From Pocillopora damicornis (lineage: Eukaryota), in the NCBI RefSeq assembly GCF_003704095.1, contig NW_020844647.1, positions 186,001 to 250,000 of the forward strand: DNA of 64,000 nucleotides. Reading direction: 5' to 3'. The translations under genes and the position numbers were made by a program. Of this stretch, positions 1-64,000 are shown piece by piece. Positions within the stretch are counted from its first letter, which is position 1. Every line of letters starts with the position of its first letter. The notes under the pieces were generated by a model. It was not told where the DNA came from and searched no databases. It saw only the letters and a list, made by a program, of their open reading frames with translations.

Positions 1-43
1 GTGGCTCTAAGGACGGCAATACTAAGTAACTTGTTATCAATAC

Positions 44-1119
44 CTCTTGACTTATTTTGCCTCCCAGATGAAATTTTTCGCTGTAAATCACGCTGTAAAT
101 AAGATGTAATTCCTCATCCTCCAGACGAGCCATCTTTCTTTTGTCAAGCTCAGTTTCCTGCAGTATATAGTCCAGATCTGGATCTTTGAAATATTCTTGG
201 TCTAATTTCCCCAGCTCCAGTTCTCCCATATCATAGTGAATCTTGACATTACCCTCCACCATGGCTGTTATGAATCCAATGTCTATCCAGCTAAGTGACA
301 GAAGCAAATGACGTCGTCTTTCGGGCATCATGAATTAATACAGGGGAGATTTTAAGCGATACACCACTCACAGTGTGAGCTGTTGACTTTGGAGTCCCTC
401 AGGTTTGTTTGTGGTTGCGTGGCGATAAATTTATCTGACCCCCGCTAAGGCTCTGTAAAATTCTTATTACCCCCTCCCCCTCACTGGCAGCCAATTGCCA
501 GTCAATTTTTTATAGTCCTCCCTTTATACTCTGTTGTTAGTGACGACTATTCCCCTTTCCGTTCCCCCTGAAAAATTTGTGACCCGCCCTCCAAAATCCT
601 CCACACTCCCCCACCCCCCTCTGGCGATAAATAATGGCTGGTCTCCTTCAGTTCCCCCCTGCTTAGTGAGAGGTTATAAATGGGGAAAGGGAGGTGAGCC
701 ATTGGAGTTCAAATCTTTAAATACATATAAACAGCAAAACTCTGTGGATCATATAAGCAAGTTAAAAAGTATTACCTTTCCAGAGCTAACAGACGATCTT
801 TTAAAGTTCTCTTGCAATCCACTTCATCCTTATTCTCGACTTTTTCACTAATTATCTCTAAGTTATTTTGTAGTCGTTTTCTTGAGTGAATAAGTTCCAA
901 AAAATTTGTCCTTTTTTCCTCCTTTATATAACTCTCTAGTCCTGCAATAGTTATAAATTCCTTTTTGGCAAACAGCTGCTGAGATATCGGCCTCAGCCTC
1001 CGCTTCACCATGAGCACGAATGGTTTTACATCTGAAACAGTGTTTGGACCATGAAGTACGGGATAGTACGTGTAACCAAAATTCAACTTGGCAAATGTTT
1101 TAAGAATCTTCCTAATCAT
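44..1119 (-). CDS. Divergent gasdermin-like (GSDME/PJVK-related) pore-forming N-terminal domain, first two coding exons; gene continues past the left edge
   Basis: Exons 1119-776 (cag|ATG...GAA AG|gt) and 290-44 (tag|C...GAG|gt) splice in phase to give MIRKILKTFAKLNFGYTYYPVLHGPNTVSDVKPFVLMVKRRLRP...SWIDIGFITAMVEGNVKIHYDMGELELGKLDQEYFKDPDLDYILQETELDKRKMARLEDEELHLIYSVIYSEKFHLGGKISQE. By eye this follows GSDME-N motif order (AVSNLNDSDKLQLLSLVTKKK; FGTLRKQEVDLQQL; EVLCVLTQKITT..QVEE). A probable non-coding first exon ends at a GTAAG donor near 2045. Confidence 0.65.
440..660. repeat. Dispersed repeat (ggctctgtaa...cagtcaatttt...tttatactctgtt family)
   Basis: Shares blocks with 8390-8620 in the same order. 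Confidence 0.55.
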
Positions 1120-1289
1120 CTGAAAAAACAACAACATGTATGATAGATGAGAGTCACTCCATACCGAGTCTTGAGATTAAGAGCGGATTAGAAGCTGTTT
1201 TTGATTAAGCCTTTACACCCTAACATCAGTGGTTTGTGGTTTTGCAGCTTGTAAGAAGGCGAGGTAAAGAGAAAGTCTATCTCGTGAGA

Positions 1290-1480
1290 TGTGGCACATC
1301 TAGCCAGAACTTATCCCAATTTCTATAACGTGAAGCAACAAGGAGTATTGTTATTTCCCCTTGATACAAGCTTCCCTGACAATTCATCAGTACCCAGTAC
1401 TCCTAAGTGGAGAAACCCGCCAGGACTCGAACCTAGACCTCTCGACCCGGAGCTCATCACGCCAATCGTTAGGCCACTCA
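1290..1480 (-). mobile_element. Degenerate tRNA-derived SINE
   Basis: The reverse strand carries a B-box-like ggttcgagtcc (plus strand ggactcgaacc, ~1423-1433); the body resembles 31120-31380. Confidence 0.45.
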
Positions 1481-3672
1481 ACTTGTAAACAAGTGACTAT
1501 CTTAATGATGAACATGCAGCCGGTATCGAGATGAGAGCGTTTAAATGAAGCGTGACCAGATTTTAATTTGCAACATGAAACATGACTCAGCTTTAAAATG
1601 CTTCGGAAAATGTTTAAATCCCTCTTTGTTCGTTTAAAGATAAATTAACAATCACAAATTCCTGAAGTTCAATGAATTCGTTTGATTAGAATTCTTCGTT
1701 GTTTTAAATCTAGAGCGCTACCTCAACCTTCTTGTGTTGCCGACAGATATACGTCTCCGAGCTATGTAATTTTAAGATTTTGGTTCCTTGAAAAAATTGC
1801 TTCCCAATTAGTGGGTTCAATGCAAAAATATCACTGTGTCTCACACGACCGCGCAATCAGACTTTAGACCGCGGGAATCGTATCCAAAGAAAAACCAACC
1901 AATGTTTTTATTTCTCAGGAATCTTATCTTCCCTAGCTTCTGAACAATGTTCAAGTTCCGCTTTGTCAAAACTAAAACAATATCCCAACGCTTCAAGAGT
2001 TGCAAGATAATTTTAACCCTCCAAGGATTAAAACATCAACTTACCTCGGTGTTTATTCGGTAACGAAGCTACCGTCAGATGACCTTTGTATGCCGAGGCA
2101 AGAACAACCAAAACTCGCAAGTATTTCTCCAATGTTGGTAGCGTCACGGATCGCAGTATTTACGAGAGTGCTCATGCAAATGCTAATCCTTCTGAAACGG
2201 AATAAATTTGAACAAAACGAGCCACAGAAACAGGGAGAGGATGATTTGGTCATGTATATTAGATATCCAAAGTTATTAAAGTCAAGAATGCACAAATCCG
2301 TGATCGATTTTTTTAATGTTCATTTTTCACTTTGAGGCTTTTATTGTTTTGTTGATATAACTAATACATTTAATTAGTGTTATGGGTTATGAATGATAAA
2401 AACCATGTCGATTCATTTTTAAAATTGATCTCATTTTTGAATCCTTTGAAGCCTTATTTTATTTCATATATATGGATGAGGTTTTAAGTTTGAATTTTCC
2501 GTATAGTTGAAGCTCAGTGTGCGAGCGTTGTCAGCCAGGCAAGCAGAGAAGCGTAGCAACTGTACTTGTTATGGAAATGCGACGATAAATCAAATAGCAC
2601 TTGAGAATGTTTTGATGTTTTTTACTGTTTTGCTGTTTTTCCTTAGTCAGTCAGTTGCTTGATGAATTTTTCTGTTTGAAGTATTAAACTAAAAACCGTA
2701 AAGAAAACAAAAGAAAACTTTAAAACAGAAAAAAAACTGAAAGAGGTGTACACTGTGCATAAAGAGGGGAAGTATTGGCTTGTTAACTGATAACTATGGG
2801 TGTTCGTGATACAGGCCCCCCTCCTTTTAGGTCATCAACATAAAAGTTATAAAATTCAGCAGATGATTCGACAATTCTAGACACTCCACCTGCCGATCTT
2901 TCTCGCCGCGTGAGAACGTGCCCGCTGATTGTTCGCGGGACTTTTTTCGACGTCGTCCCATTGTTATTTTACCTTCATTGTCGAGATCTTTCTGATTAGT
3001 TATTGGCTGGTTGATAAAGGCCACCACACCTTTGAGCCTCTCAGTTCACGAGGTCAGCGACCTGGAACACGAGGCTTTCACCAAGAACATCGATCATCTT
3101 TTTAGCTGAGTATGCGCAGACATTTTGTTATTCGTGGTATGATGTAAAGTACTGCAATACGTGAAGTTAACACAATCGAGAGGAACTAGTTTTGGTTCTC
3201 AATCATAAACAATTTTTTTTAGTGATCCGGCACCCATGATACCGAGATGATAACAATTTCTAACCAGGACTAAAAGATTTTAATGTAAAACAGTAAAAGG
3301 ATCTTGAATTGAATCAACGTATCCCTGTTGAGCATGCGCAATAGCAGGAGAAAGCAATTCCCTTCTCGGAGGCTGTGATACGTTTTGCCAACGTCAATAG
3401 TTCGTGGCAAGAGAGGACATCGTTAAAAAATATATAAATGTAGTGGATGAGCTGCGATCGACACTTTGCGAGCGAGCAAAAATTTTCACTGGTCTGGGAA
3501 GGAATAAGAAAGGATTCACGCCGCTCTCATCCGCCTTCCTCCATTTTCTCTCTCTTGTCCCACTTTTTCACTCGCCCCCACAAATATAGATAAGTGGATG
3601 CAGTTGTACGTGACTTTAGCTTAAGATCAACAGTTTAATATATCTTTACGTGGCTTTTTGTTTTTGCACCAG

Positions 3673-4697
3673 ACAACAAGCGAGCTTATGTTTATGTGCG
3701 CTTTGAGACTGGTGACGAGATATCTCACAGGGCGAAGTTTGCCTTTATTACTTGGATTGGGTCTAAAGTAGACCCTCTTAGGAGGGCTAAAGTCAGCACT
3801 GACAAGCAATTCAAGGAAATTTTTTAAGTCAGTATTTGATTATAGATTTTCTTCTAGAGATTCTTTAAAACCTGATCTTTTCCCCTTGTAACTTTCTTTG
3901 GCTAAGTTCGCTAACGATGGTGTGAGACTAGGTGCAAAGGTTTACGTCACTTGGTTTACTAATTCAAAACAGACTAAGACTAACAGGTTCCTAACTGATG
4001 TCAACAGCTGCCGACACCTTAGGCAGGACTTGTTCACGGCATTTACACGGCAAACGAACCGAGCAGAACAACCGAACATTACCGAAGGATCGCAAATGAT
4101 CGATCAGGACCGACCTAACATAAACGAGTCTTTCAGTCAATAACGTCACTGCAAAACTGACTAATCAGTTTACGCGAACCAGACCTGCAATTCTCTTTGT
4201 CTGTATCTCTTTCACCTTTCTCCTGTCACCATAGGTCTGTATTTCATGGTCTTTATCCGTTTTCTGTTTAAAATTCTAGATCAAGTTGGCTCCCCTTTTT
4301 CCTTGCTTTTAAATTTCCTTTCTTTTAACAATTTATTTTATATTTCTTATCTCTGTTTTGTTTTATTCAGGCATTTTTACCAGTCTTTCTGAGATTTCAC
4401 TGTGTCCTTTTTCTTTGTTTTTGTTTCATTTAAGTCATTTCCTTTATCCTATTCCACTTTATTTACGTTTCTTTTTTTCTTCTTCGTATTCTTTTTTAGC
4501 TATTCGACAAGGAAGTCCTGACGAACGAAAAAAAGGAGTTAGCCAATGACAGGATACTGGGAGTTCTTAAGAAAGCAAGTGGTGCCGCGTACAGTTCAAG
4601 TCATCAACGGCTGGACCTCTACGTACTGCAATGTCCGACTCCACACGGTATCGAGTTGTTGGAGCCACATACACTCAGGCTTATTTCGCTCGCTTAA
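3673..4697 (+). pseudogene. COTL1: Coactosin-like (ADF-H domain) gene fragment with premature stop
   Basis: Exon 3673-3827 reads NKRAYVYVRFETGDEISHRAKFAFITWIGSKVDPLRRAKVSTDKQFKEIF*. Exon 4500-4697 reads LFDKEVLTNEKKELANDRILGVLKKASGAAY.... These match the COTL1 motifs FVRFTTGDAMSKRSKFALITWIGE and NFAKEFVISDRKELEEDFIKSELKKAGGANY. TAA at 3825-3827 sits directly before the GTCAGT donor. N-terminal exons were not found. Confidence 0.8.
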
Positions 4698-6225
4698 CAA
4701 TAAGTTAATTTAATACAAGTCTTAAATGTATTTCAGTGTGTTGGCACCCTTTGGTTGATTCATCAACTTGTCCTTGGAAACAATAACATTGTAAAAACAA
4801 AAGAAAACAACAAGTCATGGGTAAATGTTTTGTTTCTGTTTTGTTATTGTTGTTGAATTTCTTACTACTAACTCGAATTCACTTGGACTAATATGGACCA
4901 ATTTTATTTAAACCATGAACCTACACAATACAGTAGAGACCGAAGATAGTCAGGACTGTGTCACCCATGTAAATGTCACTCAAAAATAAATTTCTCTCCC
5001 GAAGAATTTCGCGAATGGCTGGATGTAACTACTGTCTTGAACGGCGTCAGACTTCAATTTCAGCCAAGAGGAAATAACGGTCCCATTTCAGTTTTCACTT
5101 GTTTCAGCATCTCATATAGAGACAGCGTCTAGTTCAAGGACGAAACTTAAAAAATCCGTCGTCGGTGTCCTCGTTTTCAGACCCGGCGGAGTTTGGTGAT
5201 TTCAGGTTATTGTTCTTCAGAAGACAGCTACGAAATGTACAAAGTTTTAAAACGCACGTTTTCTGTGCCGAGACCGTCGTGGTTTGCTAAGGCCCGTTGT
5301 ATTTCTCCTTCGAGTGTTTAATCCTCATGCCTTTAACCTGATCAATTTGACGTTCTTTAAATTGCGAGATAAATTGGGCTTCGCATCCCTTGTTTTTTTC
5401 TTTTTTTACCTTAACGATTAGTTTGCGCATGGTAGCTACATTATAATTACTTGCGTTGAAACCCCACATTCTCGTTCTGTCACTTGGCTCCAATCCTCAT
5501 GCGACTCGTTTTAAACGGTCAAAAACTCGAAGAATAATGAGAAAACTTGAGGCGACTGCAAAAAGTGACAAAAAAAGTTCGCAAATGGTATAAATTTTTA
5601 ATGACATGTTTCCTCAGTGATAAGTCTGTTCTGCTGAAGGTATTTATTCGCCTTGTACTGTAGCAAGCGAAAATGAGCAACATTCCATTTAGTTTGGTGG
5701 GAGCATTTTATACTATATGGTTTCGGAGAGGGAAAAGACGAAAAAGAAAAGTAAACACCTTGTGAATGATCTGTCTATCACAAACCATGAGAATTTCAGA
5801 AGGGGCATCTTGAAGAAAACTTAAGTGGTTCTTACAACCAGAACAATAGTTTATTTCACGAGGAAGTAAAACCACCCAGAGATGCTGGACTCGCGAAGTC
5901 AAGAAAGCAAACATTATTAGTTTCTTTTCGCAAAATATTTAACTTCCATGGATTCCGAGATTTTGCTATGTTTCTCCTGAACAAATTTTCAAGAATTCAG
6001 GAAATTTGTTCATACAAGAAGTAGGAATTCAGCTGTTTCTACGCCGGATATAGCTTGTGGCCTCTATAACTCGAAGTACGATGTCGACGAGGCGAACACG
6101 ACGATGACATATCTCACTACGTCCTCGCTCCCAGGTCTCTCTATCGTCTCTATGCCTTCGCTCCTTCCGGTGGCTAGGAAGAGAAAATACTCACAGAAAC
6201 GTGTTTATGTCGCTGTTGCTGTTGC

Positions 6226-9200
6226 CTATTCCGTTTGAGTGTCATTTGCTATAACCGCCAGGAATTCCTCCTCTCGGTTGGACTGGGTTGTTAGCTCATC
6301 GCTGAGCCTCCATATTTTGATTCGACCTTGTGAATCACCGGTGGCAAGTGTCTGACGCCTAGAAACAAACAAAAAAAAATTAACCGAGGAATATCGACTT
6401 TGATGGTTGTATTTCACAGTATGGAAGCCCTCGGCACCGGTTGCAACTTTTCCCAGACTTCTCAGTGGCCACTATAGCTGACTAGCCAGACCAGTTACAT
6501 TGTTTCCCGCGCTTTTCGCCGTCCACACACTGGTTACTTTTATTTCCCGCGCTTCTCTCTGATTATGTGTTTTCCGAGCTTGGTTTGTCGTTGACTCATC
6601 AGTCACAAATTTTCCCGCGCACAGAAAAACAAAATATTTTTATATCGAGCTCCGCTTAAATTTAGTTTACATCGCACACCAACAATAATGACAAAGTAAA
6701 TTTTTAAAAATTTGCAAGACATGAATAAACTACACAGTAGCTACAACAGAATAAAGGAATACCTTTGAAGGTTGTACTCCAAGGAATATACCGGTGATTT
6801 GTCTGTTGTGACATCGAGCGTGACCACTGGGTTGATCCGGTCAACCTAGAGAAAAACAAGACATTCTTACAGCCATTTTCCAAATCGGCAGCAAATTATT
6901 ATTTTTTAATTCCTTAACCAAAATGGAGACTGAAATATCAATATGGAAGGATAACAAGCAAGAAGGCCCTTTCGGAAAAAGGGTCAATGAGTGTTGTAAA
7001 ATTTTCCAACAACTACGCTACGTTAGGCAAGAAAATTGGCAGAACATGATAGTCCTCTTTCCAAACGTAATCCGTCCCACGAGTCGAGTGAGTAAAGCGC
7101 ATTTGGATCGAGTGTCGTATAACCAAAACCATTTGAAAGTAATCACAGCAGCCAATTAGAGAAGAGCAAAATATCACAGAGAGCCAATCAGAACTAAATT
7201 CAAAGCTAGCAAATTATCTGGAGAACGCGGGTAACCAAGTCGCGATTGGTTTTAGTTTCAGTTTTGAATCTGATTGGTTGAGAGGGCGAATTGATGGCGC
7301 GAGATTTCATGGTCAAAGAATTTAGCTCCCTTGTTTCCAGAAGCACTCTTTTCGAAGTTCTGAATTTCGGGGAATTTTTAATGTTAACAGTAATTACCCA
7401 ATACACTCACCTTCAAATCATAAATCAGCAAGCGGCCATCCGTAGTAACGACGGAAAATACCAACGGGCGTGAAGGAGACCACCGGACCCTAAATAGATA
7501 CCCCGCTCCGGGCTCCACTGAAAATAGGGGCTTGGACTGTTTGAAAATAAAGGCACCTTAATTTTGAAGACCGTCCTACACAGGTCAACTTAGAGTCTGA
7601 GTACAACTGCTCTGATAAACAGAATAGCTCTGTTTAAAACGCTTCCTTTGGCAGGAAGAAATTAAGTTTACCAGATAAATAGACTACCAGCAGAGAACTT
7701 TTATCTTCTGCTTTCTTCTATAAAAAGAACACAGAAAGGCCGAAACGAGTCATAAATTCTCATTTTCTTATGGAACACAGCTTGATTGTCAAATAAAGTT
7801 TACAACTGTAAACAAGCGCGCATATTACTAAAATGACTATAAACCTTTCGGTTCTATGTGATTACCATTCCGGTTTTTCGGTTTCGATGAAAAAGTTGAC
7901 TGTTTTCCATTTTCTAACGGCACCCAGCGCCCCCTCTTACATTCGACAGGCAAATTAACTCTCCGGAAAAGAAAAGAAAATCCTACTTGTTGCCAAAGAA
8001 AAATATGCCCTACCTGCAACATGGAGTAGAGCCTAACAGATGCATCTGTACCACAAGTAAGGAAGAGATTCCGGTGATAAGGTGAACAGTCAACTGAAAA
8101 CACAGGCCCAAAGTGAGGAGAGAAGGCAAAAGTTACAGGGGAACGCAGCGGAACGGAGCTCTGAACATCTGCAAGAAAACGAAAGACAGAATTAAAGAAA
8201 TTGTGCAATTTTATCTTGTTGTTCATGAACATGGGATAAAGATAAACCGTTCCATGTGCAGCGAGGTCTCTACGTCATGATTGCAAACCAAATAGTTTTC
8301 GTTCAGCCCTAAATCACTCCATGAGGGACTGGTCATTAGTTCCCCTATTGTGGGGGAGGGGGTTGGGGGTTGTAGGAGTCTGATTGTGTTACGTGATACC
8401 CCGTATGGCTCTGTAATATCACTATAATCCAGTCAATTTTTGTAGTCATCTTATTAATGCAGTCAATTTTCTATAGCCCCCCTCCCCCCTCCGTTTATAC
8501 TCTGTTGGCGATGACTGATCCTCCTTCCGTTCCCCCAAAAAACCATGTGATCCCCCCAAAAAACCATGTGATCCCCCCTAAAACCATGTGATCCCCCCTA
8601 AAACCATGTGATCCCCCAAAATTTGCACAATTACTATGAATTTGTCCCCTGTTGTATTAAGTTGCAGAAAAAAAGATATCCAAAATGATAAATACCATTC
8701 TCTAAGGTTTGAATTATCCTTTTACGTGCTTGTGGTGTTAAAGTTTTAAATTAATGATGATCATGAAACTTTTGTTGTTCATAGCGTGTTGACGCAAGTG
8801 TTATGTCTATGCGATACACTTCTTACTTGTCACGGGAGGTCCTCTTGATGTCATGGAACATTTAAATACTCCCCCAGCCTCTGAGCCGAGCACAAAAAGA
8901 GTGCGGTCCTCATGAGAAAACGACATACTAGTCACTGAAAGTGAAAGGACACGGTCAAATTCTGCGAAGCTTTAAGCACGGTGACCACAACATGGGCGTA
9001 GCCAGGATTTTTCAGTGGGGATGGGGGGGAGGGGGGTCGGGTCACACTTTGTCAAACAGAGGGTACTCACCATATTGCAATGTCGACCTCTACGCCGTGT
9101 TTAACTTAATGTGACAAAAAAAGGCTTACCAACGTGGAGGGGGACCCCCAACAAATTTCCTAACTACAAAACTTTTGGTTGAGCTTTAGAGTGAGGTAGG

Positions 9201-12200
9201 TTGGTAGAAACACTAGCTGCCGCTGCCTGATGAAAGGGCTTGTGAATGATTTTTGGTTGTTTCTAAAACACAACTGCAAAAAAAGCAACATGCAACACCT
9301 TGCAAATAGTTCCCATGTACAACGATAGACAAAATCATTAAAAACTCTATGTTTGAAGTTAGACACCTCATCGTTTAAGCGCTTTGTTCGAGTACTAACG
9401 GAAACAGTATCTACTGGTTTAACTTCAATAACACATATAATACACTTAGGACCCCCAAAAGACGAAGAAAACCCAACAATTTAAAAATATCACCTCCCAT
9501 TTCAGCATCACCGCGGGCTTTGCTCAACCGCATGCTTCGTGGAACACTGTCTGTCTGTAAAATGAAACCGCCGACTAGTTTGAGATCACGTGAGCCTGGA
9601 GTCATCTGCCATACCAGGACTTTGCCATCGCCACTTATGCTTAGGATCTGGAGGCAAATGAAGGTCACAGAACAATAATGGTTAACCTGATAATATCGCA
9701 ATCATCTGTTGAACCAAAATCCTTTGACGTACCTGATACTTCGTCCCCTTAGAGCTGGAATCTAAAGTCCACAAGACCTGATAGGAAAAAAAAAAGATTA
9801 TGCTGAGTTAATAAGGAAGAACTCTAGATAATGTGGTATGTTTTTCAAATAAAAACTTTGTTCGCAATTCAAAGAAGTAAAAGATTTTTATCCTGGAGAG
9901 AGGAAGGCAACACAGCGTTTGTTAAACAGTATACCTTACTAACGGGTTCCCGGTGTGAATCTGATCCCATTCCTGATGTAGCAAGGACAGTCTCATCCTC
10001 TCTTCCAGTGTCCCAAACTTGTATCTCTCCTAAATAATACATGACAGTAACCAGCTAACCTCTGCTAACTATGTTGCCTCTTGATATCATAATGATGACA
10101 AATAAAGAAACTAATCGATTAAACGCTCGCAGTTGCGAATGGCTACAAATTAAAAAATCTTTCGACCGTCTTGATCAATATCACTCAGTGGAATTGACAT
10201 CTCTGCGCCTTTCGTTAACACTCTCAATTATCTTCCATGTTGCAATTCAGTTCCATTTTAAAGCTAGCATTTGTGTTTCTCTTGGTAGATAACCAACATT
10301 TGATCGACTGAAAAGCGTTGTCAGCTAATGGGAATTTTGACATCCGCTAATATGGAGATGAAACTCAAAGCCAGCCAATTCGTGCAAGCGGTTTTTTCAA
10401 TTTTCAGTTCCATTCCTCTCGCGGCGAATCGTTTTCGCATACTTATCGCTAAACGCTTTAAGAGAAGCACCCTTATCGATTACTTCCTGTAAGATTTGCG
10501 TAAGGGGGAGGGGGGGTTCTTGTTGACTAAAAGGCTTTAAAACGTTCATTTTCAACCGTTTCGTTGAAATTGTCTCAAGAGTTTTGTTGAGGATTGTAGC
10601 ACAAATAAGTCGTGGATCGATCTCGGAGATATTAACTACCTTTAAAGGAAGGGATTCTCCAAAGCCTCTCGGGGAGCAAAGAATCGCAGAGACAATAAAG
10701 GAGTTAATATTTCACTTTTTAACCAGGATAACCTAGCAAACTACATCCCAAATGTACCATTAAATGATCCTCCAGCGACAACCGATGGCAGATTTGGATG
10801 AAAAGCAATACACATCAAGCAACTCTGTTGAGAAAACAACAACAAAAGATAGCTTTACCATAGTTCTTTTTATCATTGCTGCTCCCTCATAAGAGGTTAG
10901 ATTTATCCTTGACCAATAGACAAAAAAAAAGAACTTCAGTATTGTAGTCTTCTTTTATGGTATATGCACATTACTATGTAAAACTGCTAACTTTTTCAGA
11001 AAGCGATCAGAATCTCTAGAGAACCCTGATGTGATTCAACATTTCATTCCCAAGATCTCATTAGTAATTCTCCTTACTGTCTTCCATACAATTCTTATGA
11101 TGTTAGTTATAAGAATTTGGCATTGAATCAACTAATAATTCCCTGGCTGATATCTCTACTTATTCGCATTACTTGTCTGATGGATATTATATTGGTGCTG
11201 TAAGGAGAAAATCTGTCTTAGTCACTCGTGGGAGTTAAGGATTACCTCAAACACCAGCAGGTTCTAGCACCTTTCTGAGTTATTGTTAGCAGAGGAATTA
11301 CTCATATAAGCTGCAGTACTTACAGATAGATCAATGGTGATATCAGGCTTGTTTGGATCAATTGCTCTCCTGTCAATGTTCCAAGTACACAGGGCAGACT
11401 GTCAAAGGAACGACCACATCAGTTGACAAAAATAGAATGGAATCATTTGTGATTAACTAAGGCCTGGAACTAAGAATTGCTCCTGCCCCAATGATTCAAT
11501 GACCCTGGCCTCGAGAAATGGTTGCATTGTATGACAAAGAACAACAGGAATCTGTGAAGATTACTCTCGTAGTCAATCTTAAGTTGTTTAGAGCTATTTT
11601 TCTACAATTTAGTAGGTACGTTCATATGTGACATACATGAAGTAAAACACATTTTGTAATCAACATTTACACACCTTATGAGAGCACCAGTGTTCATGAT
11701 CAAACCTTCCATAGCTAACATTGTGTAGTTAAGTCGAACTTTTATCTTAATCTTGGTTTTAAACACTTGATGCAAAAATGCTGACATGTAGAAAGCCTTC
11801 ACCATGAATGATAAAATGTAATGGCTTCACAAGTAAACACTAACATAACAAAATTCGTTTGCATGAGGTGAATGGTGGAAGTTAACCAAGTTTTCAAATT
11901 TTAATCATATTCCTCCACAATAAATTTCATACAGTTTTCAACCTGTCCAAGCTGTTTGTCAGTTTTAAGAATGACTAAATATTTCTCTTGGTCGTGAGAA
12001 TTAAACTTAATGTTAAGGATACGAGACAGCGATTACTGAACCAGTGGAATTCCATGACAAGCCAGTAACCTGTAGCTAAAAAGTGGAGCAAAATGAAAAA
12101 TTATTCAATTTTGTCAAGCTTTGGTAAGTTACATCCGATAAATAATTTGACAATACTCATAAAGATTAGCAAATAATTGTAATAAGACTTGAAATTTGTT

Positions 12201-14865
12201 GCAGCACGAGCCCATCTTGATCAGGCTCTTGCTTATAGGAGATCAATGATGAAAAGGTCATGAAAAATGATGGATAAAGCCCAGGGTAATGTAGCAATTT
12301 TGCAGACAACTGCCCTCACTGCTTGTGGTTGTCCTGTTATTCTGTCCATCTCCATTGACTTAGAACCTAAAGCCTATAGTAACTACACATGAGATGCTTA
12401 GCTAGTTTAACTTTCCAGAATTTTTCACAGATGCTTTAGCAATTAAAAACAAAGAGAGTTTCTTTCCATTAGATGAAAATTGGTTACCTCATCTTCAACT
12501 AAAGCTGCATTCATCAATGTATGGGCACATGATACAGAGCTGGTTGATTCATCTATGCTCTCTTCATAACCTACAAGGCATTCAGTCCAATGTAACTATC
12601 AACACATAGGATTGTTGGCACGTAACATGAGGAGTTCATCCCTCTTTTTACTGTAACAAATGGCTAACAACATCTCCTCCCCCTTGGATGGTAGTTAGTC
12701 CATTGCAAGACACCTACTGGGAGATAGCTTGGATTTTTCAAAGGTGGGGGCGAGGGAAGGGTACAGTAACATATTTCTACACCTCTTAATCTAAAGTAAG
12801 TTAAGTTGCAATTCTACTTTCTGTATTAGTGTGCTGGTATCCAAGCAATAAGAAGCACTGACAAGTGAAGTATCTAGCATTCAAAAAGATTTATGCCCAC
12901 AGGATTCTATGACCAGAACATTTGTGAAAACACTCAAATTATATGTTGATGATTTAAAACACAAATATATCACTATTAGGAAATGTTGTAAGCACCCCAG
13001 CACCTGTCTAGCCATGCCCATGACCCCCTTGCACACAGTCTGTTTCCCAAACTGAGACCATAACCATAAAGCTGACAAATGTTCTGCTACAAATCAGGAG
13101 TAATTACAAGAAACCACAAAACCCCAGAACTACCACAGTTTAAGCCTGTAACTTGGAAGAAAAAAATTTCCCACTTCACCTTTCTCTCTGAGTAACACTT
13201 AATGTTAATGTTAATTAACCCTTCAATTCCCATGAGTGACCAAGACAGGATTTCTCCTTACAATATTGAAACAATATCGAGCCCACACATGATGAGAATA
13301 AAGGAAGATACCAATAGTGGGATTATTAGCTAAACTTATACCAAATTCTTCAGATTAACATCATAAGAATTGTGTGGCAGACAGTAAAGATAATTGGAAA
13401 TTAAATTTAACAGAGTGGTTGCGACTTACCATCAAAAGCATGACTTGTAATGTTGGCTTGTAATTGTCGGCTCACCTCAGGATAGACTCTTAGTATAAAA
13501 TTAACAAGGCCCTTTAAAAACAGAAGGAAAACAAAATGCAAGAAAATGTAAATGATTGGCATACACAATCCTGCTACAGTGGATGATTTGGTTTCATCAA
13601 CTGAGTTGATGAATTCAATCTAAATTGGCCACTTTAAAGAGTTTCTACAGTTGATGTTTTAAGTGTTGGACCTAATGGTTGGAGTGAATGAAGTGCGTGG
13701 AGCAGACCTCAAACTAGAAAAGTCAACTCCTAGACTTGTTCATGTATAACAACACACATTTATGGCCTGGATGGGGTATAAACCATAAACCAAAAATTTA
13801 AAGATATTTTGATTGCATTGAGTCAATAATTGATCCAAAAAACAACAAATTATGTTGCATACTGGATTCTCTTCCTCAACAACAAAGACAAGTTTTCCTT
13901 TCTCATCCTCTTCTTCTGTTTGAGTCTAAAGTAAACAAATAATGAAGCATATTAAGTATTCAGTCACTGGTTAAGTTCACTCATAATATTTTATTGTAAT
14001 ATTTTTCTGATTGGTTATGCACTCCTGCTCTGATGACTTAAACCTTTTTACTCCNNNNNNNNNNNNNNNNNNNNNNNNNNNNNNNNNNNNNNNNNNNNNN
14101 NNNNNNNNNNNNNNNNNNNNNNNNNNNNNNNNNNNNNNNNNNNNNNNNNNNNNNNNNNNNNNNNNNNNNNNNNNNNNNNNNNNNNNNNNNNNNNNNNNNN
14201 NNNNNNNNNNNNNNNNNNNNNNNNNNNNNNNNNNNNNNNNNNNNNNNNNNNNNNNNNNNNNNNNNNNNNNNNNNNNNNNNNNNNNNNNNNNNNNNNNNNN
14301 NNNNNNNNNNNNNNNNNNNNNNNNNNNNNNNNNNNNNNNNNNGGCGATCCTAGCATTGTGGCGATCCTAAAAGTTAGCTCAGTTCCTCTGTGATTATGTA
14401 CACACTCAAATAGGAAGTGTCTTCAAGTACCTCTGCATCTACCCGATGGATTGACTGTACATCTGCCTCATAAGTGATAATCTCACTGGTTTGAGCCCCT
14501 GCATTTTTGCTAGACCTTTGGAAATGATGTAGATTTTATTTCAATGAATACTTGTCCACTTTGACGATACACAACATCTTGACAACACAGTGTTAGTGTA
14601 CTAATTATTTTTTCACTTATTTTTTCACGCCAGCTTGATTTCAATTTTACATTTACCATAAAGTGTTTTTTCTAGTAAATAAAAAAAAAATTAAAAAAAA
14701 ACACACACATCAAAGTACACTCAGAACTTTAAATTTAAGGTTGATGGTATTTTAAATCCTGGTATAAATTTCCCGCCAGATAAAACTTAAAATCACTTTG
14801 TCTCACCTTTCGGTTTTCCACGACGACTTAAATTCTACTGCTTCTTGTGCTTCATCGTTAAACAT
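6226..14865 (-). CDS. WDR34: WD repeat protein 34 / cytoplasmic dynein-2 intermediate chain 2 (17 exons, ~501 aa)
   Basis: Exons 14865-14807, 14515-14431, 13925-13863, 13511-13430, 12570-12488, 12075-12023, 11714-11675, 11398-11324, 10824-10758, 10029-9935, 9777-9733, 9647-9494, 8934-8827, 8168-8014, 7536-7411, 6845-6763, 6358-6226; all GT-AG and phase-consistent. Motifs: [106 protein letters not shown]. Confidence 0.93.
7120..7300. repeat. CCAAT/ATTGG-rich dispersed repeat
   Basis: Related blocks (gattggtc/ttgaga, ccaatca, accaagtcgc/ttggtagcacgcgttttcc) recur at ~52850-53050 and ~53595-53790. Confidence 0.4.
8390..8620. repeat. Dispersed repeat ending in four ~20-bp tandem units (aaaaccatgtgatccccc)
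   Basis: Four consecutive copies at ~8538-8620; the 5' part is similar to 440-660. Confidence 0.75.
11041..11244. mobile_element. piggyBac-type MITE (family 1)
   Basis: Closely matches 22370-22580 (cccaagatc..aattctccttactgtc..aaggagaaa..gggagttaa). Confidence 0.7.
13215..13400. mobile_element. piggyBac-type MITE (family 1, opposite orientation, truncated)
   Basis: Begins TTAACCCTT...cccatgagtgaccaagacag, the reverse complement of the family-1 right end. Confidence 0.65.
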
Positions 14866-14978
14866 AGTATTGCGAGGAAAGATTATGCTGTTTACTTCCT
14901 CATCAACACACCAATATTTGTTTCTACCAAAAGCTTTTTCTGTGTCCAAAATTAGAAGTTGTTTTTTGACGATCCAAT

Positions 14979-17900
14979 ATGGCGTCTGATCTGTTTACCA
15001 AATTTGGAAGTGGCAACAGAGCGCTATTTATCACTGGTAGCTATAGTAACCGCTTTAGGAACAGTCCTCAGAGGGAAGAAGTCAAAATGGCTGCGAGTAA
15101 AACAGCTTCGAGTTTCCACAGTATGCCGCATAGAAACGGCACTTATGTGGCCAGCCATGGAGGTAATTCTCCTGCAGATGTTACCCCAGACCTACATCTA
15201 AAGATGTCGAAGAAGATCGCTCAACTTACTAAAGTTATTTACGCGCTCAACACCAAAAATGACGAACACGAAAATGTTTTGGAAAACATGAAAACGGCCC
15301 ATGAAGAAGAGATGCAAAAGCTTATGGCGGAAACGAAAGAAAGAGTTAACTATTTTAAAACCAGGTTAAATGCTGTTTCTGAACAAAGACAGAAGATCGA
15401 CATGTTAGAGTCGCATTTGTCGAAGGAACGGCTCCAGCGAGAAGAGGCGATGTCGGAATTTGAGAGTTTCAAGCGCCGAACAAATGATGAAGAAGCTCGT
15501 TTGAAATCAGAGTTTTCTGATAGGATTTTGACCATGTCCAAGGAGTTATTAACTTCTAAAAAGGAGTTCGAAGAACGCCTGAAGGATTTTCAGGCTACTA
15601 GGAAACTGTTAGAGGAAAATCGAGACAAAGCTGTGGAGGAGTTGACAAGCAAACATCACGACGAGATCGACCAGCTCATGAAAGCTCATCGTGTGCGCTA
15701 CGATGAAGTTGTGAAGGAAAAGCAGAAACTTGAAAAAGAATTTCAGGAAAAGCTTTCTCGGGCAGAAACTTCTAGCGATGCTGTGGCGGAGGAAAGACAT
15801 CGAATTGAATCTGAGTATCAAGAAAAATTGGACAAACTGAAAGCATTTTACGAAAAAGAATTGGCTGCTTCGCGAACTTTACAAGAAAATTCCAAAGAAT
15901 TTCAACTGAAAGAGTGGGAAAAAAGAGAGAAGGCTCTTAAAACCGAATGGAATAGACAAGAACGAATCTTTAAGGACAGGATTTCAGAGTTACTAAATCA
16001 ATTAAGTGACGGAGAGCAACATATGTCCATTTTGAAAACGCAACTAAACGAACTGGAATCCAAACTCGAAGGTAAAGAAGGGGATTCAACAAACTTGGCG
16101 AAACAACTCGAGGAAGCGAGGCAAGAGGGATCCAAAGCCCTGAAGAGTTTAAGGGAGACGGAAAGTAACTTAACTGTATCGAAAAAACGGTGTGAGGAGC
16201 AAGAGGCCGAGATCGCTCGTCAATCGAGTAAGTACCGTAGTTCACATATAACATTCATCACTTCAAGGGTTTCTTTACTAACCAACATTATGACCAGCTC
16301 CCAGAGTTTGTAGAGCACTCCACCGGTATCGCAGAGGTCATAGACTCAAATACCATACAAGCCTGAATTTTTTTCAGACCTTAATTTTACTACTGCTTAA
16401 GTTGTGTCCATTACTGCGAAGATCGCTTTCATATCCATATCTTAAACCGCAATTCACAAGTATGATTTTCATATGACTTCACAGTAAAGTAAAGTGATTT
16501 TGTATGTTTATAATACAAACAAAATTTCGTTTTATGTGATTATAGAATTATTTAATGTTCTTTGTTGAAATTAATCGGTTTTATAGCGTTCCTTCTGTAA
16601 TTTTTATTCTTTTGATATCATTTTTAGGTAATATTATTTCCTATTGATTATTTTTCGGAAATCAAGTTTGATCATTGATCGAATATTTAGTTTTCCTGTG
16701 AAAAATTAATTTATTTGTGTTATTAACAAGTGATCCATTATGGAAAGTGTGCATATTGTTATTCAATACAATACTAGGGCAGGTGGACATATTTAAACTC
16801 AAAAGGCTGCACAATGGGGTACTTTTGTGACATTTCTTTTTATTCATGTACTTATTATCTTGTGGGAAAAACTTTTTAGCAGCCACACGTTAGGTTTTTC
16901 TATGAAACATTTAATATCTATTGGGGAGTTTTGATCTTTGTCTTGCTCTCCTGTTGAAAACTTTTTATTAAATCTCTAAGTTAGTGTGTATACTATGATT
17001 GGTCAGTTCATCAGGCTATGTTTTACCATATGACCTGCTAGATTCAAAAGTTTGTTTGAACTGAAAACTTCCTGATCTCTTTGAATCCAGAGATATCAAA
17101 TAATTAATTTACTAACCTTGTTTTCTATGTCAAACCTTAAACTCAGTTAGTGTTAAAAGTACACTGTATTTATAAGCTCTACATTCAATCCATGAATGGA
17201 CTGTAAAAGTCTTTGGTGGAGGATGCTTGAGAAATATTTCCTTGAGTTTCATAATTTTTCCATGACACAACGTTAGTGGTTAAACTATTTTTTTTATTTC
17301 TATGAAACAGATGGTTACAAATCTGCATCTATAGATATTGCCATTGCTGGTTTAAAAGTAGCAAACTGTGAGTTCAATCATCTCACTGCATTCCACTTGC
17401 AACTCACTCACTTATCACCAAAAAAAACCTCTTATCACTTTTCACCAAATTCCACATGCAAGTTAATCACTTGTCTCTTATTCATGTTATATATTAACCC
17501 CTTTGCACCCTAACATCAATATGCATATTCTCCATACTGTTCTCTATACATCTCTGAAGGTGCTGACAATGGGAATTTGTGTAAGAATCAAGAGTTTTTT
17601 ATTTAGTGATCATTTTCTTTATTCCTGTGACCTTAATGTGTGATTCAGGGATGATATTGTAAGGAGAAAATAGATGCTAGTCTTTCCTAGGGGTCAAAAG
17701 GTTAGATGTTAAGGAATTATTCTATGCTAACATATGAAAATTGTTTGAAACAGTGCAAATCAGCAAACTTGATGCAACCAAGTTGTCTCAGGAAACAACG
17801 ATCAAGGAACTGAAAGCAAACATTACAAGCCTACAAAGTAAGCTGAATAAGATGGAGTCTGAACACGATGATCTTGGAAAGAAGTTCAGTTCACACACAG

Positions 17901-20900
17901 TGCAAACTGACTCAAAGATCATGCATCTTCAACAGGTTAGATTACACATCCCCTGCTACCTGTATTGTTTATGGCCTTATATAGCTCTGAATAGATTAAA
18001 AAGCTCTCACCTTCATGGATGAATTGACACTTCTATTCACAGAGAAAAGTGAAATAAAAATTGAAAAATTAAGTAATCCACAGCTAATGCTTGGTCATTC
18101 TTGAACATGCTGTGTTTGTCATAAAACTATCAAGCTGCCATAACAAAGACATAGTTAAAACAAAGTTAAGTTGACCATGTATGCTGTTAGATAATTATAG
18201 GTATCAGCTTGATGATCCCAATTTTTAAAAAAATTGGTTACAAGTAATTTGTTATTTATAAAGAGTTTAAAAACAATCACTGTAGGGGGTTTGCAGCCAC
18301 TTTCTGTTTTGCAATACTGACAGAAAATCAATGAATTAACATTTTTAAGCCATACAGCTTGACATAATTACCACAAGTTGTTTGACTCAAGATGTTGTAA
18401 CTATTAAGGTACTGTTATGGTGGAGTTGCATTTGTAAATTGATTCTAAATGGCACTTCCTGTATTTTCAAATGGCAACAATCATGCACAGACCTATTTGT
18501 TGCCCTCAACCATAGCTTGAGACTACTACACTCGTAGCTATCAGAAGAAATCCCTTACTTTGATAACTTTGAATGAAATCGAGATTTTAAGAACAATTGC
18601 AAAAGCTGACAAAGTTGCCAGATGCGTTGAAAGTATTGCAAGACCTGTGATTCAATTATCCTATTTACCTGTGTATAGCACACACTTTTTCATAAAAATA
18701 AACATAATTGCTACCCCTATCTTTATTCACATATTCTTGAATTCAGATATTTAAGAAAATGAACGACATGTTTTCAGAATTCAATTACTTTTTAATGCCT
18801 TTAAGTTTGTGATTTATCATTTGGTTGAATTTGTTTTGTACAGGAAATTGAGAAACTTTTAAGGGAGAAGGAAGACTTGGAATCAAAATACAATGCTGAA
18901 TTAAAAAGAGCTGGTGAACAATCTACTAGCAAAGAATTTTCACTGAGAAAAGAACTTGAAGATGTCACAGCAAAGTTAAAGAGAGATCATAGCAAAGAAC
19001 TTGAGGATATGAAGACAAAACTTGGTATCAATCATAATAACCACGTAATGAATTTACAGCAAGAATTTCAAGATAACTTGTCTCAGAAGGAGAGAGAACT
19101 TTTGGAGAATTCGGAGCAAGAACTTGAGAGGTTGCGGATAGAGAAAAATGAGGTTATTGCTGAGTTTGAGAATCATTGCAGTGACTTGAAAAATAAGTTG
19201 AGGTCATCTGAAGACGAAGTTGAGAGATTGGAGAAGCTGGTTCATGATAGTGAAAAAGGACTGGGATCTGCATCATCGCATATTGACAGCTTGAAAACAG
19301 CCCTTAGTCAGACTAAGGAGGAATTACAAAAGACAAAGACTGACTTGCAAGAGGCTGAAAACAAGTATGCAAAGTCAATGGTAAGATCTCTCTTGCTTGT
19401 GAAAAGTCAAACACCCATGAAAATCATGTTGACTCAAAACTGATTTAAGAGGGTCATCAGTATTGTCAGTTGCTGTCATTGATGATTCATTAATAAAAGT
19501 CTTACTGGCCTTCTGTCATAATTATAGCTTGTAAGGTCTCTTTGAAGGAATTTTGCACCATAGAATTATTGCATGGCAATCAATGTCCAGTAACACTGAA
19601 TAAAATATGTGAACACTTCTCTGAAAAAAGCCAGGTCCACACAGCTGTTAGGGCCAACATGAGGAACTTATACATATGTCTTTTTTTTAATGTTTTGTCT
19701 AAAACAAAGCAATAACAGGTTTGGAAGATACCTCCTTTAAGAGACTTTGAAGGAACCCTTGTATTTGCTAGTGGATATGTTGTACACTGTTGTTAGTGAA
19801 TATAAATCTTAATAATTTTAAGCTAGTTTAATCTGCATTTTTTGTAGTTCCATGTAAATTGCCAAAGCTCAAAAATAGAGAAAACAACAAAACAATCAAG
19901 ATTAATATTGTTTTACCTATAATTCCATCTTAACTTACAACAGATATCTTGAGAATATCATTGATTGTACTTATTGGTAGATGTTGTTGTCATGAAAATG
20001 TCTCATAATAATTAAAAATAAAAACTCTAATTTTAATCAGGATGAGATGTACAAGCTAGAAATGCTCCATGACAAGGCTCTAAAGGATGCAAAATTAGAC
20101 TCAGATGCCCAACTAGCATCACTTACCAATGAGTTGGATACTAAATGGAGTGAGAAATTAAGGTAAGTTTTTTTGGGTTGACTTAGAGAGAGTAGTTGAT
20201 GCACCAAATATCACTGTCATATCAACCATGCACCGAAAGCTCTTGTGAATTAGTAAATGACACATCAAGTAAAATTCCAATTGTGTATTAACCTTGTGGG
20301 AATGTTGTTGAGTGAGTAATTTTTTTTTTCCAAAGAACAGAATACAGGTACAGTACAACTCAGAAATAAGCAGCCACAAAAATGAGCTGCAAATGTTTAG
20401 CATATAATTTATTTCTTGGTAACTTTCAGGGATGAATGCAGTAAACTGCGCTCACAGTTGAATGAACAGCACAGAGAGGAAAATCGTGTGTCACTGGAGC
20501 AACTAACAAAGATAAAAGATTTGCAGAGAGAAGAACTGAGAGGAGAGCTGCAAAGTAAAATTGATGCTTTAAAAAAGACTGTAAGTACACAGACAGTATT
20601 ATCAAATGAATGTCTTATTTTATGCTTTGAGGCAACCTTTCTGCACTGATTAAGTCATGAACTCTTTCACCCTTTAGAGTGACTAAAATCTAATTTCTCC
20701 TTACAATATCTTGTCCGAATCACACATGAAGGACACAAGAATAAAGGAAATGAAGACCAACTAAAGAAGCTCTCGATTGTTAAACAAATTCTCCTTGTCA
20801 GCATCTTTAGAAATGTATAATGAACAGTACTGAGAATATACATACTGATATTAGTTTCAAATGCCTTAGAATGAGCATATTTCTGACAATTTCTATACTG

Positions 20901-23900
20901 AGTTTAGAGAACACATTTGAATAGTCAATAGATTTTGATCTCAACTTTTTAATCAAAACTGGATGGGTTTAATTCAACTTGATTTTGGTTCTTTGTAAAC
21001 AGGTTGCGCATCTTGCAATTGCTAAGAAATGCATTCTTGAACACTCCAAGAAGATTGTTAGTAACAATGTCTTGACATAAAGAAACTTGCACTGTGATAT
21101 TTGATATGATTATGTAATTTTTAATATAGCACCTTTCTTACTGTTACAGTATAGGGTGGTATGATTTGTAACATAATAATGTTTATCACAGACTATAACT
21201 TGATAAGAGGTGATTGTATAGTCTGAGCCATTTTGTTTGCAAAAGTTGACTACTTACCTTTAAACACCTCAGTCTATATTTAAATAATTCCACTCAACAC
21301 TTCAGGTTAAAATTCCCCACCACAGTTCGGCAAGGTTTGAATTCCATACCCCCCAGGGCAAAGATGACAGTCCAGTGCCTGTGGATTGCCTGAAGGAATG
21401 TTGAAGCCTGGAATTGATTGGTGCTTAATGGCTATTGTTTTGACAACCTTAATGGAAGTTGTGGTCAGTGTCTTACATGGCTTTGATGACAATATCCACT
21501 GAGGTTGTCAAAGTGTCAGTCACTGCTATCATCAGTTCTTAACAGTCTCTTACCTGAATGGTCAACTGTTGCCTCTGGATTTTAACCATCTACTGAAATT
21601 TTTTTAAGTGTCAATAAGTACATTTTATTTAGCAATTCTGACTGAGCTCACTGTGCATAAACTTAATAAGCTTTCTCCTTGTTCAGATTGCTGAAACTCG
21701 AGGTGATTTGGAAAAGGCAAACCGGAATGCTACGACAGCTGAGCTTGACCTTCGCAAAGAACTTGACTTACAGAGGAAACGCATGGAGGAAGAAATATCT
21801 GCCTTGTCTCTACAACACAACAAAAGGCTGGAAGAGTTGATAGAAAAACACAAGGAAGAGCTTAAGAAGCTGGAAGGTCTCAAAGATGAAGAAATGAAGG
21901 TACATGCTGGATTGTTTCAGGTTTTTTAATTAATAGGTGAATGTTCACACAGTGTTTGGTATCAGGTTTGAAGTTTGCAGCAATATGTATTAATCTCTAA
22001 TTACCTAAGTATAAGTTGAGTAACTTTTTTTCTGCAAGAAAACATGACAAGTGGCTGATTTGTCCTCTTTTTCAAGGTACTAATTTCTAACATGTGAATG
22101 CTAGTCATGAATTTTTCTTTCACATTTTCTCTCAGGAACGTGAGAGTGCCCTACAGAAGAGTCACAGAGATGAGATCACATCTCAACTGCAAGCAAATAA
22201 ACTCATGATAGATGCCGTCAAATCCCAAGCTGAGCAGACACGTATGAAAGACATCGAAGAAATAAAAATCAAACATGAAAATGATCAAGGTTAGACTTTT
22301 ATGAAAGGTTTTCATACAGCATCAGTTGTTGCAAGCCAGAAATAGTATTGTGTTTTTTCCCTTTTTTTGTTAATCTTTTAACTCCCAGATCAAATATGTA
22401 ATTCTCCTTACTGTCAACCATACAATTGTTATAATGTTAGTTCAGAGAATTTAGTATTGGATCAAATAATTATTCCCTAATTGATATTTTTCTTTATACT
22501 CATCACTTGTCTGCTTGATATTGTATTGATATTGTAAGGAGAAATTGTTTCTTGGTCACTCATGGGAGTTAAAGGGTTAACTAAAGTTAAACATGTTTTT
22601 AAAAAGTTGTGACTAAAGTGCACATACCACCATTTCCACAGGACAATTCCATTTTGCTGTTAATGCATTGAGACTAAAAGCAACTCCAGCTTTGTTGTCA
22701 AAATTGTTTATTTTTCACACTAGCTTTAAATGGTCAGATTATTTCATTGTTGTAAAGGGGAAATGGAAATTATGCTTTTTACTCATGCCTTGCATGACTT
22801 GCTTGAAAAACATCTTTTTTTTTGCAGTAACTGCATATTTTTTCCTTGTGATTTTTTTACTTTTTCTTTTTCAATCTCTTTTTTTCCTTTGTAATTAGTG
22901 TTTCTTATTTCTTTTTATAGAAAATATGAGAAGTGAGCTTTTGCGTGTCCAACAGGAGGAAATGCAAAGATTGCATAGAGAATTTGAGGTTCAATTAGCA
23001 GCTGTGAAACTCCAACTTCAGCGTACCAATGAGATGCACTCACAGGATGTAAGTTACCAACTGTAATTCAAAATATTTGTTTTTCAAAAACTCTTTTCTC
23101 GTCAACAAATGGATCCACAGGTAGGCATTTACTGCCTTTTCACCACTACTTTGAATGAGTAAATCTCACTTATTACTATATCATTTACAACTGTTACTGT
23201 CAGTAATACTCTGAGTGACTTTTGGCCTTGAGAGGAAAATTAATTCTCAATGTCTGCTCCTAATTTGCCACTCAGGAAACTGAACATCAGAATCAGATAG
23301 AAGAGCTAAGACGAGAGATTGAAGAGAGAGAGTGCCATCTCAAAGAACTGGATGAGGAAATCGGTGAGATGAAAAGTAATGTGGAACAACTTCAACGTGA
23401 ACTGCAAGCCAAAGGGCAGGAGATACTCAGTGTCAGACGGGAGGCTAATTCACAAATGAGGTTTGAATAGTATTGCTTTCTTTAAACTGGATTGCATAAT
23501 AATCCATATTTTTACAGTATATTGTATCTGCCTCAAGTATCAATGTTAAGGTTTTGTTTGTACTTTTTTTATGAACACCCATCAGATGAAATCCTAGTAA
23601 AATCACTGCCTTATAGTTTGTATGTCTTTCATAATCTGGTTGTCAGTCAGGCATTTAGATTGGAGACGGAACTTTCTGCCAACCTACAGTATTCATAATT
23701 CTGGTACTGGATTGTAGACTTGTTGTTTTTAGTCATACTGTTTTCTTTCTTGTACACTTCCAATTGAAAATTGTGTATCATTACTAAACATTTTACCTCT
23801 TTTTTTCAGAAAACGAGAAGAAGACCTTGCTAGATCACATCAGAAAGAGGTGGACTCCATAGCAGCAGATCATCTGCGTGAGACTCAGTCCTTGCTTGCA

Positions 23901-24869
23901 GAGTTTAATAGATCCAAGGAACTCCTTTGTGACAAGATTTCTGCTTTACAATTAATGTGAGTCTTTAGAGCTCCATGAAGGTGCTCTATCTCGAAATTTT
24001 AATATTCATGTAACCCACTTCAAGGAAATAACACGCAATTTTTTGTTGTCAACAGGCTGGAGGAGGCTGAAGAAAAATTCAGGAGCCGACAGTCACGACC
24101 AGAAGACTTGGAAGTTATTGAACAGCTTAAGAGGGCCCTTGCTGAACGGGAGCTGGATATGAAGAGACTTGTGGTCAGTTTGAATATTTCATTTAGTTTT
24201 CAGCATTTCCTTTGATTTTTCTTTAACCATTATTTTTAATTAGAAGGTACTTGCTCCCTGAAGAACTACTATGATCCCTTTCACTAAATGTAACTGGACT
24301 TGTATCAGTTCGGTCATCTTTTGCTTCATGTGAATGTCCATCAGATATTTAGTCCCAAAGATTAAATTTTGATCACAACTACTTCTCAGTTTTTAGTCAA
24401 GCTCAAATGTGGAGCTCCATTTTGCATGTCCACTTAACCATATGCATTCCCTTGCATTGTACATGTGAACAATATAGGGCCTGTTACCCATGTGAAAATT
24501 GCAGATTTGCACAGAGGGGTTGGCAATCAAGCTGTATTATTTTACAATACTTTTGTATTAATGCTGTCTCCTTATTTGGGTTCATAGGATGAGAAGAGAT
24601 ATTTCCAATTAGAGCTTCTCAACAGGGAAACAAACTTCAACAAAGTTTTCAAAGCAGCACCAAATATTGGCGTCATCAACCCACTTCAGGCCAAAACAAA
24701 ACCAGGGAAAGAAGGGGCACGGCAAAGCAGTTCTCTTGTCATGAGCTCGTCACGGCTAGATCCTATCCCTAACATGCCTGTTCATGAGAAAAGAATTAAT
24801 AACAGTCGGCCTCTGCCTCCAACTCCACCAAAAGAACCCCCACCTCATAGAAAGACAACTGTTTACTAA
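14979..24869 (+). CDS. FAM184A: FAM184A/B-family coiled-coil protein (12 exons; start may be ATG 15087)
   Basis: Exons 14979-16227, 17754-17935, 18844-19380, 20041-20162, 20430-20580, 21687-21899, 22136-22289, 22921-23048, 23276-23460, 23810-23956, 24056-24173, 24588-24869. FAM184 N-terminal motif DLHLKMSKKIAQLTKVIYALNTKNDEHE and C-terminal motif RQSRPEDLE..DEKRYFQLELLNRETNFNKVF. AATAAA at 25233. Confidence 0.9.
15037..15050. promoter_or_regulatory. RFX X-box in the WDR34/FAM184A bidirectional promoter
   Basis: GTAGCTATAGTAAC fits the X-box consensus RTHNYYWTRRNRAC at every position; a TGGCAAC half-site lies at 15011-15017. It sits between two divergent genes, one of them a known ciliary gene. 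Confidence 0.65.
16290..16470 (+). mobile_element. tRNA-derived SINE
   Basis: tRNA-like head (agctc..gtagagcact..ccggtatcgcagaggtcat..actcaaatacc; degenerate A/B boxes) followed by a SINE body (gcctgaatttttttcag..actgcttaagttg..actgcgaagatc). Confidence 0.65.
17494..17704. mobile_element. piggyBac-type MITE (family 2)
   Basis: TTAACCCCTT...catattctccatactg...aaggagaaaa...gggtcaaaaggtta; closely matches 34855-35054. Confidence 0.7.
22370..22580. mobile_element. piggyBac-type MITE (family 1, full length)
   Basis: Terminal inverted repeats ttaa-tctttaactccc ... gggagttaaaggg-ttaa with TTAA at both ends. Confidence 0.75.
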
Positions 24870-26552
24870 TAAATTAAAATACTAGATTGTGTTCTGACTA
24901 GTTGCATACATTGAACCAATATTGGTATACCTTTACCTCTTTGTCATGTCATGGATTTTCTAAGACAAAGTACTCACACTTTTTATGTCTTAAGCTGTAA
25001 AAATACAGTAATGGAGTAATTATCAAACAGCTTCTTATAGGTGTGAGATGCTTGTATATCTCAAAGTTGTTGCCTTGTACTTACTAGCAGCCATCATTAG
25101 AAAAAATTTGATGAATATGTTTTCAACCTTGATCATTCCACTTATATTAAGTATAGTGTACAGCAGAATGTAAATATTAGAACTGTATCAAATATTGCAA
25201 TGGAAAATTGCTTGTATATAATGCAGGGTTGTAATAAAAAGACTTGGAAAAGTTGTCCATATCTAGCTGCAAATAATTGTCATATTGTTGTGGAAGGAAA
25301 TTAGGTCAATTGTTGTTTTGGAAGATTTTACTGAGTATGTGTTCTAGGATTGGATGAATAATATCCTAAGTTGCAAGTGTGCTTCTGTAAAGATCATTTG
25401 GCTGATGATCAGGAGGGCTCTGTCTATAAGGGACTGTCTGAGGATTGTTCTCACAAATGAGGGTCTTTCAAAGGCTACAGGTAACTAAAAGGGTAGAATT
25501 TCATTTGTCAAGAGTTGAAGGAGGGTTGGTTAAGAAAAGAAAAACATTTCATTATTAAATACCCCTTCCCGCATCCCACCATGTTAAGGTAAATGGTTTG
25601 ACTTTTCTCACCTATTTCTAAAAGGTGAGCTTTATTTTAGTTTCTTAATCACAATATTTTCATTTTCTGACATGTGCCCTAGCTTTCATTTGAGTTAGAG
25701 AGCAGCTCGCAAGAGGAAAGTGCAAACGAAAGCAATCTGAGGAGGGCCAGCTAAGAATGGAATAATTTTGCTCCTTTCAATCATTTTGTGCAGATTATTG
25801 AGTTTAGGACAGGCACCCAAAGTGTCATTGTCCCAAAATGTTTCACAAAGCCACAAGGAAAATAAGCCGCAGATTCCGTAATTCCTTATTCATTTCGTTT
25901 CAATTTGTTTAGTGGCGAAAAAGAGATTAACGCCTCTTTGTTTTCTTTAGACATCTCGCGTAATATTTTACAAATTCCACGACGTCCCTGAGGGTCGGGA
26001 GAGTGGGGACGGCTTACAGCCCCTATTGGTCGGCGAGATAAAGATCAAGACACGAGTGATTTTATGAATGAATTATAATTTTATTTTTTTTTTGGTAAAA
26101 AAAATGAAAACGGTACACCCCTTATAAGAACATGAACTATGATATGCGAGCAAAAGACCAAATCTACATAAAGCTTAAAACTGGCTTTTTAAAAATATGC
26201 GTTTTGCCAACCTTGTCTGAAAACACACGTATTAAACTAAAAAGTAGTTTTAATTAATCTAGTCTGAAATGCAACAAGGAGGTTCAAACTTACTGCCCCA
26301 GTAACCGACGCGAGCCACTACAAGCATGAAACCTTTGAATTACGATGGGATTAATGTTGAGAATGATAAAAACAACATGGCCGGCCGTCTGGAGGGGTTC
26401 ATGAAAACAATGAAAATGGCAGGTGAAAGTCGCACAAAGAAACCGTGTGAATGCTTCAGAATAATGCTGAAAACTTATGCAATTTTCAACATGTGTCAAA
26501 CTTTATAAATGTAGGTTATCGATGCGAATGTTTAGGGCTTTCCTCACGGGAA

Positions 26553-26999
26553 TCAAACCTCCACAGATGTACCATTTTGTTCCGTGGTCGTTGCTCCACT
26601 ATCCACTGCGCTCTTGGTAGCTTTCTTTGATGGTGTTCGTTTCTTTTTAGGCAGTTCTTCTGTCGTTTGAAGCTTAATCCCAGCTCTTTGATTCGCTACA
26701 CGACTGCTCACTCTTTCCGGGGCTTGTCTTCCTTTCTTTTCCGTCTTCGGTTTCTTGGCGGCTGGTTCGCTGCTTTCGGTCTTCTTTGGTCTTCCACGTT
26801 GTCTTTTGGAAGGTTGTTCGTCATTCGATTTCTCTTCTGCTTCTCCTTCTTCTTTAGATGGTTCTTGGTCGCCATGTGCTTTCTCTACCTCCGTGACCTC
26901 GGCTCGCTCCGTCGATTCCTTGTCCGTATTATCAACTACCGCCGTTTCAGTAGCACTAGGCTCACCCGTTTCTTCGACTATAGTTTTCTCTTCTGTCAT
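26553..26999 (-). CDS. Small intronless chromatin protein: acidic N-terminus, AT-hook, basic C-terminus
   Basis: 148-aa ORF in a good start context (accgccATG). Canonical AT-hook KRQRGRPKK, NLS-like PAAKKPK and PKKKR, and an RVSSRVA motif. Composition is biased to E/K/T/S. Confidence 0.75.
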   Translation of the reverse strand: MTEEKTIVEETGEPSATETAVVDNTDKESTERAEVTEVEKAHGDQEPSKEEGEAEEKSNDEQPSKRQRGRPKKTESSEPAAKKPKTEKKGRQAPERVSSRVANQRAGIKLQTTEELPKKKRTPSKKATKSAVDSGATTTEQNGTSVEV

Positions 27000-28898
27000 G
27001 GCGGTCTATTTTCCTTTATTTCCTCGATCTTTCGTCGATCTATTGACCATTCCGAGCGATCCAACTCTACTGCCCACAAAGCGATCACACTCCAATGCAC
27101 ACAAACAGGATGTTCTTCATTCGGTGAAAACCACTAAAACCGGTTTTGAACCGGTTTTGTATGACAGTTAGCGATCTATTAATAATCCTCTAGCATTTGA
27201 TTGACAGCAGCAAATTTTAATTGTCACAAGCTCTTGACATCACAGCAGCGTAAGGTCTTATCCAGATGTTATGTCATGTAGGTCATTACTTCTCTATTTA
27301 TGGATATGGGTGAAAGCTAATTCTCGTGATGGCTGCTTGACTAGTTAATGAACTGTAGAGAAATAATTCGACTGCTTTAGGACGTGCGGGGTTTTCCCTA
27401 ACACTAGCCGACTTCATGTAAGAGTCATCATAGTATCCATAAAGCTCTCTCTTACGAAACATTGACTGACTACTCCCCTTTTTTTCAGTACATATCATTC
27501 CCATCAATAAAAATTAAAGTTACAAATGAAGATAGTTATTCCATCATCTCACAAGCCACAGTCATAGGTGTTTGAAATTCCCTGAGCTTTGCCTGACAAA
27601 TGTAAAATTTCCCTGACCAACTGAATAGGCCATTTTTGACATATAAAAATTCCAGCATGGTTCTGAGGCTAGGGGTAATAAAACAAAAGAAATTAATCAT
27701 TCATCCCTCAAACTCAATGTGATTTCTTTTGTTTTATTTCCCCAAGCTTTGGAGCCTCTAAGTTGAATTTTTAATATATCAAAAATGGAATATTGACAAT
27801 TTCACAAACAAATCATGATCATATCTTCCAACCACACCCTCAAAGCTATCTTCTCCATCCATAAAATAATGCCTTCAGCAAGCCAAATATAGTTTACATC
27901 AATTGATACATCCTTAAGAAGACATGGAAAATTGATCAATTTTTCTGGAAACTTGAAATCAGCTTGTTGATCAATTTAATCAAACAATATTAGATCACTC
28001 CAACCCCTTTCATTTCTCTGAAATGTACCAAAGAATTAGAATATTAGAAAATGAAAATTGGTGAAAAAGAAATCCATGATTTCATTCACAAACCATCTTG
28101 AACTTGCATTACAAAGGAAAAGGATATCACTACATGTAAGTGGATCAAGAGTCTGTGAACTGCATAAAACAATGTGCCTGAGAAACATTTACATGACAAA
28201 GAAAAAAGCCCTGCCATGTTAAATCATGCAGACGGCCATGACAAGATAAAAAACATGATATTGTCCTTGAAATTTCACTTCTCCCCAATTTCTCCCAGAG
28301 CTGTAAATTTTCCCTGACTCAAACTGAAATTCCCTGACTTTTCCCTTAAAGAAATTTATTTTATTCTGTGACTTTTTCCTGACCTGTGGTAACCATGTCT
28401 CAGTACTAAAACCTTGGCTAGGAAGCTTGATTTTACCATAGTGGTAACTTAAGAGAAAAACTACCTTAACAGACCAAAACAATGGCAAACATTTTATTGT
28501 TTGTAACAGTTACAGTTACTGTACACATTACTTCTCAAGGTAACACACTGTAATTATTTTTCACAGGTTAGACCTCTCTTAGTGAGAAAAAATAACAAGT
28601 CACATGATCGTGTTGTGATAAACATCAACAATTTAAGTTGTAATAACAGCTCTGTGCAAAGTGCTAAGGGCTGTTTCTTAGCTCACTAAGTCAGCCTCCT
28701 CCAGGTTAAAACTTTCCAGGTCTGCACACATCTCTGATCCCTCTGTACATTAGATGAGAAACACAGCTACCAACAGCAGATGTTGTGGAGCAACTTGGGT
28801 TTATTAGTATAAAAATTAAGTTCCAGCAGTTGATAGAGACAAAATGTAAAATTGATCTAAGCTTCTCTTTTAATCAAACTATATAAAGTCAGCTGTTC

Positions 28899-31800
28899 TC
28901 AAGGGGTGTTGAAATCCAAGTTGGTTCGTACCACAGGCGACATACTTGTTTCATGGTCAACACTTATATTTCCAAGTGATAATTCTTGGGTGAAGGCATC
29001 TGCACTCTCTCTGGCACCATCTCCACTGGACCGGCTGTTGGAAATTTGGCGAAGCAGTCCTTTGCCCTCTTCTCTACCCTAAGGAAACGAGAAAAGTNNN
29101 NNNNNNNNNNNNNNNNNNNNNNNNNNNNNNNNNNNNNNNNNNNNNNNNNNNNNNNNNNNNNNNNNNNNNNNNNNNNNNNNNNNNNNNNNNNNNNNNNNNN
29201 NNNNNNNNNNNNNNNNNNNNNNNNNNNNNNNNNNNNNNNNNNNNNNNNNNNNNNNNNNNNNNNNNNNNNNNNNNNNNNNNNNNNNNNNNNNNNNNNNNNN
29301 NNNNNNNNNNNNNNNNNNNNNNNNNNNNNNNNNNNNNNNNNNNNNNNNNNNNNNNNNNNNNNNNNNNNNNNNNNNNNNNNNNNNNNNNNNNNNNNNNNNN
29401 NNNNNNNNNNNNNNNNNNNNNNNNNNNNNNNNNNNNNNNNNNNNNNNNNNNNNNNNNNNNNNNNNNNNNNNNNNNNNNNNNNNNNNNNNNNNNNNNNNNN
29501 NNNNNNNNNNNNNNNNNNNNNNNNNNNNNNNNNNNNNNNNNNNNNNNNNNNNNNNNNNNNNNNNNNNNNNNNNNNNNNNNNNNNNNNNNNNNNNNNNNNN
29601 NNNNNAGAAAGGATGGAGGGTACTTGGGAGGGAGAAGCAGGATGGAAAGGAAGGATGGAGGAAGGTGGTTTGCTGGTAGGAAGCAGGGTGGAAAGGAGGG
29701 AGGGAGAAGCAGGGTGAAAAGGAAGGATGGAGGAGGGTAGTTAGGATGGAGAGCAGGGTGAAAAGGAAGGATGAAGGAGGCTGGTTAGGAGGGAGAAGNN
29801 NNNNNNNNNNNNNNNNNNNNNNNNNNNNNNNNNNNNNNNNNNNNNNNNNNNNNNNNNNNNNNNNNNNNNNNNNNNNNNNNNNNNNNNNNNNNNNNNNNAA
29901 AGCCAGGAAAAAGGAAGGGAGGTCTAGGGGAGGAGGAATGTGAAGGAGTGAGTGTGAGGAGAAAGGAGAAAGGAAAGGATTGAGAAAGGTAGGAAGGAGG
30001 AGAGGAAGGAATGAACGGACAAAAGACAAAACGACAGTTAAACAAATGATTGTTTAATGAGGAAAAGAGAACTAAAAAAACTAATTTACCTCATTAAATT
30101 CACAACACTTGTGTGCATACATCTCTGCAGCTTCTAGATTTCTATTCTTCAGATTGTATCTTGCCAAAAACACATATGCAGAACACAAATCAGCCACAGA
30201 CATTACCTGTAAAAGAAAAATATATATATATAATATTATATATATATATTATATATATCAACAACATTCATTTTTATAAATCTGATAAATCATTGGCTGG
30301 TTTCATGGTCTAGTATACACTTACTCCAACAACTTCTGTCTGTTCTACATAACGGTTGTATTGAGTGGCAGCGTCATTATCCTCATTAAGATGTTCGTGT
30401 AATCTAACAAAAACAGAAAACCATTTCAGAAAACATGGTAAGCTACAAGTTAAGTCAACATATTAGTATTCATTACACATAAAAGCAATAAATTATAATA
30501 CCTTGCTAGCTTTATCACAGCCATCCCTTCAAGATCACCAACTGACATTGCCCTGAAATAACACTGAAAAAAAATTTTTTTCGATCATCCAGCCAACTTT
30601 GATGGACTGCTAAATGTCATTTTCCACAATTGGAGACAAAAGACAAAAGTTGTAAGAACTACAGAAAACAAAAACTCACTTTTTTAGCTTGCTGCATACT
30701 GTTTAACTTTTCATAGCTTTCACCCAAAGCAACTAACATCCTTGAGTCATTTGGTCTGCAAAACAATACATCAGAAAGTTTTATTGGCCACACTTTTTCC
30801 CAAACACACTTTAATCTTCACAGTCAAAATCAGCTGGTAAGAAATCATGGTAAATACCTGAATTTGTGAGCCTGTCTATAGTAATACAAGCAATAGAATG
30901 GCATTTTCAGAATTTCATATGTTTGTCCTAATCCATACCATGCTCTGTAGTCTCGATAATTGACTTCTAGAAAGCAATAACGAATTCTAGTTCAGTATGA
31001 CGATTGAGATTAACTTGAAAAGGTTTATATTATTTGCTCACTGAGCATCTGATGGTTCTTGCTTTTTCTTGTATGAAGTGCTTGTCTACACATCTATTCT
31101 GTTCTAGACTCAAGTGACCCGTCCAGCCTGAGCTTATTCCAACTTCCATGGCATGAGGTGAATGGGAGTATCACTGCTAACCCCTAGAGAAGATACCAGT
31201 CCAGTCCCCCACCCTGCAACTCATCAGGCTTCCCAGACAATTTGTTGGTACCCATTCCCAATCCTACCTTGTAGGTGGAGAGAGGCACTGTAAATGTTAA
31301 GTGTCTTGCCCAAGAAAACAACACTATAACCCAGCCAGGTCTCAAGCCAAACCACCAACCCCAGTCCAGCGCATAAAGATGTTCTTGTCCGCACACCGGC
31401 AGTTTAAAATCATTTTTACATGACTTTCATTTTAACCTACAACATAGCCACCTTGAACAATATGTGTTTTCAGGATTATACCACTTCTTGCATGTGAAAG
31501 TGCCCAAAAAAATTCATTATAATAATATTGCAACTAGCATAAAAGACCTCATCTTTACACAACAGTTTACCTATGGCTTTCCTGTAGGCTTCTATAGCAG
31601 CTGAAGTATTCTTCCTCTCCATAAACTCATGCCCCATTAAAGTCCAAGCAGATGTGTACTGTGGGTTTAGTTTCAGAGCACGTTGAAAGTATGTCACAGC
31701 CTTTTCGTGCTGGTCATGGAGGCTGTAATAATTTCCTAAAAGATCATTCCAAGCAATTTCTTTAATTTATACATGTGGAATCTGATTAAAAAACCATTTA

Positions 31801-34800
31801 TTTAATGTTGAAGTTAAAAAAAGTTGGTTTAATAACAACTTTTGTGAGCCACAGAGAACTTTCAGTCAAGAGCAATACTAACCTATGACACAGCATGTTT
31901 CCTCTCTGTACCTATCAATACTATTTGTGTGGTGTGCTAAGTAACTAAGTTCTGGTTTCATTTCCTGCAAGATTAAAATCAATGCTCCTCTATTTAATAG
32001 CCAGTTAAATAAAGTTATATCAGTGTTACTTTGTTCACTTAGTTAAGAGAAGAAGGATGGCAGATGGTTCTTCTTGTTTCAATCTGCCTATCAACCATCA
32101 ACTAAAAAAAATATCAAACTGCCCTAAAACATTTTAACACTCACCTTTACATAAAGAATATTGGAGTAAGTGTCCATGTGCTCTAGGGAACATGGATCTT
32201 GTTCTCTGACTTGTTTGAACAGCTTACATGCAGCATCAAAATCTGCAACCAACAGATAAACAATAGCCAATACATAATTTGTAAAATTTAGTTCAATATC
32301 ATTAGCTCTCTGACTTCACAGATGGCATGTGCATTCTCCCTTGACAGCCCTTATCTCAGCTACAACCTTCTGTAGTTCTGTAACTTTGGAAACTCAACCA
32401 GATGCATTATAAGATGTTTGAATTATATCTTCAATCAAAATTATATCAATCCTGGTCAATTAAACCATTGCATTACAATACAGTGGAAAGCCAGAAGCCC
32501 TTTTTAGCCCTGTATTTCAGGGGATCATTTTTGATTTTAGGCTACCAAATACTAAATTTGTAGAAATTTGAGCCTGAAATCCTGAAAATCAAATATGTGA
32601 GCAAAAGTAAAAGGAATAAAAAATAATTGCTCAAAGACCCTCAAACTTTAGCAAAAGAATCTGTGGCATCACTGCTCTCCAATTTCAAATAAGTATGACC
32701 ATAGAGGTAGGTGGAACAACAAGAAATTATGAGAGATTGACCACACTCAGATAATCTTGACAGACTTGTACCTCTGGCATGGTACTGTGCTAGAGCTGTT
32801 TGCAGTAAGACATATTTGTTGTCAGCAAATCCAGCTTGGCTCAGTTTTGTATATCTCTCCAGTCCTTCCTCATTCAACTGAAGATCAATTGCAACATGAG
32901 CTTGGAAAAACTGAGCCATCCAGTGGGAGGGAAGGGTCAATGACTGTAGCTAAACATAAAGAACACAGTATGACTTTAACTGAGCCATTCAATGGGAGGG
33001 GAGGGTCACTGACAGAGTCTAACAAAGAACACAATGTAACTTTAACTGAGCCACCAAATGGGAGGGAAGGGTCACTGACAGAGTCTAACAAAGAAATCAC
33101 ATCAGGACTAAGTGAGCCATCAAATGGGAGGGGAGGGTCACTGATAGAGTCTAACAAAGAAATCACATCAGGACTAAGTAAGCCATCAAATGGGAGGGGA
33201 GGGTCACTGACAGAGTCTAACAAAGAAAACACATCAGGACTAAGTGAGCCATCCAATGGGAGGGGAGGGTCACTGACAGGGTCTAACAAAGAAAACACAT
33301 CAGGACTAAGCAAGCCATCAAATGGGAGGGGAGGGTCAAAGACCACTGCTAAATGTGAAAAACACATAATATCAGATCTCTTTCATAATGGCACTCATGG
33401 TTACTTTTCTTGTATGTGTAGGCAGATTACAAACCTTCTTGGCATTATTTTTTAGTGTAAATTCTATTTGTTTTTTAATCATGTTGTCAAGGTCTGAAAG
33501 GCTAATTTACATGAATAAACAGAACAGCAATTATGTCTGCTTTTTATGAAAGAGGTCTGTGTCTAAAAACTAATGTTCCAGGTTTGATGATAGGAAACTC
33601 CTTTTCTCTACTTGAATCTGAAAATAAAATAATATACATGACACCAACTGACTCAGATGATAGCATCTACAAAGGGGTGTTGCAATATCAGACACTACTG
33701 CAGACAACAGTCCTTCTCAAGAACACTCCCACCTACAGGATTGCAGGATCAAATATCACTCACTCCTGCATTCAAACCATTTATGGCAAGTGCTAATTCA
33801 GTGACGCTTTCAAGAAAGGATGGCACAGCCTCTGTCTCCAACATTTAATCAAGAGTAGCATGGAATCATTCAAGTAAATACATAAGTAACAAACAACTCA
33901 TACCATTTCCTTGTCCGTACAGAGAGATGACAGCTCCAGCCAACTGCCCCAATGTAGAGGCTCCTTCTTCACAGCTTCTAGCATCACCTCAAGTGCTTCT
34001 TCTCTTAGATCAAGTTTTTTAAGTATAACACCCAATCTATTATTTAAAATCAAATGGACAATTAAAAAAAACTCATTTGCTTGACAATCACAGAGCAAAA
34101 ACTGTGCTATGGAGTTAATAATTTACAAAACATCAATATACCTCCTATTTAATGACCTTCCAGGTATTTTGCATGGATGGATATTATAAAAAGAAGGTAT
34201 ATGTTACCAGTAATCACTTCTGGGGTTAAAGAGTGTGGTAACTAAATGCAAACTTATTTTAACAGGATGGAAAAGACACAACATAGCAAACCCAACTCAG
34301 AGAATCAACTCTTACAAGAAGAGACAGAATCCATCCAGTTTTTCACGTCTTGCACAGAGTCCAGATCTCAGCCACGTCAGATGCTCATTTTTCACATTTT
34401 CTTGAGGACCTTTCAAGAGTCAATGACAGTTATGATGAATTTTAAATCCATAAAGTTCTAAACAGCAATTATTAAGTGTTCTATTGCTTACATAACCCGT
34501 TAACTCCCAAGATTAGATTGTTAATTCTCTCCTCTAGTCACTACACACCTCCTTTTATTTTAGTGTCAAGAACTTAGTGTAAAATTGTGACAGCAACTTC
34601 TACCTGACAAGTTTGAGTATTCTCTTTACCTGTTTAGTGGATAATGCATGGATGTTATGCAGAGAAGTTAAATGTTTATCATTTCTGGGAGTTTAATGGT
34701 CAAGTCAGGAATGAAGCCAAGTGGCTCATTTGGNNNNNNNNNNNNNNNNNNNNNNNNNNNNNNNNNNNNNNNNNNNNNNNNNNNNNNNNNNNNNNNNNNN

Positions 34801-35839
34801 NNNNNNNNNNNNNNNNNNNNNNNNNNNNNNNNNATATAACATTCCAAGTGAGATTTAACCCTTTACAACCTAAGGTCAGTATGCATATTCTCCATACTGC
34901 TCTCAGTACATTTTCTAAGGTGCTGACAAGGAGAATCAAGAGCTTCCTTAGTTGGTGATCATTTCTGTTACTCTTGTAACCTTTATGTGTGATTCAAGGA
35001 TGATATTGTAAGGAGAAATTGGATGATAATCACTCTTAGGGGTTAAAGGGTTAATAAAGCCCGAGGCTTACAACATCAAACATGTAGCCTTCTACCAAGA
35101 TATTGCTTCTTACCAAATAATGTGAATACATAAGTAAGAAGTATCCTTTGTGACTTGTACAATCCTCCAAGAAGAAAGCTGCTCTCTTAAACTCTTTCAG
35201 GTCAAAATATGCCTTCCCCAAGGTATATTTATCAAAATCTTTCAAAAATTCGGGATCTCGATAATCAGTCGCAGGAAGATGTTCAGGTGTTGCAAAGGAT
35301 GGAATGGAAAATGCCAACTCAGCTGCCCTACGTGCAGAAGAGAAAATTTATATGAGCTGACTGATATAAAAATATTTCATCATTTTTTTTTACTGATTTT
35401 TTGACACGCACCTTCATTAGATTTTGTAGCTTACCGATCGATATAAATAGGGAGCCTCACTGCTAAGGTTAGCAGAATTATGTCAAGTTTAAGAAAGAAT
35501 GTTTAAGTGTTCTTCACATAAGAAATAAGAAAAGTTATCAATAGGTCTATCGGTGGAGACGTAAAAACGCAAGAAAGCAGAACCGCAGGAAAAAAAATCT
35601 ACGAATGCAATGGAGCAAATAAAATAACTCTGCACATGATCATGATTGCAGAACGTCGAAGGTCCTCTGTGCGGCCAAAATGTTTCATCTTTGTAAATTC
35701 AGTAATGCATAAAATCTCTTTAATTATCTGGCTCTTACCACTTAGCACTGTGAAGCAAGCCTCTCTCTGAGCATTCTTTAACCGCGTAAAGAAGATCCCT
35801 CTTGATTTCCGGCAAAGAAACATTCGACACAGCCGCCAT
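28899..35839 (-). CDS. CDC23: Cell division cycle 23 / anaphase-promoting complex subunit 8
   Basis: Exons 35839-35739, 35327-35114, [one phase 0-to-1 exon missing, probably in the gap at 34734-34833], 34409-34316, 34036-33904, 32949-32772, 32242-32145, 31964-31883, 31735-31571, 30966-30858, 30755-30680, 30563-30502, 30403-30325, 30206-30090, 29078-28899. Motifs: [76 protein letters not shown]. Confidence 0.95.
29606..30020. repeat. Purine-rich (GGA/GGAA) low-complexity tract flanked by gaps
   Basis: Almost exclusively G/A on the plus strand; adjacent N-runs at 29098-29605 and 29799-29898. Confidence 0.85.
31120..31380 (-). mobile_element. tRNA-derived SINE with conserved core
   Basis: Contains gtggagagaggcactgtaaatgttaagtgtcttgcccaagaaaacaac, the core typical of widespread metazoan SINE2 elements. 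Confidence 0.6.
32910..33370. repeat. 66-bp tandem repeat (~7 copies) derived from a CDC23 intron/exon junction
   Basis: The unit gagccatcaaatgggaggggagggtcactgacagagtctaacaaagaaa... recurs every 66 bp; the copy at ~32910-32975 overlaps the real exon start. Confidence 0.92.
34855..35054. mobile_element. piggyBac-type MITE (family 2, full length)
   Basis: TTAA-CCCTTTA ... TAAAGGG-TTAA terminal inverted repeats. Confidence 0.75.
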
Positions 35840-35974
35840 CTTTCAAAAGCCCGCGCACAACGACGGAGGGGGAATGGTTCGAGGGTTACCAGTGTTTTCT
35901 CGGCTTCAGGAAAAGGTACTATCGAGATTAACGACGTTGCAGTGAGTTGTTAGCTTATCTTAGGTTCTCAAAGA

Positions 35975-36172
35975 GGTTAACCGTTAGCTGTAAAACGGCC
36001 AATAAATTTAGTCGTTAGGCGGAAAAGTTGACAAGTTTTAGCCGTAGTCGTAAAAAGAGTTAACCATAAAATGTTTTTCTTCTGATAACAAAGGAAGGAA
36101 GTTAACCGTTAGCCGTAAAATAGCAAAGATTTTAACTGTTAGCGGTAAAAGCCATCACCCCATTGAGACCCT
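35975..36172. repeat. Dispersed repeat with internal ttaaccgttagccgtaaaa units
   Basis: About five internal units ending in gccatcaccccattgagac; a second copy lies at ~55012-55157. Confidence 0.7.
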
Positions 36173-36329
36173 CCTATCTCAGTGACAATGAAACACACAT
36201 TTTTCTTGGCTTTCCTTGCAATACCAGCAACAATATATATATATGTGGAAAATATCCCAAATTGCGATATGGCAGGAGCCCATTACTTCAAGTAATGGGC
36301 TCCTGGATATGGTAAAAAGATATTGATAA

Positions 36330-36355
36330 CGATAATAATAATAATGATGATGATG

Positions 36356-36400
<45 letters not shown>

Positions 36401-36421
36401 TTAGTAATAATAATAATAATA
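36330..36421. repeat. (ATA)n microsatellite
   Basis: Direct ATA/ATG trinucleotide run. Confidence 0.95.
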
Positions 36422-37389
36422 GTTTTAAGGTCTCTTACGCAGTGGACCTTTGTGAATCGTGGTTTCTGTCAGTCTTCATCAGAACAAGATTTAACTTATC
36501 TTAGTAACAAAATCCCATGATGTATAAACAAGGACCCATTTTACCAGGACGATCAAGAGAGAATCGACTTCATCTAAACTACACACAAGCAGGAAATAGG
36601 CTCCTGATGCAAGGTAAATGCACATGGGTAAAATAGGTATTGCATGGCATTCTTGTGTTTGAGCTTCCATGACTTTTGTTCAGGTAACGCTGTGTTTTTA
36701 ATTTTTTGGCAGTTATGCTAAGAAGGTAAGCTTGCCAAAAAAATTATCTTTATTTAATCTGATGTTCACCTTGAAATGATTACTTTGCCTTGCAGTAATA
36801 ACCATTGTTACTAAAAATTGAATTATGCATTATGAATGATAAATAGACGAAGACAATTTGACTCTACATTATCTTTGTTCGTCTCATTCCTAATTTCTCA
36901 TGGCATGTACGTGTGGGCACATTGGAATTTTCAGACTTTTTATCCAATGATCAATCATCTCTGTACTCGATTAGAGGAGCCATTCAATAAGGTAGTTAAT
37001 GGACCAATCGTGTCAAAAAAGCAAACAAACAATAAAATGAAACAACATAAAATTAAAGGCAAGACACTGCGCTTTCACACGTTACCAAGAGGGCTGAATA
37101 AAAAAAAAGAGTACTTCGCGCGAGGAAGAACAATTACATAAATGAAAAGCGAAAAAACTCAAACACAATTCCGTACATTTCTATCATTAAAAACATTTAT
37201 TTTAAGCAGCTATAACGAGATTTTGACACTCCTTTGTAATGAATGACACTAGTATCTATTCTTTTATTAGTTGTTATTACTAATACAACAAGGTTTGGCT
37301 GTTATAACAAGTTACTTTTTTATAATCCCATGCAACACCTTACAGAAACTTGACAGCGCCTTTTCTTAGTTTCAAACTACAGTTTGTTT

Positions 37390-40202
37390 CTATCGCACCA
37401 TCACCCAGATTGGTTTGTTCAGATAACAGTAGCCCGCGATACACTTGGTACCGCGCGCGCGGCGGTCGTCGGAAGTGACGTAGTTGTCTGAGCCGTCGAC
37501 ACTAGTCCACATGTCAATCCACTTGTCGCTGTCCGTAAAATATTCTGAAATCCTGCCCGATCGAAAGTCTAGACGTAATCTGGCAAAACCCACAGCTGGA
37601 GTTTTCTTGTGGCGATCTGCAGGGCTGTACTTGAAGAACCCAAAGACGTTCCCTAGCTTCCCGCCGGATCTCCCCATTAATAAATTTTCGAACTCTGTTT
37701 TGTCCTTATTTGGAGCGCCTGCCTTCCTGTTGTAAATGACCCTGATGGTATTGACGTCATTAAACCGGAACATGACCTCCTTCCAGTCCCTCATATCAGG
37801 GTGGATGTGACTCGCTGCATCTGTGTCTGTGGATTTTGCTGCTGATGCTGAAAATGCTGTCTTTATAGAGATGAAGCTTGGGGAAACCTTGGTGGAAACT
37901 AGTGTCCAACCTCCATTCTCAGTCTCCATGTCGCAAAAAGCCTGGAACGAGTCACCTGTCGAGCCTCCGTTTGGATCGATCCAGTAAAGTCCGCTACCAC
38001 GCCTGTCACCTTAAACAGACCATTAAAATCATTTGAGATCGTCTCCTCATATTTTTTTTTTTAAGCTCAATCATTTTCCAAACCATTTAGAAATCATAAT
38101 CTCACCTGATTTTAGGATATCCATACAGTGACGACCAGGTCTACTGGCCACGTGACCTTTCCCTCCAGTCACCAATGGCAACCAAGCACTTCCATCGCAT
38201 AGTTGCAAGGCATTTTGTGAAGCATTGTAACGAACAGTGCCAGCAGTTCGCAGACTACATTTCTCAGCAGTGTCACCAAACTTGATGGCACCTTGAGGTG
38301 ATTTACCAGCCGGACCGGTTTCGCCTTTTTGACCCTGACAAAAAAAAATGAAAGTGTTTATTTCATGATGAAAAAGAACTTAGTACATCGTAGAGATCGA
38401 TTTAGAAGATATCTAAGCAATGGCCACAGAACTCTTTTGTTGGTTATGGTGCGACAGTGGGCATAGAATTTTACCTGCAACTGAGTAATGACAATGCTTT
38501 TAAATAGCCACGGTTTACCAACCCTTATATCGTTTTTTTCTTTTTCCGGTTTTCAGTTAAGGTTTTTTTTTCTGGAACGCCCAATAACTTCCCTCAATTA
38601 GGGGTCTACTTTTTTCGTTTTTTCTCCATATTTTTCCGCTGTTTTGTTGTTTGGCAAATGAGTTCAGTAAGGTTTTTCTGAAAAACTTTATAGACTCGAA
38701 GTGAGGTTTCTTAGGAAAATCATCGACTGACCTTTGTTCCATTTATTCCATCTTTCCCATGAAAGCCCTGCTCCCCTTTGACTCCCTAAGTATTGAAAAA
38801 GAATATTACATCACAATTAGAGTTGTCGCTGCTTCTGCGCGGAATAAGCTTTATTATTTTGCTTTTTTTGTGGTTTTGAAGTTAAGTTAGTAAGAAATTT
38901 AAACACCAACTTTTAAGCCGTTCATTCCGTCGTTTCCCATCGGTCCTCGTTCTCCTTTATCTCCCTGAAAAGAAGAAACTTTTCGTTAAAACTTGTGACT
39001 GAGATGATAGTTACTAATTTGATTTAAAAAAATTGTTAGCTTTGGTGATAAAAATTGAGTGAGTCGCGCACCTTGACAGCATTTTTTCCTCTACTTTCTT
39101 TACAAAGACCTTGTTCGCCTTTCTCACCATGAAATAAAACTTAAAAAAGTATCTTTTAAATACCCTACATATCCTAGGTGCCGCTTTACTGTCCGCTTTG
39201 ATCTGCGATATCATTAGTTCACTACTAAGCTCAAATAACGTCTATGTAACTTGTAAGGAGTCTGTCAGTCCCTACGTATAAAATTTAGCTCATCGGTAAA
39301 TTTGCCCAAAATATACATATGATTCAACTCGAACGCGGTTATTTACTTCAGAACAAACAAAATTCCTTTAGTTTGAAAGCGGTTTGTAATACATCTTTTC
39401 TTTCTTCTCTTCCGTTTTCGCTTGTGGCGTTTGTCCTTCATTGCTTTGATCATTTCCTCACACCAACCTTTGTTCCCACTTTCCCGTCGCGTCCATCTCG
39501 GCCATCTTTTCCTTCAATCAAAGACAAGAAAATATGTGCTGTGAGGGAATTTCATGAAGCATAAGATATTTTCGAGAGACATTTTAACATTTCAACTATC
39601 CTTTCGGAGAACTGTAGTCGTCTGCAAGCGCACTTTGTTCTTAAGTATACGTTGCTGGCAGAACGTTCTCACCCAGTTATGGCTGTTAAAGTGATTTATT
39701 GTTTATGACAAAAAAAACCTTTAAAGTGCGACTTAACTATCCAATATTTTTCTCGGTTATTCCATACCGTTTTGACCATCTCTGCCGTCTCTACCTGAAA
39801 AAAACAAGGGTGAAAAAGGGTCGTTAATGTTAAAGAAAAATATGAAATATCAAGAAATAGCAAATATGATGATACGTTCATACCGACGAGGCAGGAACAA
39901 CTGTCCTTCAAAACAGACTTTCCACACACTTAATTTGCTCTGTTCCATTCTTCGAACCCTAAGAAAAAAAAGGGAGATCTATCTCGAACAACGTGGTACG
40001 GCTCTAAACTGTGTAGCACACGAGTTTAAGTAATAAACTTGCCGGGTTCAGCATGAATATTTAAGAACATTTATTCATCCACAAAGAGACGATATGTCTT
40101 GGTATTTATTGACAAAAAATTCCCACTTACCGATTGGTTCTTTGAGACTACAAGGGTGCCCAGGATAAAAACGAAGCTTAGTGCAAGAAATAATCGGAAC
40201 AT
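37390..40202 (-). pseudogene. Collagen + fibrinogen-related (intelectin/ficolin-like) gene, copy A, frameshifted in exon 2
   Basis: Same eight-exon structure as copy C: signal exon 40202-40131 (MFRLFLALSFVFILGTLVVSKNQS), collagen mini-exons, neck exon 38334-38106, domain exon 38009-37390. Exon 2 has 2 extra nt (aagTGTGTGgaaag versus cagTGTGgaaag in copy E), giving an early TGA. The other exons are intact. Confidence 0.7.
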
Positions 40203-41009
40203 CTTGGCTTCCTCTCCTTTCCCTGAAAGTTTCTTTGGAATAAAAGCAGAGTTTCAAGACGTGAGCATTTTAATATATTTTGAATATTTGCATTTCATCA
40301 AAACGAGAAAAAACGGCATGAGAGCGGTTCAGACAATTTGTTATGATCATTTTTTGTTTGTTTGGATTTTTTGCTTTTTCGCCTTTCATACACCAAACCT
40401 TTCCTTTTGAATGGCGTATTTGACTGGCGATATCTCCCAAAGCCAATTTCGTTCCGTCAGTGTATTTCACAAAAACACACGATACACATTATTGTTTGTA
40501 TAAATATATGCAGAGCTCATATCCCCGGTGTCACTCAAAGATTACAATGATTTATGCTATATGGTAGTTTTTTATAAGGATAGCGTGACATACAGGTCAC
40601 GCTGGTTCATTTAGAATCGATCTGCCGGCATCAGTCTTTTACATTAATGAGTCTTCGTTGCGCGCGAGGGCTCTTAGAGCATAGAAACGCCTCGCACCAC
40701 TTTTTAAATAGCTGCTTACTGGTGACTTTCGTTCTTGAACTGTTATAATTGGCTCATCTATTCTAATTCAAGGATGGCGTCTTTAGATCACGGTTTATCG
40801 TGGAACCCCAACATTTCTGTGATTTCAAGTGAACATAATTCCCACTGAAAAAGGTCAATTTCCTTCTATCGCTGCTCTCTAGAGATTCTCCTCGCAACAG
40901 CATTTTTTAGCTTTAGAGCTATCTTTTTCCCCACAGAGTGGTATGTTGCTCGTTCGAGTATGTCTCTTGCATAAATCAGATTGCCGCATTGGTGTATTCT
41001 TGCACCAAT

Positions 41010-42108
41010 CAGATTGCCGTGGACGTTCTTGTTTTTATTGTAAGTTGCTCCCAATAAGAACTTGTCGAAGTCTGTTTTGGAGCGCTCGCCTTTCTGTTGT
41101 AAATAACCCGGATGGTACTGACGTCACTGAACCGGAACACTACCTCTTCCCAGTCCCCCATCCTCGGGTGGATGTGACTTGCTGCATCGGCGTCCGTAGT
41201 TTTTGCTGCTGATGCTGAGAACGTTGTTTTGATGAAGACGAAGCTTGAGAACACTTTAGTGGAAATTAGTGTCCAGCCTCCACCCTCGGTTTCCATGTCG
41301 CAAAAAGCCTGGAATGAGTCATCTGTCGAGCCTTCGTTTGGAATCGATCCAATAAAGTCCGTTACCACAACTGTGACCTGAAAGAATAAAAAGTGATTAA
41401 ACGAGAAATTGATTTCCCTCCGGAATAAATTATATGATGCAACTTGCCTGACTGGTTATTGTTCCAGTAATGAAGATTATATGACAAACGGCACTCGTAT
41501 ATGGGGCGTCTACATGCAATTACAGGCCAGATTGGAAGCTCTTTTTTTCAGCTGCCAGACTGCAAAGGTTTTCCAGCCCGTATCCCTCCCACGAACTGTG
41601 GCATGTGTGTGATAATTGGCAGATATCCAAATTAAATCATTACTATATGCTATTGCTTAATTGAAATGCAGACATGTTTTCATGTGAGTGAACCCTTCAG
41701 AAAGAAAGCCTAAATATATCCTTGTTACAAGTTGTTGTTGTAAGTTGTGTAGTTTCATTAGAATACATGCGAATTTACTCCCAGACTCGAGAAGGAATTT
41801 TAAAACAATTAGCCACACAACCCTTAATTCCACGGAGGACCTGCACATTTAACGAGCTCGTTTGCTGTTCGTTTTTCTTACCGTTTCGGCCATCTCTACC
41901 ACCCCTGCCTAAGTAATAGGAAGAAGAAATCAGTTTAATCAGTTAACAAAGTTATAGTTACAACATTGCATTTGAATAATGCCTGAAACACAACTGACAG
42001 ACAAGAAAGGAAAAATTGGTTTATTTTCATTCCTTACCATCCCGACAAATACAATCAGTTAAACACGGTACGTTTTGTGCACGCTCCTCTGCGCACGAGC
42101 TCATCAGC
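41010..42108 (-). pseudogene. Copy B: truncated and frameshifted fibrinogen-related domain exon plus divergent upstream mini-exons
   Basis: The domain exon starts at ~41377 with a +1 frameshift (gatcgattccaaac) and an internal deletion, and is cut at ~41015. Upstream remnants are a 27-nt collagen exon at ~41908-41882 (GRGGRDGRNG) and a cysteine exon at ~42108-42038 (..AQNVPCLTDCICRDG). Confidence 0.75.
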
Positions 42109-44060
42109 TAATTCCCTGTCACAGTGATAACTGATTCCTATCAAGAGCTCATGAAAGGGCGAAAACGATTACAAATGCGACATGGAGCGTTAGGACATAC
42201 AACAGTACGTAGATAATCGTGACTGTTGACAGATTTTGCACGTGAACACAGTATGACGGACGGTGGCATAATGTGGCCTCATGTATGTTAACGATTAAAC
42301 ACAGTTAGCAAAGTGTCATAAGTTTTGCCTTCTTTGGCTCTTTTACGCTCTGTGGATTTTCTACCAGCATTAAATGGTCTCCTTAGTGAATGTTAGGACA
42401 ACTATATGGGCGAAAAATCATGTCAGCTCGAGAACATTCAGCAGACGGAACACTAATCAGTGACTAATTTTACTGCCACACGCATCCGACATGTATTTCA
42501 TCAGTAAACTAGTCAGTGTTCGGTCCTCCTTGAGAAATCTCTCTCATGATGATCAGTAACTTAAGCTAAGCTGAGCTTTGAGTTCATGGTTTCCACACTT
42601 CCACCGGCGCAAATTTTTTCAAGGCATGCTCCAGTTTAAGTTAACACAACGGGTCTGGTGTACGTACTTCTGCATGAACGTGACAATAAAAGTAAAAATA
42701 CAAGGAAACTTGTGTGCCCAGTTTCTGGGTAGGAATTAACTGTGGGCATCACTTCTTACCGCGTGAAATCGATACAGCTTTTACTGATGAAAAGTGGAGG
42801 GCGAAATACTCCACACTATCCTAGTTTCTACTGTGTTATTAAACAGAACTCATACCTTAGAATTACGCCTTTCAGAGGGTGACATCGCTGAAATATTCAC
42901 AAGACAATTAAGCAAAAGAAGTGCAATCACTGAGGTGCTTAGAAATTGCATTGCTGTGGACTCGGTGCAAACTGAGGCTAAATGTATTCTTTTGGCGGTA
43001 AGTTTCCCTCCTTTTAGTGGGACGACTTCAATAGTGCCGTTTCGGAAACCTTCCTCTTGCACTAGGCACGATCAGACACGACAGGTCCAAATATGTGTTA
43101 TTATTGAAGTTAAAATTTGGCACTAAAATATGTGGGGAAAGACAGGTTGAAACAAGCGCGAAAAAAGAAAACGTGGCATAACTTGAAAATATTGAAAAAA
43201 AAGATTAAAATTGCACTCTTAGGTTACTTTAAAAGTGGCGAACTCAAGGGAGCTAAGTACTTTCACCTAAATGGTGAAACTTGAAAAAGGTCGGATTGCA
43301 AGTTTGTAACCTTTCATGTCAGGATAATAATCCCAAATCTACTCAGTCACTTAAGTTATTATTAAAAACGTTTGAAAATAAATGAATGAGATAGTGTAGA
43401 AACAAAGATGTGTGTAAACAGAAACAGACAAGTTTCTCTTAATAACTTTCCTCTCAATATAAATGGGAATGAACTTGACACTGTCTAACTCTGTCATATT
43501 TCCTCTAGAATTGCAAGTTTCAAAATCAAGATTAAGAATGTGTGTCTCGTTTATTTATGATAGGACACGGAATATTTCAAACAACCATAAGTTTCATGAC
43601 GCGATATCACTCGGTCGGGAAAAAGGTGGATCAAAACAGAAACAGAAGTATAACGAATAAGTATTTTCGCTCATTTACAAACAAGAAAAGGGCAACAACA
43701 TAAAATTGAGATTATCGAAGTGCTGTGCATTTCCACAACTTATCAAGCGGGTTAAAGATACCAAGAATCTTAAAATTAGAAGGCACTTTGAGAGAACAAA
43801 AGATATAAGTTAATAGAGAACACAACTAAAAAAACAACCCGTATATCTGCATCTTTAAAAATATTTATTTGAAGCAGTCACACCGAGATTATGGTAATCC
43901 TTTATAATGATCAACATTAGTATCAAGTCTTCTGATTAGCTCTTATTACTAAGACAACACAAGTTGGTTAGCTTTCGCAAAACAGCATTTTTTCTTAAAA
44001 TCCCAACACCTTACAGAAACTTAACAACGCCTTTTCTTTGTTTTCAACAACAGTTTGTTT

Positions 44061-46891
44061 CTATCGCACCATCACCCAGATTGGTTTGTTCAGATAACAG
44101 TAGCCTGCGATACACTTGGTACCACGCGCAAGGCGGTCGTCGGAAGTGACGTAGTTGTTTGAGCCATCAGCATTTTGCCACATGTCAATCCACTTGTCTG
44201 AGCCGACATGAGCTTCAGATATTCCGTGTTTTGAATAGAAGTGCAGCCTGGATATTGTGGCAAAACCAGAAGAGGGATTCCTCTTATTGTGATCTGCCGG
44301 GCTGTACTTGTAAAACCCGTGGATGTTCTTGATCGTATTGTAAGTTGTCCCCATTAAGAACTTGTCAAAGTCTGTTTTGTCCTTATTTGGAGCGCCCGCC
44401 TTCCTGTTGTAAATAACCCGGATGGTATTGACGTCATTGAACCGGAACATAACCTCCTCCCAGCCCCCCATGTTCGGGTGGATGTGACTCGCTGCATCGG
44501 CATCTGTGGTTTTTGCCGCTGACAATGAGAATGCTGTTTTGATGATTAGGAAGCTTGGGGACACCTTTGTGGCTACTAGTGTCCAACCTCCACCCTCAGT
44601 CTCCATGTCGCAAAAAGCCTGGAACGAGTCACCTGTCGAGCCTCCGTTTGGATCGATCCAGTACAGTCCGCTATCACGACGGCCACCTTAAACAGAGCAT
44701 TAAGATGATTTGGGATTTTTTTTAGCTCAAGCATTTTTCAAACCTTTAAAAAACAATAATCTCACCTGATTTTAGGATATCCATACAGTGAAGGCCAGGT
44801 CTATTGGCCACGTGACCTTTCCCTCCGATCACCAATGGCAACCAAGCACTTCCATCGCAGAGTTGCAAGGCTTTTTGGGAGACATTGTAACGAACCGTGC
44901 CAGCAGTTCGCAGAGTACATTTCTCAGCGGTGTCACCAAACTTGACGGCACCTTGAGGTAATTTACCCGCCGGACCGGTTTCGCCTTTTTGACCCTGAAA
45001 AAATAGAAATTAAAAGTGTTCATTTCATGATTAAAAATTAAAAACGAAGTACATCTTACAAATCGATGCGGAAGATATTTGAGCAATGGCCAGAGAACTC
45101 TGTGGTAGAGTTGCGACAGTAGGTACAGAATTTTACTTTCACCTAAGTCGGTGATAATGCTTTCAAATGGCCACGGTTTACCAGGTGAGGGTTTTTTTTC
45201 TGGTTTTGCTTAAACTTCCCTTAACAAGGGGACTGCTTTTTTTCCTTCTTTCTCCTTTTTTTTCTTTTACTGTTTTGTTGTTTGGCAGATAAGTTAAGTT
45301 AGATTTTCATAAAAAACCTTAAAAACTCGAAGTGAGGTTTTTTAGGAAAAATTATCGACCGACCTTTGTTCCATTTATTCCATCTTTCCCATGAAAGCCC
45401 TGCTCTCCTTTGACTCCCTAAGTATAATATTCAAAAAGAAATATTACATCACAATCATACTTGTTGTTGCTTCCATGAATAAGTTTTATTATTTGCCCTT
45501 TTTGTGGTTTTGAAGTTAAGTCGGTAAGAAATTTTAACACCAACTTTTAAGCCGTTCATTCCATCGTTTCCCGTCGGTCCTCGTTCTCCTTTATCTCCCT
45601 GAAAAGAAGAAACCTTTCGTTAAAGCTTGTGACTGAGATGATAATGACAAAAAGATTGCGAGCTTTGGGAATAAAAATCAAGTGAGGTCGCCTTTCTCAC
45701 CCTGAAATAAAATTTAAAAAAAGTATCTTTTAAATACAATAGGTGCTGCTTTAAGAAAGTTTGAAGTTTTAGACGCTTTCACTTACTGTCCTCTTTGATC
45801 TGAAGAAAATCATACGACATGAGGACAGAGAATCGTCAAAATATTCAGTGTATTTATTATACTCAGCGATCTTATTACTTCACTACTAAACTCAAATGAC
45901 GCCGGCCTATTTAACTTGTGAGGAGTCTGTCAGTCTCTACAAATAAAATTTAACTCATCGGTAAATTTGCCCAAAATATACATATGATTCAACTCCAACG
46001 CGGTTATTTACTTCAGAATTTTGTTAACAATATTTCCTTAGTTTGAGAGCGGTTTGCGATTTGAAAGAACATCCTCTACATCTTTTTTTTTCTTTTCTTC
46101 CGTTTTCGCTTGTGGCGTTTGTCCTTCAATACTTTGTTCATTTCTTCACACCAACCTTTGTTCCTATCTTCCCGTCGCGTCCATCGCGGCCATCTTTTCC
46201 TTCAATCAAAGACAAAAAAAATATTTGCTGTGAGGGAATTTCATGAAGCAAAAGATATTTTCGAGAGACATTTTAGTATTTCAAGTATCCTTTCGGAGAA
46301 ACGTAGTCGTCTACCAGCACACTTTGTTCTTAACTATACATTGCTGGCAGAACACATTCACCCAATTATAGGTGTTAAAGTGATTCAGTGTTTATCACAA
46401 AAAAAAACCTTTAACGTGCGACTTAACTATCCAAGACTTTTGTTGGTTATTCCATACCGTTTTGGCCATCTCTGCCGTCTCTGCCTGAAAAAACAAAGGT
46501 GATAAAAGGGTCGTTAATGTAAAAGAAAACATAAAATATCAAGAAATTGCAAATTCCATTTGGGAAAAATATCAAACGCAGCAAGTTGTGATACGTTCAT
46601 ACCGTCGCGGCAGGAACAACTGTCCTTCGAAACGGACTTTCCGCACTGACTTTGCTGTGTTCCATTCTTCGAACCCTGAAAAAAAAAAGGGAGATCTAGC
46701 TCGAACAACGTGGTACGACTCTAAACTGTGTAGCGTTCAGCATGAATATTTAAGAACGTTTATTCATCCACAAAGAGACGATATGTCTTGGTATTTACTG
46801 ACAAAAAATTCTCACTTACAAATTGGTTCTTTGAGACTGCAAAGGTACTCAGGATAAAAACGAAGCTTAGTGCAAATAATAATCGGAACAT
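44061..46891 (-). CDS. Secreted collagen + trimer-neck + fibrinogen-related/intelectin-like protein, copy C (intact, ~392 aa)
   Basis: Exons: 46891-46820 signal peptide MFRLLFALSFVFILSTFAVSKNQF; 46675-46603 (QCGKSVSKDSCSCRDG); Gly-X-Y exons of 27, 44, 54 and 54 nt (~46484-46458, ~46199-46156, ~45598-45545, ~45417-45364); 44994-44766 (GQKGETGPAG..KCTLRTAGTVRYNVSQKALQLCDGSAW..PGLHCMDILKS); 44686-44061 (DSGLYWIDPNGG..FQAFCDMETEGGGWTLV..KCIAGYCYLNKPIWVMVR). All phases are consistent. Confidence 0.88.
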
Positions 46892-47323
46892 CTTGGCTTC
46901 CTCCTCTTTTCCTGAAAGTTTCTTCGGAATAAAAACAGAGTTTCAAGACGTGACCATTTTAATGCAAAGTTAGTTGAATATTTGCATTTCATCAGAACGA
47001 GAAAAAAAGGCATGAGAGCGGTTCAGACAATTTGTTATGATCTTTTTTCTTTGTGTGGATTTTTTGCTTTTCGTCTTTCATACACCAAACCTTTCCTTTT
47101 GAATGGCGTATTTGACTGGCGATATTTCCCAAAGCCAATTTCGTTCCGTCAGTGTATTTCAAAAAAACACACGTTACACATTATCGTTATGTATAAATAT
47201 ATGCAGAGCTCATATCCCCGGTGTCACTGAAGGAATACAATGATTGATGCTATACGACAGTTTTTGATAAGGATAGCGTGACGTACAGGTCACGCCGGTT
47301 CATTTAGAATCGATCTACGGGCA

Positions 47324-47931
47324 TCAGATAACATTCGGATAACAGTAGCCTGCGATACACTTGGTACCACGCGCAAGGCGGTCGTCGGAAGTGACGAAGT
47401 TGTTTGAGCTTTGGGTACTATGCCACATGTTAATCCACTTGTCTGTGCCATCATCAACTTCAGATATTCCGTGTTTTGAATAGAAGTGCAGCTTGGATAT
47501 TGTGGCAAAACCAGAAGAGGGATTCCTGTTATTATTATCTGCCGGGCTGTACTTGTAAAACCCGTGGATGTTCTTGTTTTGATTGTAAGTTGTTCCCGTT
47601 AAGAACTTTTCGAAGTCTGTTTTGTCGTTACTTGGAGCGCTCGCCTTTCTGTTGTAAATAATCCGGATGGTACTGACGTCACTGAACCGGAACATGACCT
47701 CTTCCCAGTCCCCCATGTTCGGGTGGATGTGACTTGCTGCATCGGCGTCTGTAGTTTTTGCTGCTGACGATGAGAACGTTGTTGTGATGAAGACGAAGCT
47801 TGAGGACACTTTGGTGGAAATTAGTGTCCAGCCTCCACCCTCGGTTTCCATATCTCAAAAAGCCTGGAATGAGTCACCTGTCGAGCCTCCGTTTGGATCG
47901 ATCCAATAAAGTCCGTTACCACGACCGTGAC
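47324..47931 (-). pseudogene. Copy D: orphan fibrinogen-related domain exon with nonsense codon and 3' truncation
   Basis: The conserved Cys of FCDM is TGA (47857-47855). The C-terminus is replaced after YCY by a junction to the copy C upstream region. No neck or collagen exons are seen upstream before the gap at 48649. Confidence 0.8.
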
Positions 47932-49330
47932 CTGAAAGAATGAAAAGTGATTAAACGAGTAATCGATTTCCCTCCGGAAATAAATTAAACGATGCAACTT
48001 GCCTGACTGGTTATTGTTCCAGTACTGAAGATTAGATGACAAACAGCACTTGTATATGGGGCGTATACATGTAATTACAGGCCAGATTGGAAGCTCTTTT
48101 TTTCAGCTGCCAGACTGCCAAGGTTTTCCAGCCCGTATCCCTCCCACGAACTGTGGCATGTGTGTGATAACTGACAGATATCCAAATCAGATATAGTAAA
48201 TCATTACTTTATGCTATTGCTTAATTGAAGTGCAGAAATGTTTTCATGTGAGTGAATCCTTGAGAAAGAAAGCCTAAATAAATCTGCTAAACCTTACAGT
48301 TTAAATTAAACTCTTCTTGAGTCAAGGATTACGCCTCAAGTCTGCCCCGACCTTTGCTGGAAATGAATTAGGATTTCTAGATTTCACGTAAGTTGATTTT
48401 GTCGCTCACAAATAATCGGCCACGAGAGTTCCCAGAAACCTATTGGTTTCATCTTGTATTTCCAGAAAACAGAGCGTACATAGACGGTTTATTTATTTTA
48501 AGCGGGCAGGAAGCATAAATCAGTTTAAAACCTAGACTTAACTATTAATGTATCACAATGAAGGGAAAAATTCGTAGTTCTCTATTTTCTCTTTACAAGG
48601 ACGCTTTATCTCAAACTCACCTGACTTCAAAATATCTAGACAATGACGNNNNNNNNNNNNNNNNNNNNNNNNNNNNNNNNNNNNNNNNNNNNNNNNNNNN
48701 NNNNNNNNNNNNNNNNNNNNNNNNNNNNNNNNNNNNNNNNNNNNNNNNACGGGTTGTCTTTTTAATTGCGTTCTCTATTAGCTTATATCTTCTGTCTCTC
48801 GTAAAGTGCCTTCTGATTTTAACATTCTCGGTATCTTTAACCCTCTTGATAAGTTGTGGAAATGCACAGCACTTCGCTAACCTCAATTTTATGTTGTTGC
48901 CCTTTTCTTGTTTGTAATTGAGCGAAAATACTTATTCGTTATACTTCTGTTTCTGTTTTGTTCCACCTTTTTCCCGACCGAGTGATATCGCGTCATGAAA
49001 CTTAGAAAGCCAGTTGCTAAGTTTTAGTCTTTAACGTTTGTTTATTTAAAGTCTGAAAATAGCCAAAGATATTTTATTGGCAACTCATTCATAGTATGAA
49101 ATGATTGGCATGAGGGACAATTCCCTAAAACACTGATTGGTGCAGGAATACAGCAATGCTGTGATCTGATTAGTGCGAGAGACACACTCTAAAGAACAAT
49201 CTGATTGGTGCGAGAGACATACTTTAGTAAGCAATCTGATTCGCGCGAGCAATATACCACTCTGTGGGAAAAAAATCTTAAAGAAGATGGCAGCTGGGAA
49301 GAAGTCTCTGAATCCAGTTGATCATATGAA

Positions 49331-49480
49331 TGCAACCCAAACCAATTAAAGGCCAAAGGCGACGGAAGAGAAAATCTGGGTTGAGTTAGCAAAATGGCGG
49401 CTGAGTGCAACCCAAACCAATTAAAGGCCAAAAGCGACGGAAGAGAAAATCTGGGTTGAGTTAACAAAATGGCGGCTGAG
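49331..49480. repeat. 75-bp direct tandem duplication
   Basis: Two near-identical copies start at 49331 and 49406, each ending in aaaatggcggctgag. Confidence 0.9.
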
Positions 49481-50243
49481 GCGATGTATAATTGAAACCG
49501 ACTTCAAGTAAATCTCTAAAGCTAAATAATACTACTGCGAGGAGAATCTCTAAAGAGCAGTGATAGAAGAAAAATGACACTTTTCAGCGGGAATTATGTT
49601 CACGTGACAAGTCACAGCAATGTTAATGTTCCACGATAAACCGTGATCTAAGACCCCCATCCTCGAATTAGAAAAGATAAGGCAATTATAAGAGTTCGAG
49701 AACGAAAGGCACCAGTACGCTGCCATTTAAAAAGTGTTGCGAGGCGTTTCTATGTTACTGCACTAAGAGCCCTTGCGCGCAACGGTGACTCGTCAATTCT
49801 AGAGGGACTGATGCCGGCAAATCGATTCTAAATGAACTAGCGTGACCTGTACGTCACGCTATCCTTATCAAAAACTGTCGTATAGCACAAATCCTTCCTT
49901 CAGTGACACCAGGGGCATGAGCTCTTCATACATTTATACAAACAGTAATGTACATCGTGAGTTTTTGTGGAAATATACTGACAAAACCAAATTGGCTTTG
50001 AGAGATATCGCCGATAAAATGCGCCGTTCAAAATAAGAGGTTGGTGTATGACAAGCGGAAAAGCAGACCACGAAAACAAACAAACAAGAAACGATCATAA
50101 CAAATTGTCTGAACCGCTCTCATGCCGTTTTTTCTCGTTCTGATGAAATGCAAATATTCAACTAACTTTGCATTAAAATGCTCGTGTCTTGAAACTCTGT
50201 TTTTATTCAAAAGAAACTTTCAGGAAAAGAAGAGGAAGCCAAG

Positions 50244-52195
50244 ATGTTTCGATTATTTCGTGCACTAAGCTTCGTTTTTATCCTGGGTACCTTTGCAGTC
50301 TCAAAGAACCAATTTGTAAGTGGGAATTTTTTGTTAGTGAATACGAAGGCATATCGTCCTTTGTGGATGAACACATGTTATTAAATATTCATGCTGAACC
50401 CGGCAAGTTTATTGCTTAAACTCGTGCGCTACACAGTTTAGAGTCGTACCACGGTATTCGAGATCTCCCTTTTTTCAGGGCTCGAAGAATGGAACACAGC
50501 AAATTCAGTGTGGAAAGTCTGTTTTGAAGGACAGTTGTTCCTGCCGCGACGGTATGAACGTATCACAACTTGCTGAGTTTGATATTGTGCCCAAGTGGAA
50601 TTTGCTATTTCTTGTTATTTCATATTTTTCTTTTACATTAACGATCTTTTTTCACCCTTGTTTTTTTCAGGTAGAGACGGCAGAGATGGCCAAAACGGTA
50701 TGGAATAACCGAGAAAAATGTTGGATAGTTAAGTCGCACTTTAAAGGTTTTTTTGTAATAAACACTGAATCACTTAAACAGCCATAACTGGGTGAGAGCG
50801 TTCTACCAGCAATGCATAGTCAAGACTGAGAGTGCGCTTGTAAACGGCTAGATATCTCCAAAAGGATAGTTGGAATGCTAAAATGTTTCTCGCAAATATC
50901 TTATGCTTCATGAAAGTTACTCATAACAAATATTGTCTTGTCTTTGATCGAAGGAAAAGTAGGCCGCGATGGACGCGACGGGAAAATGGGAGCAAAGGTT
51001 GGTGTAAAGATATGACCAAAGAAATTAATGACAAAAACCACAACCCAAAACGAAAAAAAGAGAAAAAAAAGATGAAGAGAATGTTCTATTTCTACAGATC
51101 AAAAGCTACAGTAAGAAAAGTGTCTAAACTTCAATTTTCTTAAAGCGTCACCTAGTACATGTATAGCGTTTTAAATATACCTTTTTTTTATAATATATTT
51201 TGGGGTGAAAAAGGCCAACAAGGTCTCTGTAAAGAAAGTGTAGGAAAAACGCTGTCAAGTTGCGTGACTCACTTGATTTTTGTCTCCAAAGCTAATAATT
51301 TTTTGTATCATTGATTAGTAATTATCGTCTCAGTCGCAAGTTTTAACGAAAACTTTCCTCTTCTCAGGGAAATAAAGGACAACGAGGACCGAAGGGAAAC
51401 GACGGAATGAACGGCTCAAAGGTTGGTGTTTAAATTTCTTACAAACTTAACTTCAAAACCACAAAAGGGCAAAATAATAAAACTCATTCGTAGAAGCAAC
51501 AAGAAGTATGATTGTGATGTAATATTTCTTGTTCAATACTTAGAGAGCCAAAGGGGAGCAGGGCTTTCATGGGAAAGATGGTATAAACGGAAAAAACGAC
51601 AGTCGATGATTTTTCCTAAGAAACCTTAGTACGAGTTCTCTCTCTTTTTTTTTTTTTTTTTTAAATAACACTCAAAGTTAACTTATCTGCCAAACGACAA
51701 AAAAGCGTAAAAAAAATTTTTAAAAAATTGAGAAAGAAGGAAAAAAGCAGTTCCTTAGTTGGGGGAACTCATTAGGCGTTCCACAAAAAAAAAACCAACT
51801 GAAAAATGGCAAAAGAAAAAAACAGTCCTCTGGTTAAAGGTTTAGCTATAAGATTTGGTAAACCGTGGCCATTCAAAAGTATTGTCATTACTTAGTTGCA
51901 AGTAAAATTCTGTGCCTACTGTCGCACCACTACCAAAGAGTTTTGTGGCCATCGCTCAAATATCTGCTAAATCGATTTCTACAGTGTAGCAATTTTTTTT
52001 TTATTCATGAATTGAACACTTTGAGTTTCTATTTTTTCAGGGTCAAAAAGGTGAAACCGGTCCAGCTGGTAAATCACCACAAGGTGCCATCAAGTTTGGT
52101 GACACCGCTGAGAAATGTACTCTGCGAACTGCTGGCACCGTTCGTTACAATGCTTCCCAAAATGCTTTGCAGCTCTGCGATGGAAGCGCTTGGTT
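50244..52195 (+). CDS. Collagen + fibrinogen-related gene, copy E (inverted; 3' end lost in gap; possibly damaged)
   Basis: Signal exon from ATG 50244, cysteine exon 50479-50551, collagen exons, and neck exon from 52041 to the gap at 52196. The 54-nt exon 51544-51597 has Gly->Arg at its first codon and a GA instead of GT donor. Confidence 0.7.
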
Positions 52196-52526
52196 NNNNN
52201 NNNNNNNNNNNNNNNNNNNNNNNNNNNNNNNNNNNNNNNNNNNNNNNNNNNNNNNNNNNNNNNNNNNNNNNNNNNNNNNNNNNNNNNNNNNNNNNTAACT
52301 TTTCTCTCCTAAAATCAAATCATTATAATTGGGAGAAACCCTGTGCTAATATATAATTTTATTTAAAGAGACAAGTTGAAACGAAAATAATGGAAGAATT
52401 TTATCGTCTTTTTTCAGCGTTTTCTTTCTTCAGGTTTAATAACTCTTTGTAATTCCTTTGTACAATGATCTACATTTTCATAATTTCTATATGTTAGTAT
52501 GGCCTTCTATACCAGTCCACGTTGTG

Positions 52527-55500
52527 TCATATCATTGGAATCTTCTCAATACTGGGTATCACATCGACTTTGTAAAGCACAGGCGATGAATCGAAATGCC
52601 AGATACTAGAATTCTTGCTCATGCGCCGTAGACGCCGGCAGTAGAGCAATATGGCGGCTAAGACTGTGATGCTACACACGAGGAGAATTATGCGGAATTG
52701 AAGGTCACTGGCGTAACTCCAGAAAGCGTGGTAAGAGCTCTTGTACTGCGAGTGTAACTGGACTTCCCTGTAAATTTAAAACAAAACGGTGTTATAATGA
52801 AACCACTGTGGACGAAAGCAATTTCCAAAGGAGTGTTGGAAGCAATTTGAGATTGAAATCGTTTCGCTCTACTTCGATCTGTGATTGGTCAAGAAGCTCG
52901 CGCCACATTCTAACCTATCAAATGATAAACCAATCAACTGCAACTTGGTAGCACGCGTTTTCCCTCGCTTGTAGCGAGTCGTTAGTCACTTCGAATGTTC
53001 ATCTATTGGCCACTGAAATTACTTTGGTTGTAATTTGAAGACAACTTGCGGAAAAGCGTTCCAGTCATGAACGTAGCTACAAAATACTGCAAAATAAAGT
53101 TAGAACTCTATTCTCTGATTTATTGATTATTTATCAGCCGTTCGTTTAGTCAACAGATCATGAGCGACGTTACCGAATGGCTAAAAACTAACAAACTTTC
53201 AAACTGAGCGGAACTTCGTTGCCTTACCTTAGAGGGAGAAATCTTGTCCGATAAAGTATAGCACCGAGTGTCCATTGCACCTCTTTACCGCGAATGTAGA
53301 AGGCAGAACGTAAATTGCTGTAGTTTTGAGGAAACTTAAAGCCTTCGTGAAGAACTGTGGTCATCCAAGCTGCTTTGAAACACTGAAACCTTAACAAAAA
53401 AACAGTTCATCATCATCAAATTAACTGCTCAAAGAAAGTAACGCTCATTTATATAATAATCAGTCTATAAAAATATTCGACTTAATTCTGCACAGCCTCA
53501 AGTAAACTGAGGCTACTGAAACTATGGTAGCTGATCATGAGGTATATGATATCGGGCGCCTAGAGGCGTGCAGTTGGTTTGTAGTTAATCCGGGATTGTT
53601 CTTTGAGTCTCTTCGTGATTGGTCCAGAAAAACCACATCACCATATAAACCAATTAAATGCAAAACCGATGGCGCCTTAGTCGCTTTCATTTTCCGCGCT
53701 TACGGCGCAGGTCTAAGCCTTGAGTTCTCATTGGCTTCATGTTTTATTTTCTGTTGTTCTGATTGACCCTTGCGATTACTTGGGTTTTTTTTACGAATTA
53801 CGGCAAGTTGAATCCCGAACGTTGCAAATAAACTGTCTTACTTGAGCCTGTGATCATCTGCGAAGGGGTAGAGGCCTTTAGAATGGCGTGACACGAGAGT
53901 AGACCAACGTGTACTGCAGAATTCCTGAAATGATATCGAAAAAGGTCAGTTTAATAGTCGACAAGCTTTGTCGTAAGAAGACACTAACATACTGTTCCCT
54001 ATTTTACAGCTGAGTATAAAAGCTCTCAGAAATTGGTACGGTAAACGAAACACAGCGGTTGTACGGACTACTGAGGTAATGTCGGTAACGTGCTTCACGG
54101 TGTCAGAACCGAATTGTCTCACACGAGATAAAAACAACCGCACAAGCCAGTAAGTCACCGTGTTTTAGAAGCGCAAAAAGATTTTTGTAAGGCTCCAAAC
54201 AGAATGGTAAATTAACAGGTTACTCGTACTTGAATGAACTTTATCTTCGAAAAGTCTTGAGTTTTCCTTTTACAAATTTCTAAGAACGTTTCAATCTTCT
54301 TCCATTTATTTTGCGAGACAGAGGTTGTTTCTCATTTTATGCTTTGAAATTTTGCGCGGGAAATTGGCGCGCGGCCGGCTAAAATTGATCACCTCGCGCA
54401 TGCTCAACATATGACCGCTGTGTTGTGTCGGTAGACGTTAAGGATTTGCTAAGAATCGAAAATCTCACCTCTACAGCTTGCCTCATGCTACTCGCACTGT
54501 ACTGTCCCCCGATTCTCAAGACATCATGCATTGAATACCAATACTCGGAGAATCCGTAAAATTCTACGGTCTCGTAATCAATACGAGGCTGATAGACAGC
54601 GTTAAACGAACAGGGCTTTTTTGGGCAGGGTCTGGTACGGTTCAGTAGTGGAAGAATCAGTTCTTTACATTTGATATATTCTCCTGTTCCAAGGAAGTTG
54701 TATTTCTTTCCCTTGTAAGTTCCTTGCTCTGTGCATTCAGCGGGTAAACATGGATCGAGATACGCACCAGATGTGCTGTGTATGCAAAGAGAATAATGAT
54801 GTGGTACATGTGATACATGAAATGCAAGAGAGACGCATTAAATCAAAACTTTTTTTGGCGCGTCAATTTAGAAAAAGCCTTTGTGAAATGAGGGTTTGGA
54901 AAGCTTTCTACATCAGGTTGGAGAAAGAACAAAACACTGAATAAAGAAAGGCAAGGTGTGTTTGACAAGTTTAGAGATATAGCTCGTTGAATGTTGAAAT
55001 GTAGAAGTTGGGGTTAACTGTTAGCCGTAAAACAGCCAAACATTAAGCCGTTAGGCGTAAAAATTGACAAAATTTAACCGTTAGTCGTAAAAAAAATTAA
55101 TCGTTTAATTTTTATTGTTGAACGTTAGCCGTACAAGCCATCAACCCATTGAGACTCACATAGAAAGATCAGACATAAACAAGCTAAAACTTCAAAGTCG
55201 CAAAGACCTTTACGCACTGGATTGCAGACCGAGAAGTCTGCGTTCGAGCAGACTTCATAGTTCCAGCCGTAACCGCTACTTCATTATTTTTTTTCTCCTT
55301 TGAAGAAATTTTTATTCACCAAATGCCGCGCCCTACCAATAAGCAAACCTATGGGAGAAGTTAAGGACCTGGAGTGGACTCGTGTCTCAGCCAAAAGAAA
55401 TTATGGCAATACAGCTCATTGTTTCTTACAACACTTGGATAAAAGCCCAGATTCAACTTTCCCCCCTATATGGCACAGAACTTTCTAGTAAGACTTTAAC

Positions 55501-58500
55501 AACTGTAAAAAGTAAAAATGAGTTATGCAAGTCTCGGAGCTTTCACCAATCCACGATATCATCAGGGATCTGAGTAGGTGAAAGCTTGCAGACTTGTTTT
55601 CAATTCGCTTACTAATTTTTTTAAATAGCTAAAGGCCTCCTAAGAAACCATTATAACATTTTAAGATGCTACTTGAGGACAACATGAAACGATTACTTTC
55701 CTCGTTTACTTTGTCTCTTGGAATAATTACTTACTCATCAATGCTCAATGTTCTATTCTTGGTGATGACAAGCTTTGTGAATCTGTCTCTAGCAGCATTG
55801 CCTCCAAACCCAAGGAACGTAGCAACATAGAGATGGTAATTGTGTGTAGTTTTGTGGGAGTCACAGCCCAGGTTGACTTGCGCACTTAACTCTGATGGAA
55901 CCCATACCTAAAACACAGAGGAATGTTATACGCTGGTTTCCTTATCTTGCCTCTTCAATCGAATCAACTTCATAGTCCACAATTATTTACAAAGCATATC
56001 TTAAGTCATTTTAGTGAGTTTGTGCGTGAATCATGAAAATTTTCTTAGAAGTGAATTTAGTCACCTTTTACACTTTTTAAATTCCATTTTCAGATTATCA
56101 ATATTACATTGACTGACTTGCAAACAGCCATAGCTAGTGTATTAGGCAGGTTGGTCACTTAACCATTAACTCCCAGATCAAATTTGTAATTCTCTGTACT
56201 GTCAATCATACAATTCTTACAATATCAGTTCAAGGAATTTAGTATTGGATATTTTTCTTTATTCTCATTACCTATCGGGTTGTTATTGTATTGATATTGT
56301 AGGGAGAAATTCTGTCTTGGTCACTCATGGGAGTTAAAAGGTTAATTAAGAATGAGATAACTAACTAAACTATCACTAATATCATTATCCTCATGTTGTT
56401 ATCCTTTGGGTACTTACAGACTTCCCAACTTCAAATGCAATTTGTGCAGAGCCTCCACCCATGTCAAGAGACCCCACTGTACTTTTACGGCTAACTTCTG
56501 ATACACTGTTGTTCAGTGGTGACTCTGTTAAAATTAAAATCATAACATAAAATTACAAAGTTTACAAAATATGCTCACTTTAACAATAAATTTCTGCTAC
56601 TAAGATCATAGTCAGTAGCAAGTTTGTTTCCTGGTTAGAAAACTCTACAGATTTCTTACAAATTTTCAGTCCATTTTTGGACCTAACTATGCACAATTGA
56701 TCACTACAAACAGACAGGTGGAGAAATACCTCAAATTTATTCAAACATGATGTGCAAACATGAGAACAAAATATTGTGCACAGTCAGAAACCCCCGACCT
56801 ATTTACTGAGACATGGTTGTTATCATCTTCAATTTCTTCCAGCTTTTCTTTGAGTGCCCTGACACCACCACTAACCATGGTTATATAATTCAATGAAAAC
56901 ACCTCTGTTCTTAAGCACTAGACCTCTATGATAGAAACTTCAAGTACCATGGCTAATTTGATCCCTTTGTTTCACATAACAGTGTATCATTATCCCTTAA
57001 AAACCCTAAGAGTGACCAAAATCTTATTTCTTTTCATAGTAACACTGCTGAATCATACATTGAGATCAAGAGAATAAAGAAAATGATTACCATTACCTAA
57101 GAAGCATTGATTGTTAAATGAATTACTCCTATCAGTACACAAGAAAATGTACAGAGAGGAGTAAGGAGAATTTAAACACTGATACTGGGATATAAAGAGT
57201 TATTGAAATTTCTCATGAGGTCATTACTCATTCATCTAGCCATAGATTTAATTTGTTGGAATAAAAACCTGAAAAATTATGCCATCTACAGTACTGGTAA
57301 GTAAAATACCTTGACTATCATGTGAATGATCAAATCTTCCCAACTCAAAGTTGACTCCAATCCATGAATAAATTCCTGTGAAATAAGATATGCAGTACCT
57401 CAAAGCATTATTCAATAACTAAAAACTGATGACTAGCTCATCTTTCACACATAAGCATGATTTTTTACACTGTGGTTTAGAGAAGAGTTGAAAGTAACTA
57501 AAGTCTTCCAATTCAAAATCAAAATTTGCTTTTCAAGTTGTCCACACTAGAAAATTTCATCAAGTTTTGCCATGAAAAGGTTACTTTTGATCAAGGTGAC
57601 TTCTAAAGAAAAGACTAGTCATGTGAAACCTAAACTGGTGTGGGAAATGTTGTTCAGAGAATGATCTTGTGCAACACTAATGTAGCTTAATGCACTAGCT
57701 CCACTACAAAAGACTACACAGCAAAAGACCAACTCATTTCATACATTGGGAAGCTATCAATTACTGTTGGGGTTTGATCTCGTTAGAGCAGATTGTCAAG
57801 ACCTTCCAGAGGACTAAGCTTGTAACTTGGTTACCATTCCCCCCAATAATGTTTTTACAATAACTACTATAATAATGGATTATAATTTTGTGATTGTTTT
57901 GTTCTAGATTGATTTGGAAAACCACTTTGGCAGATTATGTTTTTACTAGACCTGTAATTCAGTGCGCAATGGCATGCAAGATGAACTTTGTACATTACTG
58001 ACAACAAAACAATTACAAAATTCTTTAAGTACAGTGTTATTCGACTAAATATACATCCTCATGTACCTTCTTGCTTTCCTGTGATGACCTCAACATGAGA
58101 AGATGTGAAATGGAAATTGTATTTCAAAGGAACATCCACTCTTAGGTCATCTAAAATAGCTTCTTGATCAGCAACAGAAAGCATTCGCATGCCAGCTGTA
58201 GCCAGGATATAAAGAGGTGTTTCTTTGTGCTTGTGTTCAGGAATTTGTTGTGCAGCAAAGGATAGAAGAGGATCAATGTAGGATGATGCATCTGACGGCC
58301 GATGAACTTGACTAGAGATCCCTAAAATCAAAGTTTTAAAGAGTCCATAAGTGATAGCAACATAAATTGAACCTTAAACTCTCATGAGTGACCAAGATAG
58401 AATTTCTCCTTACAATATCAATACAATGTCAAACAGACAAGTGATGAGAATAAAAAGGAAAAACTAACTGGTCCAATGACCATTATTGGGTATCAATAAG

Positions 58501-60152
58501 AAGGGTACGTGCTTTTGCATTACTTTTTTCACCCCTGAGTAACTTGCATCTTGTATTGACACAATGAATTGGTAATCAGACTCTGTGTCACATAATTCAG
58601 GGGTGATTTGCTCATAATATCAGATCAGCCTTGTGTTACTTGCTCAGCCAAAAACCAAAACCATTTCTTTTTACTGGGCCTAGGGAAGGGTGCATCTAAA
58701 AACCAGCAGGCATGGAGAACTTATACTGCAGATATAATTCATAGAATCATTCCTGAAGATTATACCTGGTTTGATTTTCATTCTGACTGGATTTCCCCTG
58801 GTATCTTTCATTTGTTTAATTTGTAGCAACTCATCTGGATTACCATTGTGAGGTGGCCAGTAATAAATAAACACACGAGATCCACTACTTCCGCAGTCAA
58901 TGACAATGCCATAATGATGGTGAGAATCAGCTCCATGTTCATAAAAATCCGTTGACGCAAAGCGTCTAGTTCTGTTACCATACCAATTCACATTACCAAC
59001 AAGAAAAAGAGTTCCTAGTAAAACAATGATAAAAATAACAGCTAGAAAAATAAAAGTTCGCAGTGAGTCTTTTTGTAGTCCACACATGTGTGAGAATAGT
59101 CTTCTTGTACAAGAACATGTACTGTCTGAGGAGGATGATATTATTCCTGGTCTAAGAAAAGAAGGAAGACTGGTCCATCGTATTGAGATCCTAATGAACA
59201 AAAAAGAACAAAATTGTTTATACTGTATCTTATCAGATGAATAAAAAGTTATTGTGACAAGGGAAATGATTCTGTAATTACAAGATAATTTAGTGTTCTC
59301 AATTGAGTTGATAATGTTAATAGGCCACTGTAAAGAGTTTCTTAAGCTAATAATGGTTTTTGGGCTCTAACCCTTTGTGTTATGCTCTGACAAATAGCTG
59401 GGTTTTGAAACATTGGCTTTAGAAACTCCTAATAGAGGCCAATTTACATCATGTTGATAAAACCAAATTATCTTGTAATTCTTCTCCCCCCTTCCAACAC
59501 AAAAGCACCACAAACATTAAGTACCTATCAACTTAAAGCTCCAAAAATATTCTAGAATATTTCAGTCTGAGAGGGGACCTTTGTGATTTTTCAAATGCGT
59601 GTCAAATGCCCAAAGAAAGGAAAAATGTACTTGGTTAATTTTCTCTCCACTTTAAAATCAATTTATCTTCACAATGATCTCATCCACCTCGACATTTAAT
59701 TCATACAACAACCCAAAATGAGATTTCTCTTGGTAATATTTCTTTCCTTTCTGTTTTGTATTTTGACACTTGATTAGAGGTCTTCAAAGAAAACACGAAA
59801 TCCAACGAATTGGAATTTCGTGATTTTTGTGATCAAAAAAGTTTGAGTGATCAGGAGTATTCTGAAGTTTAGCCAGGAGTGGCAGTATAAAAGCTACCTC
59901 AATATATATACCGAATGCACGCTACAAGCACATGGACGTATAGAATTTTTTTTTCTTAATCATACAAACAGAATTCACGCCAGAAAGGATATAAAATTAT
60001 CGATAGAGGAAGCCACATCCTCTCTAACCTCAAACATGGCTGAATCGCACTACCGAACTTCCCTTACATGAATATTGTTATCAATAATACTCTGTAATAA
60101 GCTCAAAATATTGTATCTAAAGGTACAAAAAATTAACTTACCGGCCGACCAT
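52527..60152 (-). CDS. ENTPD4: Ectonucleoside triphosphate diphosphohydrolase 4/7-like (GDA1/CD39 family, two TM helices)
   Basis: Exons 60152-60142 (MVGR), 59190-58766, 58321-58067, 57375-57310, 56524-56418, 55907-55735, 54775-54469, 53924-53842, 53389-53228, 52767-52527. Apyrase conserved regions DCGSSGSR, LATAGMR, TGKQEG, DMGGGSAQ and WTLGA. The motif WPPHNGNPDELLQIKQM is characteristic of ENTPD4/7; the two paralogs cannot be told apart here. Confidence 0.9.
55012..55157. repeat. Dispersed repeat with ttaaccgttagccgtaaaa units
   Basis: Homologous to 35975-36172. Confidence 0.7.
56159..56345. mobile_element. piggyBac-type MITE (family 1)
   Basis: TTAA-ccattaactccc ... gggagttaaaagg-TTAA; internal match to 22370-22580. 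Confidence 0.72.
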
Positions 60153-60531
60153 TCTGTATTTCTGTCCTAATCGGGGATATTACAAAACGATTGCCGCAAT
60201 AACAAGAGTTATTTACGAAGCTAGGTGAATAAACACACCTGGGCTCCTTCATGACTCCAAGCAAGAACTGATTGCGAACATAATTTGCTTGTAAATGAAA
60301 TGCTTATCAACAATTAAAACACCGGCGAACTGAGGAAGCGCCACGTCTGTTTTCACTCACGCAATATTGCCTGCGGCTGATCAAATGAACAGGACATCGT
60401 TTGTATAAGAAGTAGGAATTTTTAGCAAACGAGCCGTGCGATCAGCGGGTTTCTTGATTCATTATGCGCTGAATCTGAAACAAAAAGAATTATCTGCGCA
60501 GCTGTTTTGGAGCCATCGCCTGACAAGAAAC
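60153..60531. promoter_or_regulatory. Putative bidirectional promoter between ENTPD4/7 and CCT7
   Basis: The two start codons diverge and are only 379 bp apart. Confidence 0.6.
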
Positions 60532-63500
60532 ATGATGGTAAGATACACATTAACATCTTTTTCCATCTTGAGTAGTTAAGCCAAGTATAAGGATTACATT
60601 TATGACACGAGAAGGGAAAAGACGCATCTTTCTCTTCACAAACATTTTATTTAGATGCGCAGCACTGATTCAAAACTACTCCGCTCACATGTTTGACATG
60701 TATTATTTTGACAGCAACCGGGTATAATTTTGCTCAAGGAGGGGACAGACGCCTCGCAGGGTGTTCCTCAACTCATCAGCAATATAAACGCTTGTCAGTT
60801 TATTGCTGATGCAGTTCGGACAACTTTAGGGCCAAGAGGAATGGATAAACTAATTGTAAATAGTCAAGGTAGGTCTACAGTACAGTACAGTACACTCCCG
60901 TCGTTCAGAGCATGTACACTTCTGAAGAGACAGTAGTACTTCATCTTACTTTATTTTCTTCTTGGTCTCTGTGTAGGGAAAGCCACGATTTCCAATGACG
61001 GTGCTACAATTATAAGTCTCTTAGATGTCGTCCATCCTGCGGCAAAAACTCTTGTAGATATTTCAAAGTCGCAAGACGCGGAGGTGTGTGTAATTTGCTC
61101 GAGGGTTATATTTCTGTAGTATTTCTTATAGTGCAATTGTAAATGTAGTCAGAATGTCAGTGATCGACGTTGTTGACTTCCGTTTACAAATGGCATCCAT
61201 ACATACTTAGCCGCATGAATTAAATACACCGTTCGTACCATCCCACCCTTCGTTGGAAAATCCTGTCTGCAATTATATCTTCTTGATCATCAATTTTCCC
61301 TGAAGAAGGAAATGTAGATCTTTCTCAGTGTGGCTTTTTCTTATTTTGTTGTGTATTTGGCGATATGTCATAAATATTTCTCTGTACCGCCAAAGGTTGC
61401 CATTTCGACCATTATTTCCATCAGGTGCCATTACACGAAAGATTTATCAACTGTAGAGATAGTCTAACTGCAGATAAATTTTCAGTGTACTTATGTAATT
61501 AAAACGCCCAAAACTAGTTGTTTTCTTTTATTATGTATGTTGGGTATCTTAAAACTTAAATACTGCATTACAACTAGAGTTATTTCCATATTGAAATAAA
61601 ATAAAAAAAAATGAAATAAAATCTTGTGAAGAGAAGAACAAAAACCATGGATACATCCATTAGAAAAGAGTTGAAAATGAATGGGAGGAAGATTAGATGA
61701 TGTTTCCTTCTGAAAAACAAACAAATAACTTAATTAGCTTGAACTTTTTAAACCCTAAGGAGTGACCAGCATCTAATTTCTCCTTAAGGCAATATCATGA
61801 AACAAGTTCTCCTTGTCAGTACAAGAGAAATGTGAAGAGAAGAGTAAGGAGAATGTGGATACTGATGTTAGGGTAAAAAGGGTTAAAAAGTTACTTACTG
61901 ACAGATTGAGAAGTTCATTTTGTATAATCAATGTACAGGTTGGTGATGGAACAACGACTGTCACTCTTCTTGCCAGTGAATTTCTAAAGCAAGTCAAACC
62001 ATTTATAGAAGAAGGAGTTCATGCTCAGATTGCTGTGAAGAGCTTTAGGAAGGCTGCAAATTTAGTGAGTAAAACTGTACAATTCTTTTCTCCTGTTGCA
62101 CGGTAAACCTCAGCATGGTTAGATTTTTATGTAAATGATTAAATTTTGATCTCTCTATCTTGGTTTTCAGGCAATTAGTAAAATTAAGGAGATTGCTGTC
62201 AAAATCAAGAAAGATGACCCCAAGTAAGTAGAACATGTCAGTGGAAATTTTGGCTACTCTAAAAAATTTAATGATTTTATGATTTAAAATATGTACCTTT
62301 ACTCAGTCTTAAAATTTTATATTTACTATGTTAAAATTTTTTCATAGTCTTGTGAAACATAGTATCCCTTTCTCCTAGCAGTCAACTTTCCTAAATCTCA
62401 CCACTTTGAGGATTTTGTTATAGTCATGGTTAACTTTCTGATCTTGCAGAGAAATGCGAGTATTGTTGGAAAGATGTGCAGCAACTTCACTAAATTCCAA
62501 ACTAGTAGCTGCCCATAAAGACTTCTTCTCCAAGATGGTAGTTGATGCTGTAATGCTTCTAGATGATCTTCTTCCACTGAACATGATTGGCATGAAGAAG
62601 GTGAAAGGTGGAGCCTTAGAAGATTCACGCCTCATCGCTGGTGTGGCCTTCAAGAAGACATTTTCCTATGCTGGATTTGAAATGCAACCCAAAAAGTACA
62701 AGAATCCCAAGATTGCAATGCTAAATGTAGAGCTTGAACTGAAGGCAGAAAAGGAAAATGCAGAGATTAGACTTGACAATGTGAAGGTAAGGGCACAGAA
62801 CGTAAAGTGTAGTGCTGCCATGATATATTAAGAGCATGAAAAAACTCTCTGGATCTGTAAACTTCTTCAGGAGCATCAGCACCTTGTATAGTCCAGATTG
62901 TAATGATCAATTCTTGGTTTAAGATTAACCCTGGCTCATGATATCATTATGATGGTATTAGAAATCACTTGCTTAACCCTTTCTCTCCTATTATCTTGAT
63001 GGAAATTCTCCTTACTGTGTGCTATACACTCTTAAGAAAGTTTGCTCTGAGAATTTGGTGTTGGATCAAATGATAATCCCCTAGTTAATATTTTTTGCTA
63101 TTCTCATCACTTTTCTGCTAGATATTGTATTGGTACTGCAAGAAGAAATTGTGTCTTAGTCATGGTTAATACACACTTCTGGATATGATGATTTACTCTG
63201 TGTAAAGGTTTATATTCACTTCACCATTCAAAAGTTAGTTCTCAATTCTGAGAAGTGAAAACTGTTGATAGGGTGTTTCCTTTTTATGGAAAAAAATTGG
63301 GAGAGCCTTTATCATAGAAGAGGAGCCTCCACTTTTAAAGGGTTCTCCGCTATAGAAACCATGCACAGAATTATGCGCATCAGAAGTGCACGAGGCTTAC
63401 TATTGATCTGATGATTTTCTCTCTTCCACAGGAATATCAGCAGATTGTGGATGCTGAGTGGGAGATCCTTTATGACAAACTGGACAAGATAGTCAAGAGT

Positions 63501-63565
63501 GGTGCAAAGGTTGTTCTCTCAAAGCTCCCCATTGGAGATGTCGCCACACAATATTTTGCTGATAG
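60532..63565 (+). CDS. CCT7: T-complex protein 1 subunit eta, partial (continues past the right edge)
   Basis: Exons 60532-60537 (ATGATG|gt), 60715-60868, 60977-61083, 61939-62064, 62171-62223, 62450-62786, 63432-63565. Motifs: [77 protein letters not shown]. Confidence 0.96.
62972..63169. mobile_element. piggyBac-type MITE (family 1, degenerate)
   Basis: Starts TTAACCCTTT and ends ggTTAA; internal match to family 1. Confidence 0.6.
63174..63257 (+). ncRNA. Candidate intronic box C/D snoRNA
   Basis: C box ATGATGA at 63185-63191, D box CTGA at 63248-63251, terminal stem cacttc/gaagtg, 84 nt, in an intron of a chaperonin gene. No target was identified. Confidence 0.5.
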
Positions 63566-63800
63566 GTTAGACTTTCTTTTATCATATTTCCTCTCTGAAA
63601 TGCATCCCTCAAATACACCCTGCTCTCGATCAATCCTTTTCACGCTAATATCAGCATGCATATTCTCCATACTGTTCTCTGTACATTTCTTAAGGAGCTG
63701 ACAACGTTTCCTTTATTCTCCTGACCTTCAAGTTTGATTTAGAGGTGATAATGTAACCAGAAATTTGATGCTAGGTACTCCTAAGGGTCAAAGGTTTACT

Positions 63801-63970
63801 TGCAGCAGACTGAGCCAGAATGACCATTGAATGCAACCCTTGAACAAAAGCTGCACCCAATCAGAAGAACGTGGCATTTATTTGTTGACTATTAGGAACT
63901 AAAGTTTGGTGAAACTCTGAAAATACCAATCCTTCATTTCCTAGTATAACATATCAAAAACCATACAGTT
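63801..63970 (+). ncRNA. Candidate intronic H/ACA snoRNA
   Basis: Hairpin tgcagc...gctgca, then H box AGAAGA, then a hairpin gtgg..tgtt..taggaa..ttggt/accaa..ttccta..aaca..ccat, then ACA followed by 3 nt. No target was identified. Confidence 0.4.
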
Positions 63971-64000
63971 GCGATGCTACCTCACCAGAAAAATGTCTGG

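Follow-up and report, generated by a model that had tools for sequence, protein, structure and literature searches.

Gasdermins bind acidic lipids through a basic helix 1 and a basic/aromatic loop between strands beta1 and beta2. The gasdermin of Trichoplax and the fungal RCD-1 are activated without cleavage, and the tail of the bacterial gasdermins (bGSDM) is inhibitory. For invertebrates, the available parts of the published gasdermin surveys describe one lineage, 'GSDMin', which is cut by caspase-3 in corals and whose cnidarian members are on average 54.5% identical (PMC9355259, PMC10948149). Since its cnidarian members are that similar to one another, the GSDMin lineage as described in those parts excludes the family reported here.

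In this paper, we describe a gene found in a stretch of 64,000 nucleotides of the Pocillopora damicornis genome (G000:C1282:186001-250000; hereafter, the window). The locus is a transcribed and spliced gene of this coral. Judging from structure models and comparison with its relatives, it is likely that the gene belongs to a hexacorallian family with a gasdermin fold and that this copy, the focal copy, is a derivative consisting of the N-domain only, which would not be controlled by release from a C-domain.

The gene lies on the minus strand and comprises one 5' non-coding exon and three coding exons (Table 1; the sign ^ marks a splice or cut position). Exon 1 opens at ATG 1119 and closes at 776 with the donor AG^GTAATA, leaving over the two bases AG. 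Exon 2 follows the acceptor CACTTAG^C just before 290 and its frame is open to 44, where the donor GAG^GTATTG follows; stops abound in both alternative frames of this piece. An earlier, sequence-only reading of the window had proposed two phase-compatible exons of about 197 aa, and this holds: the split codon AG+C encodes serine, 344 + 247 nt make 197 codons and every peptide motif quoted in that reading is present in the exon translations. Exon 1 encodes an N-terminal helix, then a strand-loop-strand of basic character (VKPFVLMVKRRLRP...) and a helical insert peculiar to this copy, and exon 2 encodes the segment best conserved across the family (LGKLDxEY..DPDL..IL...L.LI.SV.YSEKF). The absence of exon 2 from the list of open reading frames of the window was likewise noted correctly; it is missing because its ORF extends past the left end of the window, and it measures 204 aa once the neighbouring DNA (C1282:178001-187200, referred to as L010) is added.

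A protein search with the exon 2 ORF identified the locus product as the NCBI entry 'uncharacterized protein LOC113668047 isoform X2' (P0002), a protein of 303 aa. P0002 consists exactly of exon 1, the serine, exon 2 and exon 3; it uses the 776/290 junction and its residues 1-114 are 100% identical to exon 1. The gene model LOC113668047 is already public in RefSeq, but unnamed. Exon 3 (L010:7361-7041) is preceded by ...TGTTTACAG and ends at TGA. Sequence searches were made per exon, and the database record P0002 was used for whole-length work. Intron 1 holds a dispersed repeat (approximately 409-647) with 39 genome matches at 70-80% identity among those listed, and no tRNA was detected by ARAGORN in window positions 1-3000.

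Assembled RNA contigs from 4 of the 22 listed runs, belonging to four studies, were compared with L010:3201-9200; such contigs give presence and joints, but no strand, level or ends. The 290/776 joint foreseen by the sequence-only reading (L010 8290 to 8776, CT..AC, which is GT..AG on the minus strand) was recovered in contigs of three of the four runs and of three studies (X1, X3 and X9), with 247 letters on its shorter side. The joint between exons 2 and 3 (L010 7361 to 8044, CT..AC, skipping 682 letters) is present in the same three runs, its shorter side having only 28 letters. The random-primed run X12 gave unspliced pieces only, and some contigs cross the exon 2 donor unspliced, reflecting either intron retention or an alternative donor as in the model P0003. 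On the 5' side of the ATG, contigs of X1, X3 and X9 continue past L010:9121 (window 1121) for as many as 99 letters, the first 30 of which match window 2047-2076 exactly and match there only; because of these contig ends and the donor CCGAG^GTAAGT, a 5' non-coding exon was assigned. A contig of 2.4 kb spans from a convergent zinc-finger gene (ORF L010:4993-5763) to the exon 3 acceptor, and no further downstream exons were seen in the RNA contigs over L010:3201-9200.

Table 1. Features of the focal gene and related loci. Plain numbers are window positions.
Feature	Position	Strand	Basis
5' non-coding exon, 3' part only	2045..2143	-	donor CCGAG^GTAAGT after 2045; RNA contig ends
Intron between 5' non-coding exon and coding exon 1 (GT...AG)	1120..2044	-	GTAAGT at 2044-2039; ...TTTTTTCAG ends at 1120
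Coding exon 1, 114 codons + 2 bases	776..1119	-	sequence; RNA pieces over L010:8776-9121; P0002 match
DEVD^C codons (residues 98-102), caspase-3/7-type consensus within pore-domain insert	814..828	-	sequence
Intron 1, GT..AG, 485 nt	291..775	-	skipped by joint in 3 of 4 RNA runs
Coding exon 2, 1 base + 82 codons	44..290	-	RNA pieces over L010:8044-8290, 0 differences
Intron 2 start, donor GAG^GTATTG	1..43	-	continues beyond the window to G000:C1282:185362
Coding exon 3, stop included	C1282:185041-185361 (L010:7041-7361), outside the window	-	tblastx against paralogous loci; P0002 residues 197-303
Exon 1 copies in the genome	7 in tandem at C1708:917-983 kb; 1 on C3979; 1 on C325; 1 on C1282 (focal)		family profile
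Canonical cnidarian GSDME-type gasdermin ('GSDMin') of this genome	G000:C3447:188529-190957		

Each of the first two coding exons matches nine further places in the genome, and the order exon 1-exon 2 recurs at nine paralogous loci. A family profile run over the genome found 43 exon pieces, on four contigs only, including 10 copies of exon 1. A HMMER search with P0002 returned 138 representatives at E<=1e-3, with named members in P. damicornis, P. verrucosa, Stylophora pistillata, Acropora muricata, Montipora capricornis, Oculina patagonica, Desmophyllum pertusum and Nematostella vectensis; in these seven stony corals and Nematostella, the members are named only 'uncharacterized' or 'hypothetical'. 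One hit, P0081, a protein of 1,592 aa with bacterial adhesin-type repeats, was rejected as a relative.

Full-length members measure 380-440 aa and are arranged alike: the pore-type N-domain is followed by a linker that is acidic and disordered, and this in turn by a helical C-domain some 115 residues long. After the last strand of the N-domain the relatives read ...KGEF/YVGK..., followed by the acidic linker and the helical C-domain, and exons for the C-domain were found by the family profile at no fewer than 6 of the 10 loci, a lower bound. In the exon 3 ORFs of the paralogs, the linker ends with SDETD^APG (three copies) or with DQTD^L; the canonical gasdermin encoded in this genome has the same DETD^A tetrapeptide. 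HMMER aligns the loop of the relatives, which is rich in lysine and arginine (...VK(Q/R)(R/K)RSIWKRP(F/Y)...), with that of GSDME. We are fairly sure that the architecture of the full-length members resembles that of pore formers released by a protease. Other arrangements also occur: P0031 (852 aa) carries HEPN_DZIP3 (8.4e-42) and TRADD-like_N (3e-6), domains of immune and death signalling, ahead of the family module, whereas isoform X2 of P. verrucosa (P0025, 232 aa) is a second N-domain-only form, and the copy at C1708:916155 has an in-frame stop directly after ...GRSVL.

By every sequence test that was run, the family falls outside the PF04598 clade and is filed only in the fold-level superfamily. 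The Pfam Gasdermin profile (PF04598, curated cut-off of 25 bits), against which the sequence-only reading had proposed a search, gave no match at E<=10 for exon 1, exon 2, P0002, P0010 or any of 17 family members. Over the genome the same profile matched C3447 only (46.1 and 23.2 bits), which represents one canonical gasdermin, and left the focal locus unmatched; conversely, the family profile run over the genome did not match the canonical locus on C3447. Comparison of the family alignment with the canonical coral gasdermin using hhalign was not significant for exon 1 (Prob 2.6%), exon 2 (Prob 0.3%) or a 12-row alignment of exon 2 fragments (0.2%). Against PDB sequences, phmmer found no matches for exon 1 and only chance-level matches for exon 2 (kinesin-like and EFHC2). 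Two family profiles were also searched against PDB sequences and returned four hits each. The best two for profile A1 are bacterial gasdermins (8sl0_A, E 0.025; 7n51_A, E 0.032) in a collinear alignment (profile 139-208 against chain 130-200), and all four for profile A2 are GSDME-N, in alignments that start at Met1 on both sides and bring the basic-tryptophan loop into register (E 0.32-0.52). Taken alone, E-values in this range (0.025 to 0.5) do not reach significance. Four of the 17 members match GST_C_3 weakly (best 4e-4), and the full-length Oculina relative P0015 has a structural match to a PUB domain (Z 6.7); both findings are probably due to chance.

All structural evidence comes from predicted models. 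P0002 was modelled with AlphaFold2 using the 133-row family alignment A2, from which, as from A3, the following of the 138 hits were left out: P0003 and P0004 (other models of the same locus), P0031 (the fusion), P0060 (a tail ORF), P0069 (44 aa) and P0081. The model has a pLDDT of 78.4 and a pTM of 0.70, with the elements H2-14, E35-41, E53-60, H67-96 and H103-115; the hairpin regions at residues 192-236 are of low confidence (pLDDT 52-59). In a Foldseek search of the PDB, the 28 rows listed, which reach rank 35, consist entirely of gasdermins and gasdermin-like proteins, the best being mouse GSDMD (9hjp_A, E 2.1e-4, TM 0.44 by query), with TM-scores that are modest throughout (0.30-0.44 by query). 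When VIA-align was used to compare the model with 48,161 representative PDB chains, ranks 1-12 were all gasdermins (Z 14.1 to 5.8) and their matches span residues 1-263. The top match is the Trichoplax pore (8jyw_A, Z 14.1, 181 residues aligned, rmsd 3.8), with the GSDME (12.4), GSDMA3 (12.1) and GSDMD (12.0) pores, GSDMB (11.7), bacterial gasdermin (11.1) and RCD-1 (5.8) also among the matches. Below rank 12, Z falls to 5.3 and the matches are to the long single helix of P0002 alone.

Modelling of P0015 (pLDDT 83.6) gave a similar outcome. Foldseek returned 29 hits at E<=1e-3, and all 25 rows listed down to rank 33 are gasdermins (best, GSDME at 1.4e-7), while VIA-align again placed the Trichoplax gasdermin pore (8jyw_A) at the top with Z 15.2. 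Three full-length gasdermin crystal structures align over both domains of P0015; for GSDMA3, residues 3-370 align with 1-389 over 259 residues at rmsd 8.7. The helical domain of P0015, at 275-386, superposes partially on the C-domains of GSDMA3 and GSDMD (rmsd 8.7-10.6). For the ESM Atlas's own model of P0002, the nearest neighbour is a cnidarian cluster with PF04598 (TM 0.65), followed by GSDMC of chordates and GSDM of bacteria, and by language-model features the nearest named cluster is bGSDM (score 0.93). The C-domain of P0015 alone gave no usable match in the ESM Atlas. Identity of the family to solved gasdermins is about 10-17%, with about 10% being typical of structural alignments.

The predicted models show the gasdermin-N fold, in which a twisted core of beta-sheet bears the N-terminal helix and has two extension regions from which the membrane hairpins form. 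The first 265 or so residues of P0002 are predicted with good confidence to adopt this pore-forming fold, and P0002 very probably belongs to the gasdermin fold superfamily as a distant member. Where the Pfam profile had failed, the structural comparison proposed by the sequence-only reading thus came out in its favour, with the AlphaFold2 models placing gasdermins at the top in both Foldseek and VIA-align (Z up to 14.1 and 15.2). Its suggestion of a separate, poorly annotated gasdermin lineage stands as far as fold and family are concerned; a gene model does exist in RefSeq, though without a name.

Several features set the focal copy apart from the rest of the family. Its exon 2 is 35-51% identical to the in-genome paralogs and 62-80% to relatives in other corals. 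The gene follows the family profile only to position 255; after ...GKFAGNQ, the protein continues with 37 family-unrelated residues up to the stop (VLYFKRPSLVFRELKLPAITLLFIYLSTYLFIVFLHG), encoded by AT-rich, non-coding-looking DNA, and this tail ends as a hydrophobic helix (LPAITLLFIYLSTYLFIVFL; predicted helix 284-302). The sequence-only reading had anticipated a caspase site in a linker and an autoinhibitory C-domain further downstream. Neither was found for the focal copy, although counterparts of both occur in paralogs and in relatives from other species: no C-domain exons were detected within the 17 kb of C1282:170001-187200 at E<1, nor anywhere on C1282 by the family profile, and an inter-domain linker with a protease site is absent. 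The closest relatives in other genera, P0010 and P0013 (54% and 46% identical overall), retain the C-domain, and the loss in the focal copy is therefore regarded as secondary.

Further differences lie within the N-domain itself. An insert of about 18 residues at the end of exon 1, modelled as the helices 67-96 and 103-115, sits where the first membrane hairpin starts. The only DxxD consensus of the protein, DEVD (98-101), is in the loop between these two helices. The relatives share neither the insert nor DEVD; none of the other 16 rows of A1 contains DEVD, and the same holds for P0028, P0051 and P0073, which are close relatives in exon 1. As this site is inside the N-domain and not conserved, it was rejected as an activating linker site. 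The focal copy retains R3, K4, K7, K11 and KRRLRP, and the loop tryptophan of its relatives is missing.

Taking these results together, we propose that the full-length members would work like gasdermins. A putative caspase-type cut in their linker would free the N-domain, which may bind acidic lipids via its basic helix 1 and its basic/aromatic loop, oligomerise and insert two beta-hairpins to form a putative lytic pore. Our best guess for the focal copy is an N-domain-only derivative that would escape control by C-domain release. It may remain membrane-active, with its insert and tail holding it back or directing it to its target; its DEVD, a sequence consensus, may be cut by an effector caspase, most likely as a means of switching the protein off. 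Alternatively, the focal copy might modulate the full-length paralogs.

Whether the family is related to gasdermins at all has to be considered against the failure of Pfam and hhalign and the identities of about 10% in structural alignments, which would suit a convergent beta-rich fold or a prediction artefact. We consider this highly improbable. Two independent predictors, AlphaFold2 run on the family alignment and ESM, arrive at the same fold; among 48,161 chains, gasdermins alone occupy the first 12 ranks, cover the whole domain and are separated from the next rows by a clear gap; the best PDB hits of both family profiles are gasdermins only, and collinear; and the family and the gasdermins share an organisation in two domains joined by an acidic DxxD linker. 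A more serious alternative accepts the fold and regards the focal copy as a transcribed relic, namely a paralog truncated by rearrangement beside the convergent zinc-finger gene and drifting without a working protein. The locus without the linker and C-domain exons that 6 of the 10 copies have, the final 37 residues unrelated to the family in AT-rich sequence, the loss of the conserved loop tryptophan, the interruption of hairpin 1 and the common occurrence of intron-retaining contigs are all in keeping with such a history, as is the ORF P0060 of a close relative, in which the stop reads as W and two tail residues differ. Nevertheless, the three coding exons are all open and are correctly spliced in three studies, and every family-invariant position is kept in exon 2. 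The lineage also appears old and still conserved, since the focal copy is closer to the relatives in other corals than to any in-genome paralog. In run X1, 2 of 593 letters deviate from the genome in the pieces of exons 1 and 2, compared with 32 of 2,348 for the contig of the 3' flank, which hints at constraint on these exons without showing it, and another N-domain-only form exists in P0025, with an in-frame stop in the copy at C1708:916155. On balance, a relic is possible yet unlikely.

Two further readings assign the focal copy an active role. It could be a regulator that enters into assemblies with the freed N-domains of its full-length paralogs or caps them, as a decoy or dominant negative, or that anchors them to a particular membrane via its hydrophobic tail. 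The conserved core is kept (exons 2 and 3 to profile position 255) while the membrane-insertion elements are altered, the tail is predicted to be helical and nine paralogs coexist in the genome, all of which would fit; the tail, on the other hand, looks unconstrained, and we hold this role to be decidedly improbable. Somewhat less doubtful, but still speculative and dependent on the models, is a broader reading in which hexacorallians possess a second ancient and expanded gasdermin lineage containing executioners, sensor-fused forms and N-domain-only forms that actively permeabilise membranes under new control. Published gasdermin surveys would have overlooked this lineage owing to its invisibility to sequence profiles. 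The executioners would be released by caspases through their DETD^A linkers, and the sensor-fused forms would combine HEPN_DZIP3, TRADD-N and the gasdermin module in one chain. In the N-domain-only forms, the helical insert would lock hairpin 1, DEVD would act as a caspase switch inside the pore domain and the hydrophobic tail would target the membrane. We prefer the more restrained reading of a gasdermin-fold family with a focal copy reduced to its N-domain.

In the literature searched, no mention was found of LOC113668047 or, for the Nematostella relative, of LOC5501698, A7SZJ7, XP_048577854, XP_001622968 or EDO30868. No description of the focal family was found either; the supplementary sequence lists of the surveys could contain members. 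A second lineage that is visible only by fold comparison would alter the one-lineage picture of invertebrate gasdermins. With 10 copies in one reef-building coral and conservation from sea anemones to stony corals, the family would make the cell-death tool-kit of early animals richer than thought and would provide new candidate executioners for research on coral disease and bleaching. Variants that are independent of cutting or fused to sensors would also constitute natural experiments on gasdermin regulation.

Of the described systems, the canonical cnidarian gasdermin encoded in the same genome has the same predicted N-domain fold, likewise begins with a helix that leads into a basic strand-loop and shares with the full-length members the succession of N-domain, acidic linker (DETD^AG and DEPD^G in the canonical protein) and helical C-domain. 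It differs in matching PF04598 (46.1 bits, against 0 of 17 members of the focal family), with no relation between the two found by hhalign, and in the position of its first intron, which comes after residue 65 in the canonical gene and after residues 95-114 or so in the focal family. The C-domain of the family has only about 115 aa, the family occupies 10 copies against one canonical locus and the focal copy is without linker and C-domain. The Trichoplax gasdermin pore is the best structural match of both models at about 8-10% identity, and the Trichoplax gasdermin and RCD-1 have, like the focal protein, no large C-terminal repressor domain; the focal copy, however, descends from two-domain ancestors and is not primitively short. 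The bacterial gasdermins (bGSDM, PF26164) gave the best profile-to-sequence hits of the family and the highest identities in structural alignments (14-17%), and in them a short C-terminal segment replaces the large domain, as in the focal copy. Their genes are intron-less, bacterial and situated beside proteases, whereas the focal family consists of intron-bearing animal genes.

The gasdermin-like gene faces a convergent zinc-finger gene on its left, and assembled RNA contigs of run X1 remove an intron from the latter at a GT..AG joint (4666->5016 of L010, the fetched neighbouring DNA). RNA contig cover is unbroken between the zinc-finger gene and the acceptor at which exon 3 of the gasdermin-like gene starts; therefore the 3' ends of the two genes abut or overlap. 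Some RNA contigs also read through the exon-2 donor (window 1-43 and L010:7334-8073), which is either retention of intron 2 or use of an alternative donor as in P0003, another model of the locus, where it adds 21 residues in frame. The repeat in intron 1 has at least 39 other genomic matches at 70-80% identity.

Locations of the neighbouring gene, the intronic repeat and related loci (G000, genome assembly; L010, L011 and L012, fetched DNA)
Feature	Location	Strand	Context
C2H2 zinc-finger gene, 256-aa ORF	L010:4993-5763 = G000:C1282:182993-183763	+	left of window, convergent to gasdermin-like gene
Dispersed repeat, ~240 bp	window 409-647		inside intron 1 of focal gasdermin-like gene
Canonical (PF04598) gasdermin	G000:C3447:188529-190957 (L011, L012)		sole one in P. 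damicornis genome
Tandem array, 7 gasdermin-like family copies	G000:C1708:917000-983200		

The relative P0031 (852 aa, from unnamed transcript assemblies) carries HEPN_DZIP3 (8.4e-42) and TRADD-like_N (3e-6), followed by the gasdermin-like module and the C-domain, and would be a sensor/adaptor-executioner fusion. The short helical C-domain gives weak Pfam GST_C_3 matches below the cut-off in 4 of the 17 members of family alignment A1 (best E 4e-4), and P0031 has such a match, likewise below the cut-off, at residues 745-795.

The canonical gasdermin contains DETD|AG and DEPD|G in tandem within its ORF after the pore domain, and SDETD|APG closes exon 3 in three of the seven clustered copies. At C1708:916155-916397, an in-frame stop directly follows the N-domain of the copy, in agreement with P. 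verrucosa isoform X2 (232 aa).
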